A stretch of 64,000 nucleotides of DNA from Microbotryum violaceum. Taxonomy: Eukaryota. Below, one piece after another: positions 1-64,000 of this stretch. The notes below the pieces were generated by a model. It did not search any database. It saw only the letters and a program-made list of their open reading frames with translations, and was not told where the DNA came from. Made by a program: the position numbers and the translations under genes. Where the stretch lies: the NCBI GenBank assembly GCA_001244265.2, contig CDLV01000012.1, positions 434,001 through 498,000 of the forward strand. The letters are read 5' to 3'. Numbering within the stretch: position 1 is the stretch's first letter; every line of letters starts with the position of its first letter.

Positions 1-702
1 AGCCGTGCGTTTGGCCCAGTCGTCTTGGCTCGACGGGTTGGTGTGTTGCACCGCGGTGAAATCGCCGACGTCGTGAGAGTCCGATGCGATCGCCTGATCG
101 GCGCCGCCGCCGCCATTCGCAGCAGCATGATCCGAGCCTGTCTCCGCCGAGGAGGCCGACGGCGAGTTTGACGCACGGACTCGCTGGTTGCCGTTGGGGC
201 TCAGTCTCGGAGGCGCGTTCAACTCGACCTTGCGTCGCATGTCGGGACTGCGTTGGGTCGTACTACCGTTGCCCGTACCTGTGCCATGCGCCGAACTGCT
301 CGCTGTCGCATGCATCATATGCGGGTGATGGGTGGGGTGGTCACGCTGCTGGTCACGCTGAGATTCACGGTCAAAGTTAAACGAATACGCGCCGCTTGCC
401 GTCGTCGGAGAGGGCGCCATGCTCGGCGCCGACGGAGAGGGCAAGACCTCGTCGTCGGCCTGAGCCTGCGCTCGATCTTGGGTTGTGTCCGGATGCGATG
501 GTGACAGCGACGATGGCGACGGGGGCCGGGGTGGGCAACCAGATGACAGCGAAATTGCTGCAGGTACGGGTGCGCGCGCCTCGCCCTCCACAGAGCCATG
601 GTGGTCATCGATCGTCCGAGGCAAGCGGTCCGAGCCCGGGCGAGCGAGCGAGTCGGTCCCAATTACCAAATGCCGATCACCCCTTGGGACGTAGCCGTAC
701 AT
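1..702 (-). CDS. Partial gene, low-complexity Ser/Pro/Ala-rich N-terminus, product unknown; runs off the left edge
   Basis: ATG at 702 opens a stop-free frame to position 1 (MYGYVPRGDRHLVIG...SSQDDWAKRTA); divergent from the ELP6-like gene. Confidence 0.6.
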   Translation of the reverse strand, partial: MYGYVPRGDRHLVIGTDSLARPGSDRLPRTIDDHHGSVEGEARAPVPAAISLSSGCPPRPPSPSSLSPSHPDTTQDRAQAQADDEVLPSPSAPSMAPSPTTASGAYSFNFDRESQRDQQRDHPTHHPHMMHATASSSAHGTGTGNGSTTQRSPDMRRKVELNAPPRLSPNGNQRVRASNSPSASSAETGSDHAAANGGGGADQAIASDSHDVGDFTAVQHTNPSSQDDWAKRTA

Positions 703-1131
703 GCTCCAGGACTCTGTAGAACGCTGACGGACGAGAAAAGCGAGAGGCTCGGTAGAATACTCGAGAGGGAATCGTACAGATGAGCTAACTTAGGAGGGAG
801 AGGGAAAGCCGGGAAGGGTATGAGCTCCAAAGGAACTTGGGGAGACGGATCGACGATGGGACATCGGACACCGTTGCGGAGCCGTGCGGACGGGCCCGGC
901 GCAGCTGAGCTGCAGCCAGCCTGGCGCGTGCGCAACCCCACCAGCAGTACTCACTCGGTTCGGCTGCGAAGTGGCGCGCGCAGCAGAGCTAGCAGAGGCC
1001 AGCACTGCGCGCACTGCCAGCAATTCGGGCCGTTGCGCAGCGTCACTTTGAACCGCATACACCCACCCTCTCGTTCGCTCCGTCTCGCTACGAACGACGA
1101 TCGGATTCAATCGACCGACACCTCGACGACC

Positions 1132-2096
1132 ATGAGCCAACGCGACGACATTCTCACCTTCCTCGACCCCTCGGGAGCTCGCACGTCTTCTTTACCCTTT
1201 GATTTCTGCATCCTCATCACCGACACGTTGCAATCGCCCGGACTGTTTCTCGAAACCCACTTTATCCATCGCGCGCTGCGAGAGCAGAGACCGGTTCTCT
1301 TGCTGGGATTGAGCCAGGGGTTGAGCCATTACAGCTCCATCTTGAGGAAGAATGTGAGCAGGATGCGACGCATAGGATGTTCAGAACATGCTACTCACCT
1401 AGACCATCGTCTCGCAATCGAATAGGGGGTCCAACTTCAAAATGAACAACGGCTCAATCGATTCGCCTTTGTAGACGGAGCTCGACACGCCAATCACAAC
1501 GACTTGGTCAAGCTACTCGATGCGACAAGAGAAATGATACAAATACTAGGACCCCACCCACTGGTCCTCGTCGATGACTTGTCCTGTCCTCTCTGGCTCG
1601 GTAACTCGTCGAGCAACGTAGCGACGTGGTTCATGGCTCTTCGGGCGGTGGTAGCAGAGGTGAGCAAATGATCGCTCCATATAAGCTCGGATCAAAAACC
1701 GGTCTGATGAGATTGTCCGCGGGTCCTTTCTCAGGCCCAGGGATCCCTCGTCGTGCTCCTACACGGCGACGATACCTCCACCTCTTCACCGAACGAGGAC
1801 CTTCACCTCTTCCGAAGCGTACTTCAGCAATCCGATCTATGGCTTCAAACCACCTCTCTGGCTTCTCAAACGAGGGGAGAGGTACGTCGTATAGTGCCAG
1901 TCTTGAGCCGGGGAGACTCCCACTTCTCACGTCCGTCTCCTTCCTCCCTTCCGACGCTCAGCTCTCCATTCACCGAGGCCCAGCCCTAGTTGAAGACTAC
2001 GGCATCATCCAACGCAGCGGTCCAACAGCTTGGCATTACAAACTAGACGAATCCGGGGCGACCTTCTCCCTCAAAGGCCTCGGGACCTTGCTATGA
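1132..2096 (+). CDS. ELP6: Elongator complex subunit 6-like protein, multi-exon
   Basis: CILITDTLQSPGLFLETHF, VLLLGLSQGLSHYSSILRK, FAFVDG, LVLVDDLS and WHYKLDESGATF resemble Elp6; GT-AG introns join the exons in frame. Confidence 0.7.
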
Positions 2097-2235
2097 ATGG
2101 GGCGAACGGTTCTACACTCCCACAAATTGATTCCCAAACTCCGAAAACACGTCAATAATGCGATACGATCCAGTCGAGTTGCATTAGTATGCCCTATATT
2201 GCCTGTACAATGACCAAAGGAGGTACGTCAGTTTT

Positions 2236-4919
2236 CTACGATCCCAAAGAAGCAAGCCGAGCAAACATTTGAACGTACCAAGACTGTTCCTCCTGCGGCG
2301 GCGGCGGCGCTGACCACCCCGCATCCTCGCCGACCGCACCTCCCATAGGTCTCGAACTCGGACCATAGTAAGCGTTAGGTTGCATCGGCAACGGAAGCCC
2401 AGGATCCATCGCCATTTGTCGCGGTATCAGTTCAGCAGCAACGCCGGGATTGGTCGAGCCGACGCGATAGTCGAAGCAGTTGGCGGCGGCGGCGAGGAGG
2501 GGAATTTCCCATCCTGGGGGTTGGGCAGCGCTCATGGGGACGTAGTTGATGGGCACGAAGCGGGGTTCGAATGCTATATTCGGACTGAGCAAGTTTGAGG
2601 ACGAAGCGGGAAAGTTGGCTTGCACGTCGGCGCCGGAGACTGTGAGCGCGGGTTGCTGGTTCGGTAAGCTTTGCTGCGCGAGAAGGATTTCGACGTTCGA
2701 GTTGTATTCGCTTGGAGGAGTCGCAGTAGCTTCGATACCCCTGATCAATTGATTCAAGAGATGGAGCGCATAGATCGGAAGACTTGCCCAACCCCTATCG
2801 AACGCTTTCGTAGCTTCCAGCGCCTGTTTCAGAGCGTCCATTGTCTGGGTCTTCTGGTCATGTCGCATGTTGGGGTAGTTGCTCGCGAGCCAGATTCCAC
2901 ACGAAGCCACTCCGATCCACATGCTGTCGAAAGGATACCTGATCCTTGTTACTTCTGCGACGAGTTGCAACAAGACCGAGTGGGCCGAACGAACACATCG
3001 CGCGAAGTCGAGCACCGGTGCCGAGGAGGGATCTTGAGCTCGTTCTGGCTCGCCCATCTCCTTCGCCTTCACGAGCGAGATAAGCAGACGGACCTCATCC
3101 GTTTGAAACTTGGTGAGTGCAGCCAAGAACCTGCATAATGATGCGATCGGCGGTGATAGCGGGAGCATCGTCGAGTGCTCATCCTCGGGAGCCCAAAGCT
3201 GCATCCAGTTCTTCTGCGTTGTTTCGAGGCACGCCAAGACCGACGGATCGGGCGCCTTTTTTTCGGCGATGGCGGCCATAAGCGCGCAGTGAAGGTCCGA
3301 CATGGGGTAGAAGCCGACCAGGGGACAGTAAAGCGTGTCGGTTGCAAGTCCGCCTCGGTTGCGGTTCTCGAGGTACCACTGGATCGCATCCCAAAGCCAT
3401 TCTGGCTTGATGAGGCGAGGCAAAGAATGCTGCGCCGACACTCTGCCATCCGCGACTGCAGGCGGGAACATCAATACACATGACCAAATAATCCGAATAC
3501 CTTCATTAGATCTCCCAAATCGATGGGCGAAACTGACTCACCAACGAGGCACATCCAAGTCCTCTCGCGGTTAAGAATGAGCCTGACCTGGAGGTCGTCC
3601 TGAGGCAGAGGCCGTGGCGCTTTGGTGTACAGTCGTATCTCAATCGCCGATCTCGTCATGTAAGAGTTCCTTCGAACGAGAGTGCGAGGCGTCGGATGAG
3701 GCCATTGCAGCGAGATCGCCAACGCCTGTATCACTTCGAGTGTATTCGTCCCATACTCGAAGGCCTTCCCGAACAACCAGTTGAGGTGTCGAGCGCAGTT
3801 CATGTAGACGTCTTCCGAGAGCACGCACTTGGCCGCGACCGTCAGTACGGCAGAGTACAAGAAGGCCGAGCGAGATCGACAGAACCTGGATGTGTGCAGG
3901 ACCGGATCCAAGATCGAGATCATCGGGTTGAGATGGTCAAAGAAGTGTATCCAGAGCTCCTCGACTTGTTCCTCGCGGATGACGCCGACCTGCACGACGT
4001 CCAGTACCTCGGTCCCGCGATCCTTTGCGCACGGTGGGAGCATGCCAAAGCCAGCATCCTCACTGACCGCCGATATTTTGGCTTTTTTTTTGTGGCCGAA
4101 AGCATTCGCAAAGGACCATATATCCATCGTGTCCGAGCCCTCAGAGGGATCATCGTGCGCCAGCAGACGGTCAAGTGCGAGCCCCAAGGTACGCGGAATG
4201 CTTGGCTTGGGCACCGGTGGTTCGACAAAGTCATCAGGTACGTTTGTGGGCGAGACACCCGGGCGGGCGTAAGTATCACTGCCGGAGGCTGTACTGCGAG
4301 ACGAGCTTGGGGGCCGTTCAGGTGCGCTCACTTGCTCGAGGCGCGATGTCGAAGCAGAAGCGGATCCCCCGTTCGACGATGCTGCCGTGCGGTCGTGTGC
4401 ATGACTTGATAGACCGGCGTGGGGTATGTGTTGAGGTGGCGGGTTTGAGGTGGGGCCTGTTCGATGATCAGGAAAAACAGACCAGATGGCGCCCTCCTCG
4501 ATCAGCAGTCGGTTCAACGACGCCTGGGGACAGGTCGGGGTGCAGGCGCGCCTTCGAGTGCTGCGGGACACTTTCTCGTCAGCACTGACCTAGCTTCAGG
4601 TAGTAGTACGTCGAAGGGGATGGATATGATGTCGTCAACTTCGCTTCCACGTCCTGAGTCGCTTGGCTGGCTTGAATGCTCTCTGCTACTGTCGTCTCGC
4701 TCATGGAAGGAGCGCTCGCTGCGGAGTCTCCCCCACTGAAGGTTTGATCAAAGGAGTCCCGTTCGAGGTCACGCGCCGGCGTCAATGATTCCTTTCCCAG
4801 AGGACGCCCACAGAGAAGGGGGAGAAGAAGATTGCACCGTGATAAGAGTTGACTAACCTGTTGAAGCTGCCTTTGAATGTTCGGATGCGTTTGCGCCCTC
4901 GCTTTTGCTGCCTGTCATG
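2236..4919 (-). CDS. Fungal-specific transcription factor with middle homology region (Fungal_trans); no Zn2Cys6 cluster seen
   Basis: HFFDHLNPMISILDPVLHT..RSRSAFLYSAVLTVAAK and LNRERTW are typical MHR motifs; 5' exons and start codon are approximate. Confidence 0.7.
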
Positions 4920-5854
4920 CGTGGGTGTTTGGGGTGTTTTCTCGCGTTAGTGCCCACTGCCACATAGCCGAGGGAGCCCCTGAACAATTTGTTCCCGGCA
5001 GCGTCACCGGTCTGATCGCCGCGAATACCGGAGGCGAGATCGCCCAGGCGATCCAGCACCCGCAACACCGAGCGAAGAGTGGCACAGCCGAGGCGCTGGC
5101 CGCTCACCCGGGTTGGAGCCCCTGCCCGCTTGTATGCGCTGACTTGAGCTCGACAGACCCAGCTGGTGCCCGGGACACTGCCGCAGCCAGCGCCTAGATA
5201 CGCTAGGGGACACACTGCACTGCGACGTATATGTGCCACTACTCACTTGAAGGTACAGTCATCCTTCTTGAGTCGCTCGCATCGAATGCACGCGGCACCG
5301 GTCCCAGGATGGGTGCACTTGCGTTTGACCGCTCGACACGCGACGCCTTGTGCGCCGTTAGGTGAGCAGCGGGCACGATCATTTGGAACGCGGATGTTGT
5401 TAGTCAGTCAGACTTGGTCCAAGGCCTTAAGTGTAGGCGCCACAACAGTGTACGCCAAGAATGAGCACTCACATGCTTCGTTGAGAGGCACCTGACTACG
5501 GTCCAGCTCGACGTCGGGCATGGCCTTGGGTAGTAGGCTGCAGTGAGCGGTCGACAGCAGCTGGAAGTGGGGATCCGGTGTCAATTGCTGGGTGTTGCTG
5601 GAAGGACAGCGAAAGACGAGACGGACGGCTTGTCTGACTCGGTGACCACCGTGTTTCAAACTTGTTACCGAAAGGTAGCGTAGTACTAGCTCACGCCAGT
5701 TTCAAAGCCACGCGCGCGCAAGGGGAGGTCCGTGCGCATTCATTTAGACTGATAATTGCCGCTAGGGGGAGGCTAGTGATTCACAAACGGTAAAGCTGGA
5801 GCTGCCTTCGCTCGCTCGACCTCACCCGAATCGTCACGCCGATAATCCATCAAC

Positions 5855-8733
5855 AGTACGTTATCGCTCATCGTTTCTCCCTGCTCTCGTCTATGATTGC
5901 TGAATTTGTGCGCGTTCTCTCCTGACATGGCGCACTCCTCTCTGTCTGTTCGCTTTCTTGGTCTGAATCGCCCATCGCCCGTGTCTGCGACTCGCTGCTC
6001 GCCAACTCGCCATCGTACGATGCAGTGCCGACCATCACTTGCGATCGGGCGACGTTGTTCCGCAAGCTCGGTAGGAACTACAGTACGTTACCTGCCATCT
6101 CTCTGACTGCGGCTCACGACTCGGCTCGCTGGCTGGCTCTACCCTACCTGCTAGCCAAATTGACCCTCTTGACTCGTTGCCCCTTGCTGGCCAGCCTACC
6201 ACGAGTTTGACGAACTCCTCTTCGAATACGGACTTGAATTGGATGAAGATGTAGGTCATCGAATCCGCTGCGTACGGGCGCTCCTCTGATGTAGCTATAC
6301 CGACTCATTCCTCCTGCTCGCCATTCATTAATGCCCTTCGCATTCTCTCCCACTTGTCTCACGGACGGCGCGGCTCCCATTCGATAACCTTGGTTCTCGC
6401 AACATCACCAGACGACGAACGATCCAAATCACCCCGCAAACGAGCCCCACCAGCTCAAGATCGAGGTCCCGGCGAATCGTTACGATCTCTTGTGCGCAGA
6501 AGGGATCGCCCGAGCGTTGGCCCTCTACCTGGATCCGACCCGTGGCGCACCCAACTTTGTGCTCAAGCCAGCGAAGGAGGTACACACACGACTGTTGGAA
6601 GGGGGTCAAGTCAAGGGACTAAACTGACTGCTGCCGATATTTGAGTCGTACACAGGGCGAGGAGAGGACAGTGCACGTCAAACCTGAGGTCAGTCTTCTC
6701 TCCAATGCGGCAATGCTAGGTCCTCCCTCCTCCCCCACTCGGCAAAGTCTGAACCGCTGACGTGACCTGCCTTCATCGTGACCAGACTGCTCAAATCCGA
6801 CCCTACTTTGCTTCGGCTATCCTGAGGAATGTATCGTTCGATGCGGTCTCGTACGCGTCCTTCATCGATCTACAGGACAAGCTCCACCAAAACTTGGCGA
6901 GGAAGAGGACCCTCGTCGCTGTCGGAACGCATGATCTGGACAAGATCGATGCTGGAGATATCACTTACGAGGTAGAATCAGCTGAGGGTGTGAAAACACT
7001 TAAGCGGGGGGAGGGGACTGATGAGATGCCACTTTTATACCAGGCTCTGCCACCAACCGAGATCAAGTTTGCGCCCTTGAACAAGGAGACCGAGTACACC
7101 GCTGTCGAGCTGATGCAGCTGTACAAGGTTGGTCCTTGCAATCGCAGCATCCCCTCTCTCTCAGCCTTTACTGAACATTCTATGGACACAACCCAGGACG
7201 ACAAGCACCTCTCTCGCTACCTGCACATCATCGAGGACTCACCTGTCTACCCCATCATCTACTCGAGCACGCGTCAGGTCCTCTCCATGCCGCCGATCAT
7301 CAACTCGAACGGCACCAAAATCTCCGTCGATACCAAAAACATCTTCATCGATGTCACCGCGACGGACGAGACAAAGTTGCAGGTCGTTATCGACATTCTT
7401 GTGACCATGTTCTCCGAGTACTGCTCGACCCCCTTCGAGATCGAACCCGTCAAGATCGTCTACTCCTCAGCCGCACCGGGTGGTGCTCGAACGGTCATGT
7501 CCCCCGTCGTTGCGCCTCGTCCTTTCGTCGCTCGTACGAGCTACGTCAACTCGTGTACGGGTCTCAAGCTCACTCGACCCGAAGTCGTCACCTTGTTGCG
7601 CAAGATGGGTCACGTAGCCTACGAGCCTACGCCCGAACAAATCGCCTCGTACGAACCCGTCAACGCTCGTGAAGGTCTGAAAATGGATCCAAACGACGTA
7701 GTTCACCTCCTCGTTCCTTCGACTCGCCCCGACATCTTGCACGAGTGCGACGTCATGGAGGAAGCTGCGGTCGCGTACGGCTTCAACAACTTGAAGAAGA
7801 CGTTCCCCGTCACCAACACCGTCGCCGTTCCTTTCCCGATCAACAAGCTCGCCGATTCATTGCGACGACTCTGCGCCGAAGCGGGATGGACAGAGGTTTT
7901 GCCATTGATCTTGTGCTCGCACGACGAGAACTACAAGTTCTTAAATCGCGTCGATAACGGTGACAAAGCTGTCGTCTTGGCCAACCCGAAAACGATCGAA
8001 TACCAAATTGTTCGAACGTCCCTGTTGCCCGGGATCCTCAAGACGATTCGAGAGAACAGGAAGCATGCCATACCTTTGAAGGTCTTTGAAGTGTCGGATA
8101 TCGTCGTCAAGGATTCCAAGGAGGAACGACAGGCGAAGAATGTGCGACGACTGGCGGCGGTGTTCTGTGGACGACGAGCGGGCTTTGAGATCGTGCATGG
8201 TTTGTTGGATAGATTGATGTTGGGCCTCGGGATCAAGAATCTCGGGAGTGAAAGCTCGACCGGTGATGAAGGCTACTACATCAAGTCCTTCAATGGTGAG
8301 GGCCATGAACGTGTGGGCCTTGGGATTAGTGCTGATATCCGCGTCCTTGGCATCGACTCACACAGACGCGACTTACTTCCCCGATCGATCGGCCAAGATC
8401 TATTACCGACCCTCAGCCACGGGAGCCAAGAACCTATCCTTTGCCCCGGTTGCATCAGCCGACGTTGCGAACGCTTCGGGATCCCTTCGAGGACCGAAAG
8501 AAGACGTCGCCACGCCGGCTGATTCCAGCAGTGGTCCGTTGGACAAGATCAAGGACGCCCTTTCCTCGGCTTTACCCCATATTGGGGGAACAGAGCATGA
8601 TGGTGGGTCGAGCTCGACTTTGAGGGATATCGAGATTGGTGAGATTGGTATCCTGCATCCTAGTGTGCTCAAGGCGTACGATTTGGACTACCCTTGCTCG
8701 GCGCTCGAATTCAGTGTAGAGGATTTCCTTTAG
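5855..8733 (+). CDS. FRS1: Phenylalanyl-tRNA synthetase beta subunit
   Basis: [73 protein letters not shown] and [11 protein letters not shown]; start codon apparently split A|TG by intron 5856-6025. Confidence 0.95.
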
Positions 8734-8897
8734 GGTGGTTTTGTTCTCTTGTGGGTTTGGGTTGGAGTGAAACCTATCTTGATACCTGATCTGGCTCTCA
8801 TCACCTAGGCGCATCTCGGAGAGACTGTCCTGCTAGGCTGACTAATGCTAAAGCTTCATTCTACCGTGCACCTCGTTCTAAGACCGACCGTGCTCCT

Positions 8898-10217
8898 CTA
8901 TTTGGTCACCTCGAAAGCCTTCTTCAACTTATCCAACACTGTCTCACACTCGTCCCTCGTCCCGATCGTGACCCTCAAACACCCCTCACACCCAATCTCG
9001 TTCCCTCTAAACCTAACCACCACCGCCTCTTGCTCGGCCATGAACGTATAAACCCTCTTGGCTCGATCATTATCAACCTTCGTCTGATCTTGAGAAGAGG
9101 CGATTTGGACCATAAGGAAATTCGCATTACCCGAACCCAAAAGGCCGACGACTTGCGGAAGTTTAACGAGTTCCTTTGCGAGGAATTGCCGATTCGCACC
9201 AAGGGTAGCAATCTTGTTCCGAAACGTTCCGAGGGCTTGTTCGGATAAAGCCCGAAGAGCCAAGGCCGCGGTCGGTGTCGAGACGTTATAAGGCGCCTTG
9301 ATGTTGTTCAACACCTGAATGACCTCTTTAGAGCCGTACGCGACGCCCAAACGAATTGCGGCCAACCCGAATCCTTTCGAGAGGGTCTGCATTACGACTA
9401 GGTTATCGTAGGCTCCTTTTTGGGACGTGGCAAGTGAGACCGCCGAGTCGGTCGAAGGGGACGGACAGAAGTCGATGTAGGCTTCGTCGACGACGACGAG
9501 GCCGGTGAAATTCGGGTTGTCGAGGATCGAACGGATCGCGGGGAGGGGGATGAGGGTTCCGGTTGGGTTGCCGGGCGAACAGATGAAGACGAGCTTGATC
9601 GGGTTCGGAGTAGACGCGGCGGAAGTGATGGTCGAGTTGATCTGTGGGTTTAAAAAGTTTTTGGTTCGAGTCAGAAACTGCGCACATACGGACAAAAGAG
9701 GAAGGGGGATGGAGTGCGAACAACGTACGGTTTCGACGTCCAATTGGAATCTGCCTCGTTCACACTCCAAAGGCACCTTGATAACGTCGACATCATTGAT
9801 TTGAGCGCAGACCGCATACATCCCGTACGTAGGCGGACAAATCAAGATCCGATCCTTTTGCGGAGCGCACGTGATTCGGACCAACAAGTCGATGACCTCG
9901 TCCGATCCCACGCCGAGGAAGGTGTGGTCCGTTGAAGGGACGTTGCGGAGGTGGCAGAGACGTTGTTTGACGGGGATGTGCGTAGGGGAGGGGTAGCGGT
10001 GGAGGTCGAGCGAGTCGAATTCCTCGGTTGGATCTTCGTGCTTGGGCTGATTCGGGGAGGAAGCGGCGGAAGGTAGGGAATGACCGAGCGAGTTCTCGTT
10101 GGCATCGAGAAGAATACCTTCGCTGTAGTCGTCGCGGGCGCACCGGTAAGGCGTCAACGAGAGGATGTTGGGTCGGATCGCGGCCGAGAGCGTAAAGTGG
10201 GGTGGGTTCGCGACCAT
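8898..10217 (-). CDS. HIS5: Histidinol-phosphate aminotransferase
   Basis: PYRCARDDYSEGILLDANEN, CPPTYGMY, CSPGNPTG, VVDEAYIDF and TLSKGFGLAAIRLG (PLP lysine); one in-frame intron. Confidence 0.95.
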   Translation of the reverse strand: MVANPPHFTLSAAIRPNILSLTPYRCARDDYSEGILLDANENSLGHSLPSAASSPNQPKHEDPTEEFDSLDLHRYPSPTHIPVKQRLCHLRNVPSTDHTFLGVGSDEVIDLLVRITCAPQKDRILICPPTYGMYAVCAQINDVDVIKVPLECERGRFQLDVETVRCSHSIPLPLLSVCAQFLTRTKNFLNPQINSTITSAASTPNPIKLVFICSPGNPTGTLIPLPAIRSILDNPNFTGLVVVDEAYIDFCPSPSTDSAVSLATSQKGAYDNLVVMQTLSKGFGLAAIRLGVAYGSKEVIQVLNNIKAPYNVSTPTAALALRALSEQALGTFRNKIATLGANRQFLAKELVKLPQVVGLLGSGNANFLMVQIASSQDQTKVDNDRAKRVYTFMAEQEAVVVRFRGNEIGCEGCLRVTIGTRDECETVLDKLKKAFEVTK

Positions 10218-10586
10218 TCTCGTCGGTGCGGCCACAGCGTGTTCCAGGGAGGTATCCTGAGTTGTGCGGGGGAAGAGGCGGGGATAGAAGGAGAGGGCCG
10301 AGTTCCGGAACGAAGTGGGAGGAAGAGAGTGCGGGGAGGAAAGGGAAGAAGCGAGTGGATCAAGTGCTCGACCCCGATTGTAGCCGATTGTAGCCGATTG
10401 TCGCGACTTGGCTTTTGACTCGAGCTGACTCGGCGCGCGCGGCACAAGCGGCACAAGCGGCACAAGCGGCGATCGCACCCGCCTCTCTGGCTTGTGGCGC
10501 TCATTCGTATTCGTATTCGTATTTCCGAGCCGGACGGGTACAACACCCCCGGTGAGACGAACAATCTCGGCAGCAGACGCAGCACC

Positions 10587-12242
10587 ATGTCGATCCAACC
10601 CATCGCCACCTTACCAGGTCACACAGACCGAGGTATGCTCCTCCGCTCGATCGCTTCGCAATCGACTTGCACTCGCTGACGCTCCCCCCCCCCCTCACCT
10701 CCTCCGCACGTACCGACGACCACCACAGCGTGGCAAGTGTCATGGTCTCCGTCGACCCCTCTCCTCGCCTCCTGTTCCTCGGATAAATCAATCCGGTTCT
10801 ACACGTACACCCCACCTCCATCGACCGCATCCTCCTTGTACTCGTCCCCCTCCTCCTCCTCTTCCCTTCCACGCTTCACCTTCTCCAGCTCCATACCCTC
10901 CGCCCACCCACGCACAATCCGTTCCCTCTCCTTCTCCCCAACAGGTCAAACGCTCACCACCGCCTCCTTCGACTCGACCGTCGGCGTGTGGTCCCCATCC
11001 ACAGACAGGGATGACAACGAACAAGCCTCGACCGAATGGGAGACCGCGGGCGATTCGTTGGAAGGGCACGAGAGCGAATGCAAGAGCGCGCAATGGTCTA
11101 GCGATGGAAGGCTTTTAGCTAGTTGTAGTAGGGATAAATCGGTTTGGGTGTGGGAAGGTGAGCACGCGGGATTGGATTTTGGGCGAGTGTGGATCCGAAC
11201 TGTGGAGCGGAGCTGACTCTTTCTTCGGGATCTGATGGCGTGCTTCAGCCGTTAGTCCGACCGAGTTTGAATGTTTGGCCGTATTGATGGAGCATGAACA
11301 AGACGTCAAGTCCCTGGCATGGCATCCCCAAGACGAGGTGCGTTCCCTGCCGAGGGAAATCACCGGTCGAAAGTCCCCACGCTTACAGTTCTCTGCCTCC
11401 CATCGCCTACAGTTACTAGCCTCGGCCTCATACGACGACACGATCAAGCTCTACGCCGCCGACCCTTACGACGACGAATGGTCGTGCGTTTACACCCTCG
11501 TAGGCCACACCTCCACCGTATGGGCCATCACCTTCTCCCCCTGCGGCACCTACCTCGCTTCAGCAGGGGACGATCGAACCCTCAAAATATGGCAACGAAC
11601 ATCCAAATCATCTGCTGTCGAGGTAGGACAGCTCGGGGAAGCCAAGCGGGAAGAAGGGGGGAGGATGGGGCCTTGGTCAGCGGGTGGGGTCAGGATAGGG
11701 ATCAAAGAACGGTGGGAATGGAAGTTGGTTGCGAGTTGGGAGGATGGGTTGCATTCGAGGACGATCTACAGTTTGGATTGGAATCGGAGTGGGGTCGAGG
11801 AGACGCAGGGCGGACTGGGCAGGATCGTAACGGGTGGTGGGGATGGGGTCATCAATGTTTTGCAGATGGTCTGTTCGAGTCGGTGCTGGTCCTTTGCAGC
11901 TAGGGGAAAGACGACTTATCATTTTGAGCTTTACAGATGAAGCCCTCAACACCCGAAGGACCGCCTTCGTACAAACTCATCAGCTCAGTCGAATCAAGTC
12001 ACGGCGTCTCGGACGTCAACCACGTCGCGTGGTGCAAGCTATCCCCAGCAAAAGCAGCAGCAACACTCAAGAAATTGGAAGGTGGTCAGGATGAAGAAGA
12101 CAATGAGGAAGATCAGGAGATGGAAGGTGAAAATCCGTCGACGGAAGAAGACTCGAGGTGGAAAGGGGTCGAGGACATGTTCGCTAGCGCTGGCGACGAT
12201 GGGCTCGTCAAAGTTTGGTCGGTGCGACCCACTACCGCGTAG
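10587..12242 (+). CDS. CIA1: WD40 cytosolic iron-sulfur assembly protein Cia1
   Basis: LEGHESECKS, LASCSRDKSVWVWE, ECLAVLMEHEQDVKSLAWHP and LASASYDDTIK. Confidence 0.92.
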
Positions 12243-12455
12243 TTTCAGGTAGTAGACCGATGTGTAGAAATTAAATGACGGTGATTACCTAGTTACCATC
12301 ATAACCCCAGCGGCTGACGTAAATCAGGACCGTGCGATCCATACTGTGTACCACTAGACGTCGTCGGTTAAGACTTCAAGTTGCCCCTAAAGATCTAGAC
12401 CGAGGTTGTTTTTCCAACGCCCGAATTTCCACGCACGTTGTCATGAAGAGGGTTA

Positions 12456-12914
12456 TGTAAGGGTCAAACCCAAGTCAAACTAAAGGCGAATCGCGGAAGC
12501 AGGTACTAGGTAGGTCAGAGGGACGCTGCTTGCTCGAGCAGACGATATCCCTTAAAGCCGGCAGTGTGGGCGAGGTTTGGCGAGGTCGCGCGAAGGGGGG
12601 TGGGGCAGCAGCTTCGAGATGATTGGCTCGATCAAAAGAAGCTGGGGAGGAATCTTGACTTGGGTTTGTCGATACCCACTTTCGCAAGTTCCAATTCTTC
12701 CTTCTGTTAGTAGCCAGAATACAAAAAGTGCTGAATGAGTTGATGTAGGAGGTACCTGCCTAGATATTTCCTGAGGGGTTTGTTGAGCAGTAGTATAGGC
12801 ACCGTATAGCATACCGCCGATAGCACGCCGGAGGGGCAGAGTAGTAAGTAGCTCACACCTAATCCTCACACCTAGCCTATACGAGTTGAACTGTTTAAAT
12901 TGAAAAACCTGACA
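12456..12914. mobile_element. Possible solo LTR
   Basis: 459-bp non-coding block bounded by TGTAAGG...CCTGACA (6/7 inverted termini) with an internal AATACA; no target-site duplication found. Confidence 0.3.
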
Positions 12915-13290
12915 GAATCAGAAATCTTGGGGCTACAGCAATGTTGTAACAATTGCTGGCACCCTGTCAGATACGTCAGTGGTGCCTTGCGCGCGGCGGC
13001 GCAACGGTGGCGTGTCTGGGCACGCAGCGTCGGACGCTCGCAAACCGTCTCTCGAGGCGGTGCTGTCACCGCCGCGCGTCACCGACGTTCGCTTTAGTCT
13101 TCGGATCAAAGAGAGCGTGAACAAGCTTTTGTCGGAGCTTTCGGAGGACCTCGGTCGCTTTGCCCAGCTCGTCCCCCGCTTTTAGGCTGCCCCTCCTTTT
13201 AGCTCTACCACCTGACCTACTTCGCCCCAAGGACCTTTGTTTCGTTTTCTCGCCTCGACAAACTCGAAACCGAACGCACGCGGCTGCACG

Positions 13291-15094
13291 ATGGACAGCA
13301 AGACGGATGGCGGCGAATGGGACCACCTGCTCGAGAACGGCGCCGTCGCCTCGGACCTACCCAGTCGCGATCAAATCGCTTGGACCCAGCAGGAACGAGC
13401 CCAAGGCGCGTCGGCCGCGCGGGTCGGTGCCCCGTCGCCGGCGCAGACGTCTTCGCTGGGCCTGACGCGTCTGTGCAAACAGATCGGTGGTCCGCAGTTG
13501 ACTCGCACGCTCGCTTGGGGGACCCTGCTCGTGCTTGCTACGGTGGGATTCATGACATTGGTTGGGTTCGCCCATGGTTCGCTGAACTATGTCGATTATT
13601 CGTGGAGGGATATTCATCAGGCGGGGTGGTCGAGGATCCCGGCGCGGATCGATCTAGGCGCCGAGACGTCGATTCCGATTCAATACTCGGCTGCGGACTC
13701 TGCTGCCACTGCGCAAATCGACTCGGATTTATCGTCCTCCAACTGGAGGGCGGATCATGACCCGATTCGACAACAACAACAACAACAACACAGCGACACA
13801 CTTTGGAACACTCACGATCTTTCAAAGTCCTCGTCCGAACCAGACGCTCCGCTGACACCGCCCTCGACCTCGCAAGCCGCCACCGCCGCTTCGGACTTGC
13901 ACCTGCTCATTCTTACACCGCTATCGACTTCGTCGTCCGATTTGAACCATTATTTCGCCCTGCTCGACAAGATGGTCCATCCGCGGTGCAACACATCGCT
14001 CGGCTTCCTCGTCGCAGATGAGCAAGACGACACCGCTTCGAGATTACAGCAGATGCTGCTCGACCGACCTGGCTTCCGCGAAATCACCTTGATCAGGAAG
14101 GATTTCGGAATTGAAGGGCCGACGCGCGGCGCGCGACATCGCCGATGGTGGCAGCAGCAAAGAAGGTGAGCAGCAATCGCACGTGACCAAGCCGAGTTGA
14201 CTTCAGGAAAAAACACTGACGATATCCCTTAAATTCGTGTGTCCTTATTCCAGGGCAATCATGGCCAAAGCACGAACGGTGCTCCTCATGTCGGCGTTAA
14301 ACGCTTCGATCGATTGGGTGCTCTGGCTGGACTCCGACGTAGCCGAATACTCGCCTTCGCTCTTCGAAGATCTCCTCCTTTACGGCGGCACCGGTGTCGT
14401 CTTCCCCAACGACTCACAACACCGCGATCTCCCTCCCCTCCCATCCGAAGGTGACATCCCAGCCGATATCGTCGTCCCCAACATCTTTATCGACAAACAC
14501 TCCACCCTGGCCCCTTACGACCTTAACTCATGGGCCGAGACCACTCGCTCACGCCAACTCAAAGCCAACCTCAACCCATCGAAATTCATTTTCGAAGGCG
14601 GAGGAACGAATCTTCAACGAGCCCATCTCACAGATGCCTTCGTTCGACCCTCGAAGCCTGTTTCGACTTACACCGCGTCGCTGTACCCACATTACCGGCC
14701 TGAGGGTTGGGAAGAATCGGATCTGTACGATCGGAATTCCCCGGCGTTCGTCGGGAGAAGGATGGATTTGGACGGAGTAGGAGGTGTGGCTACGCTCGTT
14801 CGGGCCGACGCTCATCGCATGGGGGCCGTTTTCCCAGCTTTCTTGGTCGATCATCAGCTCGAGACCGAAGGGTTTGGAGGTGAGTGGCGTTCTCCGGCTT
14901 GAATGCGTGGAAACAGCCTTAATGATATCCATCCCTCATCACCTGCGCAGTCCTCGCCAAGGCTTTGGGCGCTCGCATCGTCGGTTTACCGAACTACATC
15001 GTCCTACACTGTGCGTGGCCGCACATCAGACCTACATGCACGCTCTATTGCGATGAGACTGACTCTTTTGCCTTTCTACACAGCCAATCATTGA
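13291..15094 (+). CDS. Anp1/Mnn9/Van1-family (GT62) Golgi mannosyltransferase, type II membrane protein
   Basis: N-terminal TM segment; LLILTPL, SLGFLVAD, ITLIRKDFG, RRAIMAKART, WVLWLDSDV (DxD), LDGVGGVATLVRADAHR and ETEGFG. Confidence 0.88.
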
Positions 15095-15476
15095 TCCCCA
15101 AGAACCCCCTCATTGTTTTTGTCTCTAACGAACCTTTTCCATTCCTCGTTGACATAGTCCCCCACCCCGGGCTTACAACGCTGTTTCCTTCCATTTGCTG
15201 TTTCCTTCCATTCTAGCAGTCCCCGCAACCGTCGTTTACAGCCCCTTATCGCACATTAGCCTCTAATACTATGTCGTTCAGTTGCTTCGAGAAGTCCAAT
15301 GTACGAATGTTCACTTCCATCGCCTCCCATCACAAAGCAGACTAGAAAGTTGAGAGATTTCAAGGCATAGCAGATACATTCACTATCTTACAACAAGATA
15401 AGGCGAGATAGAAGACACATAAAAAAAGTGGTGGTGGAGTTGATTGATATGAAAAGAAACATGTCACAAGAAAAGA

Positions 15477-17372
15477 TCAAAGGACGGTCCTCTTCCTTGA
15501 CGCCTGAACGAGCGTCGGTCGCCGTTCGATCTGTCCCTCCGCACCCGTCGTAGGATCCATCCCCATCTCACTGACTTTCTTCTGCACCTTGGGTCGTTCA
15601 ACTTTGATCGGTTCAACCGACACGACATCCCCTTCATCTTCCTCATGCTCCGCGAACCCATCGGACCCTTCCTCGCTGTCCGTCTTCTCAATCTTCTTCG
15701 CTTGATCTTGCAACAACCTCTTTTCGACGTCGGCGGCATCGATCATCGGCGGTCCATGGCGCTTGAGTTCTATTTCGCTCTTGTTTCTTCTCGGCACTTG
15801 CCCATGGGCACCTTCTTCGTCCTCTTCGTGGATCGTCGGATCCAGAGGCAATTGCAAAGGGGTCTTGGTGCCCGACATAGGCGAAGGGGGACGAGATTTG
15901 GCCGTGCGCAACCAAGGGTGTTGTAAAGCCTGTAACGCCGTCATGCGTTTGGTGGGGTCGACTTCGAGTAACTTGCGGACGAAATCTTTGGCTTGCGCCG
16001 AGACGGGTCTCCATACGGACGGGAAATAGAGTTCGGTCGTTCGTGCTTCGTGCGCGAGGGCTCGAGGCTCGGTCGCTTTGTAGGGGAATCGACCGCCCAT
16101 CATGGCAAAGACGACGACGCTGCAGGGTTTAAGGTGGTATAGTCGAATTAGTTCAAGTCATGAGAATCGATCAAGTTGATGAGGCTTACCCTAATGACCA
16201 GCAATCGGCGGCGAGGCCATAGCCTTCTTCGGAGTACATCTCGGGTGCCGAGTAGCCTGCGCTACCGGCGATGGTGTGCAGCCGCTCGTTCGGGTTCACG
16301 ACGGTCGCGAGGCCAAAATCGGACAGGACGCAATCGTCGTGCCCTGCGCCATTGTGACCTGGCGGATCTCGGTACAGAACCTGAATGAAAGGCAGAAGGG
16401 TGATGATCCCGTAGTCAGCATTAGGCATCGGAGGGCTTCATTACGCAAAGGGGAGCTTGCTTCGACAGCGGCCGGCGGCGATCGGTGACGTACATTCTCG
16501 GGCTTGATGTCTCGGTGAAGCACGTTGTGCGAAGCCAGGTACGCGACGGCGTCCTAGTCGAATCGATGATGTTCATTAGCCTTGGCGATCATGCCAAATT
16601 TAAGAATTCTTCTCTGCGAGTGGACCACACTCACACATAGCGCGTAGGCAACCTCTTTAGCCTCGTCCTCGTCGAAGCGGCCGGCTTCGATAAGATGATC
16701 AAACAGCTCTCCGCCTGCAGCGAGCTCGAATACGAGGTACATCTTCTCCTTTGACTCGAACCATTCGAATAATTTGACGATATGAGGGTGACTGTATGGG
16801 GAAGATGGGCGAGTAGTGAGGGTCAGCCCACTTTGAATGCTGGGCCCCAAGTCTAGAGCCCCCGGGAAGGATGGAGATGACCCACTCTAATTTCTTGAGA
16901 TCGTCCTGACGTTTCACTTGGATCTTGACGTCAGGTATCTTGCTCTTGAGAATGATCTTGATGGCGACCTGTCTGCCCGTCGCGAGTTCGGTCGCTTGCT
17001 TCACCTCGCCGAAGCCCCCGCTGCCAGGATAAACGACATGTTAGTGTCAGGGAAAATGAAAACAGAGTGGATGCTGACTACTCACGTTCCAAGATGGGCG
17101 CCAATCTTGTAGGCCTTCTTGCGCTTACTGTACGCGGATTGACCCAGACGGTCAGCCAAGCGCCCTCGACAAATGCGACAAATTCAGCCTCGTGGCCTCC
17201 GGAAACCGAGCGGAGCGAGCGGTGGTCGGCCGAAAAAACCACCAAAACCACCGGCGTCAGTCTCGGTGAGGAGGAAAACTCACTGTGAGGAAGGTTGCAG
17301 GTGGAAGAGGGAGCTCATCTTGTCGTTGAGTGTGTCGCCGATCGTCGTAGTCGAGGGCGAGGGGTGGGACAT
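15477..17372 (-). CDS. CAMK-group (Cmk1-like) Ser/Thr protein kinase
   Basis: LGTGGFGEVK, VAIK, HPHIVK, ELAAGGELFD, HRDIKPEN, SDFGLA, GSAGYSAPE and ADCWSLG across several exons. Confidence 0.9.
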
Positions 17373-17775
17373 GATGCAGGCGTTTCGTTGTTGGCCGGAT
17401 CCCGCGGAAATCAAAATGAAAGAGTGTGTCGAGAGGTGAAGGAGTAGCTTGAGTTCGTTTTCAGGCTCAAGCACACGTCGGCATTCGGCGCTGTGAGAGC
17501 AGAAGCGCGAGGCCTTTGCGAGCCTCGCCTGAGTCGCCTCGGCACATGTCAGCATCAAGCCCGGTCACTTCCGAGCCAAGATATGGCAAGCGGGTGTCAG
17601 CTGGCAATTGAAACGCTGGAAGTCAGTAATAGCCGTACTGATGCAAGTTGGTCAGCTTTTCGTAGCCTAGACTCACGCTTGGTCATCGAAGAGCGAACTA
17701 CTTTTTGAGAGCCCCCTCGTCTTTGTCACAAGGCGATCAAGCTTTTCGAAGCAATTAGGTAACTAAAAGCTGGAA

Positions 17776-19079
17776 ATGGGCACCCGGGCGACCGGGCAAC
17801 GGCTGCCAACGACGTCACTTCGCAGACGCGCCAGCTTGAGCCGCGCCGTGCCAGGAGCGCGCCGTTGCCCCACCTCCACTTCGATCCGTGACGAGTCACG
17901 ACACCCAGATCGGCCCTCCCCACATCCCCACAAACACCTTCGCATCACCATAGTCCACGCAGCATTGAAGAAAGGGAATTCAGCCGTCATCACTGGAGCA
18001 GCCTACGGTGGGATCGGTTACGCGATCGCCGCCCTCTGCCTGCAACGCTACGGCATGCGAGTTCTCCTCGCGGACGTCTCCACCTCAGCTCTAGACCGTG
18101 CTTACCAAGGCTTGATCAAAGCTGGAATCCCCGAAGATAGATTCATAATTCATTCGTGTGATGTTTCGGACTTTAGGGAAGGCTCAAGTTAGCCGAGGTC
18201 GCGTACGCTTCGTTCGGCAAGGTCGATTTTTTGGTCCTCAATGCTGGGGTGCAGATGCCGACCAAGGACTACTCGGACGATCCCAAGATGAGTATGGAGG
18301 CTTGGGACAAGACCTTGAGTGTAGGGATGCTCTTCTCGTATTTGCTCAACTGTAACTCGATAAGTCAGCTGACGAGCTCGGGCCGATCCGATGACCGAAC
18401 AAACAGGTCAACCTTTTCGGTATGCTCCACGGTACCCAAGCTTTTGTTGATCGCATGATCAAACAAGACTCGCCCGCGGCAGTCGTCGTGACCGGATCCA
18501 AGCAAGGCATCACCCAACCTCCCGGGAACCCAGCTTACAACGTGTCCAAGTCGGGTCAGTTATGTGTTCTGTTTCAGCTAAGAGGAAGGGCCACCAGCGC
18601 TGACCCTGCGGCTTTTGAACGTCAGCCGTCAAATCTCTCACCGAAGCGCTTTCCCATTCCCTCCTTTCGACGCAATGCACGGCCCACCTCCTCGTCCCAG
18701 GATACACCTGGACCAAGCTCACGACCAATGACACAATTCTCGACGAAGGCGCGGAGAAGCCCAAAGCGGCATGGACGGCCGATCAAGTCGGCGAGCAAAT
18801 TTTCGATCGCATCGAGAATGACTTTTACATCATCTGCCCTGATAGTACGTCACCAAGTCTTCGAAAACCCTCTACTTGCTCTCTCTTCTCTGTTCCGAGC
18901 TTGATATAGGAAATTGCTTGGTTTGTGCAGATGACGTGACATGGGAGCTCGACCAGGCTCGCATGCGATGGAACTTTGATGACATCCTCGAGAAGCGTCC
19001 CGCTCTTTCGCGTTGGCACCCCGAGTTCAAGGAGGCGTTTGCCAAGCACATCGAGCAGAGCACGGCGGGCAAGAGGTAA
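17776..19079 (+). CDS. Short-chain dehydrogenase/reductase; apparent 1-nt frameshift near 18181; start uncertain
   Basis: AVITGAAYGGIG, CDVSD, FGKVDFLVLNAG and TGSKQGITQPPGNPAYNVSKS (YxxxK). Confidence 0.85.
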
Positions 19080-19380
19080 GGTGACCAGTCTGATTAATGG
19101 TGGAGGAGAAGGCGGCGCGTGGGCGGCCATGCCATTCGAATTCAGGAAGAGGGCTTTCAGGTTGTGCTGCATGCATTGCGAATGGAATGTGATGTACTTT
19201 ATAAAGAAAGATAAAGCAAGTAGAGGTGTGACACGTAACGAGTTCGAAATGCAAGCTGCGAGAGAGAAGAGAAGGCAAATTTTGCGAAGAAAGGTACTGA
19301 AGTAGATCCAGGAGGCACAACGAAGTTCACACACAATCGTATGGAGAGGAAGGAATGCATATCACTCTCCGGGAGATTCA

Positions 19381-22300
19381 TCATCTCGCAGGACTAGCCC
19401 CAAAGAACGAGCTCGGGCGAGCAAAGAAGCCGCTCGTGGCTTTGGCGAGCGAACTCGACGAATCGACGCGAGCGGGACCCATAGCTGCCCCGGCAGCGCC
19501 TCCGCCTCGCAAAGGTTTGGCGATCCGGCCGAAGCTGAGCGAGCTGTTGAGCGTGGGCTGCTGTTGTTGCTGTTCTGAAGACCGAAAAAGTGGCGGAAAC
19601 GCCTCAGCTTTCTTGTTCGCGAGCGCAAGACGGGAGACAATAGGCAGGTACAAGGGTTTACCTTTGGCGTGATCGAGACGTGCCCGCACGAGCCTCAGCT
19701 TTTCCTCGAACTTGTCCGACTCGAGCGCGACCTTGTCCTTGGCCTCTTGCAAAGCGACTTCAAGATTCCGGATGTGCTCGTTACGCGCGATGAGCTTGCG
19801 TTCGGCGACGGCGCAGCCCTTCTTGAGGAGCGAGTTTTGTTCGACGAGCTCCTTTTGCACAGCGGTTAATTGATCGAGGTTGCGCGTGAGGAAGTCCATC
19901 TTGCGTTGTTGGATCTTGCTGTTCGAGTTTTTGAGTACATTCTTGTACTGTTCCTGCGTCTCGTCCAGCGAAATTTCGAGTTCGACGACCTGAAAGGGGT
20001 AGAAAGTTGGAGAATGCATCGATCAGTCTATGGGCGATTTCAGAACTACGAGAACTCGAGTTGCTCACCCTCTCGCATCGATTCTGCAAGTCCTTCATCA
20101 GGTTCTTCTTCATCGTATCGAACTCGGCCAATTGCGCCGCCATCGACTTGCGCACCCTCTCCATATCCTTGGCGCTCTCGGCCAAGCTCTGCCCACCTTC
20201 GATCCCAGCAGCCGTGATCTTGAACGCTCGTTCGAGCTCGGCATTCGCACTCCTCAGCGACTCGGTCGAAGCAGTGAGTGTCTTGACCTCGTTCGACTTC
20301 AGTTCGAGCTGTTGGCGCAGGTCAGAAGCATCGTGCACGGCCGCTTCAAGCTTCATCGCGTACTGCGTCTCGAGCTTATGCTTGATCTCCTGGACGTCCG
20401 CCTCGGCACCTCGCTCGTCCTCGATCAGGGACTTGTCGAGCAGTTCTTCGTACTCCGCTTCGAGGCCGGCTAAGCGCGCTTCGAGCTCGTCCTTGCGCCG
20501 TGTCAAGATCTCGTTCTCTTCTTGCGTTCGCTTCGATCGCTCCTGGTGTTCTCGCACAAGCGAGTGGCTGTCTTCCAACTGGCGCCGCAGAGTCGTCAGA
20601 TCCTCTGCTGACAAAGGCTGTTCTGCAGTCGACGCCTCGTCGAGTCGAGCCAACGAAGCTCGGATCTCGGCTTCCTTCTCCGACATTCCCCCCGCCTCGA
20701 GACCGGCCATCATCGCCGCCATCTTCTCGGCCTTCTTCTTGTCCTTGCCCTCCTGTGTCGCGCTCTTCTGCGTCACCTTGAGTTCGCTCATCGTTTTCTG
20801 TAGATGATATCTCTTTCTGCTCAGTCATCGCACTCGCGTCGACCTGTTGAAGAAACCTTTTCCTTACCTTGAGCTCCTCCAACTCGGCAGACAATTCGGC
20901 ATTCTGGTCCTTGAGCGAGTCGGTCGTGATCGCACCTTCCTTGCTCTCGTATACAAGACGTTCGACTTGTAGCCTCAAGTCCGAAAGTTCACTCGCCATC
21001 GACTTGTTCTCGTTCGCGGCAAGGGTCTCTTGTTCCTTGAGCGTCGACAATTCGTCGCGCAGCTCGCCGATCAGTTTCTCTTGCGATGAGAGTTGCGATT
21101 CCTATGGGCACCAAATTAAAGAGTCGATATTAGCTTCCATGCGGCGGACACTCGTCCCATAGCTCAAGCAAGCCCTCACCGTCTTGGCCAATAGATCTCC
21201 CAATTCATTCTCCCTCCTCAAAAAGTCGTCCCTTTCATCCTGGCCCAACGGTGTCATCGGCCGACTGATGTCCCCCTCCGCCAAGCTACCAACCCTATCC
21301 AAAGCCGGCAATCTCGGTGTCGGTGTGACCTTGCCCGACAAGGTCCCTGTCCCCGCCGGACTGATGGCTCTTCCTCCTCCCCCAACCAATTTCTCCAATT
21401 CACCTGCGCCCAATCCCAGTGCCTTCTCCATACTGGCCCATGCATCCTCATCGACTTTGCCTCCACTTCTCCATACATTGATCTCAGCTTCCAACAAAGC
21501 GATGTACGCTCCCGCATTGGCCGTATCCCTCTGCGCCTTCTTGAGCAATTGCTTCAGTTCAGCGGGTGACAACTCGGCGTTGACTCGGGCCTTGTTCTTG
21601 ATCGACTTGGCCCGCATACCGAAGCGTAAGGTCGAGATCGTCTCGTCTTGGTTGTACGCCGAGGGGGAACAGTTGATGATGAGCGTGGTGCGCGAGTTAC
21701 CACCGAGCGATTCTTGTAGGATACGCGTCAGTTTCGAGTCGCGATAAGGGACGTGGGACGACTGCGCGCAACATATCACAAAGATCGTGTCAACTTGAAA
21801 CCCCTTACCGATTTCACCTTTGAGGGAACGAGCTGACGCACCTTTCCATCCGTGAGGGCATTGATGACCATCCCGAGCGCACTCAAACTCTTGTTGATCT
21901 TCTTAGCCTCTTCCAGCGTCTGGCCCGAAGCACCGGTCTTGCCCACTTTCTCACTACCCGCCAAATCAACGAGGTACAACGTTCCGGTCTTTTGCGTCCC
22001 CGATTCGACGTTCCTCGCTTGGATGGTGATGACGAAGACGGAGTGAGATCGCGATGATTCGGCGTTCATGTTCGTTGATGAGACGGCGCGGGCATTACCA
22101 CCTTGTCGCATGACTTCGAATACTTCGGCCGAGTTAGAGACGTAGAAATCAGCGAGACCTTTGACGTAGACACCGTGCGCCTTGTCCTCGTGGATTGGAA
22201 GGTTGTCATTTTGGGCTGGCAGAGATCCAAATGCAACTAGTCAGATGACAGATGACGCGATCCAAGAGCCCATAAAAGTTCATTCCAGTACTCACGGGCC

Positions 22301-23413
22301 AATAGATCTCGAATGCGCTCCATGTAGATTTCCATATACGAGACCTTGACCAAGTACTCGATGTTGCCCGGCGAGGCCATAATGCTCTGAAAGATCTGTT
22401 CGGTGATGCGCGGGATGATACCTTTCATGTCGTCGTTGTCAATGTCGGGTCCCTGTGAATAACCCATAAATAACTTGAGAGCTGATTCCTCCAATTGATC
22501 TAGCTTGGCCTCGGGACCCACCATCATGGTATGGGACTTGCCCGAACCCGTTTGACCGTAGGCAAAGACCGTCCCGTTGTAACCGTCCATGACATCTGGG
22601 CAAAGGGACATAACTTGTCAGTAATCCACCCACAGTCACATGGCCGAGATGGAGTCTTTCAACGGCCCCCGGTTCTTCGCTAAGACCCAGAGGTATGATC
22701 AGACGTAAACGAAAAACACAGAAGTCGAGTTCCGCCGATTCCGGGAAGAATACAACCCCATGCCATCGCCCTAAACTCTTTGACTTCTCCGCTCGACAAT
22801 CAAGTCACTCGGAGGTTGGTGGTGTAAAGGAGTCATCATCAAAAAGCCGGGGTCCTCGCTTTCGAAGGTCGACGCTTCGGGTCCTTTGTCTCTGCGGAAA
22901 CTCGTACCGTGCACGGTCCCTCCCCAACTTCCCGAGACACGATGCGCTCAAAAATCCAGGTAAGCAGAAAGAACACTGACCATCGACGATACTCTTGACG
23001 CCATACTCAAACACCTCGACCTGCTTGGTATCCATCTGGAACGCGCGGTCGAAAGTGAAGCCTTGGGCATCTGCACCACTCAAGCCTTTGATCTTGACAT
23101 TCGTTCCTTCCTCGTCAATCACGATGATGGAATCGCCACCCGTTTCACGGAGTTCGAGAGCATTGGGTGGTCGGAACCTAGGGTGTGGCGTACAGGAACG
23201 CAGAGAGGGATTGGAAGGTCTTAGCAAGGTTGCTGCGACACGACGAGGCGCGTGGCAGTGCCGCTTCCCAGAGCATCCCCCCGCCGTTGAGCGGCATGTT
23301 TGGGCAATGGCTTACCGACAGACGACTTTGATGTTGTTCGACTGTTGGAGCGCAAAGATGAGGGTCTTCAATACCAGGTCGAGAATGTATGGTTAGCCCG
23401 GCCTACGCACCAT
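19381..23413 (-). CDS. Kinesin-1 (conventional kinesin heavy chain)
   Basis: [68 protein letters not shown], coiled coil and tail [10 protein letters not shown]; first coding exon is the ATG alone (23413-23411). Confidence 0.95.
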
Positions 23414-24121
23414 GATGGGCTACACTGCCACTGCGAGTCGGACGCTCAGGGTTGAGCGACAGGAGACCTCAAGGCCTGAGAGAGTGGGCACGCGCGAGCA
23501 GGAGCTGGGCTGGCCAGTCGAGCGTGTACCGTCAAAAGTGGTTCGTGTATGCCAGATGGTGAACAGCAGCCGCCAGTTGCAACGGCAAAGGCGGCAGCTT
23601 GTGGACTCGGGAGACTGTGCGGGGGTCGGTGGGTTGGAGCGCCGCGTGTCCACCACCGAACTGACCCGTGCACTAAGTTAAAAGTTGAAAGTTGAGGAAG
23701 GTGAGAAGAACGAGGTCGAAGCACCAAAACAATCAACAACAACAAACGACGACCGAACTGAGTCGATTCGAGTCCGAGTTACAGCAAAGGGCTGTTGATC
23801 GAGCTTGTGCTTGAAGAGGAGTGATAGAGGGAGCGCTACAGCGAACAACGTCGACGTCGAAAGGGAGAAAGAGCTCTGCAAGCTTGCGTGCGTTAGAGCT
23901 TCCCCTCCTGAAAGCCGAATTCATTAGAACTCGATAATAGGATTTTGGCCTTCCCCTCAGTATATAATTATGCTGTCAATGAAGTCTATCAAATTAAAAT
24001 TAAAAATGAGACGGACGTATTACAATGTCACATTTTTGAAAGGAAAGTCCTACACCAACAAAACAAAAATTCGAAAAATCCGTACTCTTGTTCTCGACAA
24101 ATAAAGAAGAACGAGCCTCCT

Positions 24122-27100
24122 TCACCCCTCAACGACCTCGTTCGCCCTCGCGACCGTTCGCCTCAGCGCGTCCCACACCCCGCCCTTGAGCGACTCCTTG
24201 ACCGGCTCCGAGCTGAGCGCCTCTTGCACACCCTTCAAAGGACCCACAACGACGAGCTTGAGTTTATCAATCTTGTCCGATTCAATTCGAGCCACTTCGG
24301 ATCCTCGTAAGGTCGTGATGAGTAGCGCACACAGATTGCCGATCATCTCGGGTCGCACAGTCGAAGCGAGCACGTCGGCAGACGAGGTCGGTTTGAGTGG
24401 TGCGCTCAGCGCTTCGTACTTGTCGGGATTGGAATAGAGGGATAACCATCCGGCGGCCATGAGAGCGGCGCTGAAAGGGTCGCCTGCGTCGGTGAGCGCA
24501 AGCGACTGCTTTCGGCTGGGCGAGAGAGGAGAAGTGGGCGAAACGACTGCCGAAAGATCGGCGTTCGTCTGCGCTGGAGGGGCGTGAACGGTCGTCAGAG
24601 ACTCGAGAACGAGCTTGGCTACAGGGTAAAGTCACCAGAGGACGGTCAGTCAATTGACTCGAGCGATCCCAGCTCCGACGCGGACGCACCTCCAGCCCCA
24701 CCGGATCCAGCGACGAGCGTCAAAGCGACGACCGCCTCATTGATCAGCATCGGGTACTTCTCACTCAATCGAACCATCTCCGTCAAAGCCTCAACCACAT
24801 CCTTTCTCAAGACCCTCGGCCTCCCCCTCCGCTTCAAGCTCTCCTCCGTATCAACACCACCGGCGTTCCCACCACTCGAAGGCAGTCCACTGTGGTTGCT
24901 CTGATTCATCGAAGGGGTGATGGGTGATGCCGCAGCGAGATTCGAAGGGTCCGAGTTGACCCTGGTCGAGAACAATGATCGAACGACGTTGGCCAAGACC
25001 CGCGTTGCCTCGGAGCGCAGTCGAACATTATCAGTTCGCCTGATGCTCGCGACCAACAGATCCAAAGCACTCGGAGGGGTAGGCAACGCCGGTTGTGATA
25101 CAGCTTCACCCCCATTACTAGGTGACGGGACACTCGAAGGTGTCGAAGATGCAGGAGCGCCCAACAGCCGAAGCGAGTTGTAGACGTTGGAAGCAGTGAG
25201 GTGCTTGAGCAGACCGACGACAGCGTTTTGCAACGGCGCGACGAAGTCGAGGGTAGGCACGAGCAGCATAGATACGATGGTGATGATGCCCGTCTCGCCG
25301 ATGATCGACTTGTTGGAAACTGCTAGCGCAAGAATAACGTCAACAAGGCGCCCCGTCGAGCGTGCGCGCGCTTCCTGCACCCACCTGGGATCGACAAATG
25401 TCGCAATAGGGAGATGACCCCGAACAAGACCTGTGTGACTTCACCGCCCGGTTTTGAAGATTCCTTCTGAAACTGCTGCATAGCTTTTCGCCTCGCGATC
25501 TGGGCCAAGGGGGCGGCGAGACCGTACGTCTGGACGAGGACGACGCAGTGCTCGTCTGAGGTAGATGCAGAGTCTTAGCACGCAGAAGTAAGCGACCACG
25601 AAATCCTTGAGAAAAGGACGAACCTTTTCGCCCTATAGCCGCCAACATATGACTCGCGCAGACCAGCAAATCGTCCCTCTCGCCCGTCTGGCCCAAGTCC
25701 AACCACCCGATCAATCGCTTCACGAGCCACTCCTGGCGCATGAAGTCGAGCATGACCTCGTCATCATTCGGAGCCTCAACGACCGCTCTGACGACAGCAG
25801 CTTTGACCATCGCAAACGCCTTCTCGACATTGACTCGCTCCGTTCCCGCAATCGTAAGCCACGCGTCAGGCAGTCGAGCCGACTCGATGAAATCGAAGGT
25901 GAGGGGGAGCAGGGGCTGCTCAGGCACATAGTCGGCAAAGGCGAGCTGCTTCTTGACCGCGACCAAGTCGATCGAGATCGCTTCGAGCAACGCGGCTACG
26001 TGGGTGAGCAACTCGATATCAGAATCGACAAAGTCGGACGACTCTTCGGCCTCCCAGATGTAGTACGGTGGGACCTTGGAGTCGGTGGGTGGGAGGGAGT
26101 TGACAATGGAGAAGAGAGCCGCCGTCGCTTCGGGCGGAAACGAGTTCTTGTCTGCAGATACGAATGTCACCTGAACATCAGTGCGGATGTATGAGACCCT
26201 GACAGAGACTTTGTAAACGCACCGTCTGCCAGCACATCCTCCAAGATGCTCATGACCCAGCCCGCGATCGTCGAGCCCAACTCAATTCGCTCCGTCCACT
26301 CGTCCTCATCGGTTTGACCGGGGTTGAGCATCCACGAGCCGACGACGTAGATGGGTGCAATCGCTCGATCGGGCGTATTTCGGGTGTCGATGATCGCAAG
26401 AAGGGTGGTCACAGCAGCAGGAGAAGACAACGCCTTGCGGATGGGGTCTGATTCGACAAGGAACAGAGAATGATCAGCGACAGGTCGGCGATCCGTACCG
26501 TGAGCATCAAGCACCGGCACACACCATATCTGAGCGAGGCATTCAACAGAGCTCCAATGGCTGCGCGGACAAACTTGAGCTCTGCCGTGCTGAGTGGTCT
26601 GGTTTTCCCTGCCGAGACCTGCGTGACTTTTGAAGACGAGGTCGACGAGGTGGGAGGGGCAATCTCAAAGAGGTTGGCGAGCAGCTCCAGGATCGACTCG
26701 GGACCTGCTCCGGAATGAGTTTGAGCGCGATTGGGGTCTGTCCATGTGGATACGAGGATCAGCGCATTTGCTCAACCACGGACATTCCAGTTCGGGCCGA
26801 GGACTGACCGTTGTCGAAACACATGTTGCCGATCAATCTGAGCAACTCGGTTCTTGCCGCAAGCACGTCCTCGCCATTCGGGGCATCTACTGTCGTTTTG
26901 AGCAGTGATGTGGCGCTCTTGACCAAGGAGGTGTTTCCCAACGTCGTTCGCAGCTCGGCTGTGGAGGAGAAGGGAGGTGACGGTTCAGCCTTAGAGGGAG
27001 GTCCATGCGCAGCGGTCGAAGTCGAGTTTGAGGTTGGATCCGACTGTGTGGGAGCTCAGTACTGACGTGTTTTGAGGGAATCCGCGATCGCCTTGGCATG

Positions 27101-27445
27101 GTTTGCCACGTCGCTCCACTGAGTGGTCGTGGTGCTGGAGGCGGTGGGGTCGGCTAAACGCTCAAGCTGGTCGATGGCTGGCGAGAGCTGGGGTGGGATC
27201 GCAGCCGCTGCAGCTGCGCGAGGCGCAACGAGGTCAGCGATATGTTCACACAATCCAACTGAACGAGACGCTGTTTAGGGTGGTGGTGGTGGGGAGGTGC
27301 TGCATGGCCCACAGACTGCAGACATGCGAGTCGCTTTGGCAGCAGCAGCAGCCGCCCTTGCCTCCCCGGGCCGGGATGGACTATGGGCATAAGGAGACGC
27401 ACCTGTTCCAATCTCGGTCATCTCTGGCTCGTTCTCGGTCGACAT
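24122..27445 (-). CDS. ARM-repeat protein, SmgGDS/Rap1GDS1-like GTPase dissociation stimulator
   Basis: ELLRLIGNMCFDN, VISLLRHLSIP, AVVGLLKHL and RSEATRVLANVVRSL; exon 1 MSTENEPEMTEIGT is followed by a GTGCGT donor. Confidence 0.7.
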
Positions 27446-27801
27446 AGCGTAGTACGCCTTGGGTTCAGAAGAGTGAGTGCGGTAGCTGCGGTTCACACGA
27501 TCGGGAGTGAGCGCAGTCAAGGGTCCGAGCTTTCTGGCCTGCCTGCCCTGAACGGGTCGTCCAAATATTAGGTCCAAATCGGGGTACGGGGCCTTACCGG
27601 GCCTTACGGGGCGTTCTCCGCGCCCATTAGTCCGGCGATTTGTAATCGGCGCTACCTCGATCAGTTGAGGCCCAACAGTGATCGACGCTTCTGGTGTGAG
27701 GAGCATCATCGAGAACGACCAAATAACCGGACTGTCTGGGCTTCCTTTGCTCCTGAACACGTGTCGCACCATTAGCCTCCACCCTCCCAAGGCTGGACAC
27801 C

Positions 27802-29566
27802 ATGACGGAAACCAGGGCCTTATTCAAGGCGCTCAAGGTTGGCAACGTCGAGCTGCAACACCGAATCGCCATGGCCCCACTCACGCGGTTCCGAGCGCAA
27901 GACGACCACGTCCATTCCGGTTAGTGCCCAGAGTTTTCCTTTTTTGTATGTAGCAGACCTGTGCTGAAAAGTCTGAACCATCTACTGCACCAACCAATCT
28001 GTGTGACCTAACTCCTCCCGAACCACTGCACACCCTCGCTCTCCCCCTCAATTCGACGACCCGAACTCGGATATCGCCCCCGAATTTGCCGGTACGCGAC
28101 CGCTTACTATTCGTCATTTCCTTAATCTCGCACCACCACCGTCAACCTCCAGCCCTGGCAATCGAATACTACACCCAACGAGCAAGCCCAGGCGGTCTCA
28201 TCATCACCGAAGCGACCTTTATCCTCCCCAAGCCGGAGGGTACCGCAACGTACCCGGGTGCTATTCACCCGAGCAAATCAAAGCCTGGGCTAAGATCGTC
28301 AAAGGCGTGCATGGCAAAGGCGGAATCATCTTCCAACAACTGTGGGCTTTAGGGCGTGCGGCACAGGCTAAGGTTCTGCAAGAGGAAGGAGGGTATGATG
28401 TTGTCAGTGCTTCGGATGTGCCGTTGGACCCGAATGGGAATACGCGCAGCAAGGACAAGCCGAGACCCCTGACCAAGGACGAGATCAAGGAGTACATTGC
28501 TGGCTATGCTCAGTGCGCCAAGAATTTTATTCAGGGAGCTGGAGGTGACGGTGTCGAATGTGAGTGACCGACCTGAGGTGCTTTTACTCGGTCAGCTCTC
28601 ATCCGACGAAGTGGGCTGACAAAACTTTCACCCTTCCTTCGCTTCTCCAGTACACTTTGCCAACGGATACCTCGTGGACCAGTTCACGCAAACGAATTCG
28701 AACAAGCGTGCGGACGAATACGGTGGCTCGGTCAAGAACCGCTGCCGATTCGCTCGAGAGATCGTCAAAGCCGTCGTTGAGGCCGTCGGCGAAGGACGAA
28801 CGGCGCTCCGGATCAGTCCCCACTCCCCTTTCCAAGGTCGGTCTGGGATTCTACTCGTGATAAATACACGACGAGACTGATCCTAGTCTCAATCGATTAC
28901 GTCCATAGACATGAAGATGCCCGAGAAGGATATGATCGAGACGTTTTCGTACCTCACCAATGCACTCAAGAAGGATCACCCCGGACTCGCGTACTTGCAC
29001 GTGACCTTGCCTCGAGTCGCGGGTGGTTTCAGTAACGACAATGTGAAAGAAGAGGAGAACATCGACTTTATTGTCAGTCCTACTCCAATGACTTCTACTC
29101 GATCCCCACTCGCTGACACGTTGCCTTGATCATCCTTCCGTAGCATGACATTTGGGCCCCTTTGCCCATCATCATCGCAGGACAATACGAACCCGAATTC
29201 GCGATCGCCGACGCCGAAAAGTACCCCAACTCTATTATCGCATTCGGTCGCATGTTCATCTCCAACGTGAGCATCCCTCTACATGCTGAGCCCTGGCTCC
29301 TCTCGGCGCTTCTCTCGACCGTGCTGAGCTGATGGCCCTGCCGCCTTCACGTTCGTACAGCCCGACCTGCCTTACAAGATAAAGTACGGAGCGGAGTTGA
29401 CGCCTTACAATCGCAAGACGTTCTATCTCTATGGACCTGATAAAGCAGAAGGTAGATCTCCAAAAAGTATGTTCACCCTGATTATCCGGGAGCTGATGTC
29501 GGTCCTGTCGCTCTCGCTCCAGGCTATACGACGTACAAGGCCTCCAAAATCTGGGGCAAGCTATGA
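27802..29566 (+). CDS. Old yellow enzyme / NADH:flavin oxidoreductase; apparent 1-nt frameshift near 28224
   Basis: LQHRIAMAPLTRFRA, EYYTQRAS, GLIITEATFI, QLWALGRAA, HFANGYLVDQF, NKRADEYGGSVKNRCRF, IAFGRMFISNPDL and YNRKTFY. Confidence 0.92.
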
Positions 29567-30371
29567 AAGATCGAACGAATGAGATTTTATTGCACATTCT
29601 TGGAAATGCGGAAGATTGCCACCTTGTTCAGGATTTTTATTCGTATAGATAGAGATGTCAGTTTAGAAGCGATTTCGACTTGTAGAAAGTGGGCTTCCGT
29701 ACAACTCGAACGTACCACCGAAACATGCGACCAGCGCACGAATCTTCTACGCTTCACCTTGAAACTCCACTTCCTTTCATGTACCACACACAAAGATAAT
29801 CGTCCTCGTTCAAAGTGCCGCCTCGCTGCTTGAAGGGTCTTCCTCGTTGGGCTTCGGAGCGCTTGAGCTTGAGCGCTTGAACCCGCGCTTTCGAGTCTTC
29901 CTAGCGGCGGTGGGTAAAGGGACAGGACGATCAGGGACAACGGTATCAGTGGCCGCTGGGGCCCTCCCATCGATCCTGAACAACCAATAAAGTGTCAGCT
30001 TGGACTCTGACCGAGAAGAGATCCGCATGAAATCCTTGGGATCGACTAAGTCCAAGCCCAACATCGAACAACTCACATTCGAAAAAAAAAAAAACTACAT
30101 GACGACAGCGATTCGAAAACTTGACCAGCCTTTCTCCTTCAGCTTGCCGCGTTCACAAGCCTCCATGGTAGCTTGGGAACGATTTGAGATCGTCTGGGCA
30201 AAGGTTTGCCAAGCCTAGTTAGTTACCAATGACCCTTGGTCAAGGTTAATGCAATGCAACATCTAGCAACATACTTGGGAGCCATACCCAAAGAGACATC
30301 AACAATACGAACACACGAGAATCTGGGGGTATTGTAACATGTAATTTTGAAGGCCCGGACACTCCGTGCTA

Positions 30372-32985
30372 TCAATACGCAGCTGGGATACCGTTTTTCC
30401 TCGAGTCGGATGTAGCAAAGAAGCGGCCGTTCGAATCACGCATCACAGCTTGTACTTCGGCGATCCCAAGATTGACATCAAAGACACTGGATAGGCCAAG
30501 GTAAGCAGTTGAATCAGCTCTTAGCCAACAAAGATCACTCATGAGGTCGTTCATCAAACTCACGTGGTATTATGGCCCCTTTCTTTGAGAACCTCAATCA
30601 GATCCTCCCTAAACCCACTCTCGATCGAGACGTAAGCCGGAGACAGCTGATCGTGCACTCGGGATTGTTCAACGGCATTCCCAAGATCGTATCCAAAGTC
30701 CAAGTTGAGCAGAACCTGAGCGACGGCGCCAAAAATGCGAGATCCACCTGATCCACCTAGCGAGAGCCACACTTCGCCGTCGGGCGAATCCATTATCATC
30801 GGCGCCGTGGACGATAAGGGACGCTTACCCGGTGCGGGGTAATTGAAGGGAGAGGCTGTGCGTCGACCTCCCAATAGTTAGCCTCGCCACATCTTAAGGT
30901 GCTCAACTATTCTGCGGCCACCACTCACGTCTCAGGCCGAATGCATCCTGAATTCCAGGTGTGGCAAAATCGTCCATCTCGTCATTCATGATCACACCCG
31001 TCTTTTTGTCCATGACCCGCGACCCAAAGATGAGGTTGACCGTACTCGTCAAGCTGACCGAACTGCCCCACCGATCCACCGTACTGAGGTGCGTCGTCCC
31101 GTGGTCCTCCTTGATGTCGAAGTGAGGGTGGTAGTGCTCCAAGGTGTGCGTGCGCTCGTCGGTAATGTTAACGCGGACTCGGTCGGCGTATTCCCGCGTC
31201 GGAATTTCGGACAGGCGATGCGAATTCTTGATGTACGCAGGATCACCGACTTCGGTTCGGGCACCGAAGGCGACTGTGAGTCATATGGGGGGGTGGGGCT
31301 TAGCTTAGTGTCTGTACTAGTCTCCGCAAGGTTCTATTGCACTCACATTTGAGAGCCTCGACAAACCGATGCGTCGACAACCCAGTCCTTCCTTCATCGA
31401 TGTATTTCGGGAATCCCTCGAGGATGTTCAAGAGGTGCGTGATGATCGGTCCCCCCGATGGGTAGTGACCGGTGTAATAAGTCCGGTTGCGATAGGTCTC
31501 CTGTCGAGCCGGAAGGACGATAGCCGAGTAGCTACGCATGTCGTCGACGGTCAAGATGCCGCCTGCGGCTCGTACCGAAGCAACCATCGACTCCGCAAAC
31601 TCGCCCTTTTCAGAGTAAGAGGAAAACGCGGTCAGACTCTCAAAAGTAAAGCTTGGTAAGAGCCCAACGTAAGGAACGCACCTCGTAAAAGACTCCTGCT
31701 CCCTGCTGGCCAATTGTCTCCAGGGTCTCGGCATACGCCTTCCTCCTCAAAATCTCTCCCTCCTTGAGCAGTTCCCCGCCCGGTGCGAAGATCGCTCGCC
31801 AGTCCTCCTCCTCTAGCATCCAAGCTCCCATGCTCGCCCCACCGAACGGAGCCGCGTTCAGTCGTCTCGCCAATTCCCTTCCTACCTTGGACTTTCTCGC
31901 CAACTCGACCGAAGGTGCGAACAAGCGTTCCCAAGTAACACCTCCTCCACACCGCTCGTAGGCTGCCTCTAGACCGCGCAGTTCACCGGGTACGCCTACG
32001 GCGAGACCACCGATCTTGGACGCTCGGGCGGCGTCGAAGCTCGGGTCGTCCAGTCGCGGGGAGAACATCGTCGCAGACGAGCCTGAAGGTGCCGTTTCAC
32101 GGAAGTCGATCGCGATCGGTTCAGTGCACCGCGGGTTGAAGTTTGCATGAGACGTGGAAGGGCGGATGACCATGAATCTGAAGGGGACATGTGGCGCACC
32201 AGCCGCGTGACAAAATCACGTCAGCGTCGCTCCAGCAGCGATTAGAGGAAGTAAAGATTGGGCTGGGCCATGGCTACTCACCCTCCACCACCGATGCCTG
32301 CACTGAACATGTTTGTGACACCGATGCAGATAGCCGAAGCGATCGCCGCGTCCGTCGCTGTTCCATTCTCCTTGAGGACTATCAAGCGCGAAGAGGGAAT
32401 GGAGGAAAGAGAGCAGATTGAGCGTAGGTTCACTAATGGTATGACAATCGCTGAGAGGTATGGGCGTACCATCGACGCCGATGTTGGAGCAGATATCGAC
32501 CTCGGTAGCAACAGCGCCGTTGCGACCGCTGACGAGGTAGTTGGGATTCCTCAGCCCCGGTTTCGCAGGTGGCAATCGACTGTAGTCGGGTGTATCGTTC
32601 GGTCCACCGTCCGAATCGCCCTCGTCGCCCCTTGATCCGCCCAGCTTGCCCTCACTTCGGAGAATGATGAGCACCACCCCGGTCACGAGCAGCACGAGAC
32701 CGAGTCCACCGGCCGCGACTCGGGTCCAGTACCGGTTCGAATTGGACTCGACGACGATCGATTTCGAAAGCGCTCGTTTGCGGTACGATGGGCGTTGGGC
32801 CAAGAGGGCCCCGAGAGCAAAGGGGTGCCCTCGTGAGCGTGTGGGGCCGATCCCGATCCTGATACGGAGGCGGATGAAGAAGCACGCAGCCGTCGGGCCG
32901 GCGAATTGGACGATGATGCCAGCGAGTTGACGCGCGACGGTCGAGTCGTCAAAAGGCCTCCTGTACCTTGTTCCAGATCGGTCAT
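30372..32985 (-). CDS. Gamma-glutamyltranspeptidase, type II membrane; N-terminus ambiguous (frameshift, or alternative ATG at 33073)
   Basis: GAVATEVDICS, SAGIGGG, IDFRETAP, VGVPGELRGL, GTTHLSTVD (nucleophile Thr), MNDEMDDF, PGKRPLSS and GGSGGSRI. Confidence 0.93.
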
Positions 32986-34180
32986 GGTAGGGAGGGAGGG
33001 AAGGTAGCGGCTCGTAGCGGATGCGAGAGAGAGCACCGGAGAGAGAGAGAACCCGAGAGCCGCGAGGTGCCATGGCAAATCAGCCGGCGCACCACGCGCT
33101 AGCAGCCCGGCAGAAAATGCGATCAGTCTGAAGTAATTAGCGGCCCCCGAAATAGTAACATCCAGAGGAACCGGTCTGCTCGTCATTATCGCAATCGGTA
33201 AGACAAGTGAAGCCAAGAGCACCGATCTGACAAACAAAAAATATAAAAAGACCCCCGAACGAACCCATGTGGCGATGTTCTGCTACTCTACCAGCTGAAG
33301 CAGCAAGTTCTTCAGCAACTTTTCCCCACTGGCAAAGTTGTTTCACATGGGATGTGTTATATTCTCCTTTATCCGAAGTCGCTCTTGACAACAGAAAAGA
33401 TAGGTCAAGAGTGTGTGCACGCTCACTGGGCCAACAAGACAGGGGTCAGTCACCCGCGCGGGCTGTTTGCATGCCCCACTCCTTTCCCTTCTTCCCTTCA
33501 AGTTGGGCCCTCGTCCCTGTCTCATCATATGCCACTCCACTCCTCCCACTCCACTCCTCCTGTAAAAAGAAAACCTCCAGGATACATATTGTAACGTCCA
33601 GTACGTTTCAACCTTCGAGTTTATGAACGTCACTCGTTCTTATCGACGGGACACTCTTCAAGCCTGCTCCGATCGAGCGATGGCGAACCATCCATAATAT
33701 CCATGCCCTACCTGTGACTCCTGAGAATATTGACCCTCTTTAATTCTCTTCCAGAACCTCCCCAGGTTGCAAAGAGTCGGGGTGATCGTGGATAGTAAGG
33801 TCGTCGTCGAGGGGGGGGGGGGGTATAAACTTCGCTGAGATAGCTTGGCCACGACATGGCAAGTGACTGAACCACAGCCCACGATGCCACAACCGTTGAG
33901 CTGCAGAGAACTGTGGTTACGCGTTCATAGATATGTATTCCCTATCCTTAATCCCGAGCTATCATCTATCGATTCGCCTACCTACCAAGTAAAGCTCGGT
34001 GACACCGCGTTGTCTTCAGCTTTTCGACTTTTGATCGGGGCTACTTCGATCGGTTAAATCGACCGCACCGCCGATCGCTTTATAGTGCCTTGAGCGCGTA
34101 AATTGCCCAGCTCTGAGTGTCCGAAGGCTGTGCGTTCGTCTCCTGCGCTGTACTCGACAAGACCGAACCAACAGCTCAAC

Positions 34181-35723
34181 ATGACGTTCATGGATCGATT
34201 GCTGCATGGACCCGAACGACAGCGACACGTCGCGCCGACCGATAACCGTCGACGAGTGCAGTTGCTGCTGTCGTATCTGCCAGGTCAGTTCAATGTCTCT
34301 CATGCTGCCACGGTGCTGGCAAGAGGATGAGAGGGTGAGCTCCGGTGAACGGGTGGGCTGTGCGAGCTCACATCCCAGCAATGCGATAAGTGGAACAACT
34401 TGCCCGAAAGTTTACTTGTCGATGGAAGCCATGTCGCCATCAATAGGGTGATCGGCCCCCGTCAGCTCGCGGCAAGCTCGTCACCACGGATGACCTGGCG
34501 AGGGGCGACCCAAGCTGCCCGGGCGAGCCCACCAGAGCGCCGATCCCTTTCGTTTCCGTACCCTTAGTATGCCGGACTAACCTCCGCGCAAATTCTTGTA
34601 CCTCAACTGCGTGCGCTCCATAGATTGGCTTTTCACGGTCATTCTGCTCGTGCTTATCAATGTTTTGACCGAACACTCGGGTATGTCCAATTCACTGCTT
34701 CGGGGATGCTCGGACCTGCAAACTCACCGTAGACTCTGCAGGTTACAAGCGCGAATTCTCCTTGACGGATACGTCGATCCAACACACTTTTGCGGTCAAG
34801 GAGAGGATTTCGTTTGGGCTTGATGTACGTGCGGAGATCAGCTTAATGTGAGAGACTCACTGGCAACAACTCTGACTTTTTATGGTCCCATCCTATAGAT
34901 CGGACTTGCAGCAGGTGTCCCAGCGGTGATCATCATCTTCGTCGGTCTCATCTGGAACCGTTCCTTCTGGGACGTCCACGCCGGTCTGCTCGGTCTTTTC
35001 CTGAGCTGCTCCATCACGACCGTCATCACTCAAGTGATCAAGATCTGTGTTGGTCGACCCCGTCCGGACATGTTGTCGCGTTGTCTTCCCATCGCCGGAG
35101 CTGCAAATGCCGAACCTTTCGGTCTTGCGACGATCGCCGTTTGCACCGTCCAAACAGGTCACATCATCAACGACGGATTCAAATCCTTCCCTTCCGGACA
35201 CTCCTCCTTCGCATTCGCTGGACTAGGTTTTCTCTCCTTCTACATGGCCGGCAAGATGCATCTCTACGACATGCGTGGGCACGCGATCAAAGCTTGGATC
35301 TGTATCGCGCCTTGGACGGGAGCGTGCCTGATCGCGATTTCCCGTACGATGGATTATCGTCATCATGCGACGGACGTGATCGCGGGTTCTTTATTGGGCG
35401 CGGCGATCACGGTGTTGACGTACCATTTGTACTATCCTTCCATCTTGAGCCCTTCGTGCGACTTGCCTTATTCGCCGAGGATCCCGAGGAGCCTATTGGC
35501 GAGTACGAATCAAGTTGGGAAAGGGAATGGGAATGGAAATGGAGGGATCGAGGATGATCAAGTCGCTGTGGGAATGACACCGAGACCGGTGGCGAACAAC
35601 GGCAATCCATATCAAGGGGCGAACACGCATATAACGCCTGAAATCGCTTTGGAGGAAGGGAGGATTGGAGGTGTGGGGAGAGAGTATGATCGCGTTGCGA
35701 GTTCGAATACGTCGGTTTATTGA
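34181..35723 (+). CDS. PAP2-family lipid phosphate phosphatase (Dpp1-like)
   Basis: KICVGRPRPD, SFPSGHSS and SRTMDYRHHATDV are the three PAP2 motifs; first exon ends LLLSYLP|D. Confidence 0.92.
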
Positions 35724-35851
35724 TCGGAGGGGGGGTTCGTGATGGATGCGCGGATATTATAGTTTCTTGGCACGCAATGACGGATCGACCTTAGCTTGCA
35801 TGATTTAGTCTCCTCATTTTTAATGATGAAATATCATTGTATACCTTACTA

Positions 35852-37414
35852 TCTTACTATTGTCATCTGCAAACTTTCGCGTACATGAGACTCTCTCGTA
35901 CGATTATCTTCACGGAGAGCCAAGGCCGGGGGCAGCAGAGACGTCGGCATCGTAAGCCAGCTGAGCTAGCCGAGCGCTCAATTCGTTCAACCTGCTAGAT
36001 TGAGTACAGCGGACTAACGGCCTTGCTGACTAGGGCCGCATTCTTACATTCAATGAAAACCTTGCTATGGAATCATTCGGCACGAGCAAAGGCCATGGCA
36101 TCTTCAGCGGCTCCGGACCACCATCTGTCTACCTGAGCGGAACGGTATTTCACCGTATCGGCACGCTAGCCCCAGCCTCAACAGACGACCCAGTCTTTGC
36201 TCAGATTATATTCCTGGCTCCGACGGAACGCATTGAAGCCCGATGAAGATTCAATGGACCGTCTGAAGAAGTACGACGTCTGGACTCAGCGTATCAGCAG
36301 ATTGTTCCTCTACTCAACGACATGCTACGACATCACAACAGTCGCGTCAAACTGTTCTTGACAGCACACGAATTCATGGCAGGGATGCGTCTCACATGTA
36401 CCAGCTGAGATTACTTGCACCGCGCAATCGAGATCCGAGAACCTACAACTTGCCGACCCAAGACGAGGTGGCCGTCATTCTACCCGGAGACGAGACCGAG
36501 TACCGATCTTCAAGAAGAGAGATCGTCGCTCGGTTTCGTGTCCCGTCAAGCTCCTCAGAGACCTGGACCCCGTTGCGGGGCTGTGCAACGGCACAAGACT
36601 GTTGTTAACTCGGTTACACACCCGCGTGCTCGAGGCCATCATTCTCACAGGAGATCATGCTGGACAACCCGTTTTGTTGCCACGGATCCCGCTGAAGACT
36701 GGGTCATCAGCTGAGCTTCCGTTCACTCTGCATCGGAGTTTCCGATTCGGCTGGCAATGGCTATGACGATCAACAAGTCGCAAGGGCAGTCACTCCGCGC
36801 AGGTAGGAGTGTGTCTGGAGACGCCTGTTCTTTCTCACAGCCAGTTGTACGTCGCGTTGTCCTGAGCAACGAATGTGGACGGTGTCAGAGTCTTGCTTCA
36901 TCAGACTGAGAATGGAGAAGCGGATAATGTAACAGAAAACATATTTTTAGAATGGTTTTTGAGTTAAGTCACCGCATAAAGGTGAAACTTGGTCCACTAT
37001 GAGGTCTACGCCCACATGACAGCTTCCCAATCTTGATTTGTGTCCTGTAATTATTACTCATTCTAATTAAAGGGCTTTTCCCGGATGCTATATCTTCGCA
37101 TTTGACGGTTGACGTAAATGAAATGAAGAGTTATCTCAAAGCTTCACAGTGAAGCTCGGCCAATTCCAATCCCAATTCCAATTCCAATTCCAATTAGCAG
37201 GTGAGGGATGTCGGGCTGACTCCTAACCGCTGGGAGCGAGTAGTTCAATGATGAAATTGAAGGCTCTGTACATTTGATCGTTGTCGCGCGGTCCTCTCCC
37301 GGCTTCAACCACTCGGTTTCCGTTACTGAACAGTATCGCAGCTTTTGCAGCAAAGTATGTCACATTGCAACGGTTCGATGTTTACGGTGGGAGGTGGTGC
37401 GCCGCCAAACCTAG
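35852..37414 (+). mobile_element. Internally deleted, non-autonomous Helitron
   Basis: Rep N-terminal motifs (FNENLAM, GTVFHRIGTL, PVFAQI, RTYNLPTQDEVAVILPG) fused near 36545 to the Pif1 C-terminus (GLCNGTRL, LLPRI, FPIRLAMAMTINKSQGQSL, QLYVALS*); candidate ends A|TCTTACTAT and weak hairpin plus CTAG|T; the termini are less certain than the coding remnants. Confidence 0.88.
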
Positions 37415-37749
37415 TACGATTAACTTATGAGGTGGAGAGACAGGATCGAGGCTAATGATGCCTACTTGTATCATGGGGAGTCACCAACGTACGACAAAGA
37501 GAGCTGCGCTTCACCACAACAGGGAAACTGTCACGGACGAGAGCCCATCATTACCTCGTCGAATTGTGAACACGTGCACGACGTGTACTTTTGACGTGAT
37601 CTCTGCGCTGCTGATTCATCGCATCGTCACAAGACCACACCGAAAAACATTCTTGTATTTGCAGAACGGCGCAGGGGGCCCAACCTCCACCAAGATCCCC
37701 CAAAAGACGTCGTTTTCTTTCCAATCTTGCTTCTCGATAATCACTGCAT

Positions 37750-38408
37750 TCACTTCTTTCCCTTCTTCCCCTTTGCCGTCTTGACCGGACTGGATCCCGA
37801 CTGCGCACCCGTCGCGGTCGCGGTCGTCGTCGGTTTGGCTGCCGATTTACCCTCTGCCTCCTTTTGAGCCTTTTGCTTCTGTTCCAACAACACCTTCCTC
37901 GCCTCGGCTTCCCTCTTCTCCACCTTCTCCATGGTCCATTTGCGGGTGTAGGAGGACATGGTTAATTGGACGATGAGGCCGATGAGCGGGATGAGGAGGT
38001 GCGAGTAGTTCGAGAGCAGCGAGGTCAGTTTGGCGTAAAAGGCCACGACGGCGGGAGTGTTCTGTTTGAGTTTGGGTTGAGAAGGTCGGTCGGGGAGTGG
38101 AGTTGAGTTGTGGAAGGTGTTGCAACGATGGGGAGCGAATGAAGGGAGGGGGAGTCATCGATGAGGCCGGGGTGCGGGAGTACGCCAGAGAGCACATGCG
38201 CGACGAGCAGACAAAACATTAAGACGCGAAGAAAAGAACGTAACAGATTAGTGCCAAAGCCCAGGAGTGTCCCAATCGACCACGCTCCCAAACGTACGAG
38301 CAATTGTACGACTTGCTTCGCCAAGACATTGTCGCTATGGTCGAGGAAGACGTAAGCGTTGTGCGGCGCCTCGATCGCCTTGGTGAAGAATTCGGACAGG
38401 GCTTCCAT
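37750..38408 (-). CDS. Small hypothetical membrane protein, two exons, Lys-rich C-terminus
   Basis: MEALSEFF...QVVQLL|NTPAVVAFYAK...LLIPLIGLIVQL...KGKKGKK joined by a GTACGT..AACAG intron. Confidence 0.65.
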
Positions 38409-38783
38409 GCTTGAGTTGGGTGACCTGGTGTTGAGCGCTAAGTCTTTAGTGGGTGGGGCTTGCGTGCGTGTGGCGACAAAGTGGGGCAAGGCGGGGGCAG
38501 AGGGGACAGAGGGAGAACCGAACACCCAGCGCCTCCCGATGCTGTCAGGTGAGGTCAGGTGCGCCACAATCTGCCACAATTTAGCGCTGACGCAAGCTGG
38601 CGCACGGACCTCTTTTGGTTCGGCTGACAAAGTCCGTCTCCAATGCTCTCGTGGGAGATGTAATCTGCAGTAGTGATACACGACACGACGCACCCTACTC
38701 GAACAACCCTGTCTGAACGCTCCTTCGCCGAGGCCGACCTCAGCTACAGTCCTTCATCCTCGCTTTGCCCATCGACCCACCAT

Positions 38784-39440
38784 TCAGTCGTCACACCGCC
38801 CCAAATCATCCTTGGTCGCGACTTTTATCCCGCCCCACCCATGGAGAGGTTCTTCGGCCCTGGCTTGGGCGAGCATTTCGACGAGGCCTTCTTTGTGTGG
38901 AATCGCGGCCTGGGAGGATCGGGGCAAAATCAGATCAATATTTCGATAATGAAGCGGGGGGATTGACCCCTGCTCTTTGAAAGAAAAGTCGGCTCTGGGT
39001 CCGGCTCCGCTCGCCGAGCCGTACGCGTGGACCGTCTTGATCGTGCGACGTCTGTTTCCACTCGAGTCAACGACATTCCTCCGCTCTTTTAACCGAACTC
39101 ACCTTCAAACACTCTTGATACTCTTTGTAAACGGCCGCACAATTTGTATCGTACTCGTCCTTTTTCTCCTTGATGAGCCGATCCCTCTGTTCCCTCTCCG
39201 TCTTTCCCTTGGCGGTATCGATGGGGTGTTGTAAGGGAGGGGAAACGAGCACGAGGTAGGATTTGAACCAGTGGTTGAAGCAGGTGTCGAACGCGTGCTT
39301 GGACGGGTTGCAGGTGGGGGAGAGGGAGGACGCCTGCGGTCAATACAAGTGTGTGTGGGGGGGAAGGGGGGTTAGCCTTGTCGATTGTACGGGATGGGCA
39401 CGACCGTTGCGAGGTGGAGAGCGTGCTGGGGACTTGCCAT
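38784..39440 (-). CDS. MDM35: Mitochondrial twin-CX9C protein Mdm35/TRIAP1
   Basis: M|ASSLSPTCNPSKHAFDTCFNHWF...NCAAVYKEYQECLK; ATG followed by a GCAAGT (GC-AG) donor. Confidence 0.85.
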
Positions 39441-39838
39441 GGTGGTGGCGCAAGAGAAAGTCGAGGAAACAATCGACAGCGCTCCCCGATGGGTCAGGGC
39501 GGGGAAGTGGATCAAGCGTAATCAAGCAACTCTGGCGCGAAACGGCGCGAAAGGCTTCTCTCGCGTGGAAGCTCGCCGAACACGCCGCGACACTCGCTTT
39601 TGCCCTTACGCGCCACTTATCCTACCCCCATCCGCCATCCGGGTGCACCAGACTATTTCGTCGGTGGGATAGCTATCGACCTCCTGGGCCCGGTCTTGGC
39701 AAGGTTTTGACTACGCTTCGTGCTCCGCTTCGACCTCGGTCTCCGCTCAACCTCGGGATATCATCATACCGAGCTAGCCTCCGTAGCCTCCTTGACCTCA
39801 TCCAACTCAGCCTGTCGTCCGGTTCGACTGACTGCAAG

Positions 39839-40877
39839 ATGTGAGCTTTTGTTCCCGGAACGTGTTCCCCAACCCCCACAGCGGTCCGACTGATCCTCGT
39901 CTCTCAGGTCCTCCACGACGATCACCTTGACGACCCCTGCGACCGCGCTCCCGAACGATCCTACCTCCCTCTCCAAACTGATCCGTCAACGCCACCTCGT
40001 CGCCCTCCAATCCCTCTACGAACAACGCACGCTCCAACACATTGCCCAACAAGAACGATTGGCTCGGCAACGCCGACAGAAGAGGTTGGCCGCTTTGGGT
40101 GCCGAGGAAGGGACGCCGACGAGTAGTGAGGTGGAGATGACGGAAGAGGTAGAGGAAGATCCCAAGGTGGTGGAGGCGAGCGATAGACGGACCTTGTACA
40201 AGGCTTTGTACTTGTCCGAGCCTACATCTTCGACCGCATCAGCAGCCCCACCCAACCCCAGCTCCTGCCCCAGCTCCGCCTCCCACCCTCCCCCACCCAT
40301 CGACCGCCTCGGCCACGCCTACGATTTCGTCTACCACCTCGCGCCCAACGGTTCTTCCGACGCCTACTACCACGGACCTCACCCACCTCCACCTTCCAAA
40401 ATAGTCAATTCCATCATCAAGGCCTACAAGAACCCCCCCTTTTTCGATCCGACCGGTTTGACTTCGAACCAATTGTTACCGAAAGCCACCGAATTGTTCC
40501 AAGCGCCCTTTCGAAACACTGCTTCCTCGTCATCAACGACTACCACCACTCCTTCAACGAACACTTTGGCTACCCCATCAGTTGTTCCATCAACGGAAAC
40601 GATCGACGTCGTCGAAGCGGAATTGATCGCTTCTTTTTCGGCGAGTTGCGATGAACGCATCGGAGAAACTTTAGCCAAGATGGAACAACCTGATCGGGAA
40701 GTCGCTTTGCAACGTAGAGATTATGCGAGGTATGCTATTGGGGTTACGAATGCGGCGCAGTTGCAACAACTTCAGCAGCACAGGTCGGGTGTGCAGATGC
40801 AGGTGGGCTCGTCGGGGGGAGTTCATGGGTCGGTGGTCGGACCGCAGGGGGCGGGAGGGTATGGTGCGTGGAGGTAA
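39839..40877 (+). CDS. Hypothetical protein of about 320 aa
   Basis: Long ORF with basic/coiled and Pro-rich segments; start formed by AT|G across intron 39841-39907. Confidence 0.65.
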
Positions 40878-41364
40878 CGAGTCAGGGGTTGTATTTCGTA
40901 GTGGTACAATTAGATGTACTGTATGCATTGTGACATCACCGTGGTTGTTCACCTCTGAAACTTGAGTTCAAGAGAGGGAGGAAAGTCTTCTCCGACGCTT
41001 AGCGCAATCATGACGAGAGCGGGAGCCATCTCCGTCGCCGTTTCGTGCCCAACAGCTTCACAGTCTACAACCTATCTCATCATCTCCCTTGATCCATCAC
41101 GCTGCTACGCTCTCTCTCTCTAAACGCGACCGCGATTGTGTTTTTTCTTTTGGTTTCTCTCATTCGCCCCCAAAAAAGTTGGTGATTACCAGAAACGACT
41201 TGGGGGGACTACAAGATCAAAAAGTGGGGTGTGTGCGTGCCTGGAGGTTTTGCGTTAATGATGAAGTAGCCCCCTTTTCTCCTGTCCTCCTGCAGCTCTC
41301 TGCAAACTGCTCTCTCCTCTTCCCTAACCCAGTTCGAACCAGATCGCATCGCAGAGGCTAGAAT

Positions 41365-42435
41365 TTAAGCCTCATCACGACGCGGTCGACCGGCGCCGAC
41401 GACGTGACGACGTTGAGGGCGACCTTCGAACGCGGAAGAGGGAGCGACAACATTGACGGGGATCGAGTCGAAGCCGAGCGAAGCCAACAGGTCCTTGGTG
41501 TCCGGGTCGACGTCGATCGCGGCACCTTGGTTGTCCAAAGCCGAGACCTCGGGGACGTAGTTGTCCTTACGCTCTCGTTCCTCCTCTTGCAACTTGAACG
41601 AGATACCTCGGACCGGACCACGTTGGATGCGCTTCATCAGGTGGGTCGTGAAGCCGGCGATCTTGTTCCTCAATCGCTTAGAGGGGATGATGGCGACCTC
41701 GTCGCAGATCTTCTTGTTGGTGTGGCTGTAGAGGGAGAGGTATTTAGGACAGAATTCGATAGCTGGCTATGGCCCCAGAGTAGAGGAGGACTCACAAGTC
41801 AAGGGTCAATCGAGGGTAGTACTTCTCGATGACGACTCGCGAGGCTCGCTTGACGGTCTTGGTGCGAACGCGTCCCCTGTGAGAGCATGTACGAGGAAGC
41901 AAGCCAGGCAAGGTGATCAGTCACTACTGAATCACGTCAATCCGAGCGGGTGTCGTCGTAGGCTGAATGTGATGGGACGGGTGGTGATGTGGTAGGTATG
42001 ACGGCATGGGTCGGGTCGAGTCGTCGGAGCCGAATTGCGTCGCGGGTGTCGGCCACGCCCGTCACCGCCAATCCCACCTCCACCTCGCATGGTGCTACAA
42101 CCCTCAAATCCCTCTTCCTTCCCACGACTCCATCCTCCCCGATTCATCCTATTCATCAACGCGCTACTCTGCGCTTCCTGCTCATCGTAAGAGCGGTCGT
42201 GGGGTCGCAGCGTCGACGGTGCCAACAAGGCGTGGGCAAAAATCGGTGCGAGGCGCCTAGGCGGGAACGGGCGGAGGGGAATTTGGGGGGAGTGCGATGC
42301 CGGTTGCTGAGGGCGACGGGTGACGGGCGACGGGTCGAACGGGCCCTATCGTCTGTTGGCGTTGGTGTTGGTGGATGGGGGTGCTATCGTCCAAAACCAT
42401 CGATCGAGGATGAACTGCACAGGGCATACTTACAT
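41365..42435 (-). CDS. RPS17: 40S ribosomal protein S17 (eS17)
   Basis: [21 protein letters not shown] and [39 protein letters not shown] split by a 557-nt intron (41877-42433). Confidence 0.97.
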
Positions 42436-42638
42436 GATGAACTGATAGTCGTGAGTGGTGGAGAGGGAGGTCAGGCGAGGCGAGGCGAGGCGAAGCGGAC
42501 GAGGCGTTGGCAGTCGACTTTCGTGAGCTTTCGTGAGCCCTTCCAACCTCTGGGCCTGAGCTGGCCACTGCGGTCAATTTGAGGCGCGTGGCCGAAACTG
42601 GTCAGAAAAAAATCTTAGGCTTGGGAGGGGGCGACGCG

Positions 42639-42639
<1 letters not shown>

Positions 42640-42676
<37 letters not shown>

Positions 42677-42707
42677 TGAGCGCCTGGGCCTGTGAGCGCC
42701 TGGGCCT
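42640..42707. repeat. (GAGCCT)x6 plus (GTGAGCGCCTGGGCCT)x2 in the divergent RPS17/RPS22 promoter
   Basis: Read directly from the sequence. Confidence 0.9.
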
Positions 42708-43112
42708 GGTGACGGCGTCGCTCGTCGTAGCTCGTCGTCGTGTGTAGTCGAGAGCGAGGCGTGCGACTCCTTGTTCCGTTCTCCACCACACACATACATA
42801 ACCCTTCAACCCCGCCTCGGCAGCTTCCTTCTCGACAGGTTAGTTCTCATCACATCATACACGCCTTCGAACATGGACTACACCATACACGGCACACCTA
42901 CACGTTGCCCAGCATCCTCGTCGCGCGTGGCCCTTTTTCCTGCGAATCCATCCCACGCCTACGCCTGGCTGGCCCTGGCGGTGAATGACGCTGACTCTCT
43001 CCTCCGTTGGTGTGTACAGGGCCTCCTTCTCCGCCTTAACTTTTATCATCCACCAAGCTCCTCCCCCCGATCACTAATCGGTACGCGAGAGTGATGCTAC
43101 AGCAACCTCCCC

Positions 43113-43316
43113 CTCCCTCGACCAACCTCAAGCTCTAAGGCTTTCGTCTCTACCCGCGCTCTCTCGAATCCGATGCGTTCGCGCGCCTGCGCCCGGCCGG
43201 AGCTCAGCCTGGCTCAGCTCCAAAAGGTCGGCTCGCTTGACCACGTCGCATCGCTTTCGAAGGAGTGAGCAGGAGAGACGTTCCCGAAAAGTTAGATGGG
43301 TTGGCTACCGAGGGAG
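43113..43316 (+). promoter_or_regulatory. Long nested stem-loop in a putative 5'-UTR intron of RPS22
   Basis: Six correctly nested perfect stems of 5-8 bp (listed under findings). Confidence 0.6.
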
Positions 43317-43434
43317 TATGGGAACATCAAGTACGAAAAGAGGGAAACGTGTTGTATTGACAAGACGGTATCGGCCCCCTTCCTTCTCTTTGCCCACATC
43401 TTTTCATTCATCCCCCTTGGCACCTTTGTAGAAA

Positions 43435-44069
43435 ATGCGTGTCTCCGTTTTGGTCAGTCTCTATGCAGCCTCACACGTTGGGGTGGGCTAAGCGCTGACC
43501 GTTGCTTTGTTTTGTTTCTTCGCAGGCCGACTGCTTGAACAACATCCACAATGCCGAGAAGCGAGGCAAGCGCCAGGTCTTGATCCGACCTTCGTCCAAG
43601 GTCATCGTCCGAGTTTTGACCGTCATGCAGAAGCACGGTTAGTCAAACCCGTCTTCTACTTGCTACTTGATGTCGCTTGATGATTGATGCCGTTTGTTTA
43701 TTGTTATCCAGGCTACATCGACGAGTTCGAGGAAATCGTGCGTTTCTGTGTCCCAGGCCCTAAAGCACACTAGCAACCCGCCGAACCCCATGAGAACTGA
43801 CCCCCCGCTCTCCCTCACTTCGAACTCTTGCATAGGACGACCACCGATCGGGCAAGATCGTCGTCCAATTGAACGGCCGCATCAACAAGTGCGGTGTTAT
43901 CTCCCCCCGCTTCTCCATCAAGAACGCCGACATCGAGCAATGGGTCACCATGCTCCTCCCCGCTCGTTCGTTCGGGCTCTTGATCCTCACCACCGACCAA
44001 GGTATCATGGACCACAACACCGCTCGTCGCAAGCACACCGCCGGAAAGATCTTGGGCTTCGTTTACTGA
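43435..44069 (+). CDS. RPS22: 40S ribosomal protein S22 (uS8/S15a)
   Basis: [58 protein letters not shown] and GKILGFVY. Confidence 0.97.
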
Positions 44070-44650
44070 ACGACGACTCCAAATACCGGTGCTGTCGTTA
44101 AGGGAACGGGGAAGGGAGGCAGGGAAACACGTGCAGTCTCTAAAAAATGGATCGACCCGTCAAGGGGGTCTGTTCCTAAGATGAGGGTTTGAATCCTCTT
44201 CTGCCCTTTTTTTCTTCTTTTCTTTCTTTTTGTTGATGGCTTCGCAACTTTCTGAAAGAGATACACACAACATTACCATCGCACACAAGTCTGATATTCG
44301 GGAGGGGAGGGGAGTTGGAAATGATCGATGGCCTTGGATTCCGCTGTCATACTTTATTGTCAGAGATGGGGAACATGATAGACGTGCACCCACGCGATGG
44401 GAACGTGTAGAGGTGCTCAGGTCATGAGGGAATGCAGAATTGCTCTGCAGAGGCACGAGCGTCGATCGGGTCGAGATTCTAGAGCTGAGATTTCTCTGCC
44501 GGCTCCACTAGGGGGACCCTTGAACTTTTCAGCAAATACAAACCGAGTGTAGCGAGAGCGTACAAGATTGCTTAACGAAAGTTCAACCCTTTTTTTTTTT
44601 TTTTTTTTTTTCTCCGAGGCTTGATCTATCTTATCTTGATCCTGCCCAGC

Positions 44651-44722
44651 TAGGGTCAGGATCGGATCGGATCCTAAAAATTAGGATCAGGATCGGATCG
44701 GATCGGATCCTATGAGAACCCT
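44651..44722. repeat. (GGATC)n quasi-palindromic array, possible MITE or transposon-end remnant
   Basis: AGGGT...GGATCGGATCGGATCCTAA-AA-TTAGGATCAGGATCGGATC...ACCCT. Confidence 0.55.
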
Positions 44723-45109
44723 TGGCACCAGCACACCTGATGCTGGCCTCGTAGCCGGCATACTTGCTGTGGCAATCATTCTTGCGCCCATTTATAGTTG
44801 ATGAGCCCGGAGTCGGATAGTCTCGAACAGCGTTGTCGGATGAGAATGAGGACGGTGAAGGCGAAGCACGGGCGTGCGTGTTCCGTGTGCGTGTGTTCAA
44901 GTTCGCGTGTGCGTGTCGTCAGATCGGCGTGCACATCATCAAGCAGCCGCACGCAAGTCATGATCAGCGAATCTCGCGCGTGTGTGTTCAAATCAAATAA
45001 AACGACAAAAGGCTGCCCATACCCCAGCACCGGGCGCTTGGTCGCTCGTCGAGCGTCTCGTGTCGGCCAAGTCTCCGACTGACCGACGTTTGTGCCGATC
45101 TCTATTGAA

Positions 45110-45216
45110 TCCTTAAAACTATATAATAAAATAGGCCGTCGAGACAAAGAACGTTCTAGAACGGGACAAACCACGTGGCGTGACGTCATGGCGCGCTTCG
45201 CGCGCCACCGCACTAG
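45110..45216 (+). mobile_element. Mini-Helitron, or 3' end of a longer Helitron
   Basis: Perfect 8-bp hairpin TGGCGCGC-TTC-GCGCGCCA (45189-45207), then CCGCA-CTAG|T; candidate 5' end A|TCCTTAAAACTATATAATAAA. Confidence 0.7.
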
Positions 45217-45377
45217 TAGTATATAATAAATGTCTTTGGTTTGGGCTTGGGGGCGAATTCCCTCACGACACGGCCCCGCGAAGAAACCGGCGGGGCAGCG
45301 CAAGCAAGGGGAGGCAAACCGGGGAGGCGGGCGGGAAAGCAAAAATCTAGGGGCGGTACCGGTGCCGGGGGTGCGCT

Positions 45378-45554
45378 TGCGCTAACTCGCGCGCGCCAGA
45401 TTGAGTTGGTGCAATTGAGTTAGCGCAATTGAGTTAGCGCACTTGAGTTGGCGCAGTCGAGCGCCCGAGTTAGCGCACTTGAGTTAGCGCACCGCGCGCG
45501 CTTGAGTTGGCGCACTTGAGTTGGCGCACTGAGTTGGCACACTGAGTTGGCACA
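45378..45554. repeat. Array of ten GAGTTRGYRCA motifs plus one inverted copy
   Basis: Direct copies at 45403-45554, mostly 13-14 bp apart; inverted TGCGCTAACTC at 45378-45388. Confidence 0.9.
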
Positions 45555-45559
45555 ATCAG

Positions 45560-47160
45560 GCGCGCCGCACGCGGCGATCCCCTTGTCTTCATGCTGCAAC
45601 GTGCCATATTTTACAATGCAACTGCTGTCACGCTTCTTTTGGAAACGAAGCGCCGATAACACGGATGCCAAAATGAAGCAGCTGGCAAAGCTATCTGGGG
45701 CAAGGCTGCAACAAGCAAAGGTCACTGACTACGGACTTGCGCCGGGGCTGGAGCTGATGTATGTATCTCGAACTACCCCCTTTCACTAGTTCCTTCCTCA
45801 GACGATACCGCTGTGCAAATTCTAATCGATCTCTTGCATTTCTTTGACCGGATCTATGTGTCCAAAAAACTGGCGCTGCCAAAGCCTTTGCTCGTGCGTT
45901 CTCCGATGCGATTTTCATCCCGAATGCGGATGATTGACTCCTGATGGAGGCTCGCCTAGCAAAACTCGGAACGACGTGGGAAGAAGCCGTCCGTTCGCCG
46001 GTATGGAATAAGAAGCTTTGGAGACGCGTTCGTCGATGGATCCCTCCGCCAGGCATTCTCGAGCCTTTGGTCCGGGAGGTCTTTGAGAAGCTCGGTTGAT
46101 GCGAAGTCGAAGCAACCACTTTTCAACAAAGCGGCGCACAAGGCAGCGAAGAGATGTCTTGAGGCGATTCGGAAAGGCCAAGTCTCGGATCCAGTTGGCA
46201 TCGAGCTGTACACCGACCTTGGCCCTTGCGGAGGGCCAGATGGAAAGGCGGATGACGGTGTCCGTGTATATTCCTGCCAGCGCGGCACCAACAGTCTCGA
46301 AGGAGGCATCCACCGGAACCTTCGCCAACGGTTTCCAAAGTCGGGTGTTTCTCCGTGCCATGCCAATGCGTGCTTGGCTGACTACGTGCTAGTGCACAAT
46401 CTCACGGTCAGTCCAACTCCACCATCGCAATTCGAAGAAGCGGCAACCATTCTCACCCATTATCCCTTGTATTCGCAAGTTGGGACGTCCAATCGTACCG
46501 GAAAACCATTCGTGGGGCACTACGGCCTCTGGCTCACTGTGGAATTAGATCGTCTGAGGCGCAAAACCTCGGCATTTTTCCCACGGCACTCAACCACCGT
46601 GTCAGATATAGTCAGCCCGCTGCTCTACACCCCATCCACCGAAACATTCGGCATCGTACTTGTTGTTCAGTCGCCAACAGCGCAAATGCGCTTTTTGATC
46701 GAGCCCTATCAAGTCGAGCGCGGGACTCTGCGTTTGGAGCCCGTCAAGTGGTCGCCACGGAACTTGCTGCAAAACAATACGCCGGCGATACAGCATATGC
46801 AAAGCCGGCTGCCAACTGATCGCAAGCTTCGCCACGACTGGCCAGCGAAACGTCAGGGTACTCGATTCGCTGTATTGTATGTCCATACACCCAGCGAACG
46901 AGCGCTATACAGATATCTCTCAAGCAAGGTACGACTGGGAGCTCCTCAAAATCTTCGGATATTCGAGATTACCGAGCCTTGGAACAAGTATGCCAACGGA
47001 CTAGACATCTTTTGCAAAGTATGTCGCGTCTGTGTCACACTGAATGGTGATGTTGAGCTGAAGCGCAATCCTCACACAGATGCCAGAGCACATCAATACA
47101 TGGGCACCGAGATGGTCGTCGCTGGCAAATGCTCAAGCCACAATGATGTCTGTTGAGCTT
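45560..47160 (+). pseudogene. Decayed DDE transposase, C-terminal half, with Dada-like (MuDR/IS256-related) motifs
   Basis: DLLHFFDRIYVSKK (DxxH), FARAFSDAIFIP, LWRRVRRWIPPP, QPLFN, GQVSDPVGIELY and YSCQRGTNSLEGGIH; in-frame stops and frameshifts; family assignment is from memory. Confidence 0.7.
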
Positions 47161-47952
47161 TAGGGGTAAGAGTTCCACGCTCAATGTTCAAGCGCGCATC
47201 CGTGCATCCAGTCCCTGACTCAGCGTCAGCTTTCCTAGCCTCCCCGGAGTGCTCAGAGCCTAGCCCTCCCCGCGAGCGGCTCAGGCGTACTTTCCTAGCC
47301 TCTCCGGAGCGCTCAGCATCCCTAGGCCTCTCCGTGAGTCCTCAGAGTTTTTCCACCCCTCAAGCGTATTTGCGTCCGCGCCGCTTACTCCTCGGTTCCG
47401 CACCGTCGACGCTTTCTGTTGCCAGCCCGCTGCTCCAGCACTGCCACCCTCTGCCAAGGGTCAGTTAGCCACCACCTTAGGATCCTCATCCAAGCAATCC
47501 GTTGCTCACGCGAAGCCCCCTCGCACAGGATTTACAGCAGCCGCTGCCTCCAGAAAACCCTCGACGCCCGCAGGCCCTGCCACGCGCTCGAGGTAAGTGT
47601 CCAGATTACGCTCGGCTAGTTGCACGACGTACTCATTGTTCACTTGCATCACAGCAGTCTCCGCACAAGCTTTTGTACGAAACTGCCCTTCCTACCGGAA
47701 CGCCCTAGTTGGACGATCCAAGCTGACGCCTAGCATTCTATAGGCTACCTCCGCTGAGACCGCACTAAGTGCTTCAATTATCATTGACACTCGTGCTACG
47801 CCTCGCAAAGGTACGCTATCACGCTACGCAAAGCCCATGTCATAGTTGCACGTCACTAAATACAATCTTTGCTACGCCTCGCAAAGACCTCTGTTTTGAG
47901 CTTCCCGCCCGCCTTCCCTTGTTCACCTATCCTCTCTTTTTTTTCCACTTTT

Positions 47953-48042
47953 CCGTTTTTCCTTAAAAAAAAAAACCCCCCGTTTTTCCTTAAAAAAACC
48001 CCCCCCCCCCGTTTTTCCTTAAAAAAAAACCCCCCGTTTTTC

Positions 48043-48080
<38 letters not shown>
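47953..48080. repeat. Four units of CCGTTTTTCCTT(A)n(C)n ending in A35
   Basis: Read directly; homopolymer lengths vary between units. Confidence 0.85.
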
Positions 48081-48083
<3 letters not shown>

Positions 48084-48328
48084 ACAACCCAGTTTACCGG
48101 TTTTGCTGCAACTCTGACTCGACTTCGCCTAAAAAATAGCTCACGCGTGCAAGCGGCTTTTAGGAGAGTTGAATTGGGTTCGCTCGCTGAGCTCATAACA
48201 TTTTACAAATAAGGATTTAGAGTACTCCACGACTCAGCTCCGAGATACACGAGTGATGGTCTTTTCGGCTTTTGCTGCAAGGATTTGACGCGCCGATTCA
48301 GGCTCGCGCGCACGGACCCTCTTCCCCC

Positions 48329-48526
48329 GTGAATGCTATAGCTGTGCTTCCCACACACGCGGGCTCACGGGCGGTACTCGCAACGCACGTTCCCTTTTGG
48401 GCCTTCACTGTGTTGTCGAGGTTTCCCACAGTGGATGCTATAGCTGTGCTTCCCACACGCGAGCTCACGGGCGGTACTCGCAACGCATGTTCCCTTTCGG
48501 GCCTTCACTGCGTTGTCGACGTTTCC
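48329..48526. repeat. Tandem duplication of about 100 bp
   Basis: 48329-48426 versus 48431-48526: 6 substitutions and one 2-nt indel. Confidence 0.95.
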
Positions 48527-49499
48527 TTACCAGCTTCTATGGCTGCGTTCACCACCTGTAGGGACAGGTGCGTTCCTCACTCCCAAGAATACCTCCCAGC
48601 TGACGAGGTTGCTGATCGAGAGTTCCATCTTGCCGGACGTTCACAGCTGCTAGCAGCTCGGTATGAAACCCTCGACGTGGCTCGCTTAGAGCAGCTCGGG
48701 GTAAGTGCTTCGATACACCCAAGCTTGTTGCACGGTGTACTTTGCACTTGGATCCCTGCAAATTCTTTGTGGGGGCATTTTGCTCCGAGTCCTTGTTGGG
48801 CAACGAGCTAAATCGCATATCTCTCAGCAGACCCTTTGCCGTCCTTTGCACCAACCGCGCCACAACTGTCTTTATACAGTGTCTTGCCTTGTCGCAAAGG
48901 TATGCTGAGACGATCAATGGACTTGCTTCATCATCAGTTGAAGCCGACTGACATCCAGAAGCTTGGGTCGCAAAGCTCCCAATTGTCATCCCGCCCACCA
49001 TCCCTGTGTATCACCAAGAATTTCGGACTCTCCTCCGTTTAGATCAATTTCTTGCGGTCTTCCCTAGAAGGCCGGGTTTTTCACCGCTTGAGGTATTTGT
49101 TTAACAACTCCTACACCAATGTTGTGCTTCGTCTTGCTGCAACTCGAACCACTATTCCGCTACAACTTGCGCGAGTGGTCAGGAGAGTCGAGATGATGAG
49201 AATAGCGTGGAGAAGAAGACCAGAAAAGAAAAAAGATGTAAAGACAGAGATAGGTGCGCACACAGAATAAAGAATTAACAAGGCTAATAGAAAAGAGTTA
49301 GGCTCTCAGACCCCACTTCTAAAAGCCTTGCAGAAAGTGGCGCCGAGGCGCTGAAGAAAAGCGACGGATGTAGGGGATTCGACAAGCTGGCGGGAGGGGC
49401 GATGCTGGCAGTTGAGGTAGACTGAAGGCGAGACGAAGCGAACCGACGCTGAAGCTGAGACCCGACGAATTGAAGGAGCTCGTGCTTATAGATTACGCA

Positions 49500-51860
49500 T
49501 TGTGATGTGCATTCGAAATTTAATGGCTCAACCTGCTTGATCCGGGTAGCCGCATGGCGGGCCAGAGCCCCTTTACTAAGCCCTATGTCGAATCTGCCAA
49601 GCTCTCGACTTTCGGTCGGATGTCAGCAGCGACTCGAGTGCGTGGTCGTTTCGTTCCCGTGCTTCCAAAGGATTCGAAAACTGGGACTTGTGCATCCTTG
49701 TTCGGTACGTAGCTTCTTTGACTTGTTGATCGAGCCAACATTTGCCAGCCTCTGCGGGGCACTGTCCTGCGTTGAGGTGCTCAGTGAGTCGAAGAAAACG
49801 CCAGCTCTGAGTGTTCTTCCCCGAGCTTGAGGCTGAAGGCGGCGGAGGTGACTGAGGGAAGCAGCGTCGCACGATTTGTTCGGATCCACCGTTCGAGGCG
49901 ACGGAAGTTCCACGTGCCTCATCAGGGAATTCCGAAACGGGCCACGTATCGCAAGCCCACAGGGGCTCAAAAGTCTAAGACGATCGCGGTAGGATGCAAC
50001 ATTCGCGTTAAACGCATGGATCGTCTTTGGTGACTAAAGCAACAAAAATGATCCGGTGGTGCGACGAACACTTTCGGGACTTGCTGGATTTGTTGCCTGC
50101 GGTGGGTGAGAACACCTCGACCGGCGGCAGGGACGCAGGCCGCGGCGCCCCGTAACCCCTGTCTTTCTGGTTTCGCGAGAAGTGATGGCTGCACTTCATC
50201 GTCAAAGGATAGAGATACCTCCACCAAGTGCGTTTTGGCAGGGGGAAGTCGGCAGCGTAGAGCTCAACAGAACGTCGCTGTCGGGGCCAGCCTGTTCGCT
50301 GGCATTCCCATTCCTCGCTCGCGCAAAGGTGCGTCTCGACTCTGATGATCGGGTGTTTTGAGAATATAGATGACGGGCTCGAATACGGGTGGCGAAAACT
50401 GATCAGATCCCCGCTTTGTGCGGTCTTGCGGCAGGAGGGCTGCACCACCGCAAAGCGCTAGCAACCACCCTATCAGGATGCCTCCGTCGTGTGCAACCGT
50501 GTCAAGCCATTTACGCGTCGAGGTGCTTAACGCATTACATATAGTGTGCATTAGTCAGGAATTGTACTGCGGATGTGATTATAACAAGCATCGAGCGGGA
50601 AGGGAGCGCGAGGGCCCAAGGGAGAAAAGAGAACCAAAGAAAAAGGACGAACGAGGAAAGGCGCGCCGTGTGAGAGGGAATGTCCGGATGAGGGGGCTGC
50701 AACAAAAGGAATCGCACGCAGAGGGCGTGCCCCCGCACATCGCCGCTGTCAAGTGCAAGTGTTCAAGGTTGTAAGAGGCGTCCATCGACCATCGCTGGTG
50801 AGTGGAAAGTGGCGAGGTGGAGGTAACACTACCGGCAAGCCTAGTATGTCGCGGTCCTTCGGCAAGGCGTGCGCTCTCCCATCGACTAGAACATCAAAAT
50901 CGGGGGTAGGACGATCATCGAAGTGGATGCCACCGCGTCCTGCCGATCCACCAGCCGACGATATGACAGCAAGGTAAGTCAGGAAGCAGGAGGGAAACGC
51001 CAAGCCCCTGCAGAGACTCACTCTTGACATGGGCCAGGGCGTCTTCGAATAGTCCGAAACATCTGGCAGGCTCAAATCCTTCACGACGGAGATAGGCTAC
51101 GTAGTCGCCCTTGAACGAAGGCAGCCCACTGAGACGATGGGTGAGCTTGTCAGATTGTCGAAGAGGGGGGTCGAGCTCTGGGTGCTTCGCGTTGAACTGC
51201 GATATGTATTTCTCGCGGAGGAAGTGTATGGCTAGTGGAGTCGTTTGCCAAGAGGCGACTCATGTGAGCTTGAAGCACGGGTAACGCTGCATCAAATGCA
51301 GCCTAAAGAACACACACCCGGGACGAACTTACAATAGCCAGAGTGACGTAAGATCGCACGGTACTCAGTGTAGAGACTGTCCTTCCCGTAGGCAGAACTG
51401 CCACGAGTCTCGCCACGCCGCGCGTGCCTCCGAAGTAAACATGTTCCAGCTCGCCCGCTGTCGCAGTCGGATTATGATATGGTTACAGCGGTGTCGGATT
51501 TCCTCGACGTAGTTATCGAGCTCAACCCACGTCTCCTCGGAGACGGCTTGCCAAATGACCTCGGCTTCCTTGTAGAAGCGGGCTGTGGGTTCGATTGCGG
51601 TTTCCTCGAAGAAGCGCGACATATCACCGGGAAGAAAGTGGTCGCGTTTGTCAAGCAAGAGTCGTAGCGGGATGCCCGTGGCACGTCGCGAATCGCAGTG
51701 GGTTGAACTGGCCGGTCGAGCATCGGTGTGCTGGGCGCGGTGGCTGGGGGTGACAACACCACTGAAGGCATCAGCAATCGATTTAGTAGCTATCGAGAGA
51801 TCAACACCCAAGCGGACGAGCAGGCGTTGGATGGACCAGGACAGCTAGAAATTGGGAGGA
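49500..51860 (-). pseudogene. Degraded intron-containing gene of unknown family, possibly transposon-borne
   Basis: Protein-like exons (WVELDNYVEEIRHRC; LMQRYPCFKL*..W..LAIHFLREKY) with splice signals and internal stops. Confidence 0.4.
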
Positions 51861-52090
51861 AAGGTTCGGTAGGGTAGTGCCGGGCACAGGTGGTGAAACA
51901 AGACTAAGACCTGAGGCACTACCCCGTCCGACCTCCCAGGACCTCCCGCAGGTCCTGGCCGGTTGCCAAAGGCGACCAACGGGCACGCCGAGCGAGTCGA
52001 AAGGCGAGTGCGGTGCGAATCACTCCCTTGTGCTAGAACCAACTATTCAGTCTCGCAACATCGCCTGTTGCTCGCTCGAAACTCCATAAT

Positions 52091-52138
52091 TTTTTGCTTT
52101 CCCGCTCGCCTCCCCGATTTGCCTCCCCTTGCTTGCGC
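52091..52138. repeat. 48-bp inverted-repeat partner of 45298-45345
   Basis: Reverse complement matches at 46/48 positions. Confidence 0.93.
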
Positions 52139-55100
52139 GCTTGAGGCCCGCTTGCGGCCCGCTTAATTACGCAATGAAGTTGGCGAAGTTAGCAGAGGCG
52201 TGGAGGAAGTTGGCAGAAAGGTGGGGGAAGTTGGCATTGGCCCACAGGAAGTTAGCAGAAGTCACGTGCTGTCCGCGGCGCGACAATCGCATCGGGCTCT
52301 TTCTCAGCCCCCTACCTGTCCTGATTTATGCCCAACGTCCGCACTTTTCGGCCTTCGAGCCAACACAACGTCACCGCAGGACCCGCTTTCAATTGTTGAT
52401 CCCATCCGATGCCGTTCAGCAAAGCCGCCGATCGAAACGATTTGGCGCGAACAGCACGCCTGGGCCAGACACTGAACTAGCACATCTTACACTTTAGGTC
52501 GATGAAGACACGGAGTCGGGCTGCTATTCAATGCACATCAACTTACATGAGCCATCGATCGAGCAAGACCGCCATTAATCTAGCATCCCGAGCGCACCGA
52601 CGTCAGGCTCTTGACGTCCGCCGTCCACCGCCTTCAACCGCCTGCAACGCCCCAAAGCATTCTCGAAGACGATTAGACCGATAAAGAAGCAAGTAACGAG
52701 ACTTGAAATACAGGCTGAGCGATACCTTCAAGTAAGGCAAGTTCAGGAGTCGCCGATAAGGATCAGCTGATGTCGGAGCCAACGTTGGTCGACCACGATC
52801 ATTGGACTACATAACGAGTGCAGGTCAATGGTAACAGCTCGAATACTAATGATCATTTCTTTGATATCCGTTGCTATGCTGACATCCATCGTCACAACAT
52901 CTTCCATGAAATAGAGCCGTTCGAGAAACGTGACTTAGTCGTTGCCCGACCGTTGGCGCGTTCGCCGTGCCGCTCCATCTCGTGTACTGAAGTCGGCGTT
53001 TCTTTGTTCCCTGGTCCCAGAGAAGTGACCAGAAATAATCTTATTCATGTTCCGATACCAAGTCCGACTCGTTCAACGCATTTATTGGTCACTTCAAGCT
53101 ACCCTTCGCTTCGACTTGAGTTCTACCGAGCCCACCTGGTCCGTATGGTCGAAGACCCGAATGGACTCCGTCTTTCAAGTAGAGTAACCAACAAAGTCAA
53201 TTCTTACCAAGAAGAACCGAACACACTTAACAAGCATCAGACGGCAAGAGCGTCGGGTCTTGTGCTCCCTCGGCGATGGAGGACGAAATGTGCTTTGGAA
53301 CTGCGGCGGGACGAATTCGTGACCGATGCAACCACTACGATCGGAACACAAGAACGAGCAGATTAGCTCCGCGACATGCCATCCCAGCGTGCCATCACTT
53401 CGCGCTACCAACGGCCTTTGTATCTAGGCTCGCAAGAAGAAGGACTGGCGTGAGTTCATGCTCGGTGGACCATATGACAAGATCTTATGACCTCGGCTTG
53501 ATCATTATCGGCATCGGTATCGATCGGCATCCTTCCCTGCGCTTCTCACATGGGCATCCTCGGTATCTTGATATTTCATCGACTTTCAGTTTACGACTTA
53601 TTCCACCATTCAGGATGTGCTCCGACGGATACGAGCGCAACAAAACGGTCCTCAAGAACGGTGATTCGAGACTCGTCGGTAGCTCGGATTGGCCTCGCCG
53701 GACCCGCGATCTCAATCAGCCGGTGCTTTACTCTAAGCATTGGAACTCCAACACGGTGAGATGTTCGCACAATTTTTGTGGAAGCCATTTCTGGTAAGGC
53801 AAAGGATATATCTTGTAATCCACGTGTTCAAAGCCTGCTTATTTCATTGTTCTGTACACTGCTGTCCGAGCTTTGAAAAGGCTTTGAAGTGAGGCGGCTG
53901 CGAGCGGGACTGTAGGCGTGTTTCTGAAGCTTAGGCATACCATCTTTGCGTGTACCTGGTGTTGGTGTAAAGATACCGAATTCGGCAACAAGAGAGTACT
54001 ATAACCATGTACATCATGTGTTCGTCTTTCCTTCTTCCCTCATCTTTTCCTTATTTCCTTCCTTTCTCCGTCTCTTTTCTTCTCTTTTTTCATTCTTTTC
54101 CTTCTTTTTTTTTCCTTTTTTTTTCTTTCTTTTTTTTCCGCTTCGCCGGCAACTCCCTGGACATGGGTGGCGGCCCCGATTTTGCCTCCCCTCGCTTGCA
54201 ATTGCAATTGGCTGGCTCTGGCTGGCTCTGGCGAGCTCTGGCGGGGACTGGCGGGGAGAAGAGAAGTCTGGAGAGGTGGGGTGGGGAGCTCTGCTGCTCG
54301 CACCCGCTTTGTGCAATCCGTCTTCTTACCTGGCCCAACCGAATGAATCACTTTCTGCCGGCTCGAAACCTTATCCGCATCTTATCACTCCATTCAACAA
54401 GGTGTGCTGCCCAAGGTGAGCCAACAGGAGCCAGCGGTGATCCCGCCCGGCCTCGCTAGGCACTGGGCGATGATCAACACCCACCGCTACCCTCAATCTC
54501 ACTCTGGCAGCCTCACTGCCTCAGGCCTGCGAGGATTTTGTCTGTAAGTTGCAGCTGACACCTAGGGCCCGTCTCATCACTCCCTGGTGCTCTGGTTAAG
54601 GTCTGTGACACACGAGTCACCACGGGGCATCGTCCCTAGCAACGACAACGGGCAACGGCGACTTGGTAACACGGCGACGCGTCGCTGGCAAGGATCATGT
54701 CATGTCAAATACCGCACCGATCACACCGACGTGGACCGCACCGACACGTTGGTGCATTGTTTTCACAGGTAGCGCACCCATCTCTGCGCGAAACTAGGTC
54801 GCCACGCTACTCGCAAGTGACGTCGGAACCGTGGAGATCACGCCTGCGAGCACCCGTCGCAGCTTCGTTTGGCGGGCCAGTCTCGTGTGCATCCGCTTGT
54901 CGCCACCTCGTACCGCCTTACAATTCTTGCCATAAGCTCGTAGCTCTTTCGTTGATTCAAGCAAGACACGCGAGTGCGTACCGTGCCGCCTATCATCGTG
55001 CCACATCGCGGCGTGACGAGTGTAGATCATCGTCGCGGCGCTGTTTGTGATGTTCTAGCAATGTCGTGCGCTCGGTGCTGTATCGTCTAGCGGGGCGATC

Positions 55101-58100
55101 TTGTTCGCTCCTCCAGCCGGGCCACCTCCCATGAGGCCACCTCCCATGAGGCCACCATCGTATCAGGCGTGTATCCAGTGGCCGAGTCCCAACTCGGGGA
55201 CCCATGCTCTTGCTCGACTGCCGCGAGTGCAGTGTTTTGAGGCCATGTCGAGCATTGGCCATCGCCCTGAGCTGGATGCGCTGGGCACTATTCTAGGTCG
55301 TTCTTCGCCGTGACGATGTCTACCCGCACAATTTCTTGCGATTCTTCGTGTCGAGCCTGGAGAAACCATCGTTCCCATGTTGCGCTCCATCCGCAACTAA
55401 GCCAAATGTAGCTCGAGCGTATCCACGAAGGAGATGTCGAGGCGGAGAAAGTTGACTCGAGATTGATCGATCTCCAAGCCTCCGAGTCGAATCTGCCGTC
55501 TTGTGAGACAGGAGATGCGCCAGCCGACACGTCTATACTACTGCGCAATCTCGATCACTGGCCGAATCTTCCACTGGACCTCGTTGACGGCCACATCAAG
55601 GCAGGCGAGAAGGTGCAGCCATCGTATGGCACCGTAGGCCCCCTTCGTCAAAGACAACAATTCCCACAGGGCGCCCGCCCGGCGCCAGCTCACTGCGGCG
55701 CTGAGTTCCGATCGGGCGTCGATGCCGTTACAGCGGCCGTCGCCCGCTGGTTCCGCTGCCACACCTCTGCCTTATCGTACGACACCCCACATCGCGATGT
55801 AGCCGCCAGCAGGTCCGGATCATTGCGGATCATCTCGGATCATTCCAGATCCTTTAAGATCCGGTCTTGGGGGGCGGGGCCTCGGCTCCGTCGCTTTGTC
55901 GATCGGAAGCACGGCTTTGCAGCGATTGTCATCCGATCTTCCGGTCGCCTCTGATTCACGGGATGCCAAGATTCCCAAGATGCTCATCTCGGAAGCTGAG
56001 TAAGTCCTGGCTCATCACAAAGTGAACTGAAGCTGATATGCAAAGTCTTGCGTTTATCCGTCGGAAGCTCGTCGTCCGGTTCCCAACCAGTGGCAGTGGA
56101 CCACCCACCGCCTGGATGGGCGACGTGCTCTGGAAGGCAGGCGCAAGGGCGGGAAGACAACGTGCCAAGCTCGGCAGCTGCGAGCTGCGCCTTCATAGCC
56201 GTGCTGGCGTTTGGCCCTCGGTTCGTTCAGTTCACGCACGTGGTCTGCACGGCTTCGCTCCAGTGCTGATATGAGCACCTGTCCTCCTATAGCGGGCACT
56301 CGAGTACGGATTCGGCCGTGAGTCGTGCCACTTTCTTCCCTTTCGCCGTCACTCGAGACGCTGTTCCACAGTCACCCGAACCTTTGTTTTGCCGCTCGGC
56401 TCTTCACTTCGACACCGATCTACTTTGGCACGTTTATGTGTTGCGGAAGCCGTGTTTCCCTGCCAAAGTGAGTCGGCACGCCCTCCCCGCTCGTCAAGGC
56501 GCCTGCTCGTCGCGCACAAAGCTCGCTAATCCGTCGAAGCCGAGTCCAAGTGTTCTACTTGGAACTCGTTGGCGTATTTGATAGGATATAGGATAAGGTG
56601 TATCTTATATGCCAATCTTTTCGCCGCCGTGCAAGCCCTCGCCGAGCGTAGAGCGTGCACCAGCAACGGAGGCCGTTTTCACCCCGCGGGGTCGCCAGGC
56701 GCGCACAGACGCAGATTTGCGACAAGCTCCTGTACGTCCACATCATCCGACTGCATGCGCGTTAAGCGATGCGGTTGCTGACATACGTCTCTTCCTGATT
56801 TCATAGGCCCGTGGCCAGGCCACTATGCTGTTCAGACCTGATGTGGGCGAGACCTGATGTGGGCGACATTCAGACCTGATGTGAGCGACATTCAGATGTG
56901 ATGTTGTCGCCGTCGCTCGGAGGCCCCTGTGGCTTTAACGGTGGGACAGCTCCGAGATGCGCAAGGTCGATTGTATGGCACAGCTCCCGAGTATTCGGCC
57001 CATGGACAAGTTCCGTTACTCTAGATATTCTGGGCCTACCTCGTGCAGATCATTTGCTGGAGGATGCGAAGGCTGCAGTGCTTTCTGCGTCGACGGCGAC
57101 CGCGACCGCGCTTTCAAGCTCGGTGACGCTCGGGCTCGAGATCAGGGACTCGCCAGCCGCGTCGAGTAAGCTCCCCTTCCCCGCCCCTTGACCTGTGCCC
57201 GTCGTCATCAAGGTGGCCACGCTGTTTGCAACAGTCATTTGCAGCTTGAAACTACTTTGCCATGAAGTCTTGATGGGCAGTTGAGAGTTCAGTAGAAAGT
57301 GCTGCCCGACGCCCACTGTAATACACCCCGTTGGAGTGTACACCTGAGCGGCGACGACAAGGATCACAGGACCAAAGTATGTAGAATTGACACTGGACAC
57401 TCGTATCAGTCGCTAGTATGAAAATGCCTTCTGATCCACCTTGTGCTCACCTGGACACTCGTATCAGTCGCTGGAGAGAGACTAAGAGTGCCCAGGCGCG
57501 CGTCCCCTCCTCCTAAGGCCCAGGCGCACGGGCCTTACACCCACTTGGTCTTTCTTGACTGCGCCTCGTCTTCTAGTGGTGGTCATTGCCATCAAATGAT
57601 CCTCGAGCGGTTGAGACCAAGAGAGGCCTACACGAGAGGTTGGCGAACGCGGTCAGCGGAGCCCCGACCCGAAAACCTGGCAAGGCAATTAAAGCCCCCC
57701 TCTCCAATTTTCCCTCCCAACGCCGGGAGCCGCTACTCGCGCTCTTCCCCCTCTTCCCCCTCTGCCTCCTCCCACTGCACTCACCTTTGGAGTTCAGCAA
57801 CATGTCCCCTTTCTTTCTAGGTGCTCCCTGGCTATCGGTTATTTTGGCTCCTGATCCTGGGATGTGAAGCGGTAGCAGATTCACCGCTCGTTGGAGTCCG
57901 AGTTAGGTGCTCGACGGGTTTTGATCTGTGCGGTGCTCTTTGCGCGCAGGGGTTTGATTTTCACCCATCTGCTTGTCGTCACTGCTTAGAACCTCCATAA
58001 CATCTTTTTGTAGCGGTCCCAACCAATCCGACGGATTGCAATTTATGAACCCCGGTAGGACAAGAAAAACAAAAACGGCCCCAGAGTGCGGCGCGGATCT

Positions 58101-59802
58101 GCAGCGAAATCGCGGACAGGGGACCGATCGTGCACCCTACATCGACGCAAGCGCTCCATCCCTCGGAACGACCGATTGCCTTTTCGATCAAGCTTGTTCA
58201 AATTTTAGAACAGAAAGCAGGGTAGCTCCTGAGGCTCACCCGAGAGTTGAGATCGCCGCAACCAATACAGTGGCTGTTGCCCCACCAGCTTTGCTCGAGC
58301 TGGCAACGACCTTCCCCTCCAGTCGCTGCGAGCCCCGACTTTCGACGCGGAGCCGGCGCTCTGGACGGGCTTCACACGAGAGCTCTGACGCGGTGAATCA
58401 CAGATCGACCTATCTATCCACATCTACATAAAAGAATGCATCACTAAATCAAGTTCTCAATCTCTCCCCCCCCTCCCCCCCCCCCGCCCTGGCTCGCCCG
58501 GACTCGGAGGTGCGGACTCGCAACGACCTTCATTTACGCAGGGAGGCGGGCACAATACTTTCTGTGTACTCCAGTACATGTAACCATTATATGTCTTCAT
58601 CCTCGGAGGGAAATCAGTGGCTCAGCAGCCGAGCACCACAAAATAGTAGTATCTCGATTTTCCGAGGAAACCATGTTTGTGCTTGGGCATGAATGACTGT
58701 GCGTTTAGGTTTCATGGGGCAGCTCATTGAATTGCACGGGTGTGTACTATCCTGTTGGGTCATGCACGGAGGGGGGCATGCGCTGGGAACCGGTTCGGAG
58801 TGTCTCGCGGTTCGAAGGGTTCGTAACCGACGGCGCCGAGACTGTACGGCGGTGCATACGGGTGCTTCGCTATGATATTTCCAAGTGTTATATAGGGTTC
58901 TAGACGAGTATAGACTGGATCCGGATTCATTTCAGCCTTCTCTAACGGCGTTTGGTCGTCGAGGAGCCTTGACTCCTGAGCCCGGATCGCGAAGTTGCCG
59001 TTGTACGTTGCTGGGATGCTGGCAGCCGAGTACTACGGCCTGTGTCGCACCTACATACGAGTGCATACGCGTGCAGGTGCACATAATTGCCATATTCGTT
59101 TCTGTCTCGTTCAAACGACTCTGCACGACATTGCACAGCGCACAGATCGAATCGACCTCCCGCGACCTGCTTCCTTGCGGAATCACTCACCACCGAGCGC
59201 ACGTCGATCCGATGTGGAGAAGGAGCAGGGTGGGGATCCCAATCCATTGTCAAGTCTTGCATAAGGAGTGATCAGGGGCTCAGTAGGCGGCATTTGAAGT
59301 CAGCCACGGAATGAGAACACCTGTGGGATAGCCAGCAGAAACACGGAATGGGCAGTGAATCGATTGAAGGGCACGTACGCTGGGTTCGCACTGAGTGGGG
59401 GTGGGGGCTGCAAGTCAAGAGTGAAAGCGTCGGCGAGCTTGCTTGAAGATGAATAGGAGGGTGGGCACCTTATCGAACGGGTTTAGACGTTCGTAGTTGA
59501 TTAGATGTTGGAGCGATGCTCCCTTGGGTCGATGACTGAGTCGAGTACCATGCCATGTCCAACCGTCAGCGATATGAAAAAGCGATTTTGGCGCGGGCGA
59601 GAACTGGCATAAAAGGATGCTGTGGACGTCCCCGATGCCCGCCCGCCTCGCCGCGCTTGCCGGGCCGCATTCATTGCCGGGCGGAACGCGGGAAGAAGCA
59701 CCCATCCCCCACAAGTTGCACAAGTTGCACATGCTTCACTCCTCTCCGCCCCCCCTCGCACTCCTCCATACCTCAATCCGATACTCACTCCAAAGGACCG
59801 AT

Positions 59803-61362
59803 ATGACGAGCTCTATCTTCAAGGACGATCTGTTTAAAGGCAAGGTCGCTTTCGTGGTGAGTCCGAGTGTTCGTGGAGCTAGGTCGATGAGGCGTCCGTT
59901 CAGCTGGGGTGGGGCTCTGAGTCGGTGCTCGAACTCGGGAAAGTGTCATGGGTCCTGGACATCAGATAGGCGGAGAGGTTCCATCTTGCTGACTTATATG
60001 TATGCTTGTGACTTGCGAACAGACCGGAGGCGGTAGTGGTATCTGCTATGGCATGGTCAAATCGTTGATGCGCCGTGAGTTCACCATCCCGCCCGAAAGC
60101 TCGGAGATGCCGAGCCACTGCTCCGGAGCCACCCATATGCTTGAGCACCACTGACTGAACTCCACACATTGTCCATATACGTTACTCCCTCTCCAGACGG
60201 CGCCAACGCGACCATTCTCGGCCGTCGCGAACAAATCATCACCGAAGCCGCCGCGACTCTTTCAAAGGCAACGGGCCAACAATGTCTCGGCGTTTCGGGC
60301 GATGTGAGGAAGCCCGAGAGCCTCAAGGAGGCGGTGAGAAAGACGGTCGAGAAGTTTGGGAGGATCGATTTCGTGAGTTCTCGAGACTCGAGGGGCGAAT
60401 TGGAGGTGGGATTAGGTGTGCGGGGGAAGTTTTGCTGATCCTAAGAGTTTTTCGGGGTTTGCTTGTTGGGCGGGTGTAGGTCATTTGCGGAGCTGGTCAG
60501 TTCTTTATATCCGCCTCTGTATGATCGAACGGAGAATCGTCATACTGATATGCTCGTGGTACTATCCATCCAAAGCCGGCAACTTTCTATCGCCGATCTC
60601 GGGCATGTCCGAAAACGCTTTCCGAACCGTGCTTGAAAGTCAGTCTCAATCTCGCATCCGGAACAAGCTAAAACTAGCGACATGGAAGCTGACTCCTGTC
60701 AGCCGTACGCATCCGCAGTCGACTCGATGGGCACGTTCAACACGTTCAAAGCGACGATCGACGAGGTGAAAAAGACCCGAGGCGCTTACATCGCCATCTC
60801 AGCCACGCTCCATTACAAAGGCACAGTCATGCAGGCCCACGTCTCGGCCGCTAAGGCCGCGATCGATTCCTTATTCAATGTCATCGCTGTCGAGTATGGT
60901 CCTCTGGGTGTTCGAGCGAATGTACGTCTTCCGAGCCCCATCGCTGATTGATGTGGGGCCCCCAAAATTGACTACTTCGGAACTTGGGATTCGACAGATC
61001 ATCGCCCCCGGTCCCATCGACGGTACGGAAGGTGTCGCCCGCTTGATCCCCAAGGAGATCATTGAAGAGTCCAAAAAGTTGATCCCGCTCGGTCGCAACG
61101 GCACGATCGAGGACATTGCCAACTCGGGCGTGTTTCTCTTCTCCCCGGCGGCTAGTTACATCACGGGCTCGGTCTTGGTCGTTGATGGTGGACAGGTGAG
61201 TGAGACGAGTTCAAGGAGACGATGTAGTGTGTACGTGGAACTGATCCTGGCGATTGTTCTGTTCTGCAGTGGCACAACGGCTCGATGAGTCGCTCGATCA
61301 CCTATCCAGACTTTTTGCTCGAAGGCGGTGACACCAGGTCCACGTTGGCGGCCAAGTTGTAG
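59803..61362 (+). CDS. SPS19: Peroxisomal 2,4-dienoyl-CoA reductase (Sps19/DECR2-like SDR)
   Basis: FKGKVAFV|TGGGSGIC, GDVRKP, AGNFLSPI, ISATLHY, HVSAAKAAID, IAPGPIDGTEG and C-terminal AKL (PTS1). Confidence 0.9.
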
Positions 61363-61777
61363 TCGTTTACCTGTTTGTGCTGTGTGTGTGGTATGAATAG
61401 TTTCCGTGAGATCTAAATGATTATTACGGTACCTGGTTACCATGGGATGGAATGGTTCGGTAAGTGATTAGGCAGGGTGCGCAGTATTCTCATCTCAGTG
61501 AAAGTTTGTTCAGGTCCGACTCGGACTCTGGCAGGGACGTACTCGATCTGATCGGTCGTGAGGAGCCTAATATTCACGAAAAACAACCATTCGACTCCAT
61601 GCGAGAGCTCAAGCTCCCTCTCGTGAATTCGGCGGTTCAATTCTGACGGCGGTACGGTGGCACCGATGGGCAGAGGTGGGGAGTTTCCCAGCGAAGCCGC
61701 GGCTCACGGCTATCGGGCCTTGGCTCTCATTGCCTTCGCCTTTGCCTTCTCCCACCAACTGGGCTCCGCACTGCAAC

Positions 61778-63326
61778 ATGTCTTTCACCGGCTCCGTATG
61801 GGACGGCTCGTCCTCGCCCGTGCTATCGCGCGTCTACTCGGCGTACTCCTTCTTGAACAACAACAAGCCTCACCCTGCTTCGTACGTCGTCACCACTCCC
61901 GCTAGCTCTTCTCTGACCTCATGGAACGCGCGCTGATACTCTGATGCACCGAACAGGCCTTTCACTTTGTTCGCCATCATCCATGCGATCAGGATCGCAT
62001 GTGCTTTTCGTGGGGTCGCTCGTGCGGGAGGGTGGGATCATCGTATTGGACGTGAGTTCGCGAGACGAGTGGCGCGGGAGGCTGGGAGGCCGAGTGACGT
62101 GATGGGCCTCCCTTTCGTCGGTGGGGCACCATCCAGCTTCCAGCCCCAGCTCCCGAGGGCGGTCGAGGTTCGCGGATCGCACATCCTTCGCTTGGCAGAT
62201 GTTGAATACTCTATTGGTGTCGATCATGCAGTGTTTCAAGCGTTCACGGTCCCCCTCGTGTTGATCCTCGGCGGCACGACCATCACCAGCATCTTGATGG
62301 GCGCCGTGCCCGGCTGGTTGATCTCGCCTATCCCCGTCGCAACCTATGGGTGAGTCGGGATCCCACACAACCTATCAAGTCCACCAGAAACACACAACCT
62401 AACCCCGAGGCCTATTGCGTAACCTTCAGTCTGATCCCCTTGATCGCCTCGGAATCGGGCCTCGTTTCCTTCCTACTCTCGACTCCTCGTCTCCCGCGAG
62501 ACCTCCTCTTCTCCACCGTCGACGGTTTCTCCCGCGTCGTAGGCATGACCACTCTAGGCGTAGACACCGTTCTTGCGCACCCCAACCCTGCCCTCCGCAA
62601 CTCCCCTTGGGCCATGGTTCTGGTGGCTACGATCGCCGGAGGTGGTGGAGGAATGCTGGTCCCGGCGATGAAGATGTTTCATGCCGATTGGGGCTTTGAT
62701 GCCACGCCCGCTTGGGTGCGCGATGGACCTGGGGTCGATATCTGGGGTGCTACCGTGATTGGTTACGTCTATGCGTTAGTCTTCCCACAAACTGAGCATG
62801 TGGAGAAACCGCTGACAGCTGTGGTGTTCGCTTTACATGACCACAGCACCTTAATCGACGCCCATCCTTTCTTCCGCCTCTTGCCCAAATACGTCCTCAC
62901 CATCTTCCCCTTCGGGTCTAACTGGTTCCACCTCCCCAAGAGTTACTACGTCAATCCTTCCCCCGTCCCTCTTTTGTCGAACCATGAAGCCAAGATGTAA
63001 GTTCGCTACTCTGAACCTCGTGAGTTCGGCGACGGGCTGAACTGACCCTGACCCGTCAATTTTTGGATCCCCGCCCTCGCAATAGTTTCTGCTCCGTCCT
63101 GCTCTCCCTCATGCTCTGCACCCGTACCCTATGGCCTTACCTCCAATCGAACCGAAAACTGACGGCCTCAAGCTTGAACAAGAAGAACAAGAAGGTCACT
63201 CCGACCTCGGCTTTAACATCTTCCAAAGCCATGGCAGCCGTTGCAGATAAACCGAGTTCGAGTTCGTCGGCTGTGAGTGCGGATGAGAAGAATAAGCAGG
63301 GGTTGAAGGAGAGGAAGACGAAATAA
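61778..63326 (+). CDS. Multi-pass membrane protein, possibly TRIC/TMEM38-like
   Basis: Several hydrophobic helices with LGGTTITSILMG and IAGGGGGMLV glycine motifs and a Lys-rich tail; family call is tentative. Confidence 0.6.
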
Positions 63327-64000
63327 GCGACCAATAGCGAGGAATGAGTGGTAAAATTGGTTAGTGAGAGAACAGGTAAGGGGTTTGGGAGCTGGGTTAC
63401 GTGAGAAGACGAGCAAAGAGGATCCCGAGGAGGGGGGGGGGGGGGGGGGGTCCGTCATGTGAAAATATCGAGTTTCAGTAGTTGTCGTTTGTTGCATTTA
63501 CCAGAGACAACGAGTGTCCTGTGTTCAAAATTGATTGTGTGGTACCTTGCCAGTTCAACTCCCAGTCCAAAATGCAAATGCACTCGGCGACCATGGGCCT
63601 CGGTCGTTCTGAACCAGAAAGGCGGGTTGAACCCGTACGGCGCGAGGGTAACCGACAGGAGGAGAGTGGGGGTACCGGGAGAGCTTGGGTTATTGCAGAG
63701 GTCAAGAAAAAGTGAAATGAGAAACGAACTACCAATGATTCAAAGAGAGAGAAACTAAAAGAGAAGATTGAAAAACGATGATGAATCGGCGACGGGTTGC
63801 GCTTTTAGGTAAAAAGAAAAGGTTGCGAAGACGAAAGTTGCAACCCAAGAACGACTTTGGCGTTTGCAATAGAATATGTACAGCGGGAGGGGGCGAGAAG
63901 GATAGTGGATGTGAAAACCCGAAAAGGAAGTAAAAGGAACGAGAGAAAAGGAACTGATGCGATGTGGGTGATTGACGAGCGGTAATTTTTTGCGTGAGGG

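Follow-up and report, generated by a model that had tools for sequence, protein, structure and literature searches.

A candidate uS8-feedback intron with an RNA rod upstream of the single-copy RPS22 gene of a probable basidiomycete

uS8 feedback sites and the RPS22 locus

Feedback through an RPS22 intron is proven in two ascomycete yeasts, and its binding site is without an accepted model. The 5'-UTR intron of S. cerevisiae RPS22B mediates intron-dependent feedback by Rps22 (PMC7732827, PMC13232506), with ~12-fold repression that needs a central stem and two bulges (PMC13232506; here and below, cited statements refer to the accessible part of each source). The variant table of that study gives the central stem as GA-A-UC opposite GA-UAC-C, with bulge mutants B2-B4 losing regulation, and the authors, Granas et al. 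2026, could not align the element to the bacterial site (PMC13232506). The RPS22B structure contains an Rnt1 site (PMC4937481, PMC13232506) and is listed for Saccharomycetaceae only (PMC4937481). In S. pombe, splicing of the rps2202 intron is repressed by the level of S15a and coupled to decay (PMC4695336). The core of the bacterial S8 site is described as the pair G597-C643 with U641 and the invariant A642, pair 596-644 being A-U or C-G (PMC4176348).

The locus described here lies in a 64 kb window (the whole stretch of DNA that was analysed, whose coordinates are used throughout). Features of its 18S and proteins point to a probable Pucciniomycotina basidiomycete. Its downstream open reading frame carries a Ribosomal_S8 domain with yeast S22 as the top match among solved structures, and domain match, structure match and spliced contigs together define a four-exon RPS22/uS8 coding region at 43435..44069 on the plus strand, the one copy found in the genome. 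RPS17 lies head to head with RPS22 (41365-44069), as it does in several related loci (L039, L081 and L041), and the shared promoter in the window contains tandem GCCTGA repeats and GGGCCTG words (42550-42710).

Transcript evidence came from the contigs of four runs among 17 listed, no run being recorded as RNA; the RNA nature of the X2, X14 and X15 contigs is evident from the GT..AG introns they skip and from the poly(A) in which X14 ends. The three coding introns are spliced in all three of these runs, whilst both 5'-UTR introns are spliced in contigs of X15 (one of the four). On the plus strand these contigs define a non-coding exon 1 (42801..42838, 5' end approximate; 42801-42834 is joined to 43016), an intron 1 of 181 nt (42839..43019) with ends GTTAGT/CAG, a non-coding exon 2 of 61 nt (43020..43080) and an intron 2 of 351 nt (43081..43431). 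An earlier note on this DNA, made from its letters, had placed the GTACGC donor of intron 2 at 43081 and its TAG acceptor at 43431, 3 nt before the ATG, and had thought a further upstream intron at 42839-43019 likely; both splice sites stand as given, the TAG ends at 43431 and is followed by AAA and the ATG at 43435, and the X15 joints bear out both introns.

Contigs that contain intron 2 occur in X14 and X15, the X14 contig continuing into spliced coding exons and ending in poly(A), and the intron is transcribed as well as spliced. Contigs containing intron 1, or the RPS17 intron, are likewise present, so the retention of intron 2 is not special, and since contig depth is unable to rank isoforms our claim is limited to the existence of retained forms. 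Retention adds four upstream ATGs (43094, 43173, 43296 and 43318), none of which is in frame into the RPS22 open reading frame, so little protein is expected from such transcripts. No joint skipping exon 2 is listed in the contigs of the four runs, which cannot exclude skipping.

Within intron 2, matches of the YTRAY type occur at 43237 (inside the rod described below) and 43357 only; the latter is a candidate branch point, the non-consensus TTGAC at 43357..43361 on the plus strand, ~70 nt from the acceptor. The other RPS22 introns are 73-181 nt long. In the homologous intron of L039 (L039:2613-2665) a 7-bp stem buries the branch point, which lies ~90 nt before the acceptor. Two local structures lie around the donor of intron 2. 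A small plus-strand hairpin at 43067..43081 includes the first G of the donor (pairing probability 0.91-1.0) and has similar hairpins in L039 and L081; it is probably minor, and was rejected as a special feature of this donor, as the donor G is paired at ≥0.98 in four of the five RPS22 donors. The intron-1 segment 42911..42925 (plus strand) is predicted to pair with intron-2 positions 43084-43098 and thereby to bracket exon 2 and the donor (probabilities 0.92-1.0 for 42911-42924), a duplex that is modest against shuffles (29 of 1000 as good) and not conserved in L039 (208 of 1000). The 555-nt RPS17 intron exhibits no excess structure (z +0.96).

An RNA rod in intron 2 and its absence from relatives

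Intron 2 folds into an unbranched RNA rod on the plus strand (43108..43323) with 76 pairs (52 GC, 20 AU and 4 GU) and an energy of -103.6 kcal/mol, its longest unbroken helix being 8 bp and its apex a 3-nt loop. The earlier note had drawn this structure from six perfect stems in nested order, and all six are exact reverse complements at the coordinates it gave. Five recur in the minimum-energy fold; the sixth, TCTAA/TTAGA, is absent as its segment pairs in another register, and the rod, put by the note at about 200 nt, is real but extends further. No shuffle of 200 was as good as the rod (z -5.89) and none of 100 as good as the whole intron (z -2.95). A composition-corrected scan of both strands of the 64 kb (2552 windows of 220 nt, step 50, on a grid set to start one window at the rod) ranks the rod first on the minus strand (-4.91) and second on the plus strand (-4.44), with the next value at -3.36. 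The third-ranked structured window contains a GGATC-rich inverted repeat (44640-44715), and a ~14-nt tandem repeat array (45400-45600) lies beside a 398-aa open frame (45960-47156) without a Pfam match; these repeats are possibly the end of a transposon.

The rod is enclosed between donor and acceptor and takes up 216 of the 351 intron nucleotides, ~135 nt remaining when it is folded out. Searching the 33 Mb genome with the rod returned one match, itself, where a MITE or fold-back element would be expected in multiple copies, and an Rfam scan of 41500-45500 gave two chance matches only. As the rod has only 4 GU pairs and its antisense strand folds better than the sense strand (-112.6 vs -103.6), a strand signal of selection on the RNA is absent. 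Between the arms, 4 of 18 mismatches are of transition type and there are 27 gap columns. Run X1 carries two substitutions and one insertion in intron 2, none in the stems around the loop discussed below; one substitution stabilises the rod and the other breaks a rod pair (depth 3-4, so they may be errors). The rod apex (43183-43217) carries words matching the RPS17/RPS22 promoter repeats.

For relatives, we kept 80 of 350 RPS22 relatives from a metagenome scan; a genome collection added 41 loci, most of them archaeal, and a viral collection none, so that no further useful fungal loci came from either. Neither blastn nor nhmmer found a significant match to intron 2 among the 80 loci, and none is rod-like. 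Three distinct loci (L039/L043, L081 and L049) resemble the window in the MRVSV start and in a 5'-region GTACG donor, and in L039 and L081 RPS17 is again head to head with RPS22; a comparable rod is missing from all: the two parts of the L039 intron give z +1.59 and +0.28, the L081 intron +0.30 and the L049 5' region +0.63, values that show no stability beyond that of shuffles. Conservation among relatives, one of the points on which the earlier note let its reading stand or fall, thus fails for the rod at the distance of the available relatives, and we infer that the rod is a lineage-specific scaffold. L049 lacks three of the coding introns, the last one being present, and its first 500 nt (L049:1-500) contain two candidate donors, at 16 and 281, on either side of a promoter-like cluster, an arrangement that suggests an alternative first exon inside the intron.

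A compact motif upstream of RPS22 and a variant loop in the rod

A short stem recurs upstream of RPS22, with G-A-[A/C]-Y-Y as its left strand and R-R-[C-A-C]-U-C as its right strand. A fold-based descriptor detects a stem with A/C opposite YAC, no further than 400 nt ahead of the RPS22 exon-2 match, at 22 of the 67 related loci that have a sense exon-2 match and ≥200 nt upstream, near-duplicates and non-fungal loci included. About 16 distinct motif loci remain after near-duplicates, none of the 67 antisense strands carries the stem, and the sites lie inside 5'-UTR introns, across the acceptor or in the UTR. In 21 aligned instances from diverse fungi (L011, L013, L016, L018, L020, L022, L024, L026, L028, L033, L036, L041, L042, L044, L045, L052, L056, L058, L062, L063 and L073) the C-A-C is invariant, 87% of cells are paired and two-sided changes number 30, compared with 73% and 13 in shuffles of the alignment, 0 of 500 of which reach either observed value; the instances were chosen by pattern and the shuffle control ignores relatedness, both of which inflate the covariation.

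A covariance model built from these 21 instances (R1) scores L032, outside the training set, at 29.7 bits and a weaker instance, L070:2029-2167, at 13.9 bits, from which long enclosed arms appear to score poorly. The same loop, on an extended stem, occurs at L067:413-440 and L072:340-367 in the 5' UTR of uS8 genes with non-fungal-looking proteins, so the reach of the motif may extend beyond fungi. Aligned by eye, the central bulge of RPS22B would correspond to the compact motif. Rfam holds no family for it. We did not find the broad RPS22 motif in print in the literature searched (subscription papers and bioRxiv supplements lay outside it), and S22, S15 and uS8 are unmentioned in the main text, supplements excluded, of two fungal RNA-motif screens (PMC5640933, PMC8216456).

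The strict motif is absent from the 5' region of the window, where the only candidate is a variant loop near the base of the rod. Its left half (43113..43127, plus strand) consists of an 8-bp stem, the unpaired A43121 and a 6-bp stem, with pairing probabilities of 0.94-1.0, and its right half (43299..43316, plus strand) consists in the fold descriptor of the 6-bp stem, the bulge CUAC (43305-43308) and the 8-bp stem. A43121 is 85% unpaired and A43307 is unpaired at a probability of ~1.0. Descriptor matches in shuffles of the intron were rare (0 of 100 and 1 of 300) and absent from 358 background segments, figures obtained with a descriptor widened to a 4-nt bulge only after this loop had been seen; when the rod structure was held fixed and its unpaired bases reshuffled, such a loop arose at p 0.079 (~8%). 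Both pairs that never vary among the training instances are changed in the window's loop, which also carries one extra bulge base, and R1 found no match at this site among nine chance-level matches. Nor did R1 match the L049 or L039 introns, and in L081 it gave a partial, chance-level match (E 9.5).

By descriptor, the homologous intron of L081 carries an A over UAC between 5- and 4-bp stems, enclosing the branch point (0 of 200 shuffles), whilst L049 carries an A over CAC (1 of 100 shuffles) at a site which is upstream of the promoter-like cluster and may not be transcribed. The close homologue L039/L043 has no motif site by descriptor. Between the three loci with a loop the flanking pairs change on both sides, from C-G/G-C in the window to C-G/A-U in L081 and G-C/G-C in L049, and the two lower pairs vary step by step.

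Set beside the bacterial site, U43306-A43307-C43308 supplies the Y-A-C with an unpaired A on the 3' strand of an asymmetric loop, and A43307 is a candidate equivalent of bacterial A642. The G597-C643 pair, the U641 triple and the A595 triple have no counterpart, as A43121 faces C43308 and the left side has no extra bulged A. The genome's own 18S uS8 site allows several candidate pairings in the ES6/h21 region, with no Rfam structure there. The 18S gene (L007:2159-4425, minus strand) contains a 464-nt insertion, not called by Rfam, which is probably a group I intron.

Proposed feedback, its rivals and known systems

Our preferred explanation, to which we give a probability of roughly 0.6, is that intron 2 is a uS8-feedback intron like those of S. 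cerevisiae RPS22B and S. pombe rps2202, built on a lineage-specific rod. Folding of the rod would take out 216 of the 351 nt and bring the donor near a weak, distant branch point, and at the rod base A43121 and the facing C-U-A-C (43305-08) would form, between two stems, a mimic of the uS8 binding site. When nuclear uS8 is in surplus, it may then bind this loop, which lies ~40 nt away from the donor and ~50 nt away from the likely branch point, and either slow spliceosome assembly or mark the RNA for decay, which would close a negative feedback loop on the single-copy RPS22; the predicted duplex between introns 1 and 2 around exon 2 may add to the masking of the donor. The splicing or feedback element proposed in the earlier note is supported in this form by the S. 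cerevisiae and S. pombe precedents and by the uS8-site-like loop, but its functional part shifts: the loop would be the old, conserved part, and the candidate for function is one internal loop near the rod base and not the six stems.

The same evidence could be read without any sensing of uS8. The rod may be a passive 'zipper' that shortens the intron, or neutral, the loop having arisen by chance and the feedback site having been lost or moved in this lineage. The relatives do without a rod, the covariance model misses the loop, which is expected at p 0.079 given the rod, L039 has no site, and the ~135 nt left after the rod folds out match the size range of the other RPS22 introns (73-181 nt); yet many RPS22 loci keep a motif and no other candidate exists in this 5' region, the loop sits between two helices paired at 0.94-1.0, and L081 carries a loop in the same intron, so we consider this reading unlikely. 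The earlier note also named an RNase III substrate; in this reading the rod would serve mainly as a substrate for Dicer or an RNase III that destroys unspliced pre-mRNA or makes small RNAs, with no uS8 sensing. An Rnt1 site does exist in the yeast RPS22B structure (PMC4937481, PMC13232506). The genome encodes a Dicer with helicase C, Dicer dimer and two RNase III domains (a 1388-aa open frame at L132:3783-7949, minus strand), but we found no Rnt1/Pac1-like gene in it, although an intron-split gene could be missed. The only other RNase III match, weak and below the cut-off (L133:3346-3942), is perhaps a mitochondrial ribosomal protein. Rnt1 recognises an NGNN tetraloop, whereas the rod ends in a triloop and its longest unbroken helix is 8 bp, and we regard a nuclease substrate as very unlikely. 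If anything slightly less probable is an element acting as DNA, either an old fold-back or a promoter-type element in the intron with an alternative start site: the apex 9-mer (five copies in 64 kb) occurs otherwise twice in the shared RPS17/RPS22 promoter, the apex also holds the promoter repeat unit in two copies of inverted orientation, in L049 a promoter-like cluster is followed by a second donor inside the intron, and the antisense folds as well as the sense. Against it, the genome holds one copy, and the arms, with 4 of 18 mismatches of transition type and 27 gap columns, are unlike a decaying inverted duplication.

The remaining suggestion of the earlier note, an intronic non-coding RNA, would most concretely be an H/ACA snoRNA hosted by intron 2, perhaps a displaced snR44, and it is the least probable of these readings. 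The boxes lie in the expected order, with a long 5' hairpin, an H box ACAUCA at 43324, a second hairpin and an ACA at 43396, and 7 of the 20 related loci scanned (L013, L018, L022, L033, L042, L052 and L062) host snR44 in a coding intron of RPS22, whilst the matching intron of the window (43638-43711) is only 74 nt. Yet the intron matches no Rfam family, a search of the genome for snR44 (RF01262) gave nothing up to E 1, the second hairpin is no more stable than shuffles (z +0.48), and the best rRNA pockets are at shuffle level (38, 14 and 4 of 60 as good). This target scan, with pockets 13-17 nt from the box, covered 18S, 5.8S and the assembled part of the large rRNA, the 3' half of which was not found in the assembly and hence lay outside it; its sensitivity is limited, as it recovered the large-rRNA target for one of three control snR44 3' hairpins and the 18S target for none of them. 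An isolated large-subunit rRNA fragment lies on another contig (L006:5979-6571), the snR44 18S target context in the window's genome differs by one base, and L041:2739-2975 is a 237-nt intron whose first hairpin is snR44-like by eye, with no Rfam score. A C/D snoRNA was rejected, as a C-like box occurs at 43091 but no CUGA was seen in intron 2.

Returning to uS8 feedback, a broader proposal, to which we give even odds, is that the RPS22 5' regions of most fungi, and perhaps of other eukaryotes, still hold the uS8 feedback site of the bacterial spc operon in the form of a compact RNA motif. Its scaffolds would be freely rebuilt, the motif sitting over the branch point or acceptor, inside short hairpins or, as in the window, at the base of a 216-nt rod enclosing 184 nt. 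If true, this would supply the yeast-bacterial alignment that Granas et al. 2026 could not infer (PMC13232506), and would be the first basidiomycete case. What this locus and its relatives add is the lineage, the rod scaffold and a cross-fungal consensus tying the yeast bulge to the bacterial S8 core. A shared core of ~10 bases, covarying across distant fungi, names bases to mutate (A43121 and 43305-43308) and also offers a small RNA for binding or structure work.

Compared with known systems, the window is closest to the 'Hooks structure' of RPS22B: both belong to a uS8 gene with a 5'-UTR intron, upstream AUGs and a ~200-nt stem, and the variant loop of the rod would correspond to the central stem of RPS22B, in which an A faces a bulge containing UAC. 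However, there is no sequence likeness beyond a few core bases, the loop in the window is flanked by G-C/C-G pairs and has a bulge one base longer, the RPS22B structure is branched and has an Rnt1 site whereas the rod is unbranched, and yeast has an intronless RPS22 paralogue whereas the window's genome has one gene with two 5'-UTR introns. S. pombe rps2202 is similarly an intron of a uS8 gene under negative control, but works via Mmi1 and the exosome, in an account that mentions no RNA structure (PMC4695336). The snoRNA snR44 (RF01262) shares with the window an RPS22 host gene, and both an H-like box and an ACA occur in intron 2, but this is a different intron from that of snR44, with no model match and no guide complementarity. 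The bacterial S8 sites (16S helix 21 and its mimic in spc-operon mRNA) resemble the fungal motif in their asymmetric loop, whose 3' strand carries Y-A-C with its middle A unpaired, and serve autogenous control by uS8, as proposed here (PMC4176348). They differ in having G597-C643 and the bulged A595, where the fungal motif has A/C opposite C and no extra bulged A, and in their output, which is translation in bacteria and would be splicing or decay here. The likeness would point to a single feedback loop, based on rRNA mimicry, that persisted from bacteria to fungi while its output moved from translation to splicing.
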